A stretch of DNA of 64,000 nucleotides from Candidatus Latescibacterota bacterium (GTDB taxonomy: Bacteria > Latescibacterota > UBA2968 > GCA-2709665). A model generated the notes under the pieces. The model was not told where the DNA came from, did not search any database, and saw only the letters and a list, made by a program, of their open reading frames with translations. Position numbers and translations under genes: made by a program. Numbering within the stretch: the stretch's first letter is position 1; every line of letters starts with the position of its first letter. Below are positions 1 to 64,000 of this stretch, piece by piece. The stretch is from the NCBI GenBank assembly GCA_965219995.1, contig CBDCOX010000002.1, positions 1,920,001 through 1,984,000 on the forward strand, read 5' to 3'.

Positions 1-436
1 CCAGTCCGAAATCCACCGCCCCCTCCAGAACCAGCCTTACGACCTCAGGAGACATCCGGTCTGTCAGGCGGATCTCGATTCCGGGGTACGCCTGGCGAAA
101 CGCCTTTACAGCGGGAGGCAGCACATAGGCGCAATTCGTATCGCTCGTGCCGATACTCAGCCGACCCGCGCGCAATTCTCCGAGGGCCGCCATATCCTGC
201 CGGATCTGCTCGGCCATCTCCAGAATCGCCTCGGCGCGCGCAAACAGAAGCCGCCCGGCCCCGGTCAACAGAATCTGCCTGCCACGGCGCTCGAACAGGG
301 CTTCGCCGAGTTCATCTTCGAGCGCTTTCACCTGAAGACTCACTGCAGGCTGGGTGAGAAACAGCTTCTCCGCCGCACGGGTAAAACTCTTCTCGCGCGC
401 CGTTTCCACAAAGCCCTTAAGCCGATCCAGATCCAT
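1..436 (-). CDS. LysR-family transcriptional regulator (3' end truncated by window edge)
   Basis: Not in the ORF track. Manual translation from ATG at 436 gives MDLDRLKGFVETAREKSFTRAAEKLFLTQPAVSLQVKALEDELGEALFERRGR, a classic LysR HTH, followed by the GRLSIG substrate-domain start. Confidence 0.93.
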   Translation of the reverse strand, partial: MDLDRLKGFVETAREKSFTRAAEKLFLTQPAVSLQVKALEDELGEALFERRGRQILLTGAGRLLFARAEAILEMAEQIRQDMAALGELRAGRLSIGTSDTNCAYVLPPAVKAFRQAYPGIEIRLTDRMSPEVVRLVLEGAVDFGL

Positions 437-509
437 TCGTCAGTACTCCGTCTCGCGATCGCGGCGCCTGGCAGTACCCTGGCGCAACTGCTTCGCGGAT
501 CGTGAAATG

Positions 510-590
510 GCCTTGTTATTCATAATAATATAATATAACAAAAATAAATTTAATAAATTTTTTTTATCGAATAGGGTACGTTATCATTTC
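510..590. promoter_or_regulatory. AT-rich divergent promoter region with LTTR box ATAA-N7-TTAT (553-567)
   Basis: Extremely AT-rich island between the divergent lysR and purA-like genes; contains a T-N11-A dyad at 554/566. Confidence 0.65.
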
Positions 591-662
591 ATCGTCCCGC
601 TCAACCCGGGGTTCTTATGGCGTTGCAGTATTCATGCACAACGTTCGATCTGGAGGTGTAAC

Positions 663-1682
663 GTGGGTGCAACGATTGTCGTAGATGCGCTCTGGGGCGA
701 TTCCGGTAAGGGAAAAGTCGCGGCCTATGTCGCACTCCAACAGAGAGCCGCCTTCTGTGTACGCGCCGGCACCGGCACGAATGCCGGCCACAGCATATAC
801 TTTGAAGACGGCTCCGAGATTCGGACACATCAATTGTGCTGCGGCTGGTTACATCCCGGTACGCAGATTCGAATTGGCAGCGGGGTGGCGGTGGACCCTG
901 AAATCCTGGTGCGTGAAATCCAACGATACAAACTTGCGGAACGTACCAGGGTGGATCTGAGATGTCCGGTGATCGCGCCTGAACATCGCGCCCGTGAGAA
1001 AGGAGACAGGCATCTCGCTGCCACTCTGGGCAGCGTCTGCAGCGGAAGCGGCGCCGCCAGAGCGGACTTTGTCCTGCGCAAGGCCAGCCAGGCCCGCGAC
1101 GTACGGAACCTTGAGAAATTCCTTACCGACGTGCCGCGGGAAATCAACACGGCCTGCAGGGACGGGCGGGCCGTCGTCATCGAATCCAGCCAGGGCACCC
1201 ACCTGTCGCTCGCGCTGACCGCGGACTACCCCTTCTGCACGTCCGACAACTGCACTGCCGTCGCCGCAGCGGACGACGCGGGCCTGAACTGGCAATACAT
1301 AAGGGACGTCATTCTCGTGGTCAAGGCCGTACCCAGCCGTGTGGGCGAGGGCCCGCTGCCGTTCGAAATGGGGATAGAAGAGCAGGACAGAAGGGGCATT
1401 GCCGAATACGGCGTCACGACCGGTCGACGTCGCAGAAAATCCCGCGGGATCTCCTGGGCGCACTTTGAAGAAGCGGTCATGTTGAACGGCCCGACTCAGA
1501 TCGCGCTCACCTTCTGCGACCATCTCGATCCACGAGTACGGGGAGCGCGTAAGCCGGAGGCCCTCACGGAACCGGTTCTGGAGCTGATTCGCGAACTGGA
1601 GACACGTGCACAGGTTCCTGTGACCATTGTGGAAACGGGAAAGTATTTCGGCGACATCGTCGACCTGACATCCAGGAGCTGA
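663..1682 (+). CDS. purA: Adenylosuccinate synthetase-like protein, short archaeal type, with divergent active-site motifs
   Basis: 339 aa with WGDSGKGK, GTNAGH, ESSQG, YPFCTS, SRVGEGP, EYGVTTGRRRR and TFCD; GTG start after GGAGG RBS. Confidence 0.85.
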   Translation: MGATIVVDALWGDSGKGKVAAYVALQQRAAFCVRAGTGTNAGHSIYFEDGSEIRTHQLCCGWLHPGTQIRIGSGVAVDPEILVREIQRYKLAERTRVDLRCPVIAPEHRAREKGDRHLAATLGSVCSGSGAARADFVLRKASQARDVRNLEKFLTDVPREINTACRDGRAVVIESSQGTHLSLALTADYPFCTSDNCTAVAAADDAGLNWQYIRDVILVVKAVPSRVGEGPLPFEMGIEEQDRRGIAEYGVTTGRRRRKSRGISWAHFEEAVMLNGPTQIALTFCDHLDPRVRGARKPEALTEPVLELIRELETRAQVPVTIVETGKYFGDIVDLTSRS

Positions 1683-1815
1683 TCACATACGTTTCAGGGT
1701 CGGATTCCCCGCAAGACGGAGCGTGTTCGCCCCGGCGACGGTTCTTTCGCTTCCCGGTCCGGCCTCCGGGCCGGACCGGCAGGATATCGTTTCCCGGTTG
1801 AAGGGACGGCGATCT

Positions 1816-2112
1816 CTAATTGTCGCTGTCCCGCCCAATACGGATGATTTCCAGCCAGGCCGACTCGTAATCTGCAAGCGCTCCCCGCCAGGCATTTCGA
1901 TTGCCCACCCCCTGCTGTAACGACAATGCCAGGCTGTCGACGATCCGCTCGGCATCGTCGACAATGTCCAGGCGCTTCGCATCCATCGCATGGAAGGCGA
2001 CGCCGTTGAGTTCGGTCTGTATGCGTTCAACTACCCGGCGAAAATCGTCACTCAGACATGCCAGCGTATTCCCGCCATTGAATCCGTTTTCCTGCACACC
2101 GTGGTTGGACAT
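1816..2112 (-). CDS. Hypothetical small helical protein
   Basis: 98 aa, GGAGG RBS upstream of ATG, natural amino-acid composition, no recognised motif. Confidence 0.55.
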   Translation of the reverse strand: MSNHGVQENGFNGGNTLACLSDDFRRVVERIQTELNGVAFHAMDAKRLDIVDDAERIVDSLALSLQQGVGNRNAWRGALADYESAWLEIIRIGRDSDN

Positions 2113-2536
2113 CGTGTGCCTCCCGGCCTGCGCCGTTCAATTGCCATTTCCTTTCGACACCATTGCAACCTATTTATACTGAACAAATGAGCAGTTGTCA
2201 AGTCGAATAGAAGTGTTATATATGAATAACGACGATTCTAACGCCATATCGTGAGGGGTTCTTCGTCGATTTGAGCCCCCATTTACCAATCGATACCGGA
2301 AAACAGCCGTGCGCTTGTGAATTGTCTTTGCCCATGCTTAACCTTGATTCGTCATTTTTCGAGGACGTTAATTCGAATAAACGCAAGTTGATAAAGGCGA
2401 TTAAACATCTGATTGCCAGGATGCTTCAGGCCACTGGACGTGAACGGAAAAAATGTGCTTCCGGACGACCTTTTCGGTCCGGTGAGGAATGAACTGCAGG
2501 GTCACCGCGTTATGACACACGCCGCTTTGCACGGAT

Positions 2537-2567
2537 GCTTTTTGTGCCTTTTGTGCTTTTTGTGGCC
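2537..2567. repeat. Short 9-nt periodic repeat (TTTGTGCCT/TTTGTGCTT/TTTGTGGCC), REP-like
   Basis: Three tandem 9-mers; the minus strand reads GCCACAAAAAGCACAAAAGGCACAAAA. Confidence 0.55.
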
Positions 2568-2784
2568 AATTTTTCGGTGTTCTTTTTTCACATTGAGGTT
2601 AAGTTCTCACATATATTGAGTGGCCGCCGGTACTTCCGGCAGGGGTGAAAACCACTCTGATCGGAGACGGGTACGGCGCCCGTGGGTCGAAGTGGCAGGC
2701 CGCTCGCCGCCGGCACGGCCGTTGTCCAAAAAAAGCTGGTTCCTCAATCGGTATCGAAACGTTTTTTTTTCAAGGAGATATACT

Positions 2785-4305
2785 ATGTTCAGAGGGAGTC
2801 CCCGTACAAGCTGCCTCCCGCTCGTCGCGGGTCTCGTCCTGGGCTGCGGCGCCGAACGTCTCACAACGCCGCAGAATGCTCAGACGAATGGAAACGTCCG
2901 GCGGCCGCTGGCCAAACTGGCGGCGAACCGTCAGGCACCGCTGGCCGTGGTCGTCGCCCGCCTTCGACAGGCCGGCACCCCTGTAAGCGGTGCCACCGTG
3001 GCGTTCGCCCGCTCGATTTCAGGAAGGGGCGCCAGCTACGAGTGGACCGGCACGACCGATGGACGCGGGCAGGCGCGAGTGGCGGTCGGAGAAACGCAGA
3101 CGGGCGGATACTATCGCGCGCAGGCACGCAGGAACGGAATCCCAATAGGGTCGTGGTCCAGTATCCCGATAAACCGCGGCGTCCAGCTCACCGTTGAACT
3201 ACCCGTCGGCGAAAAGGCACACGTCACGGGCTCAATCCGACTGACACCGGGCGGTCTCCCCGCAGAAATCCCGATTGGCGTTGTTGCGCCCCTGACGGTC
3301 CGTCAGACCCAATACGGTGCGGGCATTGACAGCGGCCTGAAACTCGCACTCGAAGAGATCAACGGCACAGCGAAGCTCGGGGGCGCAAATATCGTTTTCA
3401 AGAGAGAGGACTCCCGCGGCATGGCGCAGGGCGCCGTTGGCGCGTTCAACAAACTGATCTTTCACGATTACGTCTCCGTCATCCTCGGTCCCGCCCTCTC
3501 CACCGAAGCCAAAGCCGCATTTCCTGTCGCGCAGCAGAACCAGGTTGTCGCCTTCAGTACAACCTCGGCCGCGTCGGGCCTGAGCGCGATTGGCGACTAT
3601 ATCTTCCGTGCGAGTCTCAGTGTAGACGTGCTCATCCCTGGCGGGGTCGCCACGACAAGCGAGAAACTGGGATACCGCAGGGTCGCCCTTATGGTGGACT
3701 CCACCGACGTCTATTCCCGCAGCAGCGACGACGCGCTGCGCAGCGCCCTCACCGAAAACAACGTGGAGATCCTGACGAGCGAGACGTTTGCGACTGACGA
3801 TACTTCCTTTGTCGATCAACTTAGCCGTATCAGCGCCCTGAATCCCGATGCCGTTTTTGTTTCCGCCCTGTCCCGGCAACGCGTTCGGATTCAGGTCCAT
3901 GGCCGACGCCAGGGCATTCCTGCCAACATTCCCTTTATCGTGCCGGGGTTGACTCAGGAGGAAGTTCGGGATGCCGGCGATGCCGCGGAGGGTGCGATCG
4001 CCTTTACCGGCTGGACGGCCACGTCAACCACACCCGGGAATCACTCCTTCGTCGAGAATTACAGGTCGAGATTCGGCGCTGAACCGAATCGGTGGGCTGC
4101 GCAGTCATACGCCGCGCTATATGTTCTTTCAGAAGCAATTGCAATGGCCGGGTCCACGGATCCCGGCGCCATACGCGAAGCGATGGCCGGCATTACGGAC
4201 CTGGACACCGTTCTGGGTCAATTCTCGTTCGACCGCAACGGAGACGCGGTCTACGATCCCGTCGTGCTGGTCGTGAGAAACGGCGAGTTCGAGGATTTCG
4301 AGTGA
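2785..4305 (+). CDS. Lipoprotein: conserved N-terminal beta-domain plus LivJ/LivK-type (PBP1) substrate-binding domain
   Basis: Start revised to ATG 2785 (AAGGAG RBS); lipobox LVLGC; IPIGVVAPLT, EDS, ILGP, AAQSYAA, LGQFSFDRNGD. Confidence 0.88.
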   Translation: MFRGSPRTSCLPLVAGLVLGCGAERLTTPQNAQTNGNVRRPLAKLAANRQAPLAVVVARLRQAGTPVSGATVAFARSISGRGASYEWTGTTDGRGQARVAVGETQTGGYYRAQARRNGIPIGSWSSIPINRGVQLTVELPVGEKAHVTGSIRLTPGGLPAEIPIGVVAPLTVRQTQYGAGIDSGLKLALEEINGTAKLGGANIVFKREDSRGMAQGAVGAFNKLIFHDYVSVILGPALSTEAKAAFPVAQQNQVVAFSTTSAASGLSAIGDYIFRASLSVDVLIPGGVATTSEKLGYRRVALMVDSTDVYSRSSDDALRSALTENNVEILTSETFATDDTSFVDQLSRISALNPDAVFVSALSRQRVRIQVHGRRQGIPANIPFIVPGLTQEEVRDAGDAAEGAIAFTGWTATSTTPGNHSFVENYRSRFGAEPNRWAAQSYAALYVLSEAIAMAGSTDPGAIREAMAGITDLDTVLGQFSFDRNGDAVYDPVVLVVRNGEFEDFE

Positions 4306-4334
4306 GGTGAACGAACCACAGGAGGAGGAGAACG

Positions 4335-5174
4335 ATGCGTGAGATGCCGGTTGGCGTCATGATGAGCGCAGGTTGGACACTGGACCAACTCCGGCAGGTG
4401 CGGAATCTGGGCTTCGACAACGTACAGATTCACGCCCCGGCCGAGTACGTCCTGGCAGACAACCGCCGAAGTTCCGGTCTGATCCGGGACATTCATTCCG
4501 AAGACGTTGAAATTACTACGGTTTTCGCGGGGTTTTCGGGGGAGGACTACGGCGACGTTCAAACCGTCAAGGAAACTGTCGGGTACCTCAATCCATCTCT
4601 GCGTGAGGAACGCATCGAAATTACCGGGCGGATTTCCGATTTCGCAAATGCGCTCGGCGTTGACAAGGTAGCCGCGCACATCGGCTTCGTTCCGGAAGAT
4701 CCGGATCACCCGGACCACCATGCGATGATTGAATGTGTCAGAAGGCTGGCCGACCATTGCGGCCGGAACGGACAGGACTTCTGTCTGGAAACCGGTCAGG
4801 AAACCGCTGCCGCTCTACGCCACTTTCTCGAAACGCTGAGTCGCGATAATGTCGGCGTAAACTTCGACCCGGCCAATATGATCCTTTACGGAAGTGGAGA
4901 ACCCATCCAGGCCCTCGACGTCGTGGCCGACTACGTCGTCAGCGTCCACGCGAAAGACGGGAAATGGCCTCAGGGCGAAGGGCAGCTCGGTCGAGAGTTT
5001 CCCCTCGGTCAGGGGGACGTCGGAATGGATCGTTTCATTGCCAAACTGCAACAGATCGGATACCGCGGTCCCGTCACCATGGAACGTGAAATCCCGGATT
5101 GGGACCAGAAGGTCAGGGACCTGGTCCAGGGCAAACATCTCCTGGAGAGCCTGATTCAGCCGACAATCGCCTGA
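4335..5174 (+). CDS. Sugar phosphate isomerase/epimerase (AP endonuclease 2 TIM barrel)
   Basis: LETGQE, NFDPAN, VHAKDG and TMERE metal ligands; strong GGAGGAGG RBS. Confidence 0.88.
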   Translation: MREMPVGVMMSAGWTLDQLRQVRNLGFDNVQIHAPAEYVLADNRRSSGLIRDIHSEDVEITTVFAGFSGEDYGDVQTVKETVGYLNPSLREERIEITGRISDFANALGVDKVAAHIGFVPEDPDHPDHHAMIECVRRLADHCGRNGQDFCLETGQETAAALRHFLETLSRDNVGVNFDPANMILYGSGEPIQALDVVADYVVSVHAKDGKWPQGEGQLGREFPLGQGDVGMDRFIAKLQQIGYRGPVTMEREIPDWDQKVRDLVQGKHLLESLIQPTIA

Positions 5175-5442
5175 CCCCGCGCGCAAGAACGCCCTCTCTC
5201 CGCAGAGTCACCTTTTGGCGGGAGGGAAGGTCCAAAAGGAAAACGACGGTAGAAAGGGCGTCTCTGTGATATTATACGTCTACGCCACGTCAAAGTTTCA
5301 ATCGGAAAGGCGCCGGGCGCTGGGGTAAGACTGCCGGATGCAGGACGGGCACACGAACCGGATCGGGCCAATCCATCCAGCATCGGAAAATCACGATCGG
5401 TACGTCTGGGTGCCGTGCAGAGGTTCGTTCGCCCGCGTCACC

Positions 5443-6336
5443 TCAGAAATACTTACCTACACCGATTGAAACGGAAAATCCACTCAGGTCTCCGGGGTTG
5501 CCCAGCGCATCGGAAAAGCGAGCCAGTGTGTAGCGTCCGTCGGTTGTTACGGCCAGATTCCCGTGCTCTTCGAACCGAACGCTGCAGCCGGAGAGAACAT
5601 ACCCACCGAGGGTGAGTGAGATATCAGGAAATCCGCCTATCGGTCCCCCGCCTTGCGCCATCCCCACATTGATGCCTCTAAAGCCACCCGCCGACCCGGT
5701 CCCGAAGCCCAATTCGCCCGTGGCGTAGCCCCCGTAACCGGTGCGATGGTCGTATCGAAGATAGGGTCCTGCGCCGAATCCGACGTGGGGCACGATTCGC
5801 CTCTTCACCCCGAATTGCCGAAGCAAGCCAACAGGCATCGATATGAGGGTTACGCGCTGCACCCCGGGGCGCAGATGTTCGCCGAGCTTCCGGGAAGCCT
5901 GAAGCGGTCCGTACGTCATATATTCGTTTGCCGCAATCAGCCGCAGTACCGGTGAGAGCCGCCGGTCGTACCCCATCCGGAATCCGAAGCCGCCGGTGGC
6001 GCTGGAGAAATACAGGCTCAATCCGTTCATATCTCGCAGACTGTTCCGAGGCAGGAGAAGTTCTCCCTCATTCGCATTTTCCGTCCAACGGACGGGTCGA
6101 ACCAGGTCTGCCGGAACGCCCGACCTTCCGAACCCTGTCGTCACCGGCGGCATGAAATCCGGACCTCTCCACGGCATCTCGGCATCGGTCGGGACGCTGT
6201 GCCCGCCCGGCAGGACACAGGCCCCCATGCCGACCCCGGGCAGCGTCCGTTCCGGTTCCGGCTCCTCCGCCGCGAGGGAGGTCGCGGTCACCGTTGCCCC
6301 CAGACAGGCGAGAATCGTCAGTGTAAGTCTCATCAT
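5443..6336 (-). CDS. Secreted protein, probable small outer-membrane beta-barrel
   Basis: Signal peptide (..SLAAE), alternating amphipathic strands, C-terminal beta-signal SIGVGKYF. Confidence 0.6.
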   Translation of the reverse strand: MMRLTLTILACLGATVTATSLAAEEPEPERTLPGVGMGACVLPGGHSVPTDAEMPWRGPDFMPPVTTGFGRSGVPADLVRPVRWTENANEGELLLPRNSLRDMNGLSLYFSSATGGFGFRMGYDRRLSPVLRLIAANEYMTYGPLQASRKLGEHLRPGVQRVTLISMPVGLLRQFGVKRRIVPHVGFGAGPYLRYDHRTGYGGYATGELGFGTGSAGGFRGINVGMAQGGGPIGGFPDISLTLGGYVLSGCSVRFEEHGNLAVTTDGRYTLARFSDALGNPGDLSGFSVSIGVGKYF

Positions 6337-6404
6337 GCACCTCCGAGGAAATGACCGGCGCGAACAGGGCCGGACGTTGAACGGGACATCCTCGCCGAAC
6401 AGGC

Positions 6405-7571
6405 CTACGGCGTAATCACCAGGATCCGATCGTCGCCGGTGCGCGGCTGTCCGCGGCCGTCCCGGTTGCTGGTGGCCAGGTACACCTCGCCCTCGGGACC
6501 CACAAGTACATCCCTGAGGCGGCCGAACCTGCCGTTGAACCGTTCATCCCTCGCCATTGCGCGCCGGCCGTCGGCAGACAGAGAGATGATCCAGAGCGCC
6601 TGCCCCTTCAACGTGGTAAAGAGAAGGCTCCCCTTCCAGGCCGGTATCAGGTCCTCATAATAGACGTCCGCGCCGGCGGGTGCGATCGTCGGCGTCCATG
6701 CGGCGAGCGGTTCCACCACGTCGTTGGACGTGCAGAACGCGGTCTCGCCCGACAGGACGTCATTATCGCAAAATCCGCGAGCCCCCGGCCAGCCGTAGTT
6801 CCGTCCGGGCAGAATCAGGTTGACTTCGTCGTTGTCGAGGGGTCCGTGTTCCGTGCTGTAAAGCAGGCCGGTCGCAGGGTGAAACACAAGTCCCTGAGCA
6901 TTCCGGTGTCCGAAGGAATAGACCGCTGTACCGAACGGATTGTCCTGCGCAGGCCGACCTTCGAGGTCCAGCCGCAGGACCTTTCCCGCCAGTGAATTCA
7001 GATCCTGCGAAAGCGCGGGCAATTGCGCGTCGCCGGTCGTAAGGTATAGCAGATTGTCCGGGCCCACGGCGAGCCGGGATCCATCGTGGTTCGGCGCGCC
7101 GGGGATGCCATTCAGCAGGATTTCGGGTTGCCCCAGTGCCGATCCGTCAAAACTCATCCGCACCAGACGGTTCTCAATGCCGTCGCCCGTCCGGTAGGAA
7201 TAAACCGCATATAAATAGGGCTGGTTCTGAAAGTCCGGGTGAAACGCGATCCCCATCAACCCGCTTTCGCTCAGTTCGAAGGCGTCGATTCGACCCGCCT
7301 CCGTTACTGCGCCCGTCTCCGTATCCACGCGGGATATCGTGCCGCTGCGCTCGCTTACCCAGATATACCCATCAGGTCCCCAGGCCAGATCCCACGGCGT
7401 ATCCAGGCCGGTTGCCAGCGTCTGCACCGTAAAGCCGTCCACCCGGTTGTCGGCTGCCGACCCGACCCCGTTATCGGTCGGGGGATCCTCCGGTTGGGAG
7501 TCGTTCGCACCTCTTCCACAACCGGCAGCCGCAAATATCACGAGCAATGCCGCCGTGACGCGGTGTACCAC
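6405..7571 (-). CDS. PQQ-dependent soluble aldose sugar dehydrogenase (YliI/GSDH family), lipoprotein
   Basis: PWDLAWGPDG, GLMGIAFHPDF, HDGSRL, GHRNAQG, EHGP, NYGWP, GRLRDV; lipobox AAGC. Confidence 0.9.
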   Translation of the reverse strand: MVHRVTAALLVIFAAAGCGRGANDSQPEDPPTDNGVGSAADNRVDGFTVQTLATGLDTPWDLAWGPDGYIWVSERSGTISRVDTETGAVTEAGRIDAFELSESGLMGIAFHPDFQNQPYLYAVYSYRTGDGIENRLVRMSFDGSALGQPEILLNGIPGAPNHDGSRLAVGPDNLLYLTTGDAQLPALSQDLNSLAGKVLRLDLEGRPAQDNPFGTAVYSFGHRNAQGLVFHPATGLLYSTEHGPLDNDEVNLILPGRNYGWPGARGFCDNDVLSGETAFCTSNDVVEPLAAWTPTIAPAGADVYYEDLIPAWKGSLLFTTLKGQALWIISLSADGRRAMARDERFNGRFGRLRDVLVGPEGEVYLATSNRDGRGQPRTGDDRILVITP

Positions 7572-7650
7572 CGTTGCCGGCCTCCGTTCGTGAACAGCGC
7601 AAAACGACTCATGGCCGGATGCTTGTTGATTCCGCCACTCATTTACCGGC

Positions 7651-10600
7651 CTAGAACAACCCGGTGAAATCTATCGAGAAATACTGCTTGGGATGGACTG
7701 TTTCCGCGAAATCAGTCGGCCACGCCAGGTCGTAGCGGAACAAAAAGGCGCCGAGATTGGCTCGAACACCGAATCCGTAGCCCGCTTTCAGATCCCTGAG
7801 TTCAAAACCACCGTCCCGCGCTTCCCATGGCTCGAAGCTGTCTCGATCGAACGCACTCCCTACATCCAGGAACAATTCGCCCTGGACATTCTGGAAGAAA
7901 AGCGGCAACGGCCAGCCCATTGCCAACTGCCGGATCAGCGGAAAGCGAAAGGCGACATTGGCCAGCACGAACGAGTCTCCGGCCATCTCGAATACGTCGG
8001 CGCCGCGCAGCGGCCAGACGAAGCTGGAGAAAAACACACGTTCCCGGTCAACGGACGCGAATGTGGCGTAGTTCGGATTGATGGAATTGTTCACGCCACC
8101 GAGGAAAAAGACCTGACTGTTCCGGCCGAAACTGGTCCCTCCGGACATGCGGACCGCAAATGTGTATTCCTCCAGCATCGGGACGTATTTGCGGTAGTCG
8201 GCCTGCACCGTGCCGTACTGCATCCCCGCCCAACTGCCTCTGAGAGACAACCTCGCCCGCCGTCCCTTAACCGGGCCGAACTGAGAATACAACGCGTTGT
8301 CTTCGACGATGTCCAGGCTGTTAATTACGGCCCAGTTGTCGGAAACAGGCGTTCCGCTCCCGCGGATGACCCTGCCCGTATAGCCGGCCCGAAGGTATTG
8401 ACTTTGATAAGCGCCGAGGTTCTCGCGTGAAATATTGATCCCCTGCATACTCGTCTCAATTCGCGTAAACCGGTTGAACGGACGCTGGAATACAGCCCCG
8501 CCGCCGTAGATCCTGTCGGCTACGATCTGACCGTTCGAAATGAAGAAGTTCCGAGTATGCAGCGCATTCAGGTAGTAATTGGTCTGGTGCTTGAGGTTCT
8601 GGTATCCGAGGAAGAGATCGCTGTCTTTGAGGGAGAAGCTCAGCCCTGTTCTGATCAGGATACGGTGGTCGCCCATCACGTCGGTCAGTGACAGGTGGAG
8701 CAGGCTGCTGACACCGTAGAAGGTGTCGAAGCCCGCGTTGGCTCCCAATGACTCGGGTTTGAGTTTCACGCGGTATTTGTTGATCGTGAACGCCTTGTTC
8801 CAGTCTCGCAGCGTCAGTTCCCTGTCGCCGTCGGTCTCCAGGCTGTCGCCGTCGGCAGCCGCTCCGTCGTCGTCTCCGCGCGCTTCGGCGGCCGCCAGCG
8901 CCATCTGGTCCGACATCCACGTCTCCACCTTCCTGTCCGCCGCCGCTGTCGCCACCGCCGTGTCTGCCGCTGCGGCCGCCACCGAACTGTCGGGTTCCGC
9001 GCCGCCGTGTGCGGCTTCCTGCCTGCGTTCCTTCTGCAACTCCACGAACGGGCGGTCTTCGATGCCCGCCAGCCGCTTCGCATACCGCGTCAGCGGCAGG
9101 TCCTCCATCCCGCGCTTCTTCTGCAGCGGGTCCTTCATCACGAAGATGTCATAGCCCCCGCGGTGAAACGTCGTGAACGCCAGCTTCTTGCCGTCCGCGC
9201 TCCAGTCGATGTACCGCGCTCCCGACAGCAGATTGCTGATCGGATACATCTGCGACCCGTCCACGTGCGCAATGTAGATGTTGCCCACCCCCGTCCTGTC
9301 CGACACGAACGCCAGCGTCTGGGAGTCCGGTCCCCACGTGGGATGACTGTCGTTCACCTCGCTCTCCACCACCTGCCGGATCTCGCTGCCGTCGGCACGC
9401 AGCACGAACACGTTATACGTGCCGAACACAAAGTCCTTCGACCCGTCGTATTCCAGATCCGCGCCGGGACGGTCCGAACTGATCGCGATCCACTCCCCGT
9501 CCGGCGACCAGTCCAGGTGCTTCTCGTCATACGGGTCCCGCGTCATCCGACGCAGACCCTCGTCCTCCACGTTTACGATATACACGTCCGACCACCCGTC
9601 CTTCAACCCCACGATCGCGATCTGCTTCCCGTCCGGCGACCACGTCGGCTCGAACAACCCGTCCAGATCGAACTCGAATCGCTTCGTCACCCGCTTCTTC
9701 CGCACGTCCAGCGTATACAACGTGTTCTTGTTGCGCGACTTCGCCGCAAACGCGATCTGCTTCCCGTCCGGCGACCACGTGATCCCGGGACGCAGCACGA
9801 ACAACCCCTCGAAATCCGACGATCGCTCCCCCTCCACCAACCGGCCCAGATCCTGGCCGTCGATCGCCGACATCAGATAGATGTCGAACGTACCCTCACG
9901 CTCCGTCACATACGCGATCTTGTCCCCCTGCGGCGAAAACGACGGCGCGATATTGTAAAAACCGCGACCCGCGCCCGCCTCCGTCAACTGCTTCGCCACC
10001 TCCTCCGACGGATGGTGCAGGTTGATCTCGTTCCAATACTGACGCTTCAACCACAACTGCCACTTCTCGTCCAGCTCCTCCACACCCTCACCCACCGACG
10101 CCTTCAGCGCCTTGTCCACCGATCGCGCGGAACGGAACGACGATATGAACTCCGCCACCTTGTCCTTGCCATACTCCTCCTCGATCATCACGAAGACCGA
10201 CTGACCCCCCTTATACGCAAACGCACCGCTCAGCGACATCATCCCCGGCACATACCCCGTGATCGTCGCATGACGCATGAAATTGTCCGCCTCGCCGTCC
10301 CATCCACCCTGTGACAAATACTCCGCCACTCCCTCCGCAATCCACAACGGCGGCAACGACGCCGTCTGCGTCATCATCGCACCCAGCCATCCGCCGCCCG
10401 TCCACATCTCCAGCGTCACCACGTGCACCAGCTCATGGTGGATCACGTGACGGAAATCGCTATACGACCCCGTATACGGGATCACCACACGACCCTGCGC
10501 AAACTCCGTAAAACCCCCCGTGAACTCCGACTGCTCCGTCGGCGTGATGTTCGTCACCGAAAACCCGTTGTGAGAATTGTAGATCACGATCGGATATCGA

Positions 10601-10845
10601 TCCTTCAACGTATACTTCAGATCCTTCTCCAGACGCACCAGCGCACGCTCCGCCTCCTTCGCCGCAAACTCCGCCGCAGGCTGAGACGCCTTGTCGAAAT
10701 AGATCTTGAAATGCTCCGTCTCCAGATAGTGCCAGTCGTAATCGTCATACGTCACCTTGTTCTTGCCGAAATACTCCTGGCCCACAGCACTGCCGCACAC
10801 GAAGAGACTGATTAGAATTCCTGACGCCAGACAACGCCGGATCAT
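7651..10845 (-). CDS. Omp85/BamA-superfamily protein with N-terminal MA zinc peptidase and PD40/TolB beta-propeller
   Basis: Start revised to ATG 10845 (GGAGG RBS). Signal peptide then QEYFGKNKV; HELVH...EGVAEY; six WSPDG-type repeats; C-terminal barrel with LRG, LFLDVG, GYGFGVR, RYDLAW. Confidence 0.88.
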   Translation of the reverse strand: MIRRCLASGILISLFVCGSAVGQEYFGKNKVTYDDYDWHYLETEHFKIYFDKASQPAAEFAAKEAERALVRLEKDLKYTLKDRYPIVIYNSHNGFSVTNITPTEQSEFTGGFTEFAQGRVVIPYTGSYSDFRHVIHHELVHVVTLEMWTGGGWLGAMMTQTASLPPLWIAEGVAEYLSQGGWDGEADNFMRHATITGYVPGMMSLSGAFAYKGGQSVFVMIEEEYGKDKVAEFISSFRSARSVDKALKASVGEGVEELDEKWQLWLKRQYWNEINLHHPSEEVAKQLTEAGAGRGFYNIAPSFSPQGDKIAYVTEREGTFDIYLMSAIDGQDLGRLVEGERSSDFEGLFVLRPGITWSPDGKQIAFAAKSRNKNTLYTLDVRKKRVTKRFEFDLDGLFEPTWSPDGKQIAIVGLKDGWSDVYIVNVEDEGLRRMTRDPYDEKHLDWSPDGEWIAISSDRPGADLEYDGSKDFVFGTYNVFVLRADGSEIRQVVESEVNDSHPTWGPDSQTLAFVSDRTGVGNIYIAHVDGSQMYPISNLLSGARYIDWSADGKKLAFTTFHRGGYDIFVMKDPLQKKRGMEDLPLTRYAKRLAGIEDRPFVELQKERRQEAAHGGAEPDSSVAAAAADTAVATAAADRKVETWMSDQMALAAAEARGDDDGAAADGDSLETDGDRELTLRDWNKAFTINKYRVKLKPESLGANAGFDTFYGVSSLLHLSLTDVMGDHRILIRTGLSFSLKDSDLFLGYQNLKHQTNYYLNALHTRNFFISNGQIVADRIYGGGAVFQRPFNRFTRIETSMQGINISRENLGAYQSQYLRAGYTGRVIRGSGTPVSDNWAVINSLDIVEDNALYSQFGPVKGRRARLSLRGSWAGMQYGTVQADYRKYVPMLEEYTFAVRMSGGTSFGRNSQVFFLGGVNNSINPNYATFASVDRERVFFSSFVWPLRGADVFEMAGDSFVLANVAFRFPLIRQLAMGWPLPLFFQNVQGELFLDVGSAFDRDSFEPWEARDGGFELRDLKAGYGFGVRANLGAFLFRYDLAWPTDFAETVHPKQYFSIDFTGLF

Positions 10846-11399
10846 GACTGACCTCCTTACCTGTGCCTGAGCTGCGGCGGCCTCTTCCTCGGGACGGCAA
10901 ACGATGCCGACGCCGGTACCGCGCCCGCTCGATCCGTATCCACCGGCGTATTTCATGATCGTCCGAAGGCGATGGGGTGGAGGTCGGCCGCCGGGATTTT
11001 ACCGCCCCCACCCCTGTTCCCGCAGGACAACTGCGGGAATCACTCACGTCTATAAATGGGATATCGTTACGTTTCAGAGAAAGCTGACGATCCTACCGTC
11101 ACACTACACCATTAGAACGACGGTCCCGCCAAATCGTTCCCCCATTTTTCCCGATGACATCCGCCGTGTCTTCCATATATTAGCCGGCAAGGGCGTCAGA
11201 TCCCGCACATCCGGATCTGTGCCCTGAACCGAAATACCCTGAAGTATAACCGATATACTTCCCGGCGGACGACACGCGCGAGAGAGCTACCGGACAACGG
11301 TGAATCGAATTGTCGAACTGTCCGGCGATGTTCGGCGCGCCTCGGCGTGCATTCGAACGCCGGCGCCACCGCCGGACACCTCCACGGGAACCACAATCG

Positions 11400-12587
11400 A
11401 TGGAAAAAATCAGAGTCGGCATCCTCGGCCTCAGGCGGGGCATAGCCCATCTGCGCAACTTTCTGGCCGTCGAGCATGCAGACGTCGTCGCCGCGTGCGA
11501 CCGCTTTCCCTATTACCGCGATCAGGCTCGCACCTTGTTGGAGAGACAGGACTCGTCGGCCGAACTCCTGCCGGAATACGAAGACCTCCTCGAACGCAAA
11601 CCCGACGCCGTGGTCATCGCGAGTAACGGCAGGCTACAGGTAGAACACGCCTGCACGGCACTCGAAGCCGGCTGCCACGTTCTCTCGGAAGTCCCGGGCG
11701 CAGACTCGGAAGAGGAACTGATACGCCTTCGCGAGGCCGTGGAACGGACCGGCCTGACCTACATGCTCGCCGAAAACGCCTGTTACGCCGGGTTTGTGCC
11801 ACTCTGGCGGAGGTGGATCCTCGAAGACCGCTTCGGACCCGTCTCCATTGCCGAAGCCGAATACCTCCACTACCTGCCGCAAACGCTCTTCACGCCGGAC
11901 GGAAAACGTCTCTCGCCTAGCCAGGCGCGGTCTGGCGGCGGCGTGAACGCGAGGCCCATTTGGCGGGCCGACCAGCCACCTATCCAGTACCTTACTCACG
12001 ACCTTGGCCCGCTGCTGGAAATTCTGGACGACCGCGCTGCTTCAGTGACCTGCCGAAGCGCCCCGTGGCGCAGCAGGGAAGCGCCCTTGAGATCGGACGG
12101 GCAGATCGCGCTATTCCATACTCAAAAAGGCACGCTGATCAAGATCATGGTTACCCTGAACACAATCCGGCCGTCCGAGCACCGCTACCGACTCTTCGGT
12201 ACTGAAGGGAGCGCGGAGATGTTCTCGTACGAAAACTGCACCCGCTATTTCGACAGCGCGTGCAGTGACAGAGACGGATGGCGCGTTCTGCCGGTCGGCA
12301 GATCCGCCGTCGACGACGCTGCAGGCGGCCACGGAGGAACCGATCTGAAAGTCGCCCGGCACTTCACGGAGACCCTTCTGAACGGCCGTCCCTCTCCCAT
12401 AGACGTCTACCGTGCCGCGGAATACGCGCTGCCGGGCATCTTCGCGGCCCGCTCGGCGGATCTCGGCGGCGCCCCGATTGCGATTCCCGACCTGAGGCGG
12501 GATCCGTATTCGGGGACGGACTTCTGGGACACCCTGCAGATACAGGAAACCGACCCCCCCTCCGCGGTCTACCGGCCGCCCTGCTAA
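11400..12587 (+). CDS. Gfo/Idh/MocA family oxidoreductase
   Basis: MEKIRVGILGLRRG Rossmann start, HVLSEVP, AEAEYLH, GGHGG. Confidence 0.88.
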   Translation: MEKIRVGILGLRRGIAHLRNFLAVEHADVVAACDRFPYYRDQARTLLERQDSSAELLPEYEDLLERKPDAVVIASNGRLQVEHACTALEAGCHVLSEVPGADSEEELIRLREAVERTGLTYMLAENACYAGFVPLWRRWILEDRFGPVSIAEAEYLHYLPQTLFTPDGKRLSPSQARSGGGVNARPIWRADQPPIQYLTHDLGPLLEILDDRAASVTCRSAPWRSREAPLRSDGQIALFHTQKGTLIKIMVTLNTIRPSEHRYRLFGTEGSAEMFSYENCTRYFDSACSDRDGWRVLPVGRSAVDDAAGGHGGTDLKVARHFTETLLNGRPSPIDVYRAAEYALPGIFAARSADLGGAPIAIPDLRRDPYSGTDFWDTLQIQETDPPSAVYRPPC

Positions 12588-12647
12588 TCGATCCGCCTTC
12601 AATCCGGTCCGCCGCCATCCCGGCCGGCGTCACATTCCATTTCAATA

Positions 12648-14369
12648 ATGACGTACACATCCATTGAACTGCAACTTCTGAAAAACAGGCTGGAAGCCAT
12701 CGTGGACGACATGGCGCTCACGGTCGTTCGCACCGCCTATTCAACCAATCTCAGAAATTCGATGGACTTCTCCACCGGCTTCTGCGACGCCGGTGGCCGG
12801 CTGGTTGCGCAGGGTCTCTGCCTTCCCCTGCATCTGGGAAGCCTGCCGGACGGTCTCTCCGCCATCCTCGATCGGTATCGCGATGCCATTGACGACGGCG
12901 ATGTGTTTCTGCTCAATGATCCGTATGAAGGTGGCACGCACCTGCCCGACCTGTACATCTACAAACCCGTGTTCGTCGATGGCCGCCTGCTCGGATTCGC
13001 GACCGCCATCGCACATCATACCGACATCGGCGGCCGGGTTGCCGGCGGAAACGCTTGCGACTCCACGGAAATCTACCAGGAAGGGCTGCGCATCCCGCCG
13101 ATCAAGCTCTACGCCTCGGGATGTCCGGTCCAGGCGATTTTCGACCTGATCGAACGCAACGTCCGAGTCCCCCGCAACGCGCTTGGCGACCTCCGCGCCC
13201 AGCTGTCCGCCTGCCACATTGGCGAAAACGCATTTGTCGCCCTCGCCCGCGAACAGGGGTTCGACCGCCTTCAAAACGGATTCTCCGAGCTTCTGGATTA
13301 CTCCGAACGCCTTACGCGCTCGGAGATCACCGCCCTGCCGGACGGTCGCTACAGCTTTACAGACGTACTCGACGACGACGGTATCGACCCGGGCCCGATC
13401 CCGATCACCGTCACGGTCGAGGTTGCGGGCAGCGCGCTGTCTGTAGACTTCACCGGTACCGCACCACAGGTGACGGGGGCTATCAACTGCGTCGCTTCAT
13501 TCACCAGGTCGGCGGTGTACGCATGCCTGCGCTGTCTCATGCGCGCGGACATTCCCACCAATTCAGGGTTCTTCCGCGCCGTTGACGTGCGCATCCCGTC
13601 CGCCACGATCGCCAACCCCGTGCCGCCGGCGCCGGTGGCCGCCCGCGGCCTCACCGGCTTTCGACTCGCAAATACGATCATGGGTGCGCTCGCCCAGGCT
13701 GCGCCGCACATCGTGCCCGCGTGCGAGGTGGGCGGAGACACGGGTATCTCTATCGGGGGATACCGAGACGACCGAACCGCGTTCGTCTTTCTGGAGTTTC
13801 TGTTCTGCGGATGGGGCGGACGTCCGGACCGGGACGGTATTGACGGCTGCGCCAGTATTGTGGTCAACTTCTCCAACAATCCGGCCGAAGTCATCGAAGC
13901 CGAATATCCGCTCCAGATTCTCGAATACGGATTCCTGCCAGACACCGGCGGAGCGGGCAAATACCGCGGCGCCTGCTCGATCGTTCGCGAATACAGATTT
14001 ACGGAAAGACAAGCGACCCTGCAGATCCGCTCGGACCGCCACAAGTCCCGCGCCTACGGCCTGTCGGGAGGGCTGCCGGGATCCCCGTCCAGGAACGTCC
14101 TGAACCCCCAAACGGAAGCCCGTGAATTGCCCGCCAAGACGTTGCTTACCCTCAAGAGAGGCGACGTCCTGCGGCACGTACTCGCAGGGGCGGGCGGCTG
14201 GGGCAGTCCGCTGGAACGCGACCCAGAGCGTATACTGGACGACGTCCGAAACGGAAAAGTCTCAATCCGCTCCGCCGAACGAAACTACGGCGTTGCCATC
14301 AGCCCGGATACGCTGCAGATCGACGGCGCGGGCACGAGCCGGCTCCGATCCCGTTCCGGACGCACTTAG
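12648..14369 (+). CDS. hyuB: Hydantoinase B/oxoprolinase family protein
   Basis: PLHLGS, NDPYEGGTHLPD, HHTDIGG, EIYQEG, GGAGKYRG, GGWGSP. Confidence 0.9.
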   Translation: MTYTSIELQLLKNRLEAIVDDMALTVVRTAYSTNLRNSMDFSTGFCDAGGRLVAQGLCLPLHLGSLPDGLSAILDRYRDAIDDGDVFLLNDPYEGGTHLPDLYIYKPVFVDGRLLGFATAIAHHTDIGGRVAGGNACDSTEIYQEGLRIPPIKLYASGCPVQAIFDLIERNVRVPRNALGDLRAQLSACHIGENAFVALAREQGFDRLQNGFSELLDYSERLTRSEITALPDGRYSFTDVLDDDGIDPGPIPITVTVEVAGSALSVDFTGTAPQVTGAINCVASFTRSAVYACLRCLMRADIPTNSGFFRAVDVRIPSATIANPVPPAPVAARGLTGFRLANTIMGALAQAAPHIVPACEVGGDTGISIGGYRDDRTAFVFLEFLFCGWGGRPDRDGIDGCASIVVNFSNNPAEVIEAEYPLQILEYGFLPDTGGAGKYRGACSIVREYRFTERQATLQIRSDRHKSRAYGLSGGLPGSPSRNVLNPQTEARELPAKTLLTLKRGDVLRHVLAGAGGWGSPLERDPERILDDVRNGKVSIRSAERNYGVAISPDTLQIDGAGTSRLRSRSGRT

Positions 14370-14477
14370 TGCGTGCGCCGGACATTGCCCGGCGCATCCG
14401 GCGTTACAGAAAAGGAAACGCGGGGGCACACCCGGTACCGCCCGCGTTTCGAACAGGACATTCCATAGCAATATCAC

Positions 14478-16556
14478 TCAATCCACGTCGATTACAATAT
14501 TCCTCCAGTCGTCCACTCGGACGGCAACGTCCGGAGGGACCAGCGTGGTGGCGTCGTATTCCTCGACAATTACAGGGCCCGTTGCGGGTGAGTCCCGGAG
14601 GAGACGCCGAGGCAGGACCGGTGTCTCGATCCATCCTCCGGGTTCACCGAAATAGGCGCGCCTGCTGCCCGGTCTTCCGCCGCCGCCATCCGGCTCGTCG
14701 ATGTCTCTCCCGTGTGGCAACGGGGGTTCGGGCAGAAATGCACGGACCCTCAAGGTAACGACCTCGACAGCGTCGCCTTCGGCGCGGTGCCCGTACGTGC
14801 GCGCGTGTTCGGCTTCAAAAGCGTCCCTGAGATCGGCCAATGTGCCGCGGCTCCATCGCCCCAGAGGCGCCCTGATCGAGAGTTCCCAGGATTGCCCCGC
14901 ATACCTGAGATCCACGAAATTTTCTACGGCTGAACCCGGCAACCTCTCTCTGGCCTCGTCAGCCATCCTGCCAAATGCAGACTGCAGTTCGGCCGGTTCT
15001 GTTTCCATCAGGTGCTTCAGGCAGGTTCGCGCGAGATCGTACTGCAATCCTGCCGCGACCAGACCGATCGCGCTGAAAAGGCCCGGGGCCGGCGGAATCA
15101 GTACCTTTTTGATGCCAAGCGCTCTGGCCATCCCGACGGCGTGCAGGGGGCCGCTCCCGCCGAAGGCCAGTAACGAATATCCTCGGGGGTCGCGGCCGCG
15201 CTCGGACGAAACCGCCCGCACAGCCCTCACCATCCGGGCAACCGCGATCCGGTGCGCTCCAAGGGCGGCTTCATCCTCCCCCATGTCCATCCTTGACGCG
15301 ACCCATTCCCGCATGGCGCTTCGGGCCGACGTGACGTCCAGCGACAGGCTGCCGCCGGCGGGTCCCTCCGGATTCAGATATCCCAGCAGCAGGTTGGCGT
15401 CGGTGAGCGCAGGCCGATTCCCTCCACGCCGATAGCTGGCGGGTCCGGGGTCCGCTCCGGCGCTCTCCGGTCCCACCTGAAGCGCTCCACCGCCGTCTAC
15501 ATGCAGGATACTGCCGCCGCCTGCTCCGATTTCGGCCAGATCGATGCAGGGCACCCGGATGGGGTACCCGCCTCCGCCCATCAATCGTCCCGCAACAGAC
15601 AGCCCGCCGCCGACCTCGTAATCCGATATGCGGGAGATGCGACCGGCTTCGATCAGCGACGCCTTGGCCGTCGTCCCGCCCATATCGAACGCAATCAGAT
15701 CGGGGCATCCGATGCGCCGGCCCAGCGCCGCGGCGGCGACCACACCGGCGGCCGGTCCGGATTCGAGAATCTGAACCGGGCGCTCGACAGCGGTAGCGGT
15801 CCCGGTGATCCCTCCGCTCGACTGCATGATCCTCAGCGGCGCGTCGACGTCCATATCCAGAATCCGCGCGTGAAGATCGCCCAGGTAGCTCTGCACCACC
15901 GGCATTACGTATGCGTTTATTACCGTGGTGCTCGTCCGCTCGTATTCCTTGATCTCTGGCAGGACTTCGGATGACAGCGTGACCGTCCACCGCCCGGCCG
16001 CGCGCAGCAGCTCGCCAATCCTGATTTCGTGGCCGGGATTCACGTACGCATTGAGCAGACACACCGCAACCGACACCACACGCTCTCTATCCAGGTGTTC
16101 GATCGCAAGGTGAACACTCTCCTCGTCCAGTGTTTCCAATACGTCGCCTTCGGCGTCAATCCGTTCATTGACCTCCAGACGGAGATACCGGGGCACAAGT
16201 GGTTTCGGCTTCTCCCATGAAAGATCGTACAGCCGGGGCACCCGCAGCCGCCCGATCTCCAGCACGTCGCGAAAACCCCGTGTTGTGATCAGTCCTGTGC
16301 GCGCCCCGGTGCCACCCAGAACGGCATTGGTCGCCACGGTGGTACCGTGGATGACTTCCGTCACCTCCGACCCCGCTCCCCCGACAACCTGACGTACACC
16401 ATCTACGATGGCGGTCCCGTAATCTCCGGGCGTGGAGGGCAGCTTGCAGACTGCCACGCGGCCGTCCCCGTCCACGGACACAACATCCGTAAAGGTGCCG
16501 CCGATATCGATGCCAATACGCACAGTCGTACCGATCCGGTTAGCGGGTGTCCTCAA
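14478..16556 (-). CDS. hyuA: Hydantoinase A/oxoprolinase family protein
   Basis: IDIGGTFTD, HGTTVATN, EYERTST, ESGPAAG, DMGGTT, GPESAGADPGP. Confidence 0.92.
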   Translation of the reverse strand: MRTPANRIGTTVRIGIDIGGTFTDVVSVDGDGRVAVCKLPSTPGDYGTAIVDGVRQVVGGAGSEVTEVIHGTTVATNAVLGGTGARTGLITTRGFRDVLEIGRLRVPRLYDLSWEKPKPLVPRYLRLEVNERIDAEGDVLETLDEESVHLAIEHLDRERVVSVAVCLLNAYVNPGHEIRIGELLRAAGRWTVTLSSEVLPEIKEYERTSTTVINAYVMPVVQSYLGDLHARILDMDVDAPLRIMQSSGGITGTATAVERPVQILESGPAAGVVAAAALGRRIGCPDLIAFDMGGTTAKASLIEAGRISRISDYEVGGGLSVAGRLMGGGGYPIRVPCIDLAEIGAGGGSILHVDGGGALQVGPESAGADPGPASYRRGGNRPALTDANLLLGYLNPEGPAGGSLSLDVTSARSAMREWVASRMDMGEDEAALGAHRIAVARMVRAVRAVSSERGRDPRGYSLLAFGGSGPLHAVGMARALGIKKVLIPPAPGLFSAIGLVAAGLQYDLARTCLKHLMETEPAELQSAFGRMADEARERLPGSAVENFVDLRYAGQSWELSIRAPLGRWSRGTLADLRDAFEAEHARTYGHRAEGDAVEVVTLRVRAFLPEPPLPHGRDIDEPDGGGGRPGSRRAYFGEPGGWIETPVLPRRLLRDSPATGPVIVEEYDATTLVPPDVAVRVDDWRNIVIDVD

Positions 16557-17866
16557 TCCATGAACAGATACCTGGCGATGAAGATCACCGCCAGGAGATC
16601 CACCAACGGGTTCACGTCATCACCACGACCTCCCAGCCGTTTGACAATGGGAAACGCGATAAACCCCAACGCAAGACCGTTCGAGATACTGAAAGTCAAC
16701 GGCATGGCGATCATCGTCAGAAAGGCCGGAAGCGCATCCGTGACCTCGTTCCACTTCACGTTCACTACCGATGCCATCATCAGCACGCCCACTACGATCA
16801 GCGCGGGCGCGGTTGCAAACGCGGGAATGGCCTCCATCAACGGCGTGAGGAAGAGCGCGAGAAGAAACATGGCGCCCGTCACCACACTTGCGAAACCGGT
16901 GCGCGCGCCGGCCGAAATGCCCGCCGCACTTTCGATATAGGTCGTCACCGTCGACGTCCCGAACAGGGAGCCGAACATCGTGCCCAATGAATCGGCCAGG
17001 AGCGCACGGTTGGCACGCGGCAGGCGGCCGCGTCTGTCCATGAATCCGGCCCTCCCGGAAACACCGACCAGTGTACCCATCGTGTCGAACAGATCCACAA
17101 ACAAAAATACCAGGACAATGCCGATGAGTCCCACGTCGAACGCGGCCGTCAGGTTGACGGCGGCGACACCGAACAATCGATCCGGCCAGGCGGGAAGACC
17201 GATGATGCCCTGGGGCGTCGACGCCACGCCCGTCACCATTCCCAGGACCGCCACCCCCAGCATTCCCAGCAATATAGCTCCCTTGACACCTCTTGCCAGC
17301 ATGACGCCCGTACCCAGCACACCCAGAAGCGTAAGCCCGACGGGACCGCTTCTGATGTCGCCCAGCGAGATCAGCGTTGCCGAATCTCCCGTTACGATTC
17401 CCGCGTTCTTCAGTCCGATAAACGCGATAAACAGCCCGATGCCGCACGCCGTCGCCTGCTTTATGGCGTCAGGTACCGCGTTGATGATGGCTTCCCTCAC
17501 ACGGATCAGCGTCAACAACGTGAACAGAATGCCGGACGCAAGAACCACCCCCAATGCCAGATCCCAGCGTACCCCCATGCCAAGTACAACCGAATACGCG
17601 AAGAAGGCGTTCAGACCCATACCGGGCGCCAGAGCAAACGGGTAATTCGCGGCGATGCCCATGATCAGCGTCGCCGTTGCCGCTGAAATGCACGTTGCGA
17701 ACAGCAACTCTCCGAAAAGATCCTTACCCAGCGCTTCCGACAACAACCCCGGATTCACTGCGATTATGTATGCCATCGTTACAAATGTCGTCAGCCCGCC
17801 AACCACTTCCGTACGGTAGGTTGTCCCCTTCTCTTCGAATCGAAAATACCTCGCAATCGCCCGCAT
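16553..17866 (-). CDS. NCS2/AzgA-family purine nucleobase permease
   Basis: TTFVTMAYI, APGMGLNAFF, FFVDLFDTMGT-like segment, YIESAAG; overlaps the hyuA start by 4 nt. Confidence 0.92.
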   Translation of the reverse strand: MRAIARYFRFEEKGTTYRTEVVGGLTTFVTMAYIIAVNPGLLSEALGKDLFGELLFATCISAATATLIMGIAANYPFALAPGMGLNAFFAYSVVLGMGVRWDLALGVVLASGILFTLLTLIRVREAIINAVPDAIKQATACGIGLFIAFIGLKNAGIVTGDSATLISLGDIRSGPVGLTLLGVLGTGVMLARGVKGAILLGMLGVAVLGMVTGVASTPQGIIGLPAWPDRLFGVAAVNLTAAFDVGLIGIVLVFLFVDLFDTMGTLVGVSGRAGFMDRRGRLPRANRALLADSLGTMFGSLFGTSTVTTYIESAAGISAGARTGFASVVTGAMFLLALFLTPLMEAIPAFATAPALIVVGVLMMASVVNVKWNEVTDALPAFLTMIAMPLTFSISNGLALGFIAFPIVKRLGGRGDDVNPLVDLLAVIFIARYLFMD

Positions 17867-18179
17867 TTGTCTCTCCGAATGGGATGGGTGGCTTAAGAAA
17901 GCAATTCTGCGACGGGGCCGTTCAGGGATGACGTGTCCCCATCCTCCCGCCGCAACGCAATCCGTGAATCCGTCCGCTCGCCCGCATTCTGCCTTCGCAG
18001 CGCCGGTTGACCCGCTATTGACATTTCGGACCGCATCGTCCGGGCAGTCGGCTTTAGGCTTGATTTTGAATGGAACTTATATACCTTTATCTTGGTCGGC
18101 GAACCGTCAATTCAGCGATCTACTGCCTGCGGCCGACACCTTTGAACTGACGATTCCGTGCAAACTTGGGAGCCCGGGG

Positions 18180-18944
18180 ATGTCGGAAGATATCGGATCG
18201 ATCCTCAAAAGCTGGCCGTACGATCCGCAAAACAGCATCCGTAAGGTCATCGATCCCCGCGGCGTGGAGAAGATTCAGGTCCGAGTGGACCAGGGCGCGT
18301 TCCAGGGGGTTCTGCAGATGGAACTGGACGGGCGCCCCGACGGCCAGAAACCCTACAATCAAACCTTCGTCCTGGACTACCACAAGAAACTCCTGCAGAA
18401 ACACGTGGGCGCGTCCGGATCGCCCGTGGGCTTCAATCTGGACGAGCGCGCCTGTTCCGAGATCTTCGATGAAAGCAGGCGGATATACGAGCGTTACGTC
18501 TTTCTTCTGCAGATTCGGGACTACAACCGGGTTGTGCGCGATACCGAGAGAAACATGGAAGTCTTCCGCTTCGTAAACCGATATGCGGAACGCGAGGAAG
18601 ACCGGGAAAACCTTGAAAAGTGGTGGCCGTACATACTGAGAATCCATGCCGTCGCCCGGGTGATGATTGCGACGCAGCAGGACGATTACGATACTGCACT
18701 CGATATCATCCGCGAGGCGCAGGCGAAGATCTCAGACCTCGACGGAGTTGAGGCCGAAGAGTTCGAAACAGAAAAAAAGCGGTCTCAGGACTCCCTTAAA
18801 GAACTGGAAGACGAAATACTGAGCAAACGTCCTCAAAGTCCCGCGGAGAAGCTCAGGGAGGAACTGGCTCAGGCCGTCGAGGAAGAAGATTTCGAACGCG
18901 CCGCGGCGATCCGCGACAAGATTTGGGAACTGGAAGAGAGCTAG
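18180..18944 (+). CDS. UvrB/UvrC-motif-containing protein
   Basis: Start revised to MSEDI; IQVRVDQG..QMELDGRPDG N-domain; C-terminal UVR motif LAQAVEEEDFERAAAIRDKI. Confidence 0.8.
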   Translation: MSEDIGSILKSWPYDPQNSIRKVIDPRGVEKIQVRVDQGAFQGVLQMELDGRPDGQKPYNQTFVLDYHKKLLQKHVGASGSPVGFNLDERACSEIFDESRRIYERYVFLLQIRDYNRVVRDTERNMEVFRFVNRYAEREEDRENLEKWWPYILRIHAVARVMIATQQDDYDTALDIIREAQAKISDLDGVEAEEFETEKKRSQDSLKELEDEILSKRPQSPAEKLREELAQAVEEEDFERAAAIRDKIWELEES

Positions 18945-19171
18945 CGCGTACCGGGGTTCCCGCAGTGATCCGGTGGACGCTTGACGTATCCGATCCGATT
19001 CGGAATTCACATGAACGCGGACGCGGCATCTTCAATAATAGTCATATACGGTGGATTCCTGCAAGATATTTGACATTCGGACGCGGGCGTTAATGGAGAT
19101 GCTTCCAGGGAATGCGTCCGAGAGCAGGGACCCGGCCGCGGGGAGAGTAACCTCGCGGGTTCAGAAACACC

Positions 19172-19200
19172 TTGACTTTTCGTTGCAAAACCAATACAAT
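19172..19200 (+). promoter_or_regulatory. Sigma70-type promoter for the ilvB leader
   Basis: TTGACT-17 nt-TACAAT. Confidence 0.7.
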
Positions 19201-19292
19201 ACCCGTCCACGAAACGGCGCTTATCCGTCGTCGCGTCGAACGCAGGGTTTGCTCCGGGTCCGGGCATTAGTACAATTCGGAAAGGCGAGGCC

Positions 19293-19489
19293 GTGGAGTC
19301 GTTTGAAAGGATTCCCCCAATGGTTCCCAATCTGTGCGACATTCCCGTTGCAGCCATGGTCGACAGTAGCGACAACCGGATCGGCGGCCTTCTTGTATCC
19401 GTATCCAGGCGGCGGCAGGGCGCGTAGCCAGATTGGCAAATGCACGAATGCAGCCCGCCGTCGACGTCGATTCGACGGCGTTTTTGTTT
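19293..19489 (+). promoter_or_regulatory. Putative ilvB transcription attenuator (leader peptide plus terminator)
   Basis: In-frame starts at 19293, 19320 and 19356, stop TAG 19425-19427; peptide ends IGGLLVSVSRRRQGA (codons CTT CTT GTA TCC GTA); hairpin CGCCGTCGA/TCGACGGCG at 19456-19480 followed by TTTTTGTTT. Confidence 0.6.
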
Positions 19490-19586
19490 GCCGTCTTCAC
19501 GGTTACATTTGACGGATCGCCAGCGCGTGTTTATATTGCATTAAATAATTATAAATTGGCATCTTAAATTCAGGAGTAATCGCCAG

Positions 19587-21362
19587 ATGGCAAAGCAATC
19601 CGAGCAGGTCCGCGCATCCGAAACCAACGGGCGCCCTGAACGGCAGATGGGCTTCGGTGGCGCGCCGTCGCCTCCCCCATCCCCGATGAAGGGCGCGGAT
19701 ATCCTGGTGGAAGCACTGGTCAGGGAAGGCGTCGATGTCATTTTCGGTTATCCTGGCGGCGCAAGTATGGAAATCCATCAGGCGCTCACACGATCGAGGA
19801 TCCGAAACGTTCTGTGCCGGCACGAACAGGGTGAGATATTCGCCGCGGAAGGCTTTGCCAAGGCATCCGGCAGGGTCGGCGTGTGTCTTGCCACGTCAGG
19901 ACCGGGAGCCACAAACCTGGTCACGGGATTGGCCGACGCGAAGATGGATTCCGTCCCTCTGGTCGCCATAACGGGTCAGGTGGCGACACACGTGATGGGC
20001 GGCGACGCCTTTCAGGAAACTCCGATCGTCGAGGTCACCCGGCAAATTACCAAACACAACTTTCTGATCGACCGTATCGAGGACATTCCACGCATCGTAA
20101 AGGAATCCTTCTACATCGCAAACACGGGCCGGCCCGGCCCCGTGTTGATCGACGTGCCGAAAGACGTACAGCAGGCAATGCATGTGCCGCTCTGGCCGGA
20201 CGACGTGGCCATTCGAAGCTACAATCCGCAGATCAGGGCCGACAGCGAATCCATCGATCAGGTCGTCCGCGCGATCCGGGAAGCCAAACGGCCGGTTCTT
20301 TATGTCGGCGGGGGCATCGTCGCTGCCGGCGCGGCCGGACAGCTGCGCGAGCTTGTCCGCAAGACCGATATTCCAGTCGTGCAAACACTCATGGGGCTTG
20401 GCGTTTTTCCGGAGACCCACCCGCTATCGCTCAGGATGGTTGGCATGCACGGCACCGTATACGCCAACTACGCGATCAATCACGCGGACCTGCTGCTGGC
20501 CATGGGCGTTCGGTTCGACGACCGTGTCACCGGAAAACTCGAGGAATTCTGCAAACACGGCCGAATCGTACACGTCGACATCGACCCGTCTGAAATCAAC
20601 AAAAACAAGACCGCGCACATTCCTGTGGTCAGCGACGTCAGATTCGCACTGGAGGACCTGAATAAGCACGTTGAGCCCGGAGACTACACATCGTGGCACG
20701 CCGAATTGGAAACCTGGCGACAGAAACATCCGCTCGCATACCAGGAAGCGGACGACGAAATCCTGCCCCAGCACGCCATCGACCTGCTATACCGAATGAC
20801 GGGCGGGAAGGCGGTGGTCTCAACGGGCGTGGGGCAGCATCAGATGTGGGCCGCCCAGTATTACCTGTTCGACGAACCCCGCAACTGGCTCACGTCGGGA
20901 GGGCTGGGCGCGATGGGCTTCGGCCTGCCCGCCGCACTGGGCGCGCAACTGGCCAGGCCGGACGAACTGGTCGTGAACATCGACGGCGACGGGAGCTTTG
21001 TGATGAATGTTCAGGAACTGGCCACCCTATACGTTGAGAAGCTCCCCGTCAAGACGATCGTCATCAACAACCAGCATCTGGGTATGGTGGTTCAGTGGGA
21101 AGACCGGTTCTATCAGAGCAACCGGGGGCATACGTTCATCGGCGATCCGGACGGCGGGATCCATCCCGATTTTGTCAGAATCGCAGAAGGTTTCGGGATT
21201 CCATCGGCACGTGTGGACCGAAAGAAGGATCTTCAGGGCGCCCTGGAACGCCTGCTCGACACGCCCGGACCCTATCTGCTGGACGTGATCGTTCCGTACC
21301 AGGAGCACGTCCTGCCCATGATCCCCGCCGGCCACACCTTTGCGGATATCATAACCGAATAA
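19587..21362 (+). CDS. ilvB: Acetolactate synthase large subunit, biosynthetic type
   Basis: [45 protein letters not shown]. No small subunit adjacent. Confidence 0.95.
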
Positions 21363-21383
21363 ATCCAGGCAAAGGGTTTCACC

Positions 21384-21415
21384 TCCGGATGTTGTCCTGC
21401 AACATCCGGATTTTT
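21384..21415 (+). terminator. Rho-independent terminator after ilvB
   Basis: TCCGGATGTTG-tcctg-CAACATCCGGA followed by TTTTT. Confidence 0.8.
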
Positions 21416-21425
21416 GTGCCTTACG

Positions 21426-21454
21426 GGAACGCCGGCGGCAACGCGCATGTCTAA
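21426..21454 (+). promoter_or_regulatory. Putative ECF sigma autoregulatory promoter
   Basis: GGAAC-N18-GTCTAA upstream of the ECF sigma gene; the same architecture recurs at 23491-23519. Confidence 0.7.
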
Positions 21455-21590
21455 AAATGTGCAAAGACGAGGTGCGTGCGGCACGCCCGGCCCCAGAGCG
21501 TTAAGGGCTGTTCTTCAAACCACTCCCGGTTGCCCGGTGCAGCCGCGATCGTTGCTGGTATGGACCCATGCCGTGTTTTCGGGAGCCCGA

Positions 21591-22181
21591 ATGGGTGAAG
21601 ACCTGGATCTGGTCAGACGCTGCCAGGAAGGAGACCATCAGGCGTATCGCACGCTGGTGGAACGGTACGAAGGGCGGATCTACAACCTTGCCTGCTCGAT
21701 TATCGGCGACAGGGAAGCCGCTCGCGATGCCGCCCAGACAGCCTTCATTCGAGCATATCAGGCGCTTCCCGGATTCCGCGCCGACGCCGGCTTCTACACC
21801 TGGCTTTACAGAATCGCCGTCAACGTCTGTCTCAATGCAGCTCAGAAAGAAAAACGCCGTCGGGATACGACCTCGCTCGACGATCTGCTGGAATCAGGAC
21901 ATTTTTCTTCGGAACACCTCTGGGAACATCGTACACCGCACGGCGATTTCGAACGGATGCAACTGCAGGATGTGATTCAGGGAGTTCTGGATCAACTCTC
22001 GCCCGACCACCGGCTTGTAATCGTCCTCAAAGATATACAAGGATTCTCACAGGAAGAAATTTCCGAAACGCTGAATTGTTCGGTCGGCACAGTCAAATCC
22101 CGTCTCTCTCGGGCACGGGCGAACCTGAGGGATTTACTCCGGCCGATATACGACGAATGGAAAGAGGGGACCGCGCCATGA
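21591..22181 (+). CDS. ECF RNA polymerase sigma-70 factor
   Basis: Region 2 DAAQTAF..FYTWLYRIAVN; region 4 EEISETLNCSVGTVKSRLSRAR. Confidence 0.93.
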   Translation: MGEDLDLVRRCQEGDHQAYRTLVERYEGRIYNLACSIIGDREAARDAAQTAFIRAYQALPGFRADAGFYTWLYRIAVNVCLNAAQKEKRRRDTTSLDDLLESGHFSSEHLWEHRTPHGDFERMQLQDVIQGVLDQLSPDHRLVIVLKDIQGFSQEEISETLNCSVGTVKSRLSRARANLRDLLRPIYDEWKEGTAP

Positions 22182-22618
22182 ATGACTCAGATGTCAGGAG
22201 CCTCTTGCCCGATTACCTGGAGTCCAATTTGTCCGCCGAACAAATGCGGGAGGTCGAGGCACATCTGGCAGTCTCGGCCGCGTGCCGGGATGAACTGGAT
22301 TATCTCAGACGCATGCAGCGCCTGCTCGCAGCCAGACCCGAATCCCCGCCGCCCGGAATCTGGCAGAGCATTGCACGGCAACTTGTCGTCGAAGACGTCG
22401 CGGAGCCGTGGCAACAGTTCGAATGGGTAGGAAAGAGGTTCCTTCCCGTCCTGGCCGCCGCGGTCCTGCTTCTTGCGGTCCTCGGCAATCTCACGACCGA
22501 AGCGCCGGCACTTACGCTGGAAGACTATTTGAATGCCCAGTGGGATGAACAGGAAACCGAAATGCTTAGCGACGCCGAACTCGCCGACGACGTCCTGAAA
22601 ATCTTGCAATCGAGGTAG
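22178..22618 (+). CDS. Membrane-anchored anti-sigma factor with degenerate zf-HC2 domain
   Basis: ATGA overlap with the sigma gene; LLPDYLE..L...EVEAHLAVSAACR; one TM helix FLPVLAAAVLLLAV. Confidence 0.82.
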   Translation: MNDSDVRSLLPDYLESNLSAEQMREVEAHLAVSAACRDELDYLRRMQRLLAARPESPPPGIWQSIARQLVVEDVAEPWQQFEWVGKRFLPVLAAAVLLLAVLGNLTTEAPALTLEDYLNAQWDEQETEMLSDAELADDVLKILQSR

Positions 22619-22621
22619 TCC

Positions 22622-23482
22622 ATGTCCGAAAACGCAACCCGGCGCAAAGCCGTTCTGCTGGCGTTGGGCATTCTGGTGGTCGGTATAATTCTCGGCGCAA
22701 CCGGCCGGAACTGGCTTTCCGCTGTGGGCGACAGACAGACGCAGGAACCCCGGGAGCGACTTCGCATTCCACGAATGGGCGCGACGTCGGAACGCCTGTT
22801 GAAGCGATATTCCCGGCATCTGGATCTGTCCGACGCGCAGCAGGCGGAAATCGATCAGATTCTGGATCAGAGCCGGGAGCTGATGGTCGAGGTGCGGAAG
22901 AACATCGGTACGAAAATCGAAACGGTGAGGCGGGACACGTGGGCCAAGATTCGCGACGTCCTCACACCCGGTCAGCAGGAGATATTCGACGAGTTGACCA
23001 GCCCGGTATCCCCGAACATTATCCTTCGGCAGTTCAAGAGACGTCTCGACCTCAATGAGGATCAGCAGGCGGAAATCTCACGCATTCTCAAGGATAACTG
23101 GGCAGAAATGAGAAAAATGCGCCGGAAGATCCGGGAGAGGTTGAAGGAAATTCATGGAGATTCGCGCACCGAACAACTCAACCTGCTCACACCTGAACAG
23201 AGGAAACAGGCCAAGGGCAGGTGGAACCCGGATCTCTCGGGCGAGCAGCGTACGGAAATGGATCGCATCAGGAGAAAGAGTCGCGAGACAACGCGCCGGC
23301 TTTTTCAGGAACGCGACGAGCAGCTGGGTCTGGCGGTGCGGAAGACGTGGCTGGAAGTCAAGACCCGCCTCGACTCGAATCAGGTGGCGAAGTTCCAACG
23401 AATCACGGACGGTATCGAGCGGCGCATGAAGTGGGAACGGCAGTTCCGGCGCAGACCGGGCGGCAGACCTTCGGGGTTCTGA
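22622..23482 (+). CDS. Multi-repeat Spy/CpxP-like (LTXXQ) periplasmic protein, basic
   Basis: N-terminal TM/signal; LDLSDAQQ, LTPGQQ, LDLNEDQQ, LTPEQR, LSGEQR, LDSNQ. Confidence 0.72.
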   Translation: MSENATRRKAVLLALGILVVGIILGATGRNWLSAVGDRQTQEPRERLRIPRMGATSERLLKRYSRHLDLSDAQQAEIDQILDQSRELMVEVRKNIGTKIETVRRDTWAKIRDVLTPGQQEIFDELTSPVSPNIILRQFKRRLDLNEDQQAEISRILKDNWAEMRKMRRKIRERLKEIHGDSRTEQLNLLTPEQRKQAKGRWNPDLSGEQRTEMDRIRRKSRETTRRLFQERDEQLGLAVRKTWLEVKTRLDSNQVAKFQRITDGIERRMKWERQFRRRPGGRPSGF

Positions 23483-23490
23483 GGGACGAG

Positions 23491-23519
23491 GGAACACTCT
23501 CAGTCTGTCATCTGTCTAT
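23491..23519 (+). promoter_or_regulatory. Second putative ECF promoter
   Basis: GGAAC-N18-GTCTAT upstream of the spy-like gene. Confidence 0.7.
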
Positions 23520-23636
23520 AGCGTAAAGCCCCTCCGAATGGACGGCCGGACTGCAGCCGGTCACAACGGGGCTCGTCACGTGCGGGCAACCGCCCCAATG
23601 AACAGCAAGCCGGGTTAACGGAAAGGAGAAACAACC

Positions 23637-24152
23637 ATGAAACGTCTCGCCATCATCGCGGCCGTCGTCATTCCAATCCTTGTCATCGCCTGGGTTCTGC
23701 CCACAAACGCACATCGGGGCAAACGAGGCTGGAAGGGCGGGAAGGCGTCAATGGCGGCCCTGGAGCTGACTGCGGAACAGAGAACCAGGATGGAAAGTCT
23801 CAAACTGGCGCAGGCCAAACAGATGGCTCGACTGCGCGCCGATCTGAAGGTCGCCAGACTGGACCTCCGGGCCGCGATGAGGAAGGACGAGCCAGATGCT
23901 GCCGACGTCAAAGCGAGCGTCGCAGCCGTAAATGGCGCCCGATCCCTGATTCTGGAAAGCCGCGTCAACCACCGCCTCAAGGTCAACAGCATCCTGACAC
24001 CGGAGCAGCGGACCAAGCTTCGTGAATTGCGAAGCGATCGATCCAGGAAGGGGTGGGGCAAGATGTGGCGTAAGGGACGCTACCATAAGCGTTTTCGAGG
24101 AATGGGAGAAAAACGCCCCGACGGCGCCGACAGCCGCCCGTCTTCAATCTGA
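23637..24152 (+). CDS. Spy/CpxP family periplasmic chaperone
   Basis: Signal peptide, LELTAEQR, PD, ILTPEQR; AAGGAG RBS. Confidence 0.85.
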   Translation: MKRLAIIAAVVIPILVIAWVLPTNAHRGKRGWKGGKASMAALELTAEQRTRMESLKLAQAKQMARLRADLKVARLDLRAAMRKDEPDAADVKASVAAVNGARSLILESRVNHRLKVNSILTPEQRTKLRELRSDRSRKGWGKMWRKGRYHKRFRGMGEKRPDGADSRPSSI

Positions 24153-24183
24153 CTGAGTCTGCCGGGATAGAGAGGTTGTAGAA

Positions 24184-25236
24184 ATGTCGTTTCGAAGTTT
24201 TGCCATCGCATCCGTCGCTGCCTCCGTTACACTCCTGGGATGCGGGAACAAGATCCCCGTCGAGTCGCCGACCGGGTCCGGTTCCAACGAAGGCGCAATT
24301 CAGGCCTCAAAGGCATCCACGGACGAGATCAGCTCCAAACTGTATGACGAACGCTCCGACAAGTCCGGGTTCGGCCACCACGGAGGACGGAAATTATCCA
24401 TTGACGCGCTGACCGACTCCCTGGGCCTGAGTGACGAACAGGTTTCAGCGCTTGAGGAACTGAACGAATCCTACGCCGCGGACGTCAAAGCAGCGATCGA
24501 AAGTGCCAAAGCATCCGGCGATCGCAGGGAGCTTCGTGCGAAGTTGCGGGAACTGAGAGAGGAGTATGAGGACGACTTCAACGACATCCTGACGGAAGAG
24601 CAACAAACCCGACTCGAGGAAATCAGGGCCAATGCGGCCGCCCGAAGGAAAGACCGGGGGTGGGAAAATACCATCGCCGCACTCACCGACTCGCTGGGCC
24701 TGAGCGACGAACAGGTGACGGACCTCAATGAATTGTATGAGGACTACCAGGCAGACGTCAAGGCCGCCATGGAAGACGCCGGGGAGTCAGGCGACCGTTC
24801 AGAACTCCGGACCAGCCTGAAGGAATTGAGACAGGCGTTCGAGGACGACTTCAACGATGTCCTGACGGACGAGCAACAGACCCGACTCGAGGAAATCAGG
24901 GCCAACGCGGCCGCCCGAAAGAAGGACCGGGGGTGGGAGAATTATATCGCCACGCTCACTGACTCCCTGGGCCTGAGCGACGAACAGATCGCGGACCTCA
25001 ACGAATTGTATGAAGACTATGAGGCCGACGTCAAAGCCGCGATCGACAGCGCTCAGGAATCGGATGACCGCTCAGGGCTCAAGGAGAAGTTGCAAGAGCT
25101 GAGAGAGGATTTCGCGGATGACTTCAATGCCGTCCTTACCGATGAGCAGAAGGAGAAGCTGGACGAGATGAAATCCGAGGGACGCAAAAGAAAGGGGAAG
25201 GGCCGCCGACACGGCCACAAAGGCAGAAAAGGATAG
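24184..25236 (+). CDS. Acidic lipoprotein with three tandem Spy/CpxP-like repeats
   Basis: Lipobox LLGC; three copies of LTDSLGLSDEQ...LT(E/D)EQ. Confidence 0.82.
   Translation: MSFRSFAIASVAASVTLLGCGNKIPVESPTGSGSNEGAIQASKASTDEISSKLYDERSDKSGFGHHGGRKLSIDALTDSLGLSDEQVSALEELNESYAADVKAAIESAKASGDRRELRAKLRELREEYEDDFNDILTEEQQTRLEEIRANAAARRKDRGWENTIAALTDSLGLSDEQVTDLNELYEDYQADVKAAMEDAGESGDRSELRTSLKELRQAFEDDFNDVLTDEQQTRLEEIRANAAARKKDRGWENYIATLTDSLGLSDEQIADLNELYEDYEADVKAAIDSAQESDDRSGLKEKLQELREDFADDFNAVLTDEQKEKLDEMKSEGRKRKGKGRRHGHKGRKG
24409..25170 (+). repeat. Intragenic tandem repeat with 273-bp (91-aa) period, three copies
   Basis: Repeat starts at 24409, 24682 and 24955 with high DNA similarity. Confidence 0.9.
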
Positions 25237-25279
25237 GACTCCTATAGTCCATCGGAGCGTCGCACCATCGTTTCAAAAC

Positions 25280-25317
25280 GACCCGCCGTCGATCCTCGTC
25301 GACGGCGGGTCTTCTTC
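25280..25317 (+). terminator. Terminator hairpin
   Basis: GACCCGCCGTCGA-tcctcg-TCGACGGCGGGTC followed by TTCTT. Confidence 0.75.
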
Positions 25318-25459
25318 ATCACGTTACCCTTGCCCGTGGCTTCAGATCGCCATTCGCAAACAACTCCTGAAATTCATGTCGGATTGTGCCCACATGCCAA
25401 GCTATGGACGACCTGGGTCCGTGAGCCGCACGGCGCCGCGACCTGTCTCCACCGACAGG

Positions 25460-26434
25460 CTAGCGGGCTTCGAAAAAGAACCGGATTGTATCCCCCTCTT
25501 TCAACATTGCATCGAAGAACTCATGGTCCTCCTCGTTCAGCTCTCCCGCCGACTGCAGGACAATCCGCATATATTGCTCCCTGGTGAGCGTCAGCGTCAG
25601 GTTGTCCCCCTCCACGTCAACCGAGCCTTCCAGTACCAGCCCGTCTTTCTCAATGATCGTCAGCGTGTTGCCGCGGACCGACCAGGTACCCGCATCCGAC
25701 CAGGTACCCAAACTGTCCTGGTCCGCAAACGTGCCGTCCGAATGGAAACTCCTGACCGGAGACCACACGCTGTCGCGGAGGCTGGCCTCCAGTTCGGCCG
25801 TGACTTCCGAGACAACGAGTGCGGCGGTGGCACTATCCACCACGCCCTCCTGCAGGATGGCGGCAATCAGATTCCGGCTTATCGTCTCAACCATATCCGT
25901 TCCAACGTACGCCCACGATCCGACAATACGCAGAGCCGAGAGCGAGACCGTGCCCGTCACAAGAGTCTTTCCGCCAACGTGCAGTTCAACAGTGACCTGG
26001 TAACCGCCATTGACCGGAATACTCGACCAGGTACCCTGTACGGCGCCATCGATAACAGCGCGCGCACGGTAGTAGCCGTTCACGTTGTCCGACCCGATTT
26101 CGATGCGGGCCACGCCCTGTGCATCGGTTACGCCCGACCAGGCAAAATTCGAGGGCTTGCCCGAGATTGACCGTGAAAGCTCCACGGTGACACCGCTCAT
26201 TGGCGCTCCGTCCTTCAGCACGGTGACGCTCACAGCGGCCTGACTCATCGTCCCGCCAACCGCCAGCTTGCCCAGCGGCTGTCCTGCGTGCCCCTGCCGT
26301 GTTGCAGGGTTCACCACATCGGACGCCGGGTCTGCTTCCGGCGCCATGGAAGTGGTTACCCGGTCACCCCCGCAGCCGGATATCGCTGCCGCGGCAATCA
26401 CCAGACATGACACGCTTCGAATTGCGCCAGACAT
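25460..26434 (-). CDS. Lipoprotein: conserved N-terminal beta-domain plus lipocalin-like C-terminal domain
   Basis: Start revised to ATG 26434 (GGAGG RBS); lipobox ISGC; IVGSW, FHSDGTF, GTWSVRGNTLT. Confidence 0.78.
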   Translation of the reverse strand: MSGAIRSVSCLVIAAAAISGCGGDRVTTSMAPEADPASDVVNPATRQGHAGQPLGKLAVGGTMSQAAVSVTVLKDGAPMSGVTVELSRSISGKPSNFAWSGVTDAQGVARIEIGSDNVNGYYRARAVIDGAVQGTWSSIPVNGGYQVTVELHVGGKTLVTGTVSLSALRIVGSWAYVGTDMVETISRNLIAAILQEGVVDSATAALVVSEVTAELEASLRDSVWSPVRSFHSDGTFADQDSLGTWSDAGTWSVRGNTLTIIEKDGLVLEGSVDVEGDNLTLTLTREQYMRIVLQSAGELNEEDHEFFDAMLKEGDTIRFFFEAR

Positions 26435-26818
26435 CGCGAACCTCCCGTTTTGGATTGTTTCATGAGACAACCGCAGGCATTTCCCGCGGCCATGCGCCCT
26501 TCGACCAACAGCCGGCAACCTCGTGTGACACAATGAAGGCAAGAAACCGGTTCGGCGAATGCAGCCATGTTCTAAGACTCGCGAGACGGGGAATTGTTTC
26601 TGGCCTGGTCCTGTCTTGGCGAAAACTGCGGCAAAAGACGGATGCACCCGGCAATGTGCGGGCGTTCGTCCCTGGACGCCCATGCGCGGAAATGATGAAC
26701 AAAACACTTGACATATTGAGAGAATCCTATTATCTAAACGTCTCGGCACCCATCCGTCAATGAATTCTTATAAATGGCAACTGAGTGGTCGGACCACAAT
26801 AAAAAAGGAGATCGGTCG

Positions 26819-27163
26819 ATGGAGGTTAACACCGAGCGGGACAACGGCACCTTGATCGCGAAGGCGGAAGGTCGCGTCGACGGGTCCAATGCCCGAGAGT
26901 TTGAGGAGGCGCTCGATTCCGCGATCACCCAGCACGAAGATGGTCAGGCCGTAATCGTGGATTTTGAAGGGCTTTCATATATTAGCAGTGCGGGCCTTCG
27001 GGTCATCCTGCTGACCGCCAGAACGCTTCGAAAACAGGACAAGGAGTTCGTAGTCTGCTCGCTCTCTGACCCAATCAGGGAAGTCTTTGAAATCAGCGGA
27101 TTCGACAAGATAATACCGGTTTACGCCTCTAGATCCGAAGCGATGGCAGCAGTTGGAGGATAG
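26819..27163 (+). CDS. STAS-domain anti-sigma factor antagonist (RsbV/SpoIIAA-like)
   Basis: GRVD, VIVDFEGLSYISSAGLR (phosphorylatable Ser), VFEISGF. Confidence 0.92.
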   Translation: MEVNTERDNGTLIAKAEGRVDGSNAREFEEALDSAITQHEDGQAVIVDFEGLSYISSAGLRVILLTARTLRKQDKEFVVCSLSDPIREVFEISGFDKIIPVYASRSEAMAAVGG

Positions 27164-27363
27164 CAACGGGTTGGTCCGGGACTTCTTCAGGGGAGCATAT
27201 GGTGTTCGCTGAAGAAGTACCACGGGTGGAAGTGACATTGTAACCGTACCGGTTTCCCAGGGCGATCACCGGTTCGTCGGCAATACGGCCGGCGTGACCG
27301 CCGTATTGTCCCTGGATAGCCGACGGTTCCGCCTGAATCTCCCGAGAAACTGAAAGGCCGACC

Positions 27364-27794
27364 ATGATCGAAGACCTGCTGCCGATCGGTTTGCTCATCT
27401 TCGTCGCCAAGTTCTTTGAGTGTCTCCTCAGCCGTATCGGACTGAGTTCAATTGTCGCCTGCACGGCGGCGGGGATAATCCTCGGCTCCGTCGCGGGTAT
27501 TGTTGAGCCGGCAAGCAAGCTTCAGATCTTCCTGGGCACCGGCGTCTTCATCCTCTTTTTCCTCGTCGGCCCCGACGAAATAGACATCCCCCGCATTGTG
27601 GCAACCATCCGGGGGCGTTTTTTTTGCAGCTATCCTTGATGTCGGGCTACCCAACGTCGGGAATACCGGTCTGCAACAAGGAGTCACACGATTTCCCCGG
27701 CACCATTACCAGTCACGACGTCGTTGACCTCGTCTTCGTGATGGATGAAATCGCCGGCGAGATGAAGGAAATAGAAAAAAAAACGGCGATTTGA
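27364..27794 (+). pseudogene. Remnant of a cation:proton antiporter with C-terminal CBS domain (large internal deletion plus frameshift)
   Basis: The first three TM segments are CPA2-like (LLIFVAKFF..GIILG..FLVG); another frame then reads GIPVCNKESHDFPGTITSHDVVDLV...stop at 27794, resembling a CBS end. Confidence 0.6.
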
Positions 27795-27917
27795 CTCCGT
27801 ACCGACTCGCCGTGTCATAAGGGACCGCGAACGAAGCGGGGTACGGATACAATCCGTCAACCCACGTCCGCCGGATTCGGAACTGCGGCAAACCATTCTA
27901 TCCCTGGATATGTCGAA

Positions 27918-29087
27918 ATGTCAGCACTCCCGTACAAGATCCTCGTAGTGGACGACGAGCCCGATCTCGAACCACTCATGCTGCAGCGAATGCGGCGTCC
28001 GATCCGCCGAGGCCGCTATACGTTCGTATTTGCGCATAACGGGATCGAAGCTCTCGAGCGGTTGAACCAGGATGACACCATCGATATGGTGCTATCCGAC
28101 ATCAACATGCCCCAGATGGACGGCCTCACGCTGCTCGAACAGATACCCAAAGTGGACCCGAATATCCGGTCCGTGATCATTTCTGCGTACGGCGACATGA
28201 AAAACATCCGGATCGCGATGAATCGCGGCGCGTTCGATTTCGTCACCAAGCCCATCGACTTCTCGGACCTTCAGGTCACCATTGACCGGACGATGCGCCA
28301 TCTGATCGAATGGCGGGAAGCGCTCGAATCGCGCGACAAGCTTATTGCGCTGCAGAACGAACTCGACGTGGCCAGCAAAATGCAACAGTCGATCCTGCCT
28401 ACGCGGTTTCCCGAAAACCCCACCTATCAGGCATTCGGGAGCATGGAACCGGCTCGAAACGTCGGCGGCGACTTCTTCGACATTATTCGGCTCGAAGACG
28501 GTCGTATCGGCATTGCAATCGCCGATGTTTCGGACAAAGGCGTTCCCGCCGCCCTCTTCATGATGTCGAGCAGAACGGTATTGCGGGGTGCGGCAATCGG
28601 AACCTCAAACCCCGGCGAGGTATTGTTCGAAGTGAACAACTCGCTCTACGAGAACAATGAAGCCGCGATGTTCGTCACCGTCTTCTACGCGGTATTCGAT
28701 CCCGCAAATCGGCAGTTCACATACGCCAATGGCGGCCACAATTCTCCGCTCGTCGTCAATGCGGACGGCGAAGCGACCATGCTGCCCCTCACGGGCGGAA
28801 TCGCCCTTGCCGTGATGCCGGACATCGAATACGGATACAATTCAGTCACACTGGCACCGGGCGATACGGTCGTTCTTTACACCGACGGCGTCACGGAAGC
28901 CATAGACGACGTGGAGGAAGAATTCGGCGACGAACGCCTGCAGAACGTATTCTCGGGCGCGCCCCCGCGGGACGCCAGGGAAGCCAACGGTGCGGTCTTT
29001 GAGGCAGTGAAGCGATTTGTAGGCGACACGCCCCAATTCGATGACATTACCTGCGTTACGTTTCGGTACAGGGGGGAAGAGACGTGA
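27918..29087 (+). CDS. Response regulator receiver plus PP2C/SpoIIE phosphatase (RsbU/RsbY-like)
   Basis: VVDDE, SDINMP, KP; VGGDFFD, ADVSDKG, LYTDGVTEA, DDIT. Confidence 0.93.
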   Translation: MSALPYKILVVDDEPDLEPLMLQRMRRPIRRGRYTFVFAHNGIEALERLNQDDTIDMVLSDINMPQMDGLTLLEQIPKVDPNIRSVIISAYGDMKNIRIAMNRGAFDFVTKPIDFSDLQVTIDRTMRHLIEWREALESRDKLIALQNELDVASKMQQSILPTRFPENPTYQAFGSMEPARNVGGDFFDIIRLEDGRIGIAIADVSDKGVPAALFMMSSRTVLRGAAIGTSNPGEVLFEVNNSLYENNEAAMFVTVFYAVFDPANRQFTYANGGHNSPLVVNADGEATMLPLTGGIALAVMPDIEYGYNSVTLAPGDTVVLYTDGVTEAIDDVEEEFGDERLQNVFSGAPPRDAREANGAVFEAVKRFVGDTPQFDDITCVTFRYRGEET

Positions 29088-29503
29088 GCGCGAGACAATC
29101 CTTTCGTATCGGCGCGGACCTCGACGAATTGCGGCGGGTTGCGGAAGCTGCCGAAGAACTGGGGTTGCAGGAAGACTGGTCGCCGGCCCTGGTGCACCAG
29201 GTAGATCTCGCCATTGAGGAACTTGGAAACAACATCGTCCGGCACGGGCTCGCCGGCGGTCCCGGAGAGATAGAGATTACATTGACCTCGGACGCCGAAG
29301 CGATCAAGATCGAAATTTCGGACGACGGGCAACCCTTCAATCCCCTTAAAGACGCGCCGAAACCCGATCTGGAAGCCGCACTCGAGGATCGGCCCATCGG
29401 CGGACTCGGCATTCACCTGGTTCTTACGATGATGGACGAGATGCACTACCGGCGAGAGAACGAAAGGAATCACCTGACGCTGGTGAAGCGGAGGGCCGGA
29501 TGA
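29084..29503 (+). CDS. RsbW-like anti-sigma factor/serine kinase (HATPase_c_2)
   Basis: LAIEELGNNIVRHG, DDGQPFNP, GGLGIHLV. Confidence 0.92.
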   Translation: MSARQSFRIGADLDELRRVAEAAEELGLQEDWSPALVHQVDLAIEELGNNIVRHGLAGGPGEIEITLTSDAEAIKIEISDDGQPFNPLKDAPKPDLEAALEDRPIGGLGIHLVLTMMDEMHYRRENERNHLTLVKRRAG

Positions 29504-30681
29504 GATTCGCGCGCCGCCGGGTGAAGGGGCTGTTCGTCGCGGTGATCACGACTGCCTCCGTCGTGCATGGAAGCGAATACGAAACCGGTGTCTCCGAAGA
29601 GAGGATTGTCTTCGGACAGTCCGCGGCATTCACCGGACCCGCAGCACAACTCGGCACCGACATGAAACGCGGCATCGAAGCGGCATTTCACGAGATCAAT
29701 CGGCGCGGAGGCGTCCACGGCCGGCGGTTGGAACTTATATCCCGTGATGACGCATACGAGCCGGAAGCAGCCATAGCCAACACCCTTTATCTCATTGAAG
29801 AGGCACGGGTTTTCGCGCTCATAGGCGCCGTGGGTACGCCGACGTCGCGTTCCGCGACCCCGGTCGCAGCCGAGGCCGACATTCCCTATATCGCGCCGTT
29901 TACAGGCGCGGCGTTTCTCCGCAAAGCCAGGTGGAACAACGTAATCAATCTGAGGGCGTCGTACGACCAGGAGACGGAGGAGATGGTCGCTCGCCTGACC
30001 GGCGATCTCGGTATCAAACGTATTGCGGTCCTGTACCAGGACGATTCCTTCGGCAGGGCCGGTTACCACGGCGCGCGTCGTGCCCTCGAACGGCGCGAAA
30101 TGGAAGCCGTGGCCGTGGGGTTGTATCCGCGCAATACCACGGCAGTGAAAACGGCATTGCTCGACCTTCGCATGGCAACTCCCGAAGCCGTGATCCTGGT
30201 GGGTGCGTACGAACCGGTCGCGACCTTTATCGCATGGGCGCGGCACATCGGCTGGGATCCTGTTTTCATTACGATCTCTTTCGTGGGCAGCAATGCGCTT
30301 GCCAGGCAGTTGGGCCCCGCCGGTGCCGGAGTCTACGTCACACAGGTCGTGCCGTTTCCGGATGACGACTACTTCCCTGTCGCCACCGCCTACCGTCGAG
30401 CGCTTTCGGCCTTCGAGCCCGCTGCGGCTCCGGGGTTCGTCTCGTTCGAAGGGTACCTGGCCGGTCGCCTCGCAATCGCGGCCCTCCAGCGCTGTGGCGA
30501 AGAGGTAAAACGGGCGACTTTTCTCAACAGTCTTCGCAGCACCAGAATTGTCGATATCGACGGATTCAAACTGCAATACGGCAGCGAGGACAACCAGGGG
30601 TCGGATGCCGTATTCCTCACCATGATCGGTCGCGACGGCCGCTACTATCCAATCGACAGGCTCCAGGAAGCGGCGCCGTGA
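29500..30681 (+). CDS. Periplasmic PBP1/LivJ-like ligand-binding protein
   Basis: FGQSAAFTGP, DDAYEP, GTPT, RASYDQE, SFEGY; start and stop overlap both neighbours. Confidence 0.9.
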   Translation: MRFARRRVKGLFVAVITTASVVHGSEYETGVSEERIVFGQSAAFTGPAAQLGTDMKRGIEAAFHEINRRGGVHGRRLELISRDDAYEPEAAIANTLYLIEEARVFALIGAVGTPTSRSATPVAAEADIPYIAPFTGAAFLRKARWNNVINLRASYDQETEEMVARLTGDLGIKRIAVLYQDDSFGRAGYHGARRALERREMEAVAVGLYPRNTTAVKTALLDLRMATPEAVILVGAYEPVATFIAWARHIGWDPVFITISFVGSNALARQLGPAGAGVYVTQVVPFPDDDYFPVATAYRRALSAFEPAAAPGFVSFEGYLAGRLAIAALQRCGEEVKRATFLNSLRSTRIVDIDGFKLQYGSEDNQGSDAVFLTMIGRDGRYYPIDRLQEAAP

Positions 30682-32879
30682 TCCCTAAACTGAAACAGCT
30701 GCTCAAAGGCCGGTTCCGCATTGCAACACAGCTCTATCTGGGAATCGGGGGCGCGGTCGCCATCACGATGGTCGCGAGCCTGGTCGGGTGGTTCTCATTC
30801 GATCTTGTCGGCGACATCCAGAACCGCGTGAACGAGGGCAGCGTCCCGGAAATGGCCGCCGCGTTCGGCGTCGCCCAGCAGAGCGGCACGCTGGTCGCGG
30901 CGGCGCCCCGTTTGACCGCGGCCGCTACGGTGGGCGATTTCGTTCGGGTCAAGGCGGATATCGCCGCAGAGCGCAGGGCCTTCGAATCACAGTTGGCGGC
31001 TCTGATGCAAAGGGACACCAGGCAGGAAGACGAAGAACGATTCAGCCGAATTCACAGCTATGCCGCCGCGCTGATGTCCAATATCGACGCGATTGAGCGG
31101 GAGGTCGCCGAGTTGTTCGAGGTCAGTGCGCGCAGCGAGGAACTGCGCGGGGAGCTGTCCGTTCTCCGGTCCAAATTGTTCGACATGCTCATCCCGGCCA
31201 TCGACGATCAACTGTTCTACGCGATGACAGGCTATCGTACGATCGGCCAGCCGCCCGTGCCGCGCGAGCGCCATTTTTCAGATGAGGAGTTCGACCGGTA
31301 CCGCCATCTGGCCGATTTAAAGGCCGATGCCACCATTGCAACGCAACTCCTGTCGAGTTCATTCAACCTGTCGGACGCGCTCCTGCTGGAGCCACTGCGG
31401 GAGCGCTTCGAGGCCGCCGCCGGGCGCATCGAGCGCAGCCTTTCGGCACTGGGCACATCTCCGTGGCGCGACCAGATCGCCCCGCACCTGAAGTGGCTCT
31501 TCGAACTGGGTCTGGGCGAAAAGGGCGGGTTCGACCTGATCGTACGTGAGTTCGAACTCACCGACCGGCAGCGGAATCTTCTCCAGGACAACCTGAGCCT
31601 CGAAATCAAACTCGGCGCGGAAGTAGAGGGTCTCGTCAGCGCCGCCCGCGAACGTACGCGAGATGCCACGCGGGCATCCACACAGGCGATCGGAACCGGC
31701 CGAAGCGTTTTGCTGGGACTGAACGTGGTCAGCATCACCGGCGCCCTGCTGATCGCGTGGCTTTTCGTCGGCCGCGTACTATTGCGCCGTCTTGAACGGC
31801 TGTCGAACAGAATGCAGGGGATGGCCGAGGGCGACCTGGAAGCCAAAGTCGAAATCAGCGGGCACGATGAAGTCGCGGATATGGCGGCGGCCCTGGAGGT
31901 ATTCCGGCGGCATGCTCTTGAAGTCCAACGCCTGAACCTCGTTGAAAAACTCGCAGAGGAATTACGTGAGAAAAACGAACAGCTTGAAGCCGTGCTGGAG
32001 GACCTGAAGAAGGCACAGGACCAGATCGTAATGCGCGAAAAGCTGGCTGCGCTCGGTGAACTGACCGCCGGGGTGGCACACGAAATCAAGAACCCGCTGA
32101 ACTTCGTCAAGAACTTCTCCGAGGTCTCCCAGGAACTTCTGGAGGAACTTGGAGAGGAACTCCAGGACACGCTTAGCGGCGATGGCGGCGAACTCGACGA
32201 AGAAGGGCGCGAACTCGTCCAGGAAATATGCCAGGACCTCAATGACAACCTCGCGCGCATCCGTGAACACGGCGAGCGGGCCAACCGTATTGTCCAGGAC
32301 ATGCTTTCAATGGGCCGGGGTTCGGCTCAGCGACAGGCCACAAATATCAACAACCTGCTCGACGAACACGCCCGGCTCGCATACCACAGCGCAAGGGCGA
32401 GTGACACCGAATTTCAGCTTGATATCAAACAGGATCTGGACCCTTCCGTTGGTGACGTCGAGGTTGTACCTCAGGACCTTGGCCGTGTCTTCCTGAACAT
32501 GGTAAGCAACGCCTGCCATGCAACCGACGAGAGACGACGCGCCGTCGTTGCGTCGGAAGACAATGAGGGGTCTTACATGCCCACGTTGTGGTTGACGACC
32601 CGACGTGAACCGGAACATCTGGTCGTGAGCATCCGCGACAATGGTACCGGGATGCCGCCGCATGTCGTCGAAAAGATCTTCAACCCGTTTTTCACCACGA
32701 AGCCGACAGATCAGGGTACCGGGCTCGGTCTTGCACTTTCCAATGACATCGTGCGTGAGCATGGCGGCAGCATCCGGGTCGAAACCGAACCCGGCGAATA
32801 TACCGAGATGATTGTTGAGATTCCCCTCGAAGCGCCCGCGTTGGTGGCGACGGAGTCCACCGTTGAGGATTCGCCCTGA
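30678..32879 (+). CDS. HAMP sensor histidine kinase with a large TorS-like helical periplasmic domain
   Basis: Two TM helices, HAMP (GDL..DEVADMA), AHEIKNPL H-box, N, G1, F and G2 boxes. Confidence 0.92.
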   Translation: MIPKLKQLLKGRFRIATQLYLGIGGAVAITMVASLVGWFSFDLVGDIQNRVNEGSVPEMAAAFGVAQQSGTLVAAAPRLTAAATVGDFVRVKADIAAERRAFESQLAALMQRDTRQEDEERFSRIHSYAAALMSNIDAIEREVAELFEVSARSEELRGELSVLRSKLFDMLIPAIDDQLFYAMTGYRTIGQPPVPRERHFSDEEFDRYRHLADLKADATIATQLLSSSFNLSDALLLEPLRERFEAAAGRIERSLSALGTSPWRDQIAPHLKWLFELGLGEKGGFDLIVREFELTDRQRNLLQDNLSLEIKLGAEVEGLVSAARERTRDATRASTQAIGTGRSVLLGLNVVSITGALLIAWLFVGRVLLRRLERLSNRMQGMAEGDLEAKVEISGHDEVADMAAALEVFRRHALEVQRLNLVEKLAEELREKNEQLEAVLEDLKKAQDQIVMREKLAALGELTAGVAHEIKNPLNFVKNFSEVSQELLEELGEELQDTLSGDGGELDEEGRELVQEICQDLNDNLARIREHGERANRIVQDMLSMGRGSAQRQATNINNLLDEHARLAYHSARASDTEFQLDIKQDLDPSVGDVEVVPQDLGRVFLNMVSNACHATDERRRAVVASEDNEGSYMPTLWLTTRREPEHLVVSIRDNGTGMPPHVVEKIFNPFFTTKPTDQGTGLGLALSNDIVREHGGSIRVETEPGEYTEMIVEIPLEAPALVATESTVEDSP

Positions 32880-33082
32880 TGTCGTTGTGCAAAACGTCCG
32901 CCGCCTATCGCCCGGCCACTAAGGGCCACCGATTCTTTTCCATTTCGCACGGCAGAGTCCGTGCTCTTCGCCGTCGTCACTCGCGTGGCAAAGCCTTCGG
33001 GCCGGCCGTTGCGTAATATTGACGTCTCAATTCGGGCCGGTACGCTGCTTCCCATGCACAGAGAAAACGGGACTCGGCCGAA

Positions 33083-34597
33083 ATGCCATTGAATTTCCGC
33101 AATTTGCCGGTGTTGATATTCGCCGTGTGCCTGCCGTGGGGTTGCGGCGGCGACCATACGATGGCGCCGTCGGCCTCCCGGGTAGAGGAACACACGGTAC
33201 GGTCGCTTGGCAAACTGGCTGCCGGAGACGTTACGACGCGGGCCATCGTGTTGGCAACCGTGAAGCAGGACGGTTTACCATTGGGTGGTGTCACTGTCGC
33301 ATTGTCTCGTTCGGTTTCCGGGCGGACACCGGACGTCACGTTTTCCGACACGACGGACGCGAATGGACGAGTGCGCGTGGATGTTCACCTTGCCGCGGGA
33401 GGCTATTATTCGGCCCGCGCGACCCGTGCGGGCAGCCCGCTGGGTTCCTGGTTCAGCATTCCGATCAACGGCGGACAGAAAGTAACGGTCGAACTGCCGG
33501 TCGGCGAGACAGCCCGGGTAACCGACACGTCCAACCTGGCTCCGGGGCGCCTTCCGGCGACGATTCGGGTCGGAGTCGTTCTCCCCCTGACGGGTGACGG
33601 CAGGTCCGTCGGCCTATTCGTACGTAACGGAATGGCACTTGCCCGAGAAGAGGTCAACCGGTTTGAATTCGGGAATTCGACGCTTGAGTTCATCGTTGAA
33701 GACAGTGAGAGCGTTCCGGACGTCGCTGCAGAAGCATTCGAAAAGCTGATTCACGAGGACGACGTTTCAGTAATTCTGGGACCGGGCTACTCCTCGTCGG
33801 CTGCCGTAGCATTCCCGATTGCCCAGCAAAACAACGTCGTGGCGTTCAGCCCGACCGCGGCAGCCGCGGGATTGGGGGCCATTGGCGACTTCGTGTTCAG
33901 GGTCCCCGCACCCGTGAGCCGGATCGCTCAAAGCACGCTTGCTGTCGCAACGACGATACTGAAATTAACCAGCGTTGCCGTCATCTACGACAGCACGGAC
34001 GTTTTCTCACAAAGCGGTTACGAGGAAACCGCAAAGGCGCTTGACGAATTGGGCGTAGAGACGCTTGCAGCCGAGGCGTTCGCAACCGGACAGACCGATT
34101 TTTCCGCAGCTCTGAGCCGAATCAACGTCTTGAAGCCCGACGTCATTCTCGTCTGGACCCGGCCGATGCAAAGGGTGACGATTCCGGTGCAGGGACGCCA
34201 ACTTGGGATTCCTTACGAAATACCATTCCTCGTTTTCGGCTTCGCTTCGAGCCAGATCGAACCGGCGGGCGCCGCGGCAGAAGGGTTGATAACGGGGACG
34301 TTTTGGTCGCGTTCTATAGAAACGCCGGAAAACCGCGCATTTATCGAGAACTACCGCCATAAATTCGGCGGCGAACCCGATCTGTTCGCGGCGGAGGGAT
34401 ATGTCTGTGTGCGCATTCTGGCGGCCGCGATTGCAGCGGCCGGATCCTTAACGTCTGAATCCGTCAGGGATGCGCTGGCCGCCATCGAAATGCCGACCAT
34501 TGTGGGGCCATTCGCTTTCGACGAGAATGGTGATCCAACCTATCCGGCGGTCCTGCAGGTGGTCAGGGGCGGCAGATTCGAAACGCTTGGGAATTGA
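33083..34597 (+). CDS. Lipoprotein: conserved N-terminal beta-domain plus LivJ-type binding domain (paralog of 2785..4305)
   Basis: Lipobox PWGC; IRVGVVLPLTG, VILGP, AFPIAQQNNVVAFS, GPFAFDENGD. Confidence 0.88.
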   Translation: MPLNFRNLPVLIFAVCLPWGCGGDHTMAPSASRVEEHTVRSLGKLAAGDVTTRAIVLATVKQDGLPLGGVTVALSRSVSGRTPDVTFSDTTDANGRVRVDVHLAAGGYYSARATRAGSPLGSWFSIPINGGQKVTVELPVGETARVTDTSNLAPGRLPATIRVGVVLPLTGDGRSVGLFVRNGMALAREEVNRFEFGNSTLEFIVEDSESVPDVAAEAFEKLIHEDDVSVILGPGYSSSAAVAFPIAQQNNVVAFSPTAAAAGLGAIGDFVFRVPAPVSRIAQSTLAVATTILKLTSVAVIYDSTDVFSQSGYEETAKALDELGVETLAAEAFATGQTDFSAALSRINVLKPDVILVWTRPMQRVTIPVQGRQLGIPYEIPFLVFGFASSQIEPAGAAAEGLITGTFWSRSIETPENRAFIENYRHKFGGEPDLFAAEGYVCVRILAAAIAAAGSLTSESVRDALAAIEMPTIVGPFAFDENGDPTYPAVLQVVRGGRFETLGN

Positions 34598-34686
34598 TCG
34601 CACGTCGCCGCGTTGCCGAAACCGGCGAAGATTTCCATTGATACCGACAACACAAACCGCAACTTGGGAATTTTCAGGTTGTCACC

Positions 34687-36120
34687 ATGGATTTCGACAC
34701 CTACGCTCTGGATCCGGAGTTTTACGACGAGATGTTTCTTCCGGACGGTCGTCCCAGGGAGCATTGCCGCCCGCTGTTCGAAGCGCTGAACGATCTCTCC
34801 AGTGAAGATCTTTCGAGCATCCAGGAACGGGTAACGCGATCTTTTTCAAACGAGGGGATCACGTTTACCGTATACGGCGACGAGGAAGCCACGGAACGCA
34901 TCATTCCGGTCGACTGCCTGCCACGGGTCTTATCGGGCGCCGAATGGCGACAACTCGTCAGCGGACTAACCCAGCGCCTCGCAGCCCTCAATCGATTTCT
35001 CCAGGACATATATAACGACGCGCGGATTATAGAAGACGGCGTGATCCCGGCGGATATGGTTAAGGGTTGTCCGCAGTACCGCGTGGAGATGCGCGGCGTT
35101 TCTCCGCCCCATGGCGCTTGGGTTTCCATCTGTGGAACCGATCTCGTACGCACAAACGACGGCTTTCTGGTCCTTGAAGACAACCTGCGCGTACCCTCGG
35201 GTGTTTCGTATATGGTCGCGAATCGTAAGGCGGTGAAGGCAAGCCTGCGCCGCCTTTACAGACGTTCGCGCGTGCAGGACGTGGAACACTACGGCAGGTT
35301 GCTGCGCGAAATCCTCGTCGAGCTCGCCCCGGGGGGACGGTCCGAACCCTGCATCGTGTTGTTGACGCCCGGCGTCTACAATTCGGCTTTTTACGAACAC
35401 ATGTTTCTCGCCCGCGAGATCGGTGCTGCGCTTGTCGAGGGACGGGACCTCCTCGTCAACGACGGTTTTGTTTACATGCGCACCACCACCGGTCTCCGGC
35501 GGGTCGACGTGGTCTACAGGCGCGTCGACGACGACTTTCTCGATCCCCTCGTGTTTCGCGAGGATTCCCTTCTTGGCGTACCCGGCTTGCTGCACGCCTA
35601 CAAACTCGGCAACGTGACCCTTGTGAACGCGCCCGGAACAGGCGTGGCCGACGACAAGAGCGTATATGCCTACGTTCCGGACATCATACGCTACTACATG
35701 GGAGAAGAACCCATTCTGGCCAGCGTCGAGACTTACCTGTGCCGCCGGCCGGAACAGCTTCAATACACGCTGGACAATCTTGAGAACCTCGTTGTAAAAC
35801 GTGTTGGCGAATCAGGGGGTTACGGCATGCTGATTGGGCCCCATTCCACGCCGAAGGAACGCGAGGATTACGCCAGGGAGTTGCGCGCCGACCCCGCCGA
35901 CTTTATCTCCCAGCCGGTTCTGTCGCTTTCCCGCTCCCCGTGTCTGGTGGACGGCCGGTTCGAACCGCGGCATGTTGACCTGCGTCCGTTTGTGCTCCAC
36001 GGACAGGAGACACGCATCGTTCCTGGCGCATTTTGCCGGGTTGCCCTGCGACGGGGCAGCATCGTCGTGAACTCCAGTCAGGGGGGAGGCGGGAAGGATC
36101 TCTGGGTCCTGGAAAACTGA
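34687..36120 (+). CDS. Circularly permuted type 2 ATP-grasp protein (DUF404)
   Basis: GITFTVY, LEDNLRVPSGVSY, YNSAFYEH, YRRVDDDFLDP, ADDK, SGGYG, HVDLRPF, VNSSQGGGGKD. Confidence 0.93.
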   Translation: MDFDTYALDPEFYDEMFLPDGRPREHCRPLFEALNDLSSEDLSSIQERVTRSFSNEGITFTVYGDEEATERIIPVDCLPRVLSGAEWRQLVSGLTQRLAALNRFLQDIYNDARIIEDGVIPADMVKGCPQYRVEMRGVSPPHGAWVSICGTDLVRTNDGFLVLEDNLRVPSGVSYMVANRKAVKASLRRLYRRSRVQDVEHYGRLLREILVELAPGGRSEPCIVLLTPGVYNSAFYEHMFLAREIGAALVEGRDLLVNDGFVYMRTTTGLRRVDVVYRRVDDDFLDPLVFREDSLLGVPGLLHAYKLGNVTLVNAPGTGVADDKSVYAYVPDIIRYYMGEEPILASVETYLCRRPEQLQYTLDNLENLVVKRVGESGGYGMLIGPHSTPKEREDYARELRADPADFISQPVLSLSRSPCLVDGRFEPRHVDLRPFVLHGQETRIVPGAFCRVALRRGSIVVNSSQGGGGKDLWVLEN

Positions 36121-36196
36121 AGAGATTGATTCGGAAGACGTTGGACAGGTTAACCACGTATTTTGCCATTGTGGCGAAACCACGAAAGGAGAGGGT

Positions 36197-37582
36197 ATGA
36201 GAAGTTTCACGAAAGTACCGTTTCACAAACGCATCGGCGGTTCACTGGCAAGAAACGTCCTGCTGATGCTTGGCTGTCTGCTGTGCGGGACCACCGCCGC
36301 CTATGCAGCCGTCAGCCAGGAGACGATGTTCGTCTTCAACACCTTCGCGTTTCTGATCTGGGGTGCGCTCATTATGTGGATGTGCGCCGGGTTCACGATG
36401 CTCGAGTCCGGTTCGGTACGCACCAAGAACGCCTCCATGATCTGCATGAAGAACATCGGCCTTTACTCGATCGCCGGACTCGCCTATTACTTCCTGGGTT
36501 ACAACCTCATGTACACGGACGTCGGGAAGTTCATCGGCACATTTACACTCCTCTACGGCCCTTCCGCCGCCGACATCGCCCTGGTGGGCGGGCAGGAGTC
36601 GGCAAAGGCCAAGGTCATCGCGAACAAATACGCCACAATGTCCGACTGGTTCTTCCAGATGGTTTTTGTCGCTACGGCCGCCTCGATTGTATCGGGGGCG
36701 CTGGCGGAGCGGGTTAAGATGTGGTCGTTCTTTCTGTTCACGCTGGCCCTGACGGCTGTCATCTACCCCATTGTGGGCGCCTGGACATGGGGAGGCGGGT
36801 GGCTGAGCGCAATGGGATTCAAGGACTTCGCCGGTTCGACCATTGTCCACAGCACCGGTGGCTGGGCGGCGCTCGCGGGTGTCCTGGTTGTCGGCCCGCG
36901 ATTGGGGAAATTCCGAAGGGACGGTACCGTCAAGGCGACACCCCCGTCCAATATCCTCGTAGTGACACTCGGCGTGTTCATCCTGTGGTTCGGCTGGCTG
37001 GGGTTTAACGGCGGGTCGCAGCTGGCACTGGGCAGCGCCGCCGATGCGGTGGCGATGAGCCATGTCCTGGTCAACACGAATCTTGCTGCGGCGGCCGGCG
37101 TGGTCGTTGCCCTCATCGTCTCGAGACCGATCCTTGGCCGCATGGACCTGTTCGCAAGCCTGAACGGCGCGATTGCCGGGCTGGTCTCGATTACCGCCGG
37201 CCCCGACATCGTCCAGCATTACTGGGCCGTCATTATCGGCGGCGTGGGCGCGGTCATCTGCACGGTCGGTATCCGGCTGCTGGAGAAGCTGAAAATCGAC
37301 GACGTCGTCGGCGCGGTACCCGCCCACCTGTTCGCGGGTGTCTGGGGAACGCTCGCGGTCTGCATCGCCGCGGGCGGCAACTTCGGCGTTCAACTCCTGG
37401 GCTGCGTGGCCGTTGGCGTGTTCGTATTCTCGATCTCGTGGGTACTGTGGCGACTGCTTGCAGCGACCCTGAGCGTCCGCGTGTCCGACAAAGTCGAGCG
37501 ACTGGGCCAGGACGTTGGGGAACTCGGAATGGAAGCGTATCCCGAATTCGTGCTTACACCCGAAGAAGCCGATGAGGATTGA
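36197..37582 (+). CDS. amt: Ammonium transporter
   Basis: GFTMLESG, FFQMVF, SGALAER, DFAGSTIVH, GPRLG, WFGWLGFNGGS, DDVVGAVPAH (twin His intact). Confidence 0.95.
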   Translation: MRSFTKVPFHKRIGGSLARNVLLMLGCLLCGTTAAYAAVSQETMFVFNTFAFLIWGALIMWMCAGFTMLESGSVRTKNASMICMKNIGLYSIAGLAYYFLGYNLMYTDVGKFIGTFTLLYGPSAADIALVGGQESAKAKVIANKYATMSDWFFQMVFVATAASIVSGALAERVKMWSFFLFTLALTAVIYPIVGAWTWGGGWLSAMGFKDFAGSTIVHSTGGWAALAGVLVVGPRLGKFRRDGTVKATPPSNILVVTLGVFILWFGWLGFNGGSQLALGSAADAVAMSHVLVNTNLAAAAGVVVALIVSRPILGRMDLFASLNGAIAGLVSITAGPDIVQHYWAVIIGGVGAVICTVGIRLLEKLKIDDVVGAVPAHLFAGVWGTLAVCIAAGGNFGVQLLGCVAVGVFVFSISWVLWRLLAATLSVRVSDKVERLGQDVGELGMEAYPEFVLTPEEADED

Positions 37583-38565
37583 TGGCAACGAGTCACGGAA
37601 ATCCCAGGCTTCTCTCACGCAGCGCGCAGGGCCTTTACTGGATGGGCCGCTACCTGGAACGCGCGGAACACCTCTGCCGCCTGCTGCGATTTCAGGCCGA
37701 AGCACTGGTGGATCGGCCCATCCGGGAGATCTACTTCGGCTGGAGTCGAATCTACATGAGCTTGAATCGACGTCCACCCGGCGGCAGCATCACAATGGTA
37801 GGAAGCGACGATTTCACGCTGGCGGATTCCTACACGCTGGCCGACGATCTCACGTTCGAACGCACAAATCCCGACTCCGTCTGGAACTGTTTCTCGCTCG
37901 GCCGAGAAAACGCGCGGCAGATGCGTCACTGCATCAGCGGGGAAATGTGGACATGTCTGAACCTCGCGTATCTGCGGCTCCGGAAACTCGGTATTCGGGA
38001 AATCTGGAAGCCCTCTCCGGAGAGTTTTTATGCTGAAACTGCCGGCGACATCAACACGTTTGCCGGCGTGGCGGAAGCAACGATGTATCGCGACGAGGGA
38101 TGGCATTTTCTACGACTGGGCAGGCATATCGAGCGCGCCCAATGTTCGGCTTCGTTGTTTCTTTCCCAACTCTCAGTAGACAAACTGATGGACGAGTCCT
38201 CCGACGCGGACTGGACGAACCTCCTGCACGTCAGCCAGGCGTCTGATGCGTACAGCCGAAATTACAGCGTCGACGTCCAGCCGCGTCGGGTCCTCGACCT
38301 TCTCGTTACAGACCCTTTGCTACACGGCTCTCTCTGCTACTCTCTCGACGCCGTGGCCGCGGAACTCGGCGCCATCGGTCCGGGTTCCGACGAACAGTCC
38401 AGTGCAGCAGCCCTTCGCATGGCCAGGCGTATGTGCGCGCTGATCCATTACGATTGGCCCGACCGTGAAGACCGGGAGGTCCTCCTCGGGGACCTCATGG
38501 GATACTGCCGGGAACTTCACGGCCTGGTTTCCGCCGCCTACATCGATTACGCCGTTGTCGATTGA
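37579..38565 (+). CDS. Alpha-E domain protein (DUF403)
   Basis: LLSR...LYWMGRYLERAE, RENAR, SGEMW, LGRHIERA. Confidence 0.92.
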   Translation: MMATSHGNPRLLSRSAQGLYWMGRYLERAEHLCRLLRFQAEALVDRPIREIYFGWSRIYMSLNRRPPGGSITMVGSDDFTLADSYTLADDLTFERTNPDSVWNCFSLGRENARQMRHCISGEMWTCLNLAYLRLRKLGIREIWKPSPESFYAETAGDINTFAGVAEATMYRDEGWHFLRLGRHIERAQCSASLFLSQLSVDKLMDESSDADWTNLLHVSQASDAYSRNYSVDVQPRRVLDLLVTDPLLHGSLCYSLDAVAAELGAIGPGSDEQSSAAALRMARRMCALIHYDWPDREDREVLLGDLMGYCRELHGLVSAAYIDYAVVD

Positions 38566-39458
38566 ATCCCCGGTGTGCCGATACCGTGTCCGGATCCGTC
38601 CAGTACGAAATCAGGCACGTCTCACGCTACCATTACGCACTCCCCGCTCGGGAGTGTGTTATGGTGCTTTGCCTGCAACCGCTCGACAACGGGGGACAGC
38701 GCCTCATCCGTTTTGAAATCGAAACGGCACCCCACGGCTCCCTCAGCGCGGAAAAGGATCCCTTCGGCAATACGCGGCACGTTCTCAATGTCCATCCGGA
38801 ACACCGGGCGCTGGAGATTGCTGCTCAGTCCACCGTGAGTCCGGCGCGCTTCAGTCCGCTGCCAACCGGACTTGGAACCGGTGCGTGGAAGGAAATCGAC
38901 GCCTGGAGGGACTCGTTTCTTCATTGGGACTTTACGCAGCCAAGTGCGATGGCGACTCCATCTTCCGCGCTCTCCGATTTCACGAGGAAAAATGGCATCG
39001 CGCGCGGGAGCGACCCGCTCGCGGACCTGACCCGGCTATCCGAATCGCTGCACAATGTGTTTCAATACACGCCGGGAAGCACGTCCGCCGCTTCATCAAT
39101 CGACGAAATCCTGAGCACGGGCCAGGGAGTCTGCCAGGACTACGCCCACGTCATGATCGCGGTTGCCCGCTCCTGGGGCGTTCCCGCCCGCTACGTCTCT
39201 GGCTATCTCTACGTTCCCGGTTCGCCGGAAGGCCAGGCCTGGAGCAACGCCTCGCACGCCTGGGTGGAATGCCTGCTGCCGAGACTGGGCTGGGTGGGCT
39301 TCGATCCCACAAACCGGAGTCTCTCCGACGAACGACACATCCGGATCGCGACCGGACGCGATTATCTGGATGTCTCGCCCACCCGCGGCGTGCGCCAGGG
39401 CGGCGGCGAGACGCAGCTTGAAGTCGACGTCCGGATGCGTCCGCGGACCAACCTGTAA
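38562..39458 (+). CDS. Transglutaminase-like protein
   Basis: H.SRY.Y N-domain, DPFGN, GVCQDYAH, ARYVSGY, SHAW, GFDPTN, GRDY.DV.P. Confidence 0.93.
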   Translation: MNPRCADTVSGSVQYEIRHVSRYHYALPARECVMVLCLQPLDNGGQRLIRFEIETAPHGSLSAEKDPFGNTRHVLNVHPEHRALEIAAQSTVSPARFSPLPTGLGTGAWKEIDAWRDSFLHWDFTQPSAMATPSSALSDFTRKNGIARGSDPLADLTRLSESLHNVFQYTPGSTSAASSIDEILSTGQGVCQDYAHVMIAVARSWGVPARYVSGYLYVPGSPEGQAWSNASHAWVECLLPRLGWVGFDPTNRSLSDERHIRIATGRDYLDVSPTRGVRQGGGETQLEVDVRMRPRTNL

Positions 39459-39466
39459 TTCCATCC

Positions 39467-39495
39467 TTGACAGAGTTCTCTTAACCGTTTAACTT
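39467..39495 (+). promoter_or_regulatory. Sigma70-type promoter for the thiC leader
   Basis: TTGACA-17 nt-TAACTT. Confidence 0.55.
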
Positions 39496-39506
39496 GTACT
39501 CTGAGA

Positions 39507-41423
<1,917 letters not shown>

Positions 41424-41458
41424 TACACGGCAGCGGGTCGGATTTCGTCCGGGATTCA

Positions 41459-42799
41459 TCAACTTCGCGCTTCGTCCCCGGTCACACGTCGTTGCCTGGC
41501 TTCTCTGGCGTCGGCCGCTTCGATGTGTGGCGCATCCTCGCCGGCTTCGACCATGCGCCGGATCAAGCGCGCTCTCAGGATCTGCGCCACCTCTTCGTGG
41601 GACGTCATCCCGATCAGGTTGCACAACTCGTAGGGGTCCGCCTCCAGATCGTACAGATATTGCTCCACGTACCGGTCCGACCCCGGGTGTTGTCCACCGT
41701 GGCATTGCGGCGCGTCCACCCCGTATTTCCACCGGCGGGTGCGTACAGCCCGTCCCACCTGAGCCTCGCTGATCTGCACAAACGTCTCCTCCGGCCAACC
41801 CTCGCTGTTCCCGACCGTCAGCGGCAGGATCGACCGGCCCTGCATCTCTGCAGGTACCGCGATCCCGGCCGCATCCAGCAGTGTGGGCGTCAGATCGACC
41901 GTACTCACCAGATCGCGCACCTGACCCCCACCGTCAAATCCCGGGCCCTGGAACGCGGTTGGCACACGAATCGAGCTCTCGTGGCAGGACCGCTTGTACT
42001 CGGCATTCCGCGTTTTGAAGTGGCAACCGTGGTCTGACGTAAACAATACGACGGTCCGTTCCGCCAGGTCCGTACTCTTCAGTGCGTCCAGCATTCTGCC
42101 AAGCGCCTCATCCAGCCGCTTCACCATACCGTAATAGCCGCCCAGCGCCGCAAGATCCGGTGGGACCCACCCGCCGGTATAGCGTTCACGGTACCCATCC
42201 GGCGGCGGATAGTCGTCGATATGGTTCTGGTGATGGGGTTCGATATATGACACAAACAGAAAAAACGGCTGTTCCCGGTTCCCGTGAATGTAACGGATGG
42301 CCGCATCCGTTACGGCATCGACCCTGTATCCCGGCAATTCTACCGGTGCATCCTCGTTGTCGTACATCACCGTCCGATATGCCTCGGACGTAGCCTCCAG
42401 TGCGTTCGATGCCAACCAGTATTCATAGCCTCCGCGTCCCTCAGGCGGAACCGGTCCGGTCGATCCGCGTCCATTCAGATGCCACTTGCCGATGTACGCC
42501 GTGCGGAAGCCCGCGTCTCCGAAATGGTGCGCCAGAGTGCGACTGCCAGGCGGTAGAGGAATGCCGTTGCGAAAGCAGCCCGTCGTCGTTGCATACAACC
42601 CGGTCTGCAGGCAGGCACGCGCGGGACCACAGACAGGCTGGCAGGTGAATGAATTGAACGCATGGGTACCCCGTTGCGCCATCCGGTCGAAATTGGGCGT
42701 CAGGTCCATCGGATTTCCATGAACCCCGGTTGTATCCCACCTCTGTTGATCCGTATAGAACACAACGACATTCGGCTTCTTTGAGACGCTTTCAACCAT
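41459..42799 (-). CDS. Sulfatase-like hydrolase (S1, Cys-type)
   Basis: KPNVVVFYTDQQR, CGPAR (CxPxR), GKWH, TSDHG, LYDLEADP. Confidence 0.92.
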   Translation of the reverse strand: MVESVSKKPNVVVFYTDQQRWDTTGVHGNPMDLTPNFDRMAQRGTHAFNSFTCQPVCGPARACLQTGLYATTTGCFRNGIPLPPGSRTLAHHFGDAGFRTAYIGKWHLNGRGSTGPVPPEGRGGYEYWLASNALEATSEAYRTVMYDNEDAPVELPGYRVDAVTDAAIRYIHGNREQPFFLFVSYIEPHHQNHIDDYPPPDGYRERYTGGWVPPDLAALGGYYGMVKRLDEALGRMLDALKSTDLAERTVVLFTSDHGCHFKTRNAEYKRSCHESSIRVPTAFQGPGFDGGGQVRDLVSTVDLTPTLLDAAGIAVPAEMQGRSILPLTVGNSEGWPEETFVQISEAQVGRAVRTRRWKYGVDAPQCHGGQHPGSDRYVEQYLYDLEADPYELCNLIGMTSHEEVAQILRARLIRRMVEAGEDAPHIEAADAREARQRRVTGDEARS

Positions 42800-43094
42800 G
42801 ACGACCTCCGTCTTTGTGGTTTTCCAGTCCGCCAGGAGCGCTATCCCGTTACATTACTCGCTGCAGAGGTTTTTCGGCAAACCGACGCCGACATTTTCGC
42901 ACGCTCTTCGTTCCGTTACAAGTCAGTCTCATCGCTTCAATTCATGATATACGTACCCGTCGATTGGGCGAATTCGATCGCGCCCCTTTCGATCGCACTG
43001 CAAAAGGGCGTGACAGAATGCGCCGGCAGGGATATCTTATGGCGTCCGTAGACGCCGGTCAGAATCCCCTCACACGTTGCCCGGAGACGGTTCG

Positions 43095-44390
43095 ATGGAT
43101 AATCTGTCGATGCGCGACCTGCTCGAATGGGCCGATCGGTATCTTGCCGGCGGCTGTCTGGGCAGCTTTCGGATTCCGGATGAAGTCGCAACCGTAATGC
43201 AGCGTGGAAGCGGCTGCCGGATTTACGATACCGAGGGCCGGGAATATATCGACTACATCCTCGGCTCCGGCCCGCTGATTCTGGGTCACGCCCATCCCGC
43301 CGTCGTCGAGGCCGTCCAGCGCCAGGTGGCGCTGGGATCGACATTCTACGCCCTCAATGAACCCGTTATTCGCCTGGCCGAGCGGATTGTCGAAGCCTCG
43401 CCCTGCGGGGAATCCATCCGCTTCATCTCCTCGGGCACCGAAGGGACTTTTTCAGCCCTCCGTATGGCGCGGGCATTCACCGGCCGGGAGAAAATCCTCA
43501 AGTTCGAGGGCGGCTGGCACGGCGGCCACGACTATGCCCAGCAGAGTACCACACCGACGCGACCGACGGACGGGCCGCTGCCCATCCCGGACTCCCAGGG
43601 CATTCCCAGGGCCGTCGGCCAATCGGTTCTGGTCGCCCCGTTCAACGACGGCGATGCTGCCGCAGAACTCATAGCGTCCTACGCGGACGACCTGGCGGCC
43701 GTTATCGTCGAACCCGTTCAGCGCGCCCTCCGGCCGGAGCCGGGCTTTCTGGAATCCATCCGGAAAGCCGCGAGCGCCTGCGGCGTCGTCCTCATTTTCG
43801 ACGAAGTCGTCACCGGCTTTCGCATCGCCTGGGGGGGCGCACAGGAGCGCTACGGCGTCGTGCCCGACGTTGCCGTCTACGGAAAGACGATCAGCGGCGG
43901 ATACCCGATGGCCGCCGTCTGCGGGCGGGCGGATATTCTGGCGTGCGCGGACCCCCGCCGTAAAGGGACCGCACCGTATACCTTTGTGAGCGGAACGACC
44001 AACGGGAATCCCGTCTCTGCCGCCGCCGGCCTGGCAACACTGGATGTGCTGGAGTCCGACGGCGTATATGGAAAGCTCTACGATATCCCTTCACGTCTGG
44101 GGCGCGGCCTCGAAGCGCTCGGCGTAGAGATGGGAATACCGCTTCAGGTCCTGGGTGAAGGGCCGGTGCTGCAACCCTATTTCTCGGATGCCGAAATCCG
44201 AAACTACGCGGACACGCTTCAGGCCGACGCCGGCGCCGCCAGGCAGTTCGGCATTGAAATGATCAAACGGGGCATTTTCTTCAATCCTGGAGGAAAGCTC
44301 TATTTCTCGCTGGCGCACACGGAGCAGGACATCGACCGGACATTAAAGGTCGCCGAGGCAGCCCTCCAGCGGGTTCGCGTAGATACATGA
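43095..44390 (+). CDS. Class III PLP aminotransferase (GSA-aminomutase-like)
   Basis: GPLILGH, SGTE, KFEGGWHG, LIFDEVVTGFR, YGKTISGG, SGTTNGNP. Confidence 0.9.
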   Translation: MDNLSMRDLLEWADRYLAGGCLGSFRIPDEVATVMQRGSGCRIYDTEGREYIDYILGSGPLILGHAHPAVVEAVQRQVALGSTFYALNEPVIRLAERIVEASPCGESIRFISSGTEGTFSALRMARAFTGREKILKFEGGWHGGHDYAQQSTTPTRPTDGPLPIPDSQGIPRAVGQSVLVAPFNDGDAAAELIASYADDLAAVIVEPVQRALRPEPGFLESIRKAASACGVVLIFDEVVTGFRIAWGGAQERYGVVPDVAVYGKTISGGYPMAAVCGRADILACADPRRKGTAPYTFVSGTTNGNPVSAAAGLATLDVLESDGVYGKLYDIPSRLGRGLEALGVEMGIPLQVLGEGPVLQPYFSDAEIRNYADTLQADAGAARQFGIEMIKRGIFFNPGGKLYFSLAHTEQDIDRTLKVAEAALQRVRVDT

Positions 44391-44484
44391 CCTGTGCATG
44401 AATAACGCTGCGATGCATTTGCCGGTAAATCGCTGAAGCCCTCTCGGGGGAACGGCCGTCTGAATTCAAGGGCGAATCCAATAT

Positions 44485-45465
44485 ATGGATCTCTTCCTGA
44501 GCAAGTCCACCGTTGTCGGCGCCGGTCTGATGGGCGGTCAGATCGCCATGGTCCTGGCGCTCGGAAGCAGCGAAACCTGGCTGATCAGCCGGCGGCGTGA
44601 AAGCCTCTTCAATGCGCGCGAAAATCTGGAGCGGTACGCGCAGGATCTCGCGCGGCACAACAGGCTTCGGGGTGAATCGCCCGACGACGTGCTGAACCGC
44701 ATACACACGACCACGAACCTGGAGACCGCTGTTGGCGAATCCAACTTTGTCGTGGAGTCCATCACGGAAGACCTGGAGTCCAAGCAAGCGCTCTTCCATC
44801 GTCTTGACGCCATGGCGGCTACCGAAGTCCCTCTGGTCAGCAACACATCCGGCCTGCCCATTACCAGCCTGGCGGCAAAAGCCCGGCACAGAGACCGCAT
44901 CGCCGGTTCGCACTTCGTGCAACCGGCCCACATCGTACCCGTTGCCGAAATCGTCCGCGGGGAGAAGACTTCGAACGAAATCATGGAATGTATCGCAGGA
45001 ATCTGGCAGCGGCTGGGCTACATGCCGCTTCGCGTGAACAAGGACGTACCAGGATTTCTCGTCAACCGGCTTCAGCATGCGCTGATCCGTGAGGCCGTCG
45101 ACCTGCTGGCTTCCGGCGTCGCCTCCGCCGAGGACATCGACGCCGCCTTCCGACTGGGACTGGCGCCAAGATTCACCACCGCGGGCCCGCTGGAACAACG
45201 CGACATCAACGGACTGACCATGCACGTCCGCGTCGCCTCGCATCTCTGGCAGGCCCTGGGAGGGTGGGAGCAGCCCCTAGCCTACCTCCAGGCGCTGGTC
45301 GGGAAGGGAGCGACAGGGGTGGAATCCGGAAATGGCTATTACAACTGGTCGGGAAGAGACCCGCAAGCGGTCCGCGCCGAAAAGGACGAGCAACTCCTGC
45401 GCCGGACCGCCGAGGTGATGGCGGACTGGGAGGAGGAGCAGGAGACGCGCGGAAAGGGGCCGTAA
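44485..45465 (+). CDS. 3-hydroxyacyl-CoA dehydrogenase family protein
   Basis: VVGAGLMG, ESITE...K, SNTSGL, HF..P, PGFLVNRL. Confidence 0.9.
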   Translation: MDLFLSKSTVVGAGLMGGQIAMVLALGSSETWLISRRRESLFNARENLERYAQDLARHNRLRGESPDDVLNRIHTTTNLETAVGESNFVVESITEDLESKQALFHRLDAMAATEVPLVSNTSGLPITSLAAKARHRDRIAGSHFVQPAHIVPVAEIVRGEKTSNEIMECIAGIWQRLGYMPLRVNKDVPGFLVNRLQHALIREAVDLLASGVASAEDIDAAFRLGLAPRFTTAGPLEQRDINGLTMHVRVASHLWQALGGWEQPLAYLQALVGKGATGVESGNGYYNWSGRDPQAVRAEKDEQLLRRTAEVMADWEEEQETRGKGP

Positions 45466-45518
45466 ACCCGGGATTCACGGTCGTTCAAAGGACATATTTC
45501 GTCGTTTCAGGAGGCAAA

Positions 45519-46394
45519 ATGAGCGCCAACAGGTACGTGATGTCGGCAGAAGAACGTTATTTCTTCGACCTGAGCGGATATCTGGTCGTCAGCAATGCGC
45601 TCACAGCCGAAGAGGTGGCCGAGTGCAATGCCGCCATCGACCACTTCGCCGACCGCGTTTCCACCCGTTCCGTCGACACCGGCAGCCTCTCCGGCGGATC
45701 ATCAGCCCTGAAAGGTGCGCAGGGGCGAAAGGAACTTACCGGAATGCTGGCCTGGCCTGCGCCATACAGGGAGCCGTTCAGAAACCTCCTGGTCCATCCC
45801 GTCGTAGTCTCGCGCCTGAATGAGATGTCCGGAAAGGGATTTCGACTCGACCACGGTCCATTGCTCATCGGCGCGGAAGCCGGCGCGGAGGGGCACCAGT
45901 TGCATGGCGCCGGGGAACCCTTCAGCCAGTCTGTATGGTACCACCAGCAGAACGGCAGGATGTACTGCCGCGGCGTCACCGTAGCCTGGCAACTGACGGA
46001 CGTCAACAAGGGTGACGGTGGATTCTGCATCGTACCCGGCAGCCACAAGACGCGCGAACCCGCTCCGGCGGGAATACGCTCCGTGGAAGATCATATGGAC
46101 CTGGTTGTACAGCCAGTGATGTCAGCTGGCGACGTCCTGTTTTTCGCCGAAACCGCCACGCATGGCACCCTCCCGTGGAGAGGCAGACACGAACGTCGTT
46201 CGGTACTCTACAAGTACGCTTCACGAGCCGCCGCCCGCGCAACGGGGCGCCATTTTACACCCGAAACCCGCTGGGGTAATTGGGTCCGGGACCTCAGTCC
46301 CGAACAGAGGGCCGTTCTCTATGGGCCCGGCGTCCACACAGGCTCGGACTTTCCGAGGCTGGATTCCGACGGAGAGACGACCCGGGTCGTCTGA
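45519..46394 (+). CDS. Phytanoyl-CoA dioxygenase (PhyH)-like Fe/2OG enzyme
   Basis: FFDLSGYLV, LHGAG, GGFCIVPGSHK, AGDVLFF...HGT, RR; start revised (GGAGG RBS). Confidence 0.88.
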   Translation: MSANRYVMSAEERYFFDLSGYLVVSNALTAEEVAECNAAIDHFADRVSTRSVDTGSLSGGSSALKGAQGRKELTGMLAWPAPYREPFRNLLVHPVVVSRLNEMSGKGFRLDHGPLLIGAEAGAEGHQLHGAGEPFSQSVWYHQQNGRMYCRGVTVAWQLTDVNKGDGGFCIVPGSHKTREPAPAGIRSVEDHMDLVVQPVMSAGDVLFFAETATHGTLPWRGRHERRSVLYKYASRAAARATGRHFTPETRWGNWVRDLSPEQRAVLYGPGVHTGSDFPRLDSDGETTRVV

Positions 46395-46444
46395 GTAAAC
46401 GTGGCAAACGGCGCGGTACAGTCAGTACTCGACTGGAGCAGGTC

Positions 46445-47308
46445 ATGAATGCAAAGGAACGCTACCTGTGGGATCTCACGGGATACCTGATTGCACGCCA
46501 GGTACTTTCGCCCGAAGAGCTCGCAGCCGCGAACGAAGCCATCAACCGGTACCAGGAACGGATGCAGGTAGGCGATGACAATCTGGGCGCGCGTGACTCG
46601 AATTCCCTCCGGGGCACCGGCCGTCCGACCATGCACGACCTGCTGCAGTTGGAACACCCTCATTGCGAACCGTTTCGGCGGATGCTCGTCCACCCCGCCG
46701 TCGTCAGGCGCCTGAACGTCATGTGCGGGACGGGCTTTCGCCTGGATCACGGCCCGTTGCTCATATCCGGTGTCAAAGGTACCGAGGGCCTGACCATGCA
46801 CGGCTCCGGCGAGCCGCACAGACCCCACGTGGCCTACCATCACCAGAATGGCGGGACCTACTGCGGCGGCGTCACGGTAAGCTGGCAACTCGCCGACGTG
46901 AACCCGGGGGACGGCGGCTTCACCTGCGTACCCGGCAGCCACAAATCCGGATTTCCCATGCCGCCGGGCGTTCGCACGTGCGACGACGACATGGGTACGG
47001 TGGTGCAGCCGGCCATGCGGGCCGGCGACGTCCTGTTCTTCATGGACGGCGCACAGACCCATGGCACACGACCCTGGCAGAGCGAGCGGCCCCGCCGTTC
47101 CGTACTGTACAAATACGCTTCCAGATCTTCCATACGGGGCGGCTCCGCGAAAGATCTGGCCCCACCCGAAATATACTGGGGCGAAGAACTCGTGGAGGGC
47201 ATGACCCCTGAGCAGCGCGCGGTTATGTACGGGCCCTATTCCAACCACGGGGGCGAGATTCCGTTCCTCGCCGTGGACGCCGACGGGAATGTCCGGATCG
47301 AGCGTTGA
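46445..47308 (+). CDS. PhyH-like Fe/2OG enzyme (tandem paralog)
   Basis: WDLTGYL, MHGSG, GGFTCVPGSHK, AGDVLFF...HGT, RRSVLYKY. Confidence 0.88.
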   Translation: MNAKERYLWDLTGYLIARQVLSPEELAAANEAINRYQERMQVGDDNLGARDSNSLRGTGRPTMHDLLQLEHPHCEPFRRMLVHPAVVRRLNVMCGTGFRLDHGPLLISGVKGTEGLTMHGSGEPHRPHVAYHHQNGGTYCGGVTVSWQLADVNPGDGGFTCVPGSHKSGFPMPPGVRTCDDDMGTVVQPAMRAGDVLFFMDGAQTHGTRPWQSERPRRSVLYKYASRSSIRGGSAKDLAPPEIYWGEELVEGMTPEQRAVMYGPYSNHGGEIPFLAVDADGNVRIER

Positions 47309-48312
47309 ATAAGGGCCTTATGGACGTTTCCGAAGCGGAAACGGTGGCACGCCTGATTCGAAATGCGTATCCGTCCTTCGCCCTGCTGGCCGGTATGCAA
47401 CTCGGCGTTTTCAATACCCTGGCCGACGGGCCGTTGGATGCGCGGCAAATCGCAGCAAAAAGCGAGGTGTCGGCCGATCGCCTCTCACGGCTGCTATACG
47501 CGCTGGTGGCGGCGGGCCTGCTGCGCGGGGAAGACGATCGCTTTGTCAATTGCAGCGAAGCACAGCGTTATCTTGTAGAGTCCAGCCCGGATTACATCGG
47601 CAACCTTCACCACCTTCTTTCGGTTCTCTGGTCGGCATCGCTCAAGACCGCGGAATCGATTCGGCTCGACCAACCCCAGGCCGAACACAGTTTTGCCGAC
47701 ATGCCCACCGGTCAGTTGTACGCCTTCCTTCGCGGACTTCACGACGAGGCACTCGCGACCGGACGGTACCTGGCCGCCTGTTTCGATTTTTCGTCCTGCA
47801 GGCGCCTTCTCGATGTTGGAGGGGGTTCGGGCGGCGTGGCGATCGCCGCCGCCGAGGCCAGTCCCCGCCTGACCGCCACCGTGCTGGATCTGCCCGAGGT
47901 CGTCCCCGTTACAAGGCGTTTCATTCGTCAGGCGAACGCGACCGACCGGGTACGCACCCTCGCGCTGGACGTCACCCGAGAACCCGTCCAGGAGGAATTC
48001 GACGCGGCGGTTGCGAAAGCGTTTGTCCAGACCCTTGCTCCGGACCAGGCAGGTCGGGCCCTGTCGCACATCGGCGCCGCGCTCCGTCCCGGGGGTTCCA
48101 TCTACATCCTGGGCAGCGGCATCCTGGACGACAGCCGATGTTCACCGCCCGACGCGGCAATCTTCAACATCGTCTTCCTCAACATCTATCGCGGGGGTCG
48201 CGCCTACACGGAAAGCGAGTACAGAACCTGGTTGATCCAGGCGGGATTCGAGGATGTCCATCGGACCAGGCAACCGAACGGATCGAGCATCATCACGGCG
48301 ACGAAATCATGA
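47305..48312 (+). CDS. SAM-dependent O-methyltransferase (dimerisation plus Methyltransf_2)
   Basis: LGVFNTLADGP, RLL..LVAAGLL, LLDVGGGSG, VLDLPEV; the true start may be 47320. Confidence 0.88.
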   Translation: MNKGLMDVSEAETVARLIRNAYPSFALLAGMQLGVFNTLADGPLDARQIAAKSEVSADRLSRLLYALVAAGLLRGEDDRFVNCSEAQRYLVESSPDYIGNLHHLLSVLWSASLKTAESIRLDQPQAEHSFADMPTGQLYAFLRGLHDEALATGRYLAACFDFSSCRRLLDVGGGSGGVAIAAAEASPRLTATVLDLPEVVPVTRRFIRQANATDRVRTLALDVTREPVQEEFDAAVAKAFVQTLAPDQAGRALSHIGAALRPGGSIYILGSGILDDSRCSPPDAAIFNIVFLNIYRGGRAYTESEYRTWLIQAGFEDVHRTRQPNGSSIITATKS

Positions 48313-48502
48313 ATGGGCTGCCGCATCAGGCAGTGGCGCGGAATTCGGATTCCCGTCAGAATCGAGTTGACAAACAGGGTTTCCCTGTTTACCTGTAATA
48401 CATCTTTACATAAGGGCGTCTCGGCAGATGTCATCCACCTGAAACGGTGTCGCGCCACATTCGGCGGCGGCCGGTTGCCCGGATTGACGACAGCCCTCAG
48501 GA

Positions 48503-49345
48503 ATGTTCATGGATACCGACCTCGCAACGTACCTGTTTGACCTTCGTGGTTATCTGCATCTCGAGAACGCGCTCTCCATCGAGGAAGTCGGAGAACTCAA
48601 CACCTGCCTGGACGGGATTCCGTCCCTCATGCCGGGGGAGTGGTTCGGCAATGTCCACGCCCATACCTACGGAGACGACACGTCCGGCCTGAATCTGCAA
48701 CAGATCTATGAAGCCGGAGAGCCCTTTGAGAACCTGATCGACCATCCTGCGTGGTTCGAACTGGTCAAGCGCTTCGTGGGAGGCGAGGGCAGCTTCGACT
48801 ACCACCACGGCCCCTTGTTCATCGACGAGAATTTCGCGAATTTTCGCGAACCCGGCGAAGCCATCGGGCTGCACTCCGGCGGGTACCCGCCCATATTGCG
48901 CAATCAGTTTCGCTACCACGGCGGACGCTTCATGTGCGGGCAGATCAACATCCTGGTCGCGCTTACCGACGTCGGGCCCGGCGACGGCGGCACCATGGTC
49001 ATTCCCGGAAGCCACAAATCCAATTTCAAACACCCCCACTTCGACAGACACCGGATGTCCAGAAACGCCACGGTCGAAGGCATCGAGGGCGCCGTCGAAA
49101 TTCAGATGAATGCAGGGGACGCGCTGTTGTTTGTGGACGGCATCTCGCATGGTTCCGCCCGGCGTTCCAACCCGGGTACGCGGCGCGTGGTTGTCTATCG
49201 TTATGGCCCGTCATGGGGCAACTTCCGGCACGGCTATCAGCCATCGCAGGAACTCCTGAAGAGACTCACGCCCGAGCGGCGACGGATCGTGCAGCCGCAG
49301 CACCTCATCCCTCGAGGATCGCACGAAAAGACCGATTCAGTCTGA
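48503..49345 (+). CDS. PhyH-like Fe/2OG enzyme (MmcH-like subgroup)
   Basis: YLFDLRGYL, LHSGG, GGTMVIPGSHK, AGDALLFVDGISHGS, YRYGPSWG. Confidence 0.88.
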   Translation: MFMDTDLATYLFDLRGYLHLENALSIEEVGELNTCLDGIPSLMPGEWFGNVHAHTYGDDTSGLNLQQIYEAGEPFENLIDHPAWFELVKRFVGGEGSFDYHHGPLFIDENFANFREPGEAIGLHSGGYPPILRNQFRYHGGRFMCGQINILVALTDVGPGDGGTMVIPGSHKSNFKHPHFDRHRMSRNATVEGIEGAVEIQMNAGDALLFVDGISHGSARRSNPGTRRVVVYRYGPSWGNFRHGYQPSQELLKRLTPERRRIVQPQHLIPRGSHEKTDSV

Positions 49346-49409
49346 GCGTCGAGAAGAGGACCGACATTATCACTTCTAATAATCCCTTACGAATACCAAG
49401 GAGGCTCAC

Positions 49410-50141
49410 ATGGCTAACTCTCAGGACATGCTGGAAGCATTGAAGAACTTCGACACCCCGTCAATCACGAACGTCGTGGCCACGTATCCCGGCAACCCGC
49501 TCTGCCTGAGCCTCTACAATCCCTGGACGGAAAACTGGTACACGGACCAATCGATCAAATGCATGTACCCCGAGTTGGGCCGCACGGTCGGTTACGCGGT
49601 GACGTGCGTCTTCGGACTGCCCGACCCCGACTACACCTCTCTGTCGTTTCTGGACGTGATTGACGCGCTGGACGCGTCTCCCAAACCCACCGTTCTTGTC
49701 TTCCAGCAGAAATTTCCGCCGGAACTCGCGGCCAAGGTCGGACTGGCCGGAGGCAACATGACTTCGGCCATGAAAGCCGTCGGATGCGTAGGCGCCATCT
49801 CCAACGGGCCCTCTCGGGACATCGACGAGATTCGCCCCATGCAATTTCAATACATGCTCAGCGGCGTCACCGCCGGGCACGGCGGCATGGACGTGCACGC
49901 CGTCAATGTGCCGGTCTCGGTAGGCGGAATGGACGTGGCTCCCGGCGAGATCATCCATATGGACGAGAACGGCGCGTGCAAATTTCCCGCCGACAAACTG
50001 GAAGCCGTTCTCAACAACGTCCGTGCGCTGCAGAAGGAAGAGGAGGAACGAATGGGCGCCCTGCTGAACGCCTCTTCAGCCGATGAAGTCCGGGCGATCC
50101 TGGGCGGACATACGTACGCTGACGAGGACGAGGATGTCTGA
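49410..50141 (+). CDS. RraA/HMG-aldolase family protein
   Basis: FDTPSI, VGYAVT, GGNM, GPSRDIDE, VAPGEIIHMDENG. Confidence 0.85.
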   Translation: MANSQDMLEALKNFDTPSITNVVATYPGNPLCLSLYNPWTENWYTDQSIKCMYPELGRTVGYAVTCVFGLPDPDYTSLSFLDVIDALDASPKPTVLVFQQKFPPELAAKVGLAGGNMTSAMKAVGCVGAISNGPSRDIDEIRPMQFQYMLSGVTAGHGGMDVHAVNVPVSVGGMDVAPGEIIHMDENGACKFPADKLEAVLNNVRALQKEEEERMGALLNASSADEVRAILGGHTYADEDEDV

Positions 50142-50280
50142 CGCCGAGATTGCAGTCTGCCCGGGACAAATCAGACCTGCCTTACGGACCTCTCCTGATC
50201 GGGGATCGGGAATTGCTCGCGCGGTCGGGGGATGGACGAATCGTGGACGTAAATTCCACAGACTTTCGAAATTTCGGAGA

Positions 50281-53200
50281 CTACGCCACAATCCTGACGC
50301 GATCGCCAACGGCCGTTGAATACACTTCAAATGATTCGCCGATAACCTTCGAAAAATCAAATGCTTCCTCTACAACAAAGGTCGTTCGCCCGCGCATCCT
50401 GCGAATCGTAAACACGTGGTTCCCGATTCTCAACCGGCATCCGGGATATGCACCGCCCTTCGGATGATCCACGGTGCTTTCGAATCTGGATCGCTTCCCG
50501 GATGCCACCTTGCCCCTGCCTCTGACGAACCTGGGCATGTCCGCCAGGAAGACACGGCTGCCGCCACCCTCACGCTCTATTCGCCGCACCCGATACACCG
50601 TTTCAAGCGTTGACGGATGCCGGACGTAGACCACCTTTCCGTCAAGCGATCCATCCTCAGGCAACGCGACGTCCAGCACCATTTCGCTCCGCCCCGGTGC
50701 ACCGGAAATGTCTCCCGCCAGTTCCGTGACGACCCCTTTGTAGTCGGAAATCCTCTGAACTTCCGATTCGCCGACCCTTAACCGCGACCCTTCAATCACA
50801 TCGAGATCGAGGTTTGCGGAGGTCTCGCTCGCCACGCCCGCCCGTCCCCTGAGTTCAAATCGCCTGCCGTCCGGCAGGGTCGTAACCAACCCCACGCCCC
50901 GGGGATCGATCGCGATTGTCCGGTCCCGGTCTCGTTCATTCACCTGCAGCACAACGCCGGACCCATTCCGCGCCACCAGGTTCGCACCCCGAACGAAACT
51001 CTCGCCGGTATGCGCTTCAATGACTGCGACGAACAGGCTCGTTTCGCCTCGTTGCCGCAGGCAGACTGTACGCATCCAGAAATCGTCCAACTTGCCGTCG
51101 TCCTCCCGCGTCCGTCGGATGGAAGGTGCGTCGCTGATCAGCAATCGCCCCGCTTGCACGCCCAGAAACCTGACGTCCACCTGCGCGCCTCCACCCTCGA
51201 ACCGCACGTTGAAATCTCCGGACACATCCGCAGCGCGCGTGCGTTTCAGATATCCGAAAAGGGCGCCGTCCGTCCCGTCTCCGCGCAGAATCATCTCCGC
51301 TTCAGCGGCTCGCAGTCCTACTTCTGTGGAAATCGTCTGGTCGAAGTCGGCCGATCCGTGCAGCAGATAGTCGTGCACGTCACCGCCTTCCACCTCGAAC
51401 AGGTCCACCACGTACCCGCTATCGGGCCCCGTTGGGACGAGCATCATCGATCGTCGATACACGGTCGTATTCCCGAAGGCTCCCGCTGCTTCCGCGCAAA
51501 CGAATCCAACGCGCGTACGGGAAGCCGGGCGATAACTGAGCAGCCGCCCGCTTTCTCTGGTCTGCTCCCGTCCGTCGACGACCACGGTATTGTGGCTGCC
51601 GACCGTCGTCGCCCACTCCCGGTAACGGGTATGCGTGTACCCGATGTCCGACAGCAGTTCCTGACCGAACATATCCAGGCCCATCGCGAGGGTGTCGTAA
51701 TGGTGATGTCCGCCCCACGGACCGTAACCCAGCGTCGCGCGCACGGCTTCCTTCGATCGTCCCACGCCCAGGATCACGTCGCCGGCCGCCGGCAACAGAT
51801 AATTCGCGGGCACAAGCGCGAGCAGATCGTCGTCCGTGACGCGCCGGTCGGCTTCCGACGTCCGTCGAAAGAGCGCGTGCTCGACGTCGGCGACTGGAAT
51901 GCGGGAGGTGCCTCTGATTTCATCCGCTGCTTCCACGAATTTGCCCATAGACGCAATCTGACTGGAAACACGTGCGAAACCGGTACTCAGCGCCCACGTG
52001 TCATTGGCCATGAACGTGCGTCCGTCCGGCATGAACAATCCCAGCGGCGCCGTATAGACTCGCTCCAGAAACGGCATCTCTCCGTAAACGTCGATTCCGC
52101 CTGGCCCACTGATGACATCAGGCACACGAAGGGTCCCGCTTGTAATCATATTGAAGTAGTTGAGGGTATTCTCGTGCCAGTACCCGTCGTAATAATAGCA
52201 GTTATCGATCAACGTACGGTACAGGCTGTACGATCTGCTTACGAAATCCGTTTCGTCGAGAGCCCTTCCCACGAGCGCCATCCCGTTGATCCGCCCCCCG
52301 TCGTAATTGGTCGAGCCATGGGGAATCTCCAGTGTGTGCCGGATTGCCTCGTACAGCAGATCACGCTCGATGGCCTCGCGCACGTCCCGCCCCTCGGATT
52401 CAGACAGACTTTCGATGGCGCCGCTGTCGGAAATCAGGTCGTAAACCTGAGCCAGCCGGAACGCGTTGTACGCGTCCGAAAAGGGGCTGGCATGAAAATT
52501 GCCCATTCTGGCGGAAACGAACGGAAAGGGCGGATCCTTGTAGAAGTGGTTCTCGTAGAATCCCTTCCGATCGGCGTGCAGATACGACACGCCCAGTCCG
52601 TGCACGGGATAGTTCTTGTAGACTTCCGAAAGCCGATCCAGGATCACCGCCGCTTTGTGTGCATACGCCATTTCGCCGGTCAGCACATAGGCGATCGACA
52701 GGGGATCCGCCATCCGGACCACCTGGTATTGCGTGTAATTCAGCAGCATATTCTCGAAAAAGTACCGCATCCCCTCTTCATCCTCCCAATACCGGTATCG
52801 CACCGTCCCACCGGCAGGACCGATCACCTCGATCTCTCCCACCTGCTGGTGTTCCGGTCCCGGGAACACGCTCCCGCAAATCTTGCACCGAACTCGGTAC
52901 GGATCCTTCGGCGACCATTCCCAGAAATGGATCCGCCAACTCCTCTTTCTCCGGTCCACGGGACATCGCGGGAGCGGAAAGTTGACCTGGTCTGAAATAC
53001 CGGCACGAATCTGCGCGTCGGGCATTTCGAGAATCTTGCGGTTGGCGATCCACCTCAATTGCCCGTCTCTGAACCGCCTGGCCCATTCGTGCGATTCCAC
53101 CCGCCTGCGCGCCCGCTCGATCTGATCCGGAGTATAGAAGAGCGGGTGTTCCACCCCTCTGGGAAACGGTCGTTCGCCTTCCCAGTACCTCTTTTCCCTT

Positions 53201-53328
53201 GAACAGTCGATTCGCTCGATTCCCATATCATTCCTCCACAACGCCCGATCGCATCCCGCCGCAAGAACCACGGCGCCCAGGCCGGCGTCCCGCAAAAACT
53301 CCCGTCTCGTGAGTAAATGCTCTGACAT
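50281..53328 (-). CDS. Tat-exported heparinase II/III-like polysaccharide lyase
   Basis: TRREFLR Tat motif with LAAGC; DGYWHE, GHHHYD, DIGY, HNTVVVDG, DLFEVEGG..HDYLLH. Confidence 0.82.
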   Translation of the reverse strand: MSEHLLTRREFLRDAGLGAVVLAAGCDRALWRNDMGIERIDCSREKRYWEGERPFPRGVEHPLFYTPDQIERARRRVESHEWARRFRDGQLRWIANRKILEMPDAQIRAGISDQVNFPLPRCPVDRRKRSWRIHFWEWSPKDPYRVRCKICGSVFPGPEHQQVGEIEVIGPAGGTVRYRYWEDEEGMRYFFENMLLNYTQYQVVRMADPLSIAYVLTGEMAYAHKAAVILDRLSEVYKNYPVHGLGVSYLHADRKGFYENHFYKDPPFPFVSARMGNFHASPFSDAYNAFRLAQVYDLISDSGAIESLSESEGRDVREAIERDLLYEAIRHTLEIPHGSTNYDGGRINGMALVGRALDETDFVSRSYSLYRTLIDNCYYYDGYWHENTLNYFNMITSGTLRVPDVISGPGGIDVYGEMPFLERVYTAPLGLFMPDGRTFMANDTWALSTGFARVSSQIASMGKFVEAADEIRGTSRIPVADVEHALFRRTSEADRRVTDDDLLALVPANYLLPAAGDVILGVGRSKEAVRATLGYGPWGGHHHYDTLAMGLDMFGQELLSDIGYTHTRYREWATTVGSHNTVVVDGREQTRESGRLLSYRPASRTRVGFVCAEAAGAFGNTTVYRRSMMLVPTGPDSGYVVDLFEVEGGDVHDYLLHGSADFDQTISTEVGLRAAEAEMILRGDGTDGALFGYLKRTRAADVSGDFNVRFEGGGAQVDVRFLGVQAGRLLISDAPSIRRTREDDGKLDDFWMRTVCLRQRGETSLFVAVIEAHTGESFVRGANLVARNGSGVVLQVNERDRDRTIAIDPRGVGLVTTLPDGRRFELRGRAGVASETSANLDLDVIEGSRLRVGESEVQRISDYKGVVTELAGDISGAPGRSEMVLDVALPEDGSLDGKVVYVRHPSTLETVYRVRRIEREGGGSRVFLADMPRFVRGRGKVASGKRSRFESTVDHPKGGAYPGCRLRIGNHVFTIRRMRGRTTFVVEEAFDFSKVIGESFEVYSTAVGDRVRIVA

Positions 53329-53603
53329 CTGGCGCACCCGTAAACGCACGGCCCTGCAGGAGCCGTATCACTCATCATCTAACTTACGAATTCCATTGGG
53401 CGTTCGACGATGGGCGACGTCCCGAAATAAGACGCCGGGAGAATGTCCCGTGTTGCGGACTCCCCCGGCCGGATCGTGTGTTCCAGCGGGAATACCGCCC
53501 TGCTGCGGAAATATACGCCGGCCACGTATCGAAGTCCAGGCACACCGTGAAGCCGGTTTGAGCTCGTGGCGTCGAACGCTATCCGAAAAAACGATCGCAA
53601 CCC

Positions 53604-53647
53604 TTGACATTTCCTAATCAATTCGTCATATTACTAATAATATAGTA
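53604..53647 (+). promoter_or_regulatory. Promoter with BlaI-type operator
   Basis: TTGACA-17-CATATT followed by the palindrome TACTA-N6-TAGTA (53632-53647). Confidence 0.75.
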
Positions 53648-53776
53648 GCACGCGGCAGGAAAAATCGCCGGCAACGCTTGGACATCCAACGGCCGCGCGC
53701 TGTTCACCGAGCACGCAAGCGAATCCGTCAGATTGCTTGAAATCCGGAAATCAGGCAAAGACGAAAGGAGACTGAG

Positions 53777-54175
53777 ATGGCGAAGAAAAGACGATTGGCC
53801 GAAGCGGAATGGGAGGTGATGGACGGCGTCTGGCAATTCGGTCGCCGGGTTACCGTTCGCGAGGTTGTGGATCACCTCTATCCCAACGGCGAGAAGGCCT
53901 ATACGACGGTTCAGACGATCATGAATATTCTGACTGCAAAGGGCGTACTTGACCGGGAGAAGATCGGTCCCGTCAATGTGTACAGACCCGCGCTGTCGCG
54001 GCAGGACGTCGCCCAGGCCGAAACGCGAAACCTGGTATCGCGCATGTTCGAGGGTTCCTTCGGCGCCCTGGCGACCTATCTCGTGGATTCGGGCGAACTC
54101 TCGAAGAAGGAGCTCGATGAATTGCGGGCACTGATCGAGGAAAGAGAAAAGGCGAAGGAAGGAGGCCCGACGTGA
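53777..54175 (+). CDS. blaI: BlaI/MecI/CopY family repressor
   Basis: LAEAEWEVM..VW, AYTTVQT, L..KG, FEGS...L, LS.KELDEL. Confidence 0.93.
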   Translation: MAKKRRLAEAEWEVMDGVWQFGRRVTVREVVDHLYPNGEKAYTTVQTIMNILTAKGVLDREKIGPVNVYRPALSRQDVAQAETRNLVSRMFEGSFGALATYLVDSGELSKKELDELRALIEEREKAKEGGPT

Positions 54176-56373
54176 ACACGTTCATACATCTGGCGGAAGC
54201 GTGGTGGCCGCTCTATGCCGTGCACATGGTCGAAATCTCGTTCTTCATTGTTCTTGTGTGGTCCGTCGACCGGTGGTTGGCGCTGGATTCACGGTTGAGA
54301 TACGCGCTCTATCTGCTGGCCCTCGCGAAGGTGTTTGTACCGCCGGTACTCGCCATCCCGATACCCGCGTTTCTGGTTTCTCCGGCAGGTGTCGCAGTGG
54401 ACGCAACCGCTTATTTCGGAGCGGTATCTGAAGCCGTCGCTGTCTCTCCCGAACCTGCAGCCACGCTTCCGCCGGCGTTCTATTTGTTCTGTCTGTGGAT
54501 TCTCTCGGTCCTGGCCTGGACGGGCGCGGCGCTGTGGAAAAACGCGGCCTTTCGTCGAGCGCTGAAGCCGGCAAGCCCGGTGGACCTGGCAAGCGAGATC
54601 GCGTCACTGAACGCACCCGAGACCTTGAGAGTGTATTCCAGGGCAACCCTGCCTTCTCCCATTCTGGTGGGCCTGCGGAGACCGCGGTTGTTCCTGCCCT
54701 CGAAGTGGTCTTCGTGGTCGTCTGAAGAACTGCGAGGCGTCTTGAAGCACGAACTGGCGCACCATGAACGGCGTGACATCTACGTGCTGATTCTGCAGGC
54801 CCTGGCAACGGCGCTGTTTGGCGCAAATCCGTTCATCTGGCTGTTGAACCGCAGGTTGGCGTACCTGCGCGAATTGCGCTGTGACGAAGCGGTGCTGCGT
54901 GAGACGAATCTGACACCGGCCGATTACGGGCGCCTGTTGCTGGGCTTTGTCGACAAGCGGTCCTCCCCGGGGCCGCTGACCGTATTTTTCACCGAGCGTG
55001 GAACGACACTGAAGAAGCGGCTGGAGCACATCCTCAACTACAAGGCGGGCAATATGAACCGGTCAAAGCGGCAGTTTGTAACGCTAATACTCGTCGGCCT
55101 GATGATGGTGCCGCTCTCGATCCGTGAAGCGTATACACAGAATGACGTCTCAAAGTCGGCCACAAACGTCAAGGTGGCGAAAATTGAACACGTACAGCGT
55201 ACCGCGCCCACGGGTACGGGCAACATCGACTCTGTTTCGGTTGGAGTCCCAACCGCCGACGAGGCTGAAGTGGAAACGAAGCCCGTTACGATTTCGCAGA
55301 TCAAGAGTTCAGTTATTGTTCAGGATGCTTTTATGCAATTCGTGAATTCTCGTACCGCACCTGATACAGGGTTCACCGCCACGGTAACCTTGAACGTACG
55401 GGCCGATCTATACGGCTCGGTGGAAGATGTGAAGGTTATGAACGTCGAAGGACCGGCAGGATTCAAAAACGCGGTAAAAGACGCCTTATCGCGAGTAAGA
55501 TTTGAACCAGAGAAACACGTTAGCGAAAATGCGTCGGTATGGTTTACCCAGCAAGTTTCATATCACTGGTATGGCACATCAATGCGCTCAAATCCGGGAA
55601 ATCTCCCCGCTGCCCCGGACACTGGCCTGATCGACGTTCTTGACATCGACCAGATCGAAACGAAACCCCATCCGATACATATTGTCGGCCTGGAGTATCC
55701 GGAAGAAGCAATCAAGACCAAAACAGAAGGAGTGGTTACACTGAGGCTTATCGTGAATGTCGACAGTTCGGTTAGCGACGTGAACGTATTGAACGGACCG
55801 GAGATATTTCACAAGGCCGCGACAGATGCGGTATTGCAATGGCGGTTCAGACCGGCAATGCATCGGGGCGAAATCGTCCGTGCATGGATCAAAATGCCAA
55901 TTGGATTTACCCTTAAACCAGAGGAGAAGGACAAGACGTCATCCGCAAAGACGACGGATCGCCTGATAATCGAAACACCGGACCCAACGTCCGCGCTGCC
56001 GCCGGACAGGAGCGCCTTTGAAGGTGCCAAGGTCTTTCGGTCTTTCGAGGTAGACGTAAAGCCGGTCAACCTGAACTTGCACGCTGTTCGGCCCAATTAT
56101 CCAGATTCGGCAAAGGAAACAGGATTAACGGGCAGCGTCTTTCTGAAATTCAAGATCAACGTGGATGGATCCGTGAGCGGCGTGCAGGTTCTGCGAGGCG
56201 ATGAGATATTTCGCAAGCCGGCGATCGAGACAGTTACACAATTTAGATTCACACCTGCTGAACTTGATGGCAAACCCGTCCCCGTTTGGATGACCCAGCG
56301 CATTGCGTTCGCGCTACCGAATAATCGGGACGAGACAGTTTCTGATACGAGTGATTCGGGTGGGAAAAATTAG
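54172..56373 (+). CDS. BlaR1-like M56 peptidase fused to three TonB C-terminal domains
   Basis: TM segments, KHELAH, NPFIW, RELRCD, LKKRL; then YP...A...G.V.L...V..DG.V and WRFRPA-type TonB_C repeats, the first degenerate. Confidence 0.9.
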   Translation: MNTFIHLAEAWWPLYAVHMVEISFFIVLVWSVDRWLALDSRLRYALYLLALAKVFVPPVLAIPIPAFLVSPAGVAVDATAYFGAVSEAVAVSPEPAATLPPAFYLFCLWILSVLAWTGAALWKNAAFRRALKPASPVDLASEIASLNAPETLRVYSRATLPSPILVGLRRPRLFLPSKWSSWSSEELRGVLKHELAHHERRDIYVLILQALATALFGANPFIWLLNRRLAYLRELRCDEAVLRETNLTPADYGRLLLGFVDKRSSPGPLTVFFTERGTTLKKRLEHILNYKAGNMNRSKRQFVTLILVGLMMVPLSIREAYTQNDVSKSATNVKVAKIEHVQRTAPTGTGNIDSVSVGVPTADEAEVETKPVTISQIKSSVIVQDAFMQFVNSRTAPDTGFTATVTLNVRADLYGSVEDVKVMNVEGPAGFKNAVKDALSRVRFEPEKHVSENASVWFTQQVSYHWYGTSMRSNPGNLPAAPDTGLIDVLDIDQIETKPHPIHIVGLEYPEEAIKTKTEGVVTLRLIVNVDSSVSDVNVLNGPEIFHKAATDAVLQWRFRPAMHRGEIVRAWIKMPIGFTLKPEEKDKTSSAKTTDRLIIETPDPTSALPPDRSAFEGAKVFRSFEVDVKPVNLNLHAVRPNYPDSAKETGLTGSVFLKFKINVDGSVSGVQVLRGDEIFRKPAIETVTQFRFTPAELDGKPVPVWMTQRIAFALPNNRDETVSDTSDSGGKN

Positions 56374-56587
56374 CAGAACACGGTCCGTTTTTTCACAGCA
56401 TCCATCGGTTTCCGGTGGAAAAAAGCGGTCGTGGTGCAGATGGCATTCATCCGGCACCTCGACCGCTTCGCAATACGGGCGACATTTAGACCTTGCCGAA
56501 TGGGAGGTGATGGACGGCGTAATGAAAGGCTTCTACGCAAAATGCGTCCTTGTTTCTTCATGCTGCCAACTAACGAAAGGCGTTGAG

Positions 56588-56700
56588 ATCCCCCCACCGC
56601 ATCAGCAATCGCCGGTCCTTCGACCCTTCACCAAACTCAGGAACCGCAGGCTAAGAGACCGGCTCGGCTTCTGCGACTCCCCCTCAAGGGGGGAGTGATT
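56588..56700. repeat. REP-like palindromic element
   Basis: Contains CCTTCGAC...CTCAGG and the terminal hairpin ACTCCCCCT-CA-AGGGGGGAGT; seen once in this window. Confidence 0.5.
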
Positions 56701-56720
56701 CGGATGTGCTGTCCGGCTAG

Positions 56721-57245
<525 letters not shown>

Positions 57246-57249
<4 letters not shown>

Positions 57250-58415
57250 ATATCCATCGTTGACAGCATCAGGTTGAGATAGACGTCTGCGCCTGCATTC
57301 AACTGGCTGAGATCGATCCACTCGTCTGCCGTGTGTCCCTGCGCAATGTCACCGGGCCCGAGCACAACCGCCGGGATGCCTGCACGGCTGAAGCTGCTGG
57401 CATCCGTACCATAGCCGACGCCGGTCAGGCCGTCCGGCAGCCCCGTCGATTTCAGCACGGAGGCCGCGAACGCGCCGAACGCTTCCCCGCCAACCGGGTC
57501 CAGCGGGCTATCCACCATATCGGGCGCCTCCTGAACGACCGTCAGGTGCGGGTTGCTCGCACGGAGTGCCTCCAGAATGCATTCGACCGACGGGATCACC
57601 GTGTCCGGGTCCTCGCCCGGCACCACGCGGCGGTCCACGTGGATCTCGCAATGCTCCGGGATGATGTTGATCTGGGTACCGCCCCAGATCATATTAATGC
57701 TGCACTGCGCCCGGCCCGTCAGAGGATGTTCTGACTTCAGCCTTGGGATGTATCGCTCTTCGAGCGCTGCGATCACCTCCATCATCATGCGAATGGCGGA
57801 CCGGCCACGGCCGGGGTCCGAAGAGTGTGCGGCCACACCCTCCGTCCGAATCCGCCAGCGCACCACCCCGTTGTGCGCAACCACGGCCCGAAGCCGTGTG
57901 GGCTCTCCAACGATCACACCCGTCGGCCGCCAGCCCAGACCCGGCAGTTGTGACGCCACAAACGTGCGGACACCCGTCTTCCCGATCTCCTCGTCCAGGG
58001 TAAACAGGATTGCCACGTTGTTCGGGCCGCCTCGCTTGCGGTATCGCGAAAGCGCGCAGAGCATCGCCGCGCCGGTTCCCTTCGTATCGCACGCGCCGCG
58101 ACCATACAACCTTCCGTCCACAATCCGTCCTGCGAACGGGTCCACCGTCATCTTGTCCACGCTTACCGTATCGAGGTGGCTTTCAAACAACAGCCACGGC
58201 GCCTGCCCGTCCACCTGGTGAGTGACGAGCAGATTGAACCCTTCGCCGGTCACCGGCAGCCTGCGCGTGTCCAGTCCCATCGACTTCGCCAGGTCATCCA
58301 GATACACCGACAGCGCCCGCTCCGCGTCCGGCTTCCCGGAAATCGCCGAATTTACGGTATCGAATCCAACCATCGCCTGAAGCAGGGACTCACATGTTTC
58401 GCGGGTCTCAGGCAC
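57246..58415 (-). CDS. M20/ArgE/DapE-family metallo-deacylase
   Basis: ESHLDTV, GRGACDTKG, DEE, GEPT, AHSS, GTDA, GPG..AQGH; GTG start after GGAG. Confidence 0.9.
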
Positions 58416-58428
58416 CTTGTCTCCGTGT

Positions 58429-59463
58429 CTATCGCCAGCGCTCCTCAAACACCGAGATTGCTGTTCGAGCCGCCAGCATGGACGTCTCCACGCGCTCCCT
58501 GTAGCCGCCCTTCATCGCCATACCCGTCTCAATCGTGAATGAGGGTCCGTACCTGTCCGCACCGTAATCGGCCAGGTTCAACCCTTCGCCGCGTTCCGCC
58601 GCGATCAGCCAGAGCACGCCGGGTTCGCCGGTCTCGAAGAACGGACCCGGTGCGTACCCCTGAGGCGCAAGCTGCGCTCCCGAATCGGCAACGGCCCGAA
58701 TCATTGAATCGGCCATTCGCTTTTCCCACAATTCGTCGTCTTCACTTCGCTGGTGCCGCGCCGAAAACCAGAATCCGTCGCCGCCATACTCGTGGAGATC
58801 CAGCGTAAGCCCCGGCTCTATCCTTGCCATCAGATCTCGCGCGCAACGGGACTCCACCGGCGCCCACGGCGAATCGTGAAACCGGTTGATGTGCAACACC
58901 TCCCCGTCCGGGCTGACAATCAGCGTATAGGCCCTCTGGCAGGGCGCCGTGCCTTCGCCCTCATCGCTGGATGGATAGAATATGCGTCGTCCGAACAGGG
59001 GTTCCAGGAATTCGGCGCCAACCTCGAATCGGCCGAGAAGACCCGTCGTCGAATACCCGTACTCGCCTATGATTGCAAGGACCGTCTCGTCCTCTTCGTA
59101 AAGCACCTCGCCCCTCGTCTTCAGAAGTGCCCGAACATCCTCGACCGACCCTACGTCCGGCTCCTCGCCCAGACTCAGGCTCAACGCGTACCCGTAGCCA
59201 TTCATCCCCATGGGATCGCGACTGGGAATCACGTAGACCTGGTGTTCGGTGTCCAATTCCTCCACAAGCCCGAGGGCCGACCCCACGCCCGCCTGTTCGG
59301 TCGAATGGCTGCCGGCACTGATGAATATCGCCGGCCGTTTTTCACCTCCCGTCTTGAGACATACCACCGGCGCACCGTCAGGCGCGCACCCGAGCACTTC
59401 CCGCTGAAAGCCCTTTCTCTCGACCCATTCAAGGAGATCCGCGTATCGATCGAAAATCCGCAT
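58429..59463 (-). CDS. M14-like zinc carboxypeptidase/deacylase
   Basis: HSTE (HxxE), NR, LDLHE, TIET. Confidence 0.75.
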   Translation of the reverse strand: MRIFDRYADLLEWVERKGFQREVLGCAPDGAPVVCLKTGGEKRPAIFISAGSHSTEQAGVGSALGLVEELDTEHQVYVIPSRDPMGMNGYGYALSLSLGEEPDVGSVEDVRALLKTRGEVLYEEDETVLAIIGEYGYSTTGLLGRFEVGAEFLEPLFGRRIFYPSSDEGEGTAPCQRAYTLIVSPDGEVLHINRFHDSPWAPVESRCARDLMARIEPGLTLDLHEYGGDGFWFSARHQRSEDDELWEKRMADSMIRAVADSGAQLAPQGYAPGPFFETGEPGVLWLIAAERGEGLNLADYGADRYGPSFTIETGMAMKGGYRERVETSMLAARTAISVFEERWR

Positions 59464-59542
59464 GAAATTCCTCCCGCATTTTGTACAGAAAAAGCCGATT
59501 TCCCGCATTCAATCGACGGTTTTTCGCGGGCACTCTCGCGAC

Positions 59543-62530
59543 TCAGTGTTTCGCCTCGAACCAACCGGAGTTCAATATCGTTACCGTCTCGGTTGGAATC
59601 GCTGGATAGTCTCTGACGGTAACGGCGTTTTCGGTGGCCGATTCAATCTCGAAACCCGTACGAGGCGCCTCGCCGGCCAACAGATACGACCCCGCGACGC
59701 GCGCGGGATCGGGCAACGGTTCCGAAAGATGGTACGTCCGGTCTTCTACAGACCGGACGCGCAACCTCGTGCTGGCTTCGGGCAGCGAAACATCCAGATC
59801 GCCGCACGTCAATTCCGTACCGTTCAACAAATAGCCCTGGACGGCGCCACCGTGCTCATTCACCGACACAAATCCAAATCGACCCGCCAGACGAACGGGA
59901 CCATATTGACGTTGCTCCTGGTCCGTCGAGGAAATGATATAGTCGGTGCGGCCGGCCAACTGAACTTCGATCGCCACAACACCGGTTTCCGGATTGTCTT
60001 CGATCAATCGCGCACCGGCAACCGGCGAACTTCCCGATATATAAGGCACAATCAGTGCGGTATACTGGCTTGAGAGCGCGGTACGGTCGTCGCCGGCGCG
60101 GTCTTCCGCAAGTAGTTGCCCGATGGATGGCTGTTTCAACTCTTCGGTATCGAATACCCGCCAACCCGGAGCGTCGGCGACGACCAACCTCTGCGGCGTA
60201 TTCAGCAGCATGAGATCCAGATTCACGCCCCGATATTTCCACGTAAACGACGTTGATTTATCCGGCAGAGTCGCCCTCGGATTCTCAAGCCATTCAGCCC
60301 AGACATCCGGAAGTTCCACTGCATCGTACTCGGCGAAATCCGGCGACCCTCCCATGAGAGATCCGTTGCAGTGAAATCCGTATTGATGGGTTCTTCCACC
60401 TCTGACGCGGAAAATGTCGACGACGTAACGCTGATTCTCAGGCGCGTCCACCAGAACGCAAACTCGCTGGTAGACGTCGCACTGCGGGTACACGTTGACA
60501 CCCGAAGCCTGCACGACCTCAATTCCCGGAGCCAATCCGAAAAGCTCCAGGTTGGAGCCACACTCGCTTCGCTCCTGCTCCTGTTCGTCGACGACCACCA
60601 GATTGTGTGAAAGGGTACTCCGCATCCACCTCTGCCCGCTCCGACCGTCCGGCAGGCGCTGGTCGCTGCCGGAAAAATAACCCCGGTCCGACGCCAATTC
60701 CTCGCCGAAGGCATACAGACTAAAGCTCAACACATCCTGGTGCCGATGCCCGGTTTCCACCGTCCACTGGTGCTCGTTGCCGTTCAGATAGAGCGCCGTG
60801 TCGTTTGTCTTTCCATCGCCTCGCAAAACAGCCACATGCCATCCTGGAAACCACTCGGAGCGAATCGGCAGCTCCGCCGCGACGGACGTCAGACCGGAGG
60901 GCCGATACCACAACGCATACTCGCTCCCCTTCCGTGACAATTCCTCACCTTGTACAAGCTCCAGCATTCTACCATATTGCCCGCCGAGGCGTGCCGCCAG
61001 GATTTCGAAGGACAGATGGTCCGCGTACGTATCATAACGCGTATCTCCAATTACCGGCATGCGGTTTCCGGGTGCGAGCAGGCGAACATGTGACTCGACG
61101 GACTCACGAAAGCGGCCCCTCGAAAACATGTCCAACGTCTGGATCCGTTCGCCTTCCTCGGGCACGTAATCCGGCGGGTCGCTGTAACCATGCAGCAGAT
61201 CGGCCAGTTCGCGCACGTTCGAAAGGTTGTGGGCCGAATAGGACGGCGTTTCCGCGTAGAACCCATCGTGATGGTAGCGTGCGTCCAGCATGCGGTGGAA
61301 ACCGTCCAGCGCGCGCCGGACCCGGTCCGGCTGCCTGAATAGCATCCCCGCTCCTGCGCTCAACACGAAGACGGCGGTGCCTTTATTCGAAAGAGAATTC
61401 CAATGTTCCATGTCCGTGCAACCGGCCAGCAACAGGTCATCGACGATCCGGCGATCGGTAGCCTCATCCAGCACGCGGCGACCGTCGGGAAATGATGCAT
61501 CTCGAACCAGATCATACGCGACCATCAACGAAAACAGCGGGCCTGCATCGCTTCCCTTCCCGTGTACGTTCATTCGCCCCGCCCCCCAGAATCCGTTGTT
61601 CAGCGTGGACCAGGTCTCAAACTGGTGCAGGCCGTAGGCGTGTCGTATCGCGCCCGGCGGAAAGCGGCCGCCATGGGGGCCACCCGCCGATTCCTCCCTG
61701 CCCATATTGGCGGCCACCTCCGCGGGCGGCAGGTCCGCGATGCTGCCGTCGTACGAATGGTAGAGATAATTCGGATAAACACGGGCGAACCGATCCAGTA
61801 TCCAGACGACCCTCTCGGCGTATTTCGCCTCGACTGTAACGGCGTACAGCTTTGCCAACGTCAACGCCTGGCCCGTGGCCCAACCCACCTTGCGATCTCG
61901 AATATGACCCGTGAAACTGGTCATCGTTGGACGTTCCCCGAGCCACTTGAGCGCGTGTTTCGCCCGGTTTTCTGGATCAGCCACTTCCTCGGGGGTCTGG
62001 TAGTAGGTAAACTGCTGTCCCATCCTGGGGCATTCGAGCACGCCGGTTTCCGGATACCGTGCGTTCGGATACACCGTCCCACAGGCGCTGCAGGCTATCT
62101 CGTCGGGACGCGCAATATTCCATCTGAACCGCCCGCCGCCCATCAGCGACTGTGTCCCCACGCAGTGGGGGCAATTCTGACCATAGTGGGTCCCGGGCGT
62201 CAACTCCGGTATCAACGCATCGAAGAACGCCCGGTCCTTCTGCATCGCCAGCGCAACGCTCCTTTTCCATCCCCCCACGATTTCATTCGCCCAACCGTAG
62301 CGCGTCACGTTTCGGCGGGCATTTTCGATATCCCCGGATTTGTACATCGTCCGCGGTTGAGCGTGCGCAGTCTTACACGCCAACAGCAGTGCGCTCGCAG
62401 CCAACACGAGCGCCGGCGCGGGGACACTCCTCAACATCCACACGGCGAGCACCGAAAGGGCAACTCCGGGGATGGCCAGAGCGGCGATACCGACCAACCG
62501 GCCGATGTCTTTCGCGGTCGTCCTTCTCAT
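59543..62530 (-). CDS. Secreted heparinase II/III-like polysaccharide lyase
   Basis: Start revised to ATG 62530 (AGGAGG RBS); DGFYAETPSY, GHRHQD, DRGY, HNLVVVD, DIFRVRGG..HQY. Confidence 0.82.
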   Translation of the reverse strand: MRRTTAKDIGRLVGIAALAIPGVALSVLAVWMLRSVPAPALVLAASALLLACKTAHAQPRTMYKSGDIENARRNVTRYGWANEIVGGWKRSVALAMQKDRAFFDALIPELTPGTHYGQNCPHCVGTQSLMGGGRFRWNIARPDEIACSACGTVYPNARYPETGVLECPRMGQQFTYYQTPEEVADPENRAKHALKWLGERPTMTSFTGHIRDRKVGWATGQALTLAKLYAVTVEAKYAERVVWILDRFARVYPNYLYHSYDGSIADLPPAEVAANMGREESAGGPHGGRFPPGAIRHAYGLHQFETWSTLNNGFWGAGRMNVHGKGSDAGPLFSLMVAYDLVRDASFPDGRRVLDEATDRRIVDDLLLAGCTDMEHWNSLSNKGTAVFVLSAGAGMLFRQPDRVRRALDGFHRMLDARYHHDGFYAETPSYSAHNLSNVRELADLLHGYSDPPDYVPEEGERIQTLDMFSRGRFRESVESHVRLLAPGNRMPVIGDTRYDTYADHLSFEILAARLGGQYGRMLELVQGEELSRKGSEYALWYRPSGLTSVAAELPIRSEWFPGWHVAVLRGDGKTNDTALYLNGNEHQWTVETGHRHQDVLSFSLYAFGEELASDRGYFSGSDQRLPDGRSGQRWMRSTLSHNLVVVDEQEQERSECGSNLELFGLAPGIEVVQASGVNVYPQCDVYQRVCVLVDAPENQRYVVDIFRVRGGRTHQYGFHCNGSLMGGSPDFAEYDAVELPDVWAEWLENPRATLPDKSTSFTWKYRGVNLDLMLLNTPQRLVVADAPGWRVFDTEELKQPSIGQLLAEDRAGDDRTALSSQYTALIVPYISGSSPVAGARLIEDNPETGVVAIEVQLAGRTDYIISSTDQEQRQYGPVRLAGRFGFVSVNEHGGAVQGYLLNGTELTCGDLDVSLPEASTRLRVRSVEDRTYHLSEPLPDPARVAGSYLLAGEAPRTGFEIESATENAVTVRDYPAIPTETVTILNSGWFEAKH

Positions 62531-62548
62531 GTCAGCCCCTCCTTGGCT

Positions 62549-62714
62549 TAGCAGCCCGTTGAAAAAGTCCATCCGGTCTGCGTCCGGCCCTTGTGGCCGA
62601 AATACAGCGTTGCGCTCCCTCCCCGAATCCAGGGATGCGCGTCGGTCGCGCGCCTTGTCTTCGGCCACAATGACTCGGCCTCGCCTGCAGAGCGACTTTT
62701 TCAACGGACTGTTA
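62549..62714. mobile_element. Non-autonomous MITE-like element (166 bp)
   Basis: Terminal inverted repeats TAGCAGCCCGTTGAAAAAGTC / GACTTTTTCAACGGACTGTTA (19/21 match), TA at both ends, no transposase. Confidence 0.75.
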
Positions 62715-63533
62715 CGAACCATACAGCGAATCCGCTGTTTTGCCCAGAATCCACGTTTTGTCGTCGTCAGAAAGAAATTCCATCGCTTCTTCGATCACGC
62801 GGAAGCCGACGGCCTCGCCGCGCTGAGGGTCTTCGGGAAAACCCGTACATCCCAGCATCCGGCGGGATCCGAACGCCTCGTAAACGGCCCTGACGTAGGG
62901 ATGAACGTCTTCATGCGGCCATGGCTTCGTGGAAATCCCGTCAATCCTCGTGGCCTTCACGTAGAGATTGGGGTATTTCGCCGCCTCCAGGAGGATCCGG
63001 AAACTGCCATCCAGGCCCTCCGCAAGAAAGGGCTCTCCCAGATGGTCCACAATCACATTCACCTCGGGGAATCGCTGCAACATCGGTTCCATCAATGGAA
63101 TCTGATGGCAGCGGCCGAACCAGGTGAACGGAACGCCGAGCTTTCGAGCCGTATCCCAAAGCGCCGTCTGATCATCGCGTGACAACCACGATGCGTCCTT
63201 ATCCTTGACCGGATACAACCGCATCCCCTGTACGCCATGTTCGCGGTGCAGCCGCACCATCTTTTCAGCAGCATCCGGTTTCAGAGGATCGATCAACGCC
63301 ACCCCGTGCAAACGACCGGGAAATCGGCGCATGCAGTCACACATGTAACTGTTGTCATATCCATGATACATGCACTGAATGAGTACGGTCCGGTCGATGC
63401 CGTTCAGGTCCATATATCTGATGAGATCCTCGACAAGACCCGGATACACGGGCCTGTTTGTCGACATCTGGTCGTTGTGGGTGAACGGCGGCTCTCCCAT
63501 GGTCCATACGTGTACGTGAGAATCGATTCGCAT
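62712..63533 (-). CDS. Amidohydrolase family 2 protein
   Basis: IDSHVHVW, YDNSY, GMRL, IVDHLG, FG..RM. Confidence 0.88.
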   Translation of the reverse strand: MRIDSHVHVWTMGEPPFTHNDQMSTNRPVYPGLVEDLIRYMDLNGIDRTVLIQCMYHGYDNSYMCDCMRRFPGRLHGVALIDPLKPDAAEKMVRLHREHGVQGMRLYPVKDKDASWLSRDDQTALWDTARKLGVPFTWFGRCHQIPLMEPMLQRFPEVNVIVDHLGEPFLAEGLDGSFRILLEAAKYPNLYVKATRIDGISTKPWPHEDVHPYVRAVYEAFGSRRMLGCTGFPEDPQRGEAVGFRVIEEAMEFLSDDDKTWILGKTADSLYGS

Positions 63534-63571
63534 CGTTTCCTCCTATCTGAAAGCAAGTTCGAGCTTTTCGG

Positions 63572-64000
63572 TCACGGCGCGCTCTTGCGTACAAGCTTAC
63601 ACAATGCATCCAGTGTAATGCCCTCCGGACGCATCCCAATCCGCCGGCAGGCGTCCGGTATCGTTTTGAAGATCAGTTCAAGGTTCATCCGTGCCGGATG
63701 ACCGGGATCGGAATAGTCCCGGTCGTTGTGACTGTCCGTCACAATGACCGGAAACCGGGGATCGTCGCGCAGGAACCGGTCCAGCATGTCCTTGACAACG
63801 GCAACGTGGTCGTACCGATGGGGAACATAGAGCCATTCAAATCCCCGCTCTCCGGCGTGTCCGCGCTGCACCGGGCGGCCGAACGCTACCGACACCGGTA
63901 CATTGATGAAATCTCTTCCCCCAGCAACCAGACGACATTCGTAATGTGCCCTGTGGGGGTACGTCTCCGCCCCGGCCCACATGCTCTGATGGCCCGGGAG
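63572..64000 (-). CDS. Hypothetical protein, C-terminal part only (5' end beyond the window)
   Basis: Frame appears open to the window edge, has natural composition and is co-oriented upstream of the amidohydrolase. Confidence 0.6.
   Translation of the reverse strand, partial: LPGHQSMWAGAETYPHRAHYECRLVAGGRDFINVPVSVAFGRPVQRGHAGERGFEWLYVPHRYDHVAVVKDMLDRFLRDDPRFPVIVTDSHNDRDYSDPGHPARMNLELIFKTIPDACRRIGMRPEGITLDALCKLVRKSAP

Follow-up and report, generated by a model that had tools for sequence, protein, structure and literature searches.

Adenylosuccinate synthetase (PurA) is usually taken as a single housekeeping step from which only one functional offshoot, PurZ, is known. On the regulatory side, CynR-cynTSX and IlvY-ilvC are examples of classical divergent pairs of a LysR-type regulator and its target. 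The canonical bacterial PurA comprises about 430 residues, whereas the enzyme of Pyrococcus horikoshii (PDB 2d7u/5k7x) represents a short archaeal form of 339 residues, and a short architecture is likewise found in PurZ and PurZ0, the 2-aminoadenylosuccinate synthetases (PDB 6fm1, 7odx, 7vf6). In 100 % of phage PurZ sequences, the catalytic Asp13 is replaced by Ser (PMC12884076), and PurZ accommodates the 2-amino group by means of Ser and Phe at the places of D13 and W11 (bioRxiv 10.1101/2025.10.22.683976; PMC12884076). The equivalent of R303 has been tied to the ribose 2'-OH and to aspartate (PMC8342488); R303 and R143 are both named in that study and also appear in the PDB titles of the structural matches described below.

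The 64 kb stretch of Latescibacterota DNA analysed here (the window) carries a short PurA-like gene back to back with a LysR-type regulator (Table 1). We consider it probable that this gene encodes a working second, LysR-activated auxiliary adenylosuccinate synthetase that belongs to an undescribed short-form clade. The observed basis of this reading is the fold, the conservation of the active site, the presence of a canonical PurA of which the gene is a paralog, the purifying selection on the gene, and the conservation of the unit formed by LysR, box, and gene. The enzyme would ligate L-aspartate to IMP, most likely with GTP, and the resulting adenylosuccinate would be passed on to the single PurB of the genome. 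The divergent LysR would bind a conserved ATAA-N7-TTAT box overlapping the -35 region of the PurA-like promoter and, presumably acting as an activator, would allow the enzyme to be made only when some small molecule is sensed. Against this reading speak the invariant family-wide exchanges, the scores under the PurA equivalog cut-offs, and the loss of the catalytic His in a few relatives (all described below); nor is there an evident need for a second PurA in a cell whose first one is complete.

Table 1. Features of the PurA-like locus; positions refer to the window, and the end of the PurA-like gene includes the stop codon.
Feature	Position	Strand	Remarks
LysR-family regulator, N-terminal 145 codons	2..436	-	HTH_1 and LysR_substrate; truncated at the window start
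Divergent AT-rich control region, 226 bp	437..662		Centre conserved among relatives, flanks variable
Putative LTTR box ATAAATTTTTTTTAT (ATAA-N7-TTAT, contains T-N11-A, interrupted palindrome)	553..567		Conserved between the two genes
-10-like hexamer TATCAT	582..587	+	14 nt downstream of the box
Shine-Dalgarno sequence GGAGGTG	649..655	+	7 nt ahead of the GTG start; GGAGG kept here in relatives
Short PurA-like gene	663..1682	+	GTG start, 339 aa; core 'GDSGKG' family

The first-pass annotation had described a stand-alone PurA-like gene of 339 codons, divergent from a LysR gene across an LTTR box, and this layout is borne out by the open reading frame, by a match to Pfam PF00709, and by the box itself. 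The Pfam match is well above threshold (174.9 bits, gathering cut-off 27, E 3e-51), the alignment being split into two separated stretches. The equivalog cut-offs of the short and long forms in NCBIfam are both missed, as the protein scores 330.6 bits with the model of the short form (NF003295/PRK04293; cut-off 368), 216.4 with TIGR00184 (cut-off 395.6), and 163.7 with NF002223 (cut-off 402). A HMMER comparison aligns residues 3-334 with P. horikoshii PurA (E 2e-74), and the AF2 model (pLDDT 91, pTM 0.91), when compared by Foldseek, superimposes on the fully ligated structure 5k7x with a TM score of 0.95 and an rmsd of 1.4 Å, and on bacterial PurA structures with TM scores of 0.86-0.90. As modelled, the 339-aa protein thus has the PurA fold, and the short archaeal-type architecture proposed earlier holds. 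The GTG start aligns with the ATG starts of homologs, and the gene is under purifying selection (dN/dS of 0.10-0.18 in 11 of 13 comparisons, namely those with a computable dS).

Compared with P. horikoshii PurA, the protein has an equal length, the same deletions relative to the bacterial form of about 430 residues, and a near identical fold, and the catalytic, IMP-binding, and aspartate-binding residues as well as the guanine-reading Asp are common to both; the structure-based identity, however, is only 38 %. All five motif exchanges that had been listed in the first-pass annotation can be seen in the HMMER alignment with the P. horikoshii enzyme (GDEGKG to GDSGKG, GTTGSG to GSVCSG, EGTQG to ESSQG, YPYVTS to YPFCTS, and TMLD to TFCD). 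Invariant differences from this enzyme comprise S14 in place of Glu, SDNCT for SKDVT, DDxGLNW for ADVGIGP, RRK, TFCDH for TMLDK, and TGK for TGP. A further difference concerns the hosts: those of the clade are mostly bacterial and carry the gene as a paralog and not as their only PurA. While the first-pass annotation had called the gene archaeal-type, a phylogeny that included archaeal PurA and PurZ instead places the family in a strongly supported clade apart from the archaeal and long PurA proteins as well as from PurZ (IQ-TREE; SH-aLRT 100, branch length 1.0), and membership in archaeal PurA was accordingly rejected despite the common fold. In the same tree, the PurZ-like group forms its own clade (support label 95), with the PurA-like protein in a different one (100), and the two are weakly supported sisters (SH-aLRT 88).

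The canonical bacterial enzyme belongs to the same superfamily and has the same predicted reaction, and equivalents of D13, K16, N38, H41, Q224, T239, R143, T301, R303, R305, and D333 are common to both. It is about 90 residues longer, and the structure-based identity of the PurA-like protein to long PurA structures is 19-27 %. Moreover, K331 of the canonical form corresponds to Phe in the PurA-like protein, and the short gene has a dedicated LysR regulator.

For the individual residues, we take the roles to be those described for E. coli PurA. The catalytic Asp and His, which had been reported as retained, are indeed present: the protein keeps D13, K16, and H43 (Asp13, Lys16, and His41 of E. 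coli PurA), and among the 121 family sequences W11, D13, and K16 are found in 121/121 and H43 in 117/121. The catalytic His is lost in 4/121 relatives, so that some family members may no longer carry out PurA chemistry. Of the IMP ligands Asn38, Thr129, Thr239, Arg143', and Gln224, four out of five are kept in the PurA-like protein; N40, R139, and T193 (equivalent to Asn38, R143, and T239), three of the four ligands of the IMP phosphate, and Q177 (Gln224), which contacts the base, occur in all 121 sequences, whereas the Thr129 equivalent is Val in the PurA-like protein and either Thr (73/121) or Val (48/121) in the family. The aspartate ligands T253, R255, and R257 (Thr301, Arg303, and Arg305) are present as well, with T or S at position 253 in 121/121, R255 in 121/121, and R257 in 120/121 sequences. 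The guanine-reading D286 (D333 equivalent) is invariant (121/121), while Lys331 of the (T)KxD motif is replaced by F284 in 120/121, a place taken by Met in P. horikoshii PurA. Residues changed throughout the family comprise S14, S176, N196-C197, D204-D205, W210, K259, F284-C285, and H287, several of which fall in segments lining the nucleotide pockets of PurA. GDSGKG is found in 121/121 and TFCD in 117/121 family sequences; most of the motif changes that had been singled out are family-wide and not private to this gene, but the loss of Thr129 does not define the family.

With PurZ and PurZ0, the protein has the short PurA-like architecture in common (TM 0.83-0.85). As in these enzymes, the place of K331 is occupied by an aromatic residue (F284), and the protein has a Phe-Cys pair like that of the phiVC8-type NFCNY motif. 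F284 and H287 resemble F295 and Y298 of phiVC8 PurZ, which stack on adenine (bioRxiv 10.1101/2025.10.22.683976), and the use of GTP is thus not certain. On the other hand, D286 is kept where ATP-using PurZ has Asn or Gln, the PurZ-type loop insertion is absent, and the R303 equivalent is retained. Phage PurZ proteins are 25-31 % identical to the PurA-like protein, which scores 116.4 with the PurZ model NF038379 (cut-off 300). With Asp13 kept in 121/121 sequences, a score below this cut-off, and a separate clade, membership in PurZ/PurZ0 was rejected. Among the neighbours, none of the Z-cluster genes datZ, mazZ/dutZ, or dpoZ was found, and the context is chromosomal and not that of a phage.

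The proposal that the gene encodes a secondary enzyme and not the housekeeping PurA is upheld by a search of the host genome, which revealed a canonical long PurA elsewhere (616.9 bits; C2:3846775-3848031). The short gene is hence a paralog in a genome with a canonical PurA, and a long PurA is also present in 5/5 other carrier genomes checked (6/6 including the host; the count covers these six genomes, none of them from Chloroflexota or archaea). One purB above the cut-off is found about 98 kb away, and, in line with the earlier remark that the gene stands alone, neither purB nor any other pur gene occurs within ~15 kb upstream or 5 kb downstream. Its neighbours are chromosomal genes for a TPR protein, a glycerate kinase, EamA, a periplasmic binding protein, and a sugar-phosphate isomerase-like protein; neither inhibitor biosynthesis or efflux genes linked to the PurA-like gene nor partner genes for an unusual nucleotide near it were found. 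AMP deaminase (PF19326) and a second IMPDH-family gene of the GMP reductase type were not found in the host genome (98.6 % complete), and a role in a purine-nucleotide cycle was dropped for want of support.

Clade members stem mainly from Latescibacterota and Chloroflexota; a small number are archaeal or phage-like. The gene is patchy and accessory, being present in 45 of 151 Latescibacterota genomes, in 12 of 14 genomes of the genus of the host, and in none of 20 genomes of a related genus. According to labels taken from run records only, the carriers come from sponge, coral, and marine metagenomes. Two of three cluster look-ups directed at the family returned almost no taxon names for its members, and a search of the ESM Atlas yielded generic 'adenylosuccinate synthetase' clusters only. 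In the literature searched, we found no description of the clade, no enzyme assay of any of its members, and nothing that deals with short PurA paralogs in bacteria, with purA under the control of a LysR regulator, or with the ligand contacts of P. horikoshii PurA.

The complete LysR gene encodes 309 aa (locus L004, 14507-15436) and reaches no LysR equivalog in NCBIfam, where the best models all remain under their cut-offs (e. g., NF040786: 198 vs 250). A selenium link via this best model was discarded, since several unrelated LysR models score nearly equal. In a survey of homolog neighbourhoods, as had been suggested, LysR directly adjoins the PurA-like gene and is divergent from it in 25 of 83 loci, with flanks that differ among the 25. 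Within the genus of the host, the neighbourhood says nothing about function, since synteny extends over the entire block. A gene for an APH-family kinase comes after LysR in some relatives and has been deleted in the host lineage.

The ATAA-N7-TTAT box occurs once in the window, and 12 of 100 shuffles also gave one occurrence; its credibility therefore comes from conservation among relatives rather than from rarity. Of 23 intergenic regions between LysR and PurA-like genes, 21 contain it exactly and 2 with a single mismatch, always between the two genes, although the proteins of these loci are only 60-93 % identical. Where the box is exact (21 regions), it is mostly followed 14 nt later by a TAnnnT hexamer (TATAAT, TATCAT, TATGGT, TATACT, etc.), and the box would therefore cover the -35 region of the PurA-like promoter. 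A consensus promoter scan returned one weak site only (502-529) and did not report the TATCAT hexamer at 582-587. With classical LysR pairs, the locus has in common the divergent layout, the single target, and an interrupted palindrome of the T-N11-A type within the control region between the genes; here, however, only one box can be recognised, and it would cover the -35 region of the target instead of lying near -65. Control of the PurA-like gene by a ligand via LysR and the conserved box is plausible, as is inducibility judging from the gene layout, but a box over the -35 region could also indicate repression.

The first-pass annotation had gone further and suggested amination of a nucleotide other than IMP. 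An enzyme of the same fold and chemistry might thus succinylate another 6-oxopurine nucleotide (GMP, XMP, a deoxy form, or a 7-deaza analogue) and so give rise to a modified adenine-type nucleotide, which we regard as unlikely. Such an acceptor would suit the separation of the clade from housekeeping PurA and its weakly supported kinship with the PurZ-like group, the invariant clade-specific residues beside the pocket motifs, the scores below the PurA equivalog cut-offs, and the settings of the sister subclades, which are phage-like or defence-like and lie beside GMP-reductase-like, PRTase, DNA polymerase A, HNH, and TIR genes. It would also find a parallel in locus L066, in which GMP-reductase-like, PurA-like (a member of the core family), PurB-like, and ThyX genes form an operon with overlapping reading frames, and where the first trio resembles the ToyE/ToyG/ToyF logic of 7-deazapurine nucleoside antibiotics; the same operon, however, counts for the preferred reading as well, as it fits a succinyl-purine nucleotide made from IMP. 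The residues taken to serve catalysis, aspartate binding, and base recognition are conserved, and D13 and W11 are PurA-like, in contrast to Ser and Phe of PurZ. The retained R303 equivalent and the lack of a PurZ-type loop insertion argue for a ribonucleotide; the Thr129 change is not family-wide, partner genes are not found nearby, and there is a single PurB, so that the suggestion did not find support. A bolder version, in which we place little confidence, sees a third, functionally distinct short PurA-like lineage that is sister to PurZ: S14, SDNCT, DDxGLNW, TFCDH, and TGK would switch the enzyme to a purine nucleotide other than IMP or let it use ATP as the donor. The LysR/PurA-like pair would then serve to produce, when required, a non-canonical N6-succinyl- or amino-purine nucleotide, and the same task in phage-host conflict would fall to relatives found in phage-like GuaC-PurA-PurB-ThyX operons and next to TIR/E1-E2 genes.

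A sub-case of the second-PurA reading, and not exclusive of it, is that of a back-up isozyme with ordinary PurA chemistry, whose altered pockets would be insensitive to whatever blocks the main PurA and which would be induced upon such a block; candidate blockers are (p)ppGpp, AMP or GDP feedback, hadacidin, hydantocidin phosphate, and alanosine. The co-occurrence with canonical PurA, the accessory distribution, the dedicated regulator, the clustering of clade-specific changes at the P-loop and near the motif for the GTP base (TFCDH, TGK), and sponge, coral, and marine habitats rich in secondary metabolites are all compatible with this idea, which we nevertheless hold to be rather improbable, as it is purely inferential, finds no linked inhibitor biosynthesis or efflux genes, and leaves hadacidin resistance without an obvious basis given that the aspartate/hadacidin ligands are unchanged. 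Far less credible still is the idea that the gene was acquired horizontally and is now a relic, either decaying or without catalytic function, with which the patchy distribution, the deletion of the adjoining kinase gene, and the loss of the catalytic His in some relatives could be reconciled. The intact reading frame with its complete active site, the low dN/dS, and the conservation of promoter, box, and ribosome-binding site oppose it, as do contigs from three RNA libraries (two studies) in which the gene of related strains is partly covered. These contigs are weak support for expression, as DNA carry-over is possible and assembled contigs carry no transcript level, strand, or induction signal. 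In one run (X18), positions 503-681 between the LysR and PurA-like contigs are uncovered, which has no evidential weight. Altogether, selection and conservation largely refute a relic.

The view of PurA as a single housekeeping step with one offshoot is changed by these results. Short PurA-like proteins of bacteria, archaea, and phage-like elements make up a large clade with strong support that matched no curated equivalog model. In Latescibacterota and relatives, one branch forms a self-contained module of LysR, box, and gene alongside a normal PurA, while sister branches occur in nucleotide-conversion operons or have defence-type gene neighbours. Should the gene be simply a second PurA, host-associated bacteria would offer a clear example in which the committed step to AMP is duplicated conditionally, and the LysR effector would help to find out what limits adenylate synthesis there; should the substrate differ, modified purine nucleotides would have a new point of entry. 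Either way, the term 'adenylosuccinate synthetase' assigned by annotation pipelines is, for members of this clade, a name on sequence grounds only.

Assignment to an anti-phage defence family was also considered and dropped, as PADLOC returned no match for the PurA-like protein, for a TIR-associated relative, or for a 98-aa neighbour. Elsewhere in the host genome, the canonical purA adjoins a gene that, by reading of its translation without a family-library search, appears D-3-phosphoglycerate-dehydrogenase-like.

The stand-alone PurA-like gene that the first-pass annotation had singled out is real and well delimited. A GGAGGTG lies 7 nt 5′ of its start codon, and the start position is sound because ATG-started homologs begin at the same residue (M-G/S/P-A-T-I-V-V-D-A). 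The product (hereafter the query) matches Pfam Adenylsucc_synt with an E value of 3e-51; among NCBIfam models it scores best with PRK04293, the short archaeal-type PurA (330.6 bits, under the curated cut-off of 368), and the PurZ model of NCBIfam was not reached (116 vs. a cut-off of 300). The closest solved structure is Pyrococcus horikoshii PurA (2d7u/5k7x; E 2e-74, residues 3–334), and an AlphaFold2 model computed from a 25-sequence family alignment (pLDDT 91) superimposes on fully ligated 5k7x with a TM score of 0.95 and an rmsd of 1.4 Å. Compared with its relatives, the window's gene gave pairwise dN/dS values of 0.10–0.18 in 11 of 13 comparisons, dS being saturated in the remaining two.

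Coordinates of the PurA-like gene, its surroundings and further loci mentioned in the text
Feature	Sequence	Coordinates	Strand	Remarks
LysR-family regulator, N-terminal part	window	2..436	-	complete gene 309 aa; HTH_1 and LysR_substrate domains
ATAA-N7-TTAT box	window	553-567		between LysR and PurA-like genes
PurA-like ORF	window	663..1682	+	339 aa; GTG start
98-aa ORF	window	1816-2112	-	convergent with PurA-like gene; GGGAGG ribosome-binding site
Repeat of ~265 bp	window	2338-2603		57 blastn matches in genome
Periplasmic binding protein	window	2620-4305	+	Peripla_BP_6
Kinase scraps	genome of the window	G000:C2:1919485-1919571		just upstream of window
purH match	genome of the window	G000:C2:2938457-2939623		281 bits vs. 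cut-off 528
DDE transposase	L014, genus relative	6200-7643		two ORF pieces
GMP-reductase-like/PurA-like/PurB-like/ThyX operon	L066	2319-5976		downstream of DNA methylase fragment

The search for a canonical long purA that had been proposed as a check identified one in the same genome (616.9 bits across the whole Pfam model), and the short gene is hence a paralog. Both forms also occur together in all five other carriers checked, which belong to two families. Within the phylum, which is Latescibacterota as judged from relatives, the short gene is patchy (45 of 151 genomes), being present in 12 of 14 genomes of its own genus, 27 of 64 of a second family, and none of 20 of a related genus; public runs holding the stretch are labelled as sponge, coral, and marine metagenomes. 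The genome furthermore contains a single purB over its cut-off, approximately 98 kb away, one IMPDH, and HGPRT, while a search of it for AMP deaminase found none. Its purH match covers the AICAR-transformylase half alone (model positions 204–511), and IMP cyclohydrolase is therefore encoded separately or is of another type. We consider it fairly probable that the window's gene encodes an auxiliary adenylosuccinate synthetase that is under LysR control and belongs to an undescribed clade of short forms; that this auxiliary synthetase serves specifically as an isozyme escaping inhibition is a refinement that we regard as quite improbable.

The GDSGKG motif is found in the query and all of its best 120 database matches (54–95 % identical), and TFCD in 117 of these 121 core-family sequences. 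Their source names comprise Latescibacteria, Gemmatimonadota-labelled MAGs, Chloroflexota (including Kouleothrix aurantiaca, Anaerolineales, and Thermomicrobiales), and one "archaeon" MAG; at the metagenome locus L069, a ribosomal protein S8e gene adjoins the family member. Among full-length representatives clustered at 50 %, identity drops from 54 % (database protein P0122) directly to ~45 %. Trees were built with FastTree (163 rows) and IQ-TREE (LG+C20, quick search, 59 rows) from full-length rows hand-picked from search returns, the first set being thinned at 85 % identity. Both agree on a query clade with a support of 100 and a stem length of 1.0, which stands apart from the group uniting archaeal short PurA and long bacterial PurA as well as from the PurZ-like group, to which it is joined weakly (SH-aLRT 88). 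Four parts make up the clade, namely the core family, a TIR-associated group with a GD[GA]GKG motif, a group marked by NAEHG, PTREG, and SSIGG, and the strongly altered group of P0125. Our literature search found no description of this clade, although Supplementary Fig. S8 of an NAR 2026 study may show it; that study leaves several hundred "other PurA homologs" undiscussed (PMC12884076).

All motif exchanges listed by the first-pass annotation are legible in the alignment to P. horikoshii PurA, from which it had been argued that the enzyme may aminate a different nucleotide. A changed substrate nevertheless appears unlikely, and the active site is mostly not re-aimed as judged from the alignment. 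We examined 12 positions (E. coli numbering) whose roles we take to be those in the E. coli PurA literature. Among the 121 core-family sequences, Trp11 (query W11), Asp13 (D13), Lys16 (K16), Asn38 (N40), Arg143 (R139), Gln224 (Q177), Thr239 (T193), Arg303 (R255), and Asp333 (D286) are invariant, Thr301 (T253) is T or S in all 121, Arg305 (R257) is kept in 120, and His41 (H43) in 117; the query accordingly retains the catalytic Asp and His, as had been stated. Ala occupies the His41 position in four of the 121. This replacement (TNAGAS) is seen in the Chloroflexota-type members P0108, P0119, and P0122 and the related loci L050, L056, and L058. The "lost" Thr129 is no family trait but a private or subfamily feature, since the position holds Thr in 73 of the 121 sequences and Val in the other 48. 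The family is instead marked by the invariant S14 (Glu in PurA), S176, N196-C197, D204-D205, W210, K259, F284-C285, and H287, and by K327 (92/121). As far as the aligned residues tell, the motif differences mark the clade and fall outside the known contacts, while the sole contact that differs is itself variable within the family; the step from motifs to substrate thus finds no support.

Comparison with PurZ bears on the same question. Its hallmark, exchange of the catalytic Asp for Ser, is stated for all 147 phage sequences in section 24 of PMC12884076, while the query carries Asp (D13) and Trp (W11) at the first two of the positions described there. F284 and H287 of the query do occupy the places of F295 and Y298 of phiVC8 PurZ, described as stacking adenine in bioRxiv 10.1101/2025.10.22.683976. 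In PMC8342488, R303 is given a role at the ribose 2′-OH and aspartate, with an arginine from the dimer partner also mentioned, and the guanine-reading Asp is Gln or Asn in the ATP-using S-2L and phiVC8 PurZ. In contrast, the query keeps this Asp, from which GTP is predicted as donor, albeit with real uncertainty. At L066, the most informative of the loci elsewhere, overlapping genes for a GMP-reductase-like protein (332 aa), a core-family PurA-like protein, and a truncated PurB-like protein (TIGR00928, 247 bits, under the cut-off of 326) are followed by ThyX. Such an arrangement would be expected of an enzyme that converts the GMP-reductase product, i. e., IMP, into a succinyl-purine nucleotide, and the operon probably belongs to a phage or mobile element turning G nucleotides into A-type nucleotides.

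A LysR gene lies directly upstream and divergent in 25 of 83 loci with a called PurA-like gene (window's genome counted), including loci 60–68 % identical whose other neighbors differ. In two further loci, L014 and L071, the pair is separated by another gene, a DDE transposase and a Schlafen-like gene, respectively. The box is exact in 21 of 23 delimitable intergenic regions and has one mismatch in two (two more regions were skipped by the start-finding pattern; in L021 and L023, where an earlier second match is also present, the homologous box was assigned by reading the sequence). Since a TAnnnT hexamer follows 14 nt after the box in most regions, the box would overlap the −35 region in the promoter of the PurA-like gene. 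By analogy with the usual behavior of such regulators, LysR would activate the gene, but it could also repress it; the protein reaches the cut-off of no LysR equivalog model, and LysR control of a purA paralog was not found described in the literature. Together with a TrmB-family regulator upstream of the gene at four loci of the Chloroflexota-type branch, the LysR pairing indicates that a single regulated gene is a recurring layout. The gene is partly covered by contigs of three RNA libraries (two studies) that stem from related strains (90–99 % identity), a weak sign of expression with no bearing on induction.

As previously stated, no purine genes were found around the gene. Its upstream neighbors are a TPR/GWxTD protein, a glycerate-2-kinase-like protein, and an EamA transporter; downstream follow the small conserved ORF, a periplasmic binding protein, and a xylose-isomerase-like TIM barrel. 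The 98-aa ORF matched no Pfam, NCBIfam, or PADLOC family, is conserved at 61–91 % within the genus and at 44 % in L020/L029, and is missing from one related strain in the RNA-library contigs (joint 1816>2340). Of the matches to the adjacent repeat, at least 17 are near full length (72–95 % identity). Contig depth over it is very high, and its two borders show loose ends in DNA as well as RNA-library runs. It resembles a MITE or some other kind of mobile intergenic element. The periplasmic binding protein has an N-terminal extension of ~200 aa with a weak Big_1-like stretch. At L007, L014, L016, L020, L029, L053, and L087, an APH-family kinase gene with weak homoserine-kinase-II likeness (80–88 bits, far under cut-off) directly follows LysR in the same direction; as only N- and C-terminal scraps are left in the genome of the window and in most of its genus relatives, it was internally deleted there.

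Neighbors in other branches include phosphoribosyltransferases, a nucleoside deoxyribosyltransferase, a LOG-family protein, DNA polymerase A, and HNH nucleases as well as TIR, Prok-E2, ThiF-JAB, DUF6527, and HD proteins; PADLOC models matched none of the PurA-like proteins tested. The TIR-adjoining subclade (L078, L081–L084, L090; also marked by DST.SG, PTCVG, and T[FY]CDQ) may represent a conflict system using a PurA-like enzyme. Its gene follows Prok-E2_E, ThiF+JAB, and DUF6527 genes in L081–L084, a pYEATS-TIR protein is encoded at L078, and an HD protein weakly resembling dGTPases at L090. In the large sister subclade (L072–L076, L079–L080, L085–L086, L088–L089, L093, L096–L097; P0127, P0130), the NAEHG, PTREG, and SSIGG motifs indicate that the R303/T301 aspartate loop is replaced. 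These genes, one cluster of which is named Patescibacteria/Parcubacteria, are often located in arrays of small same-strand genes together with a GMP-reductase-like gene, PRTase, DNA polymerase A, or HNH as a neighbor.
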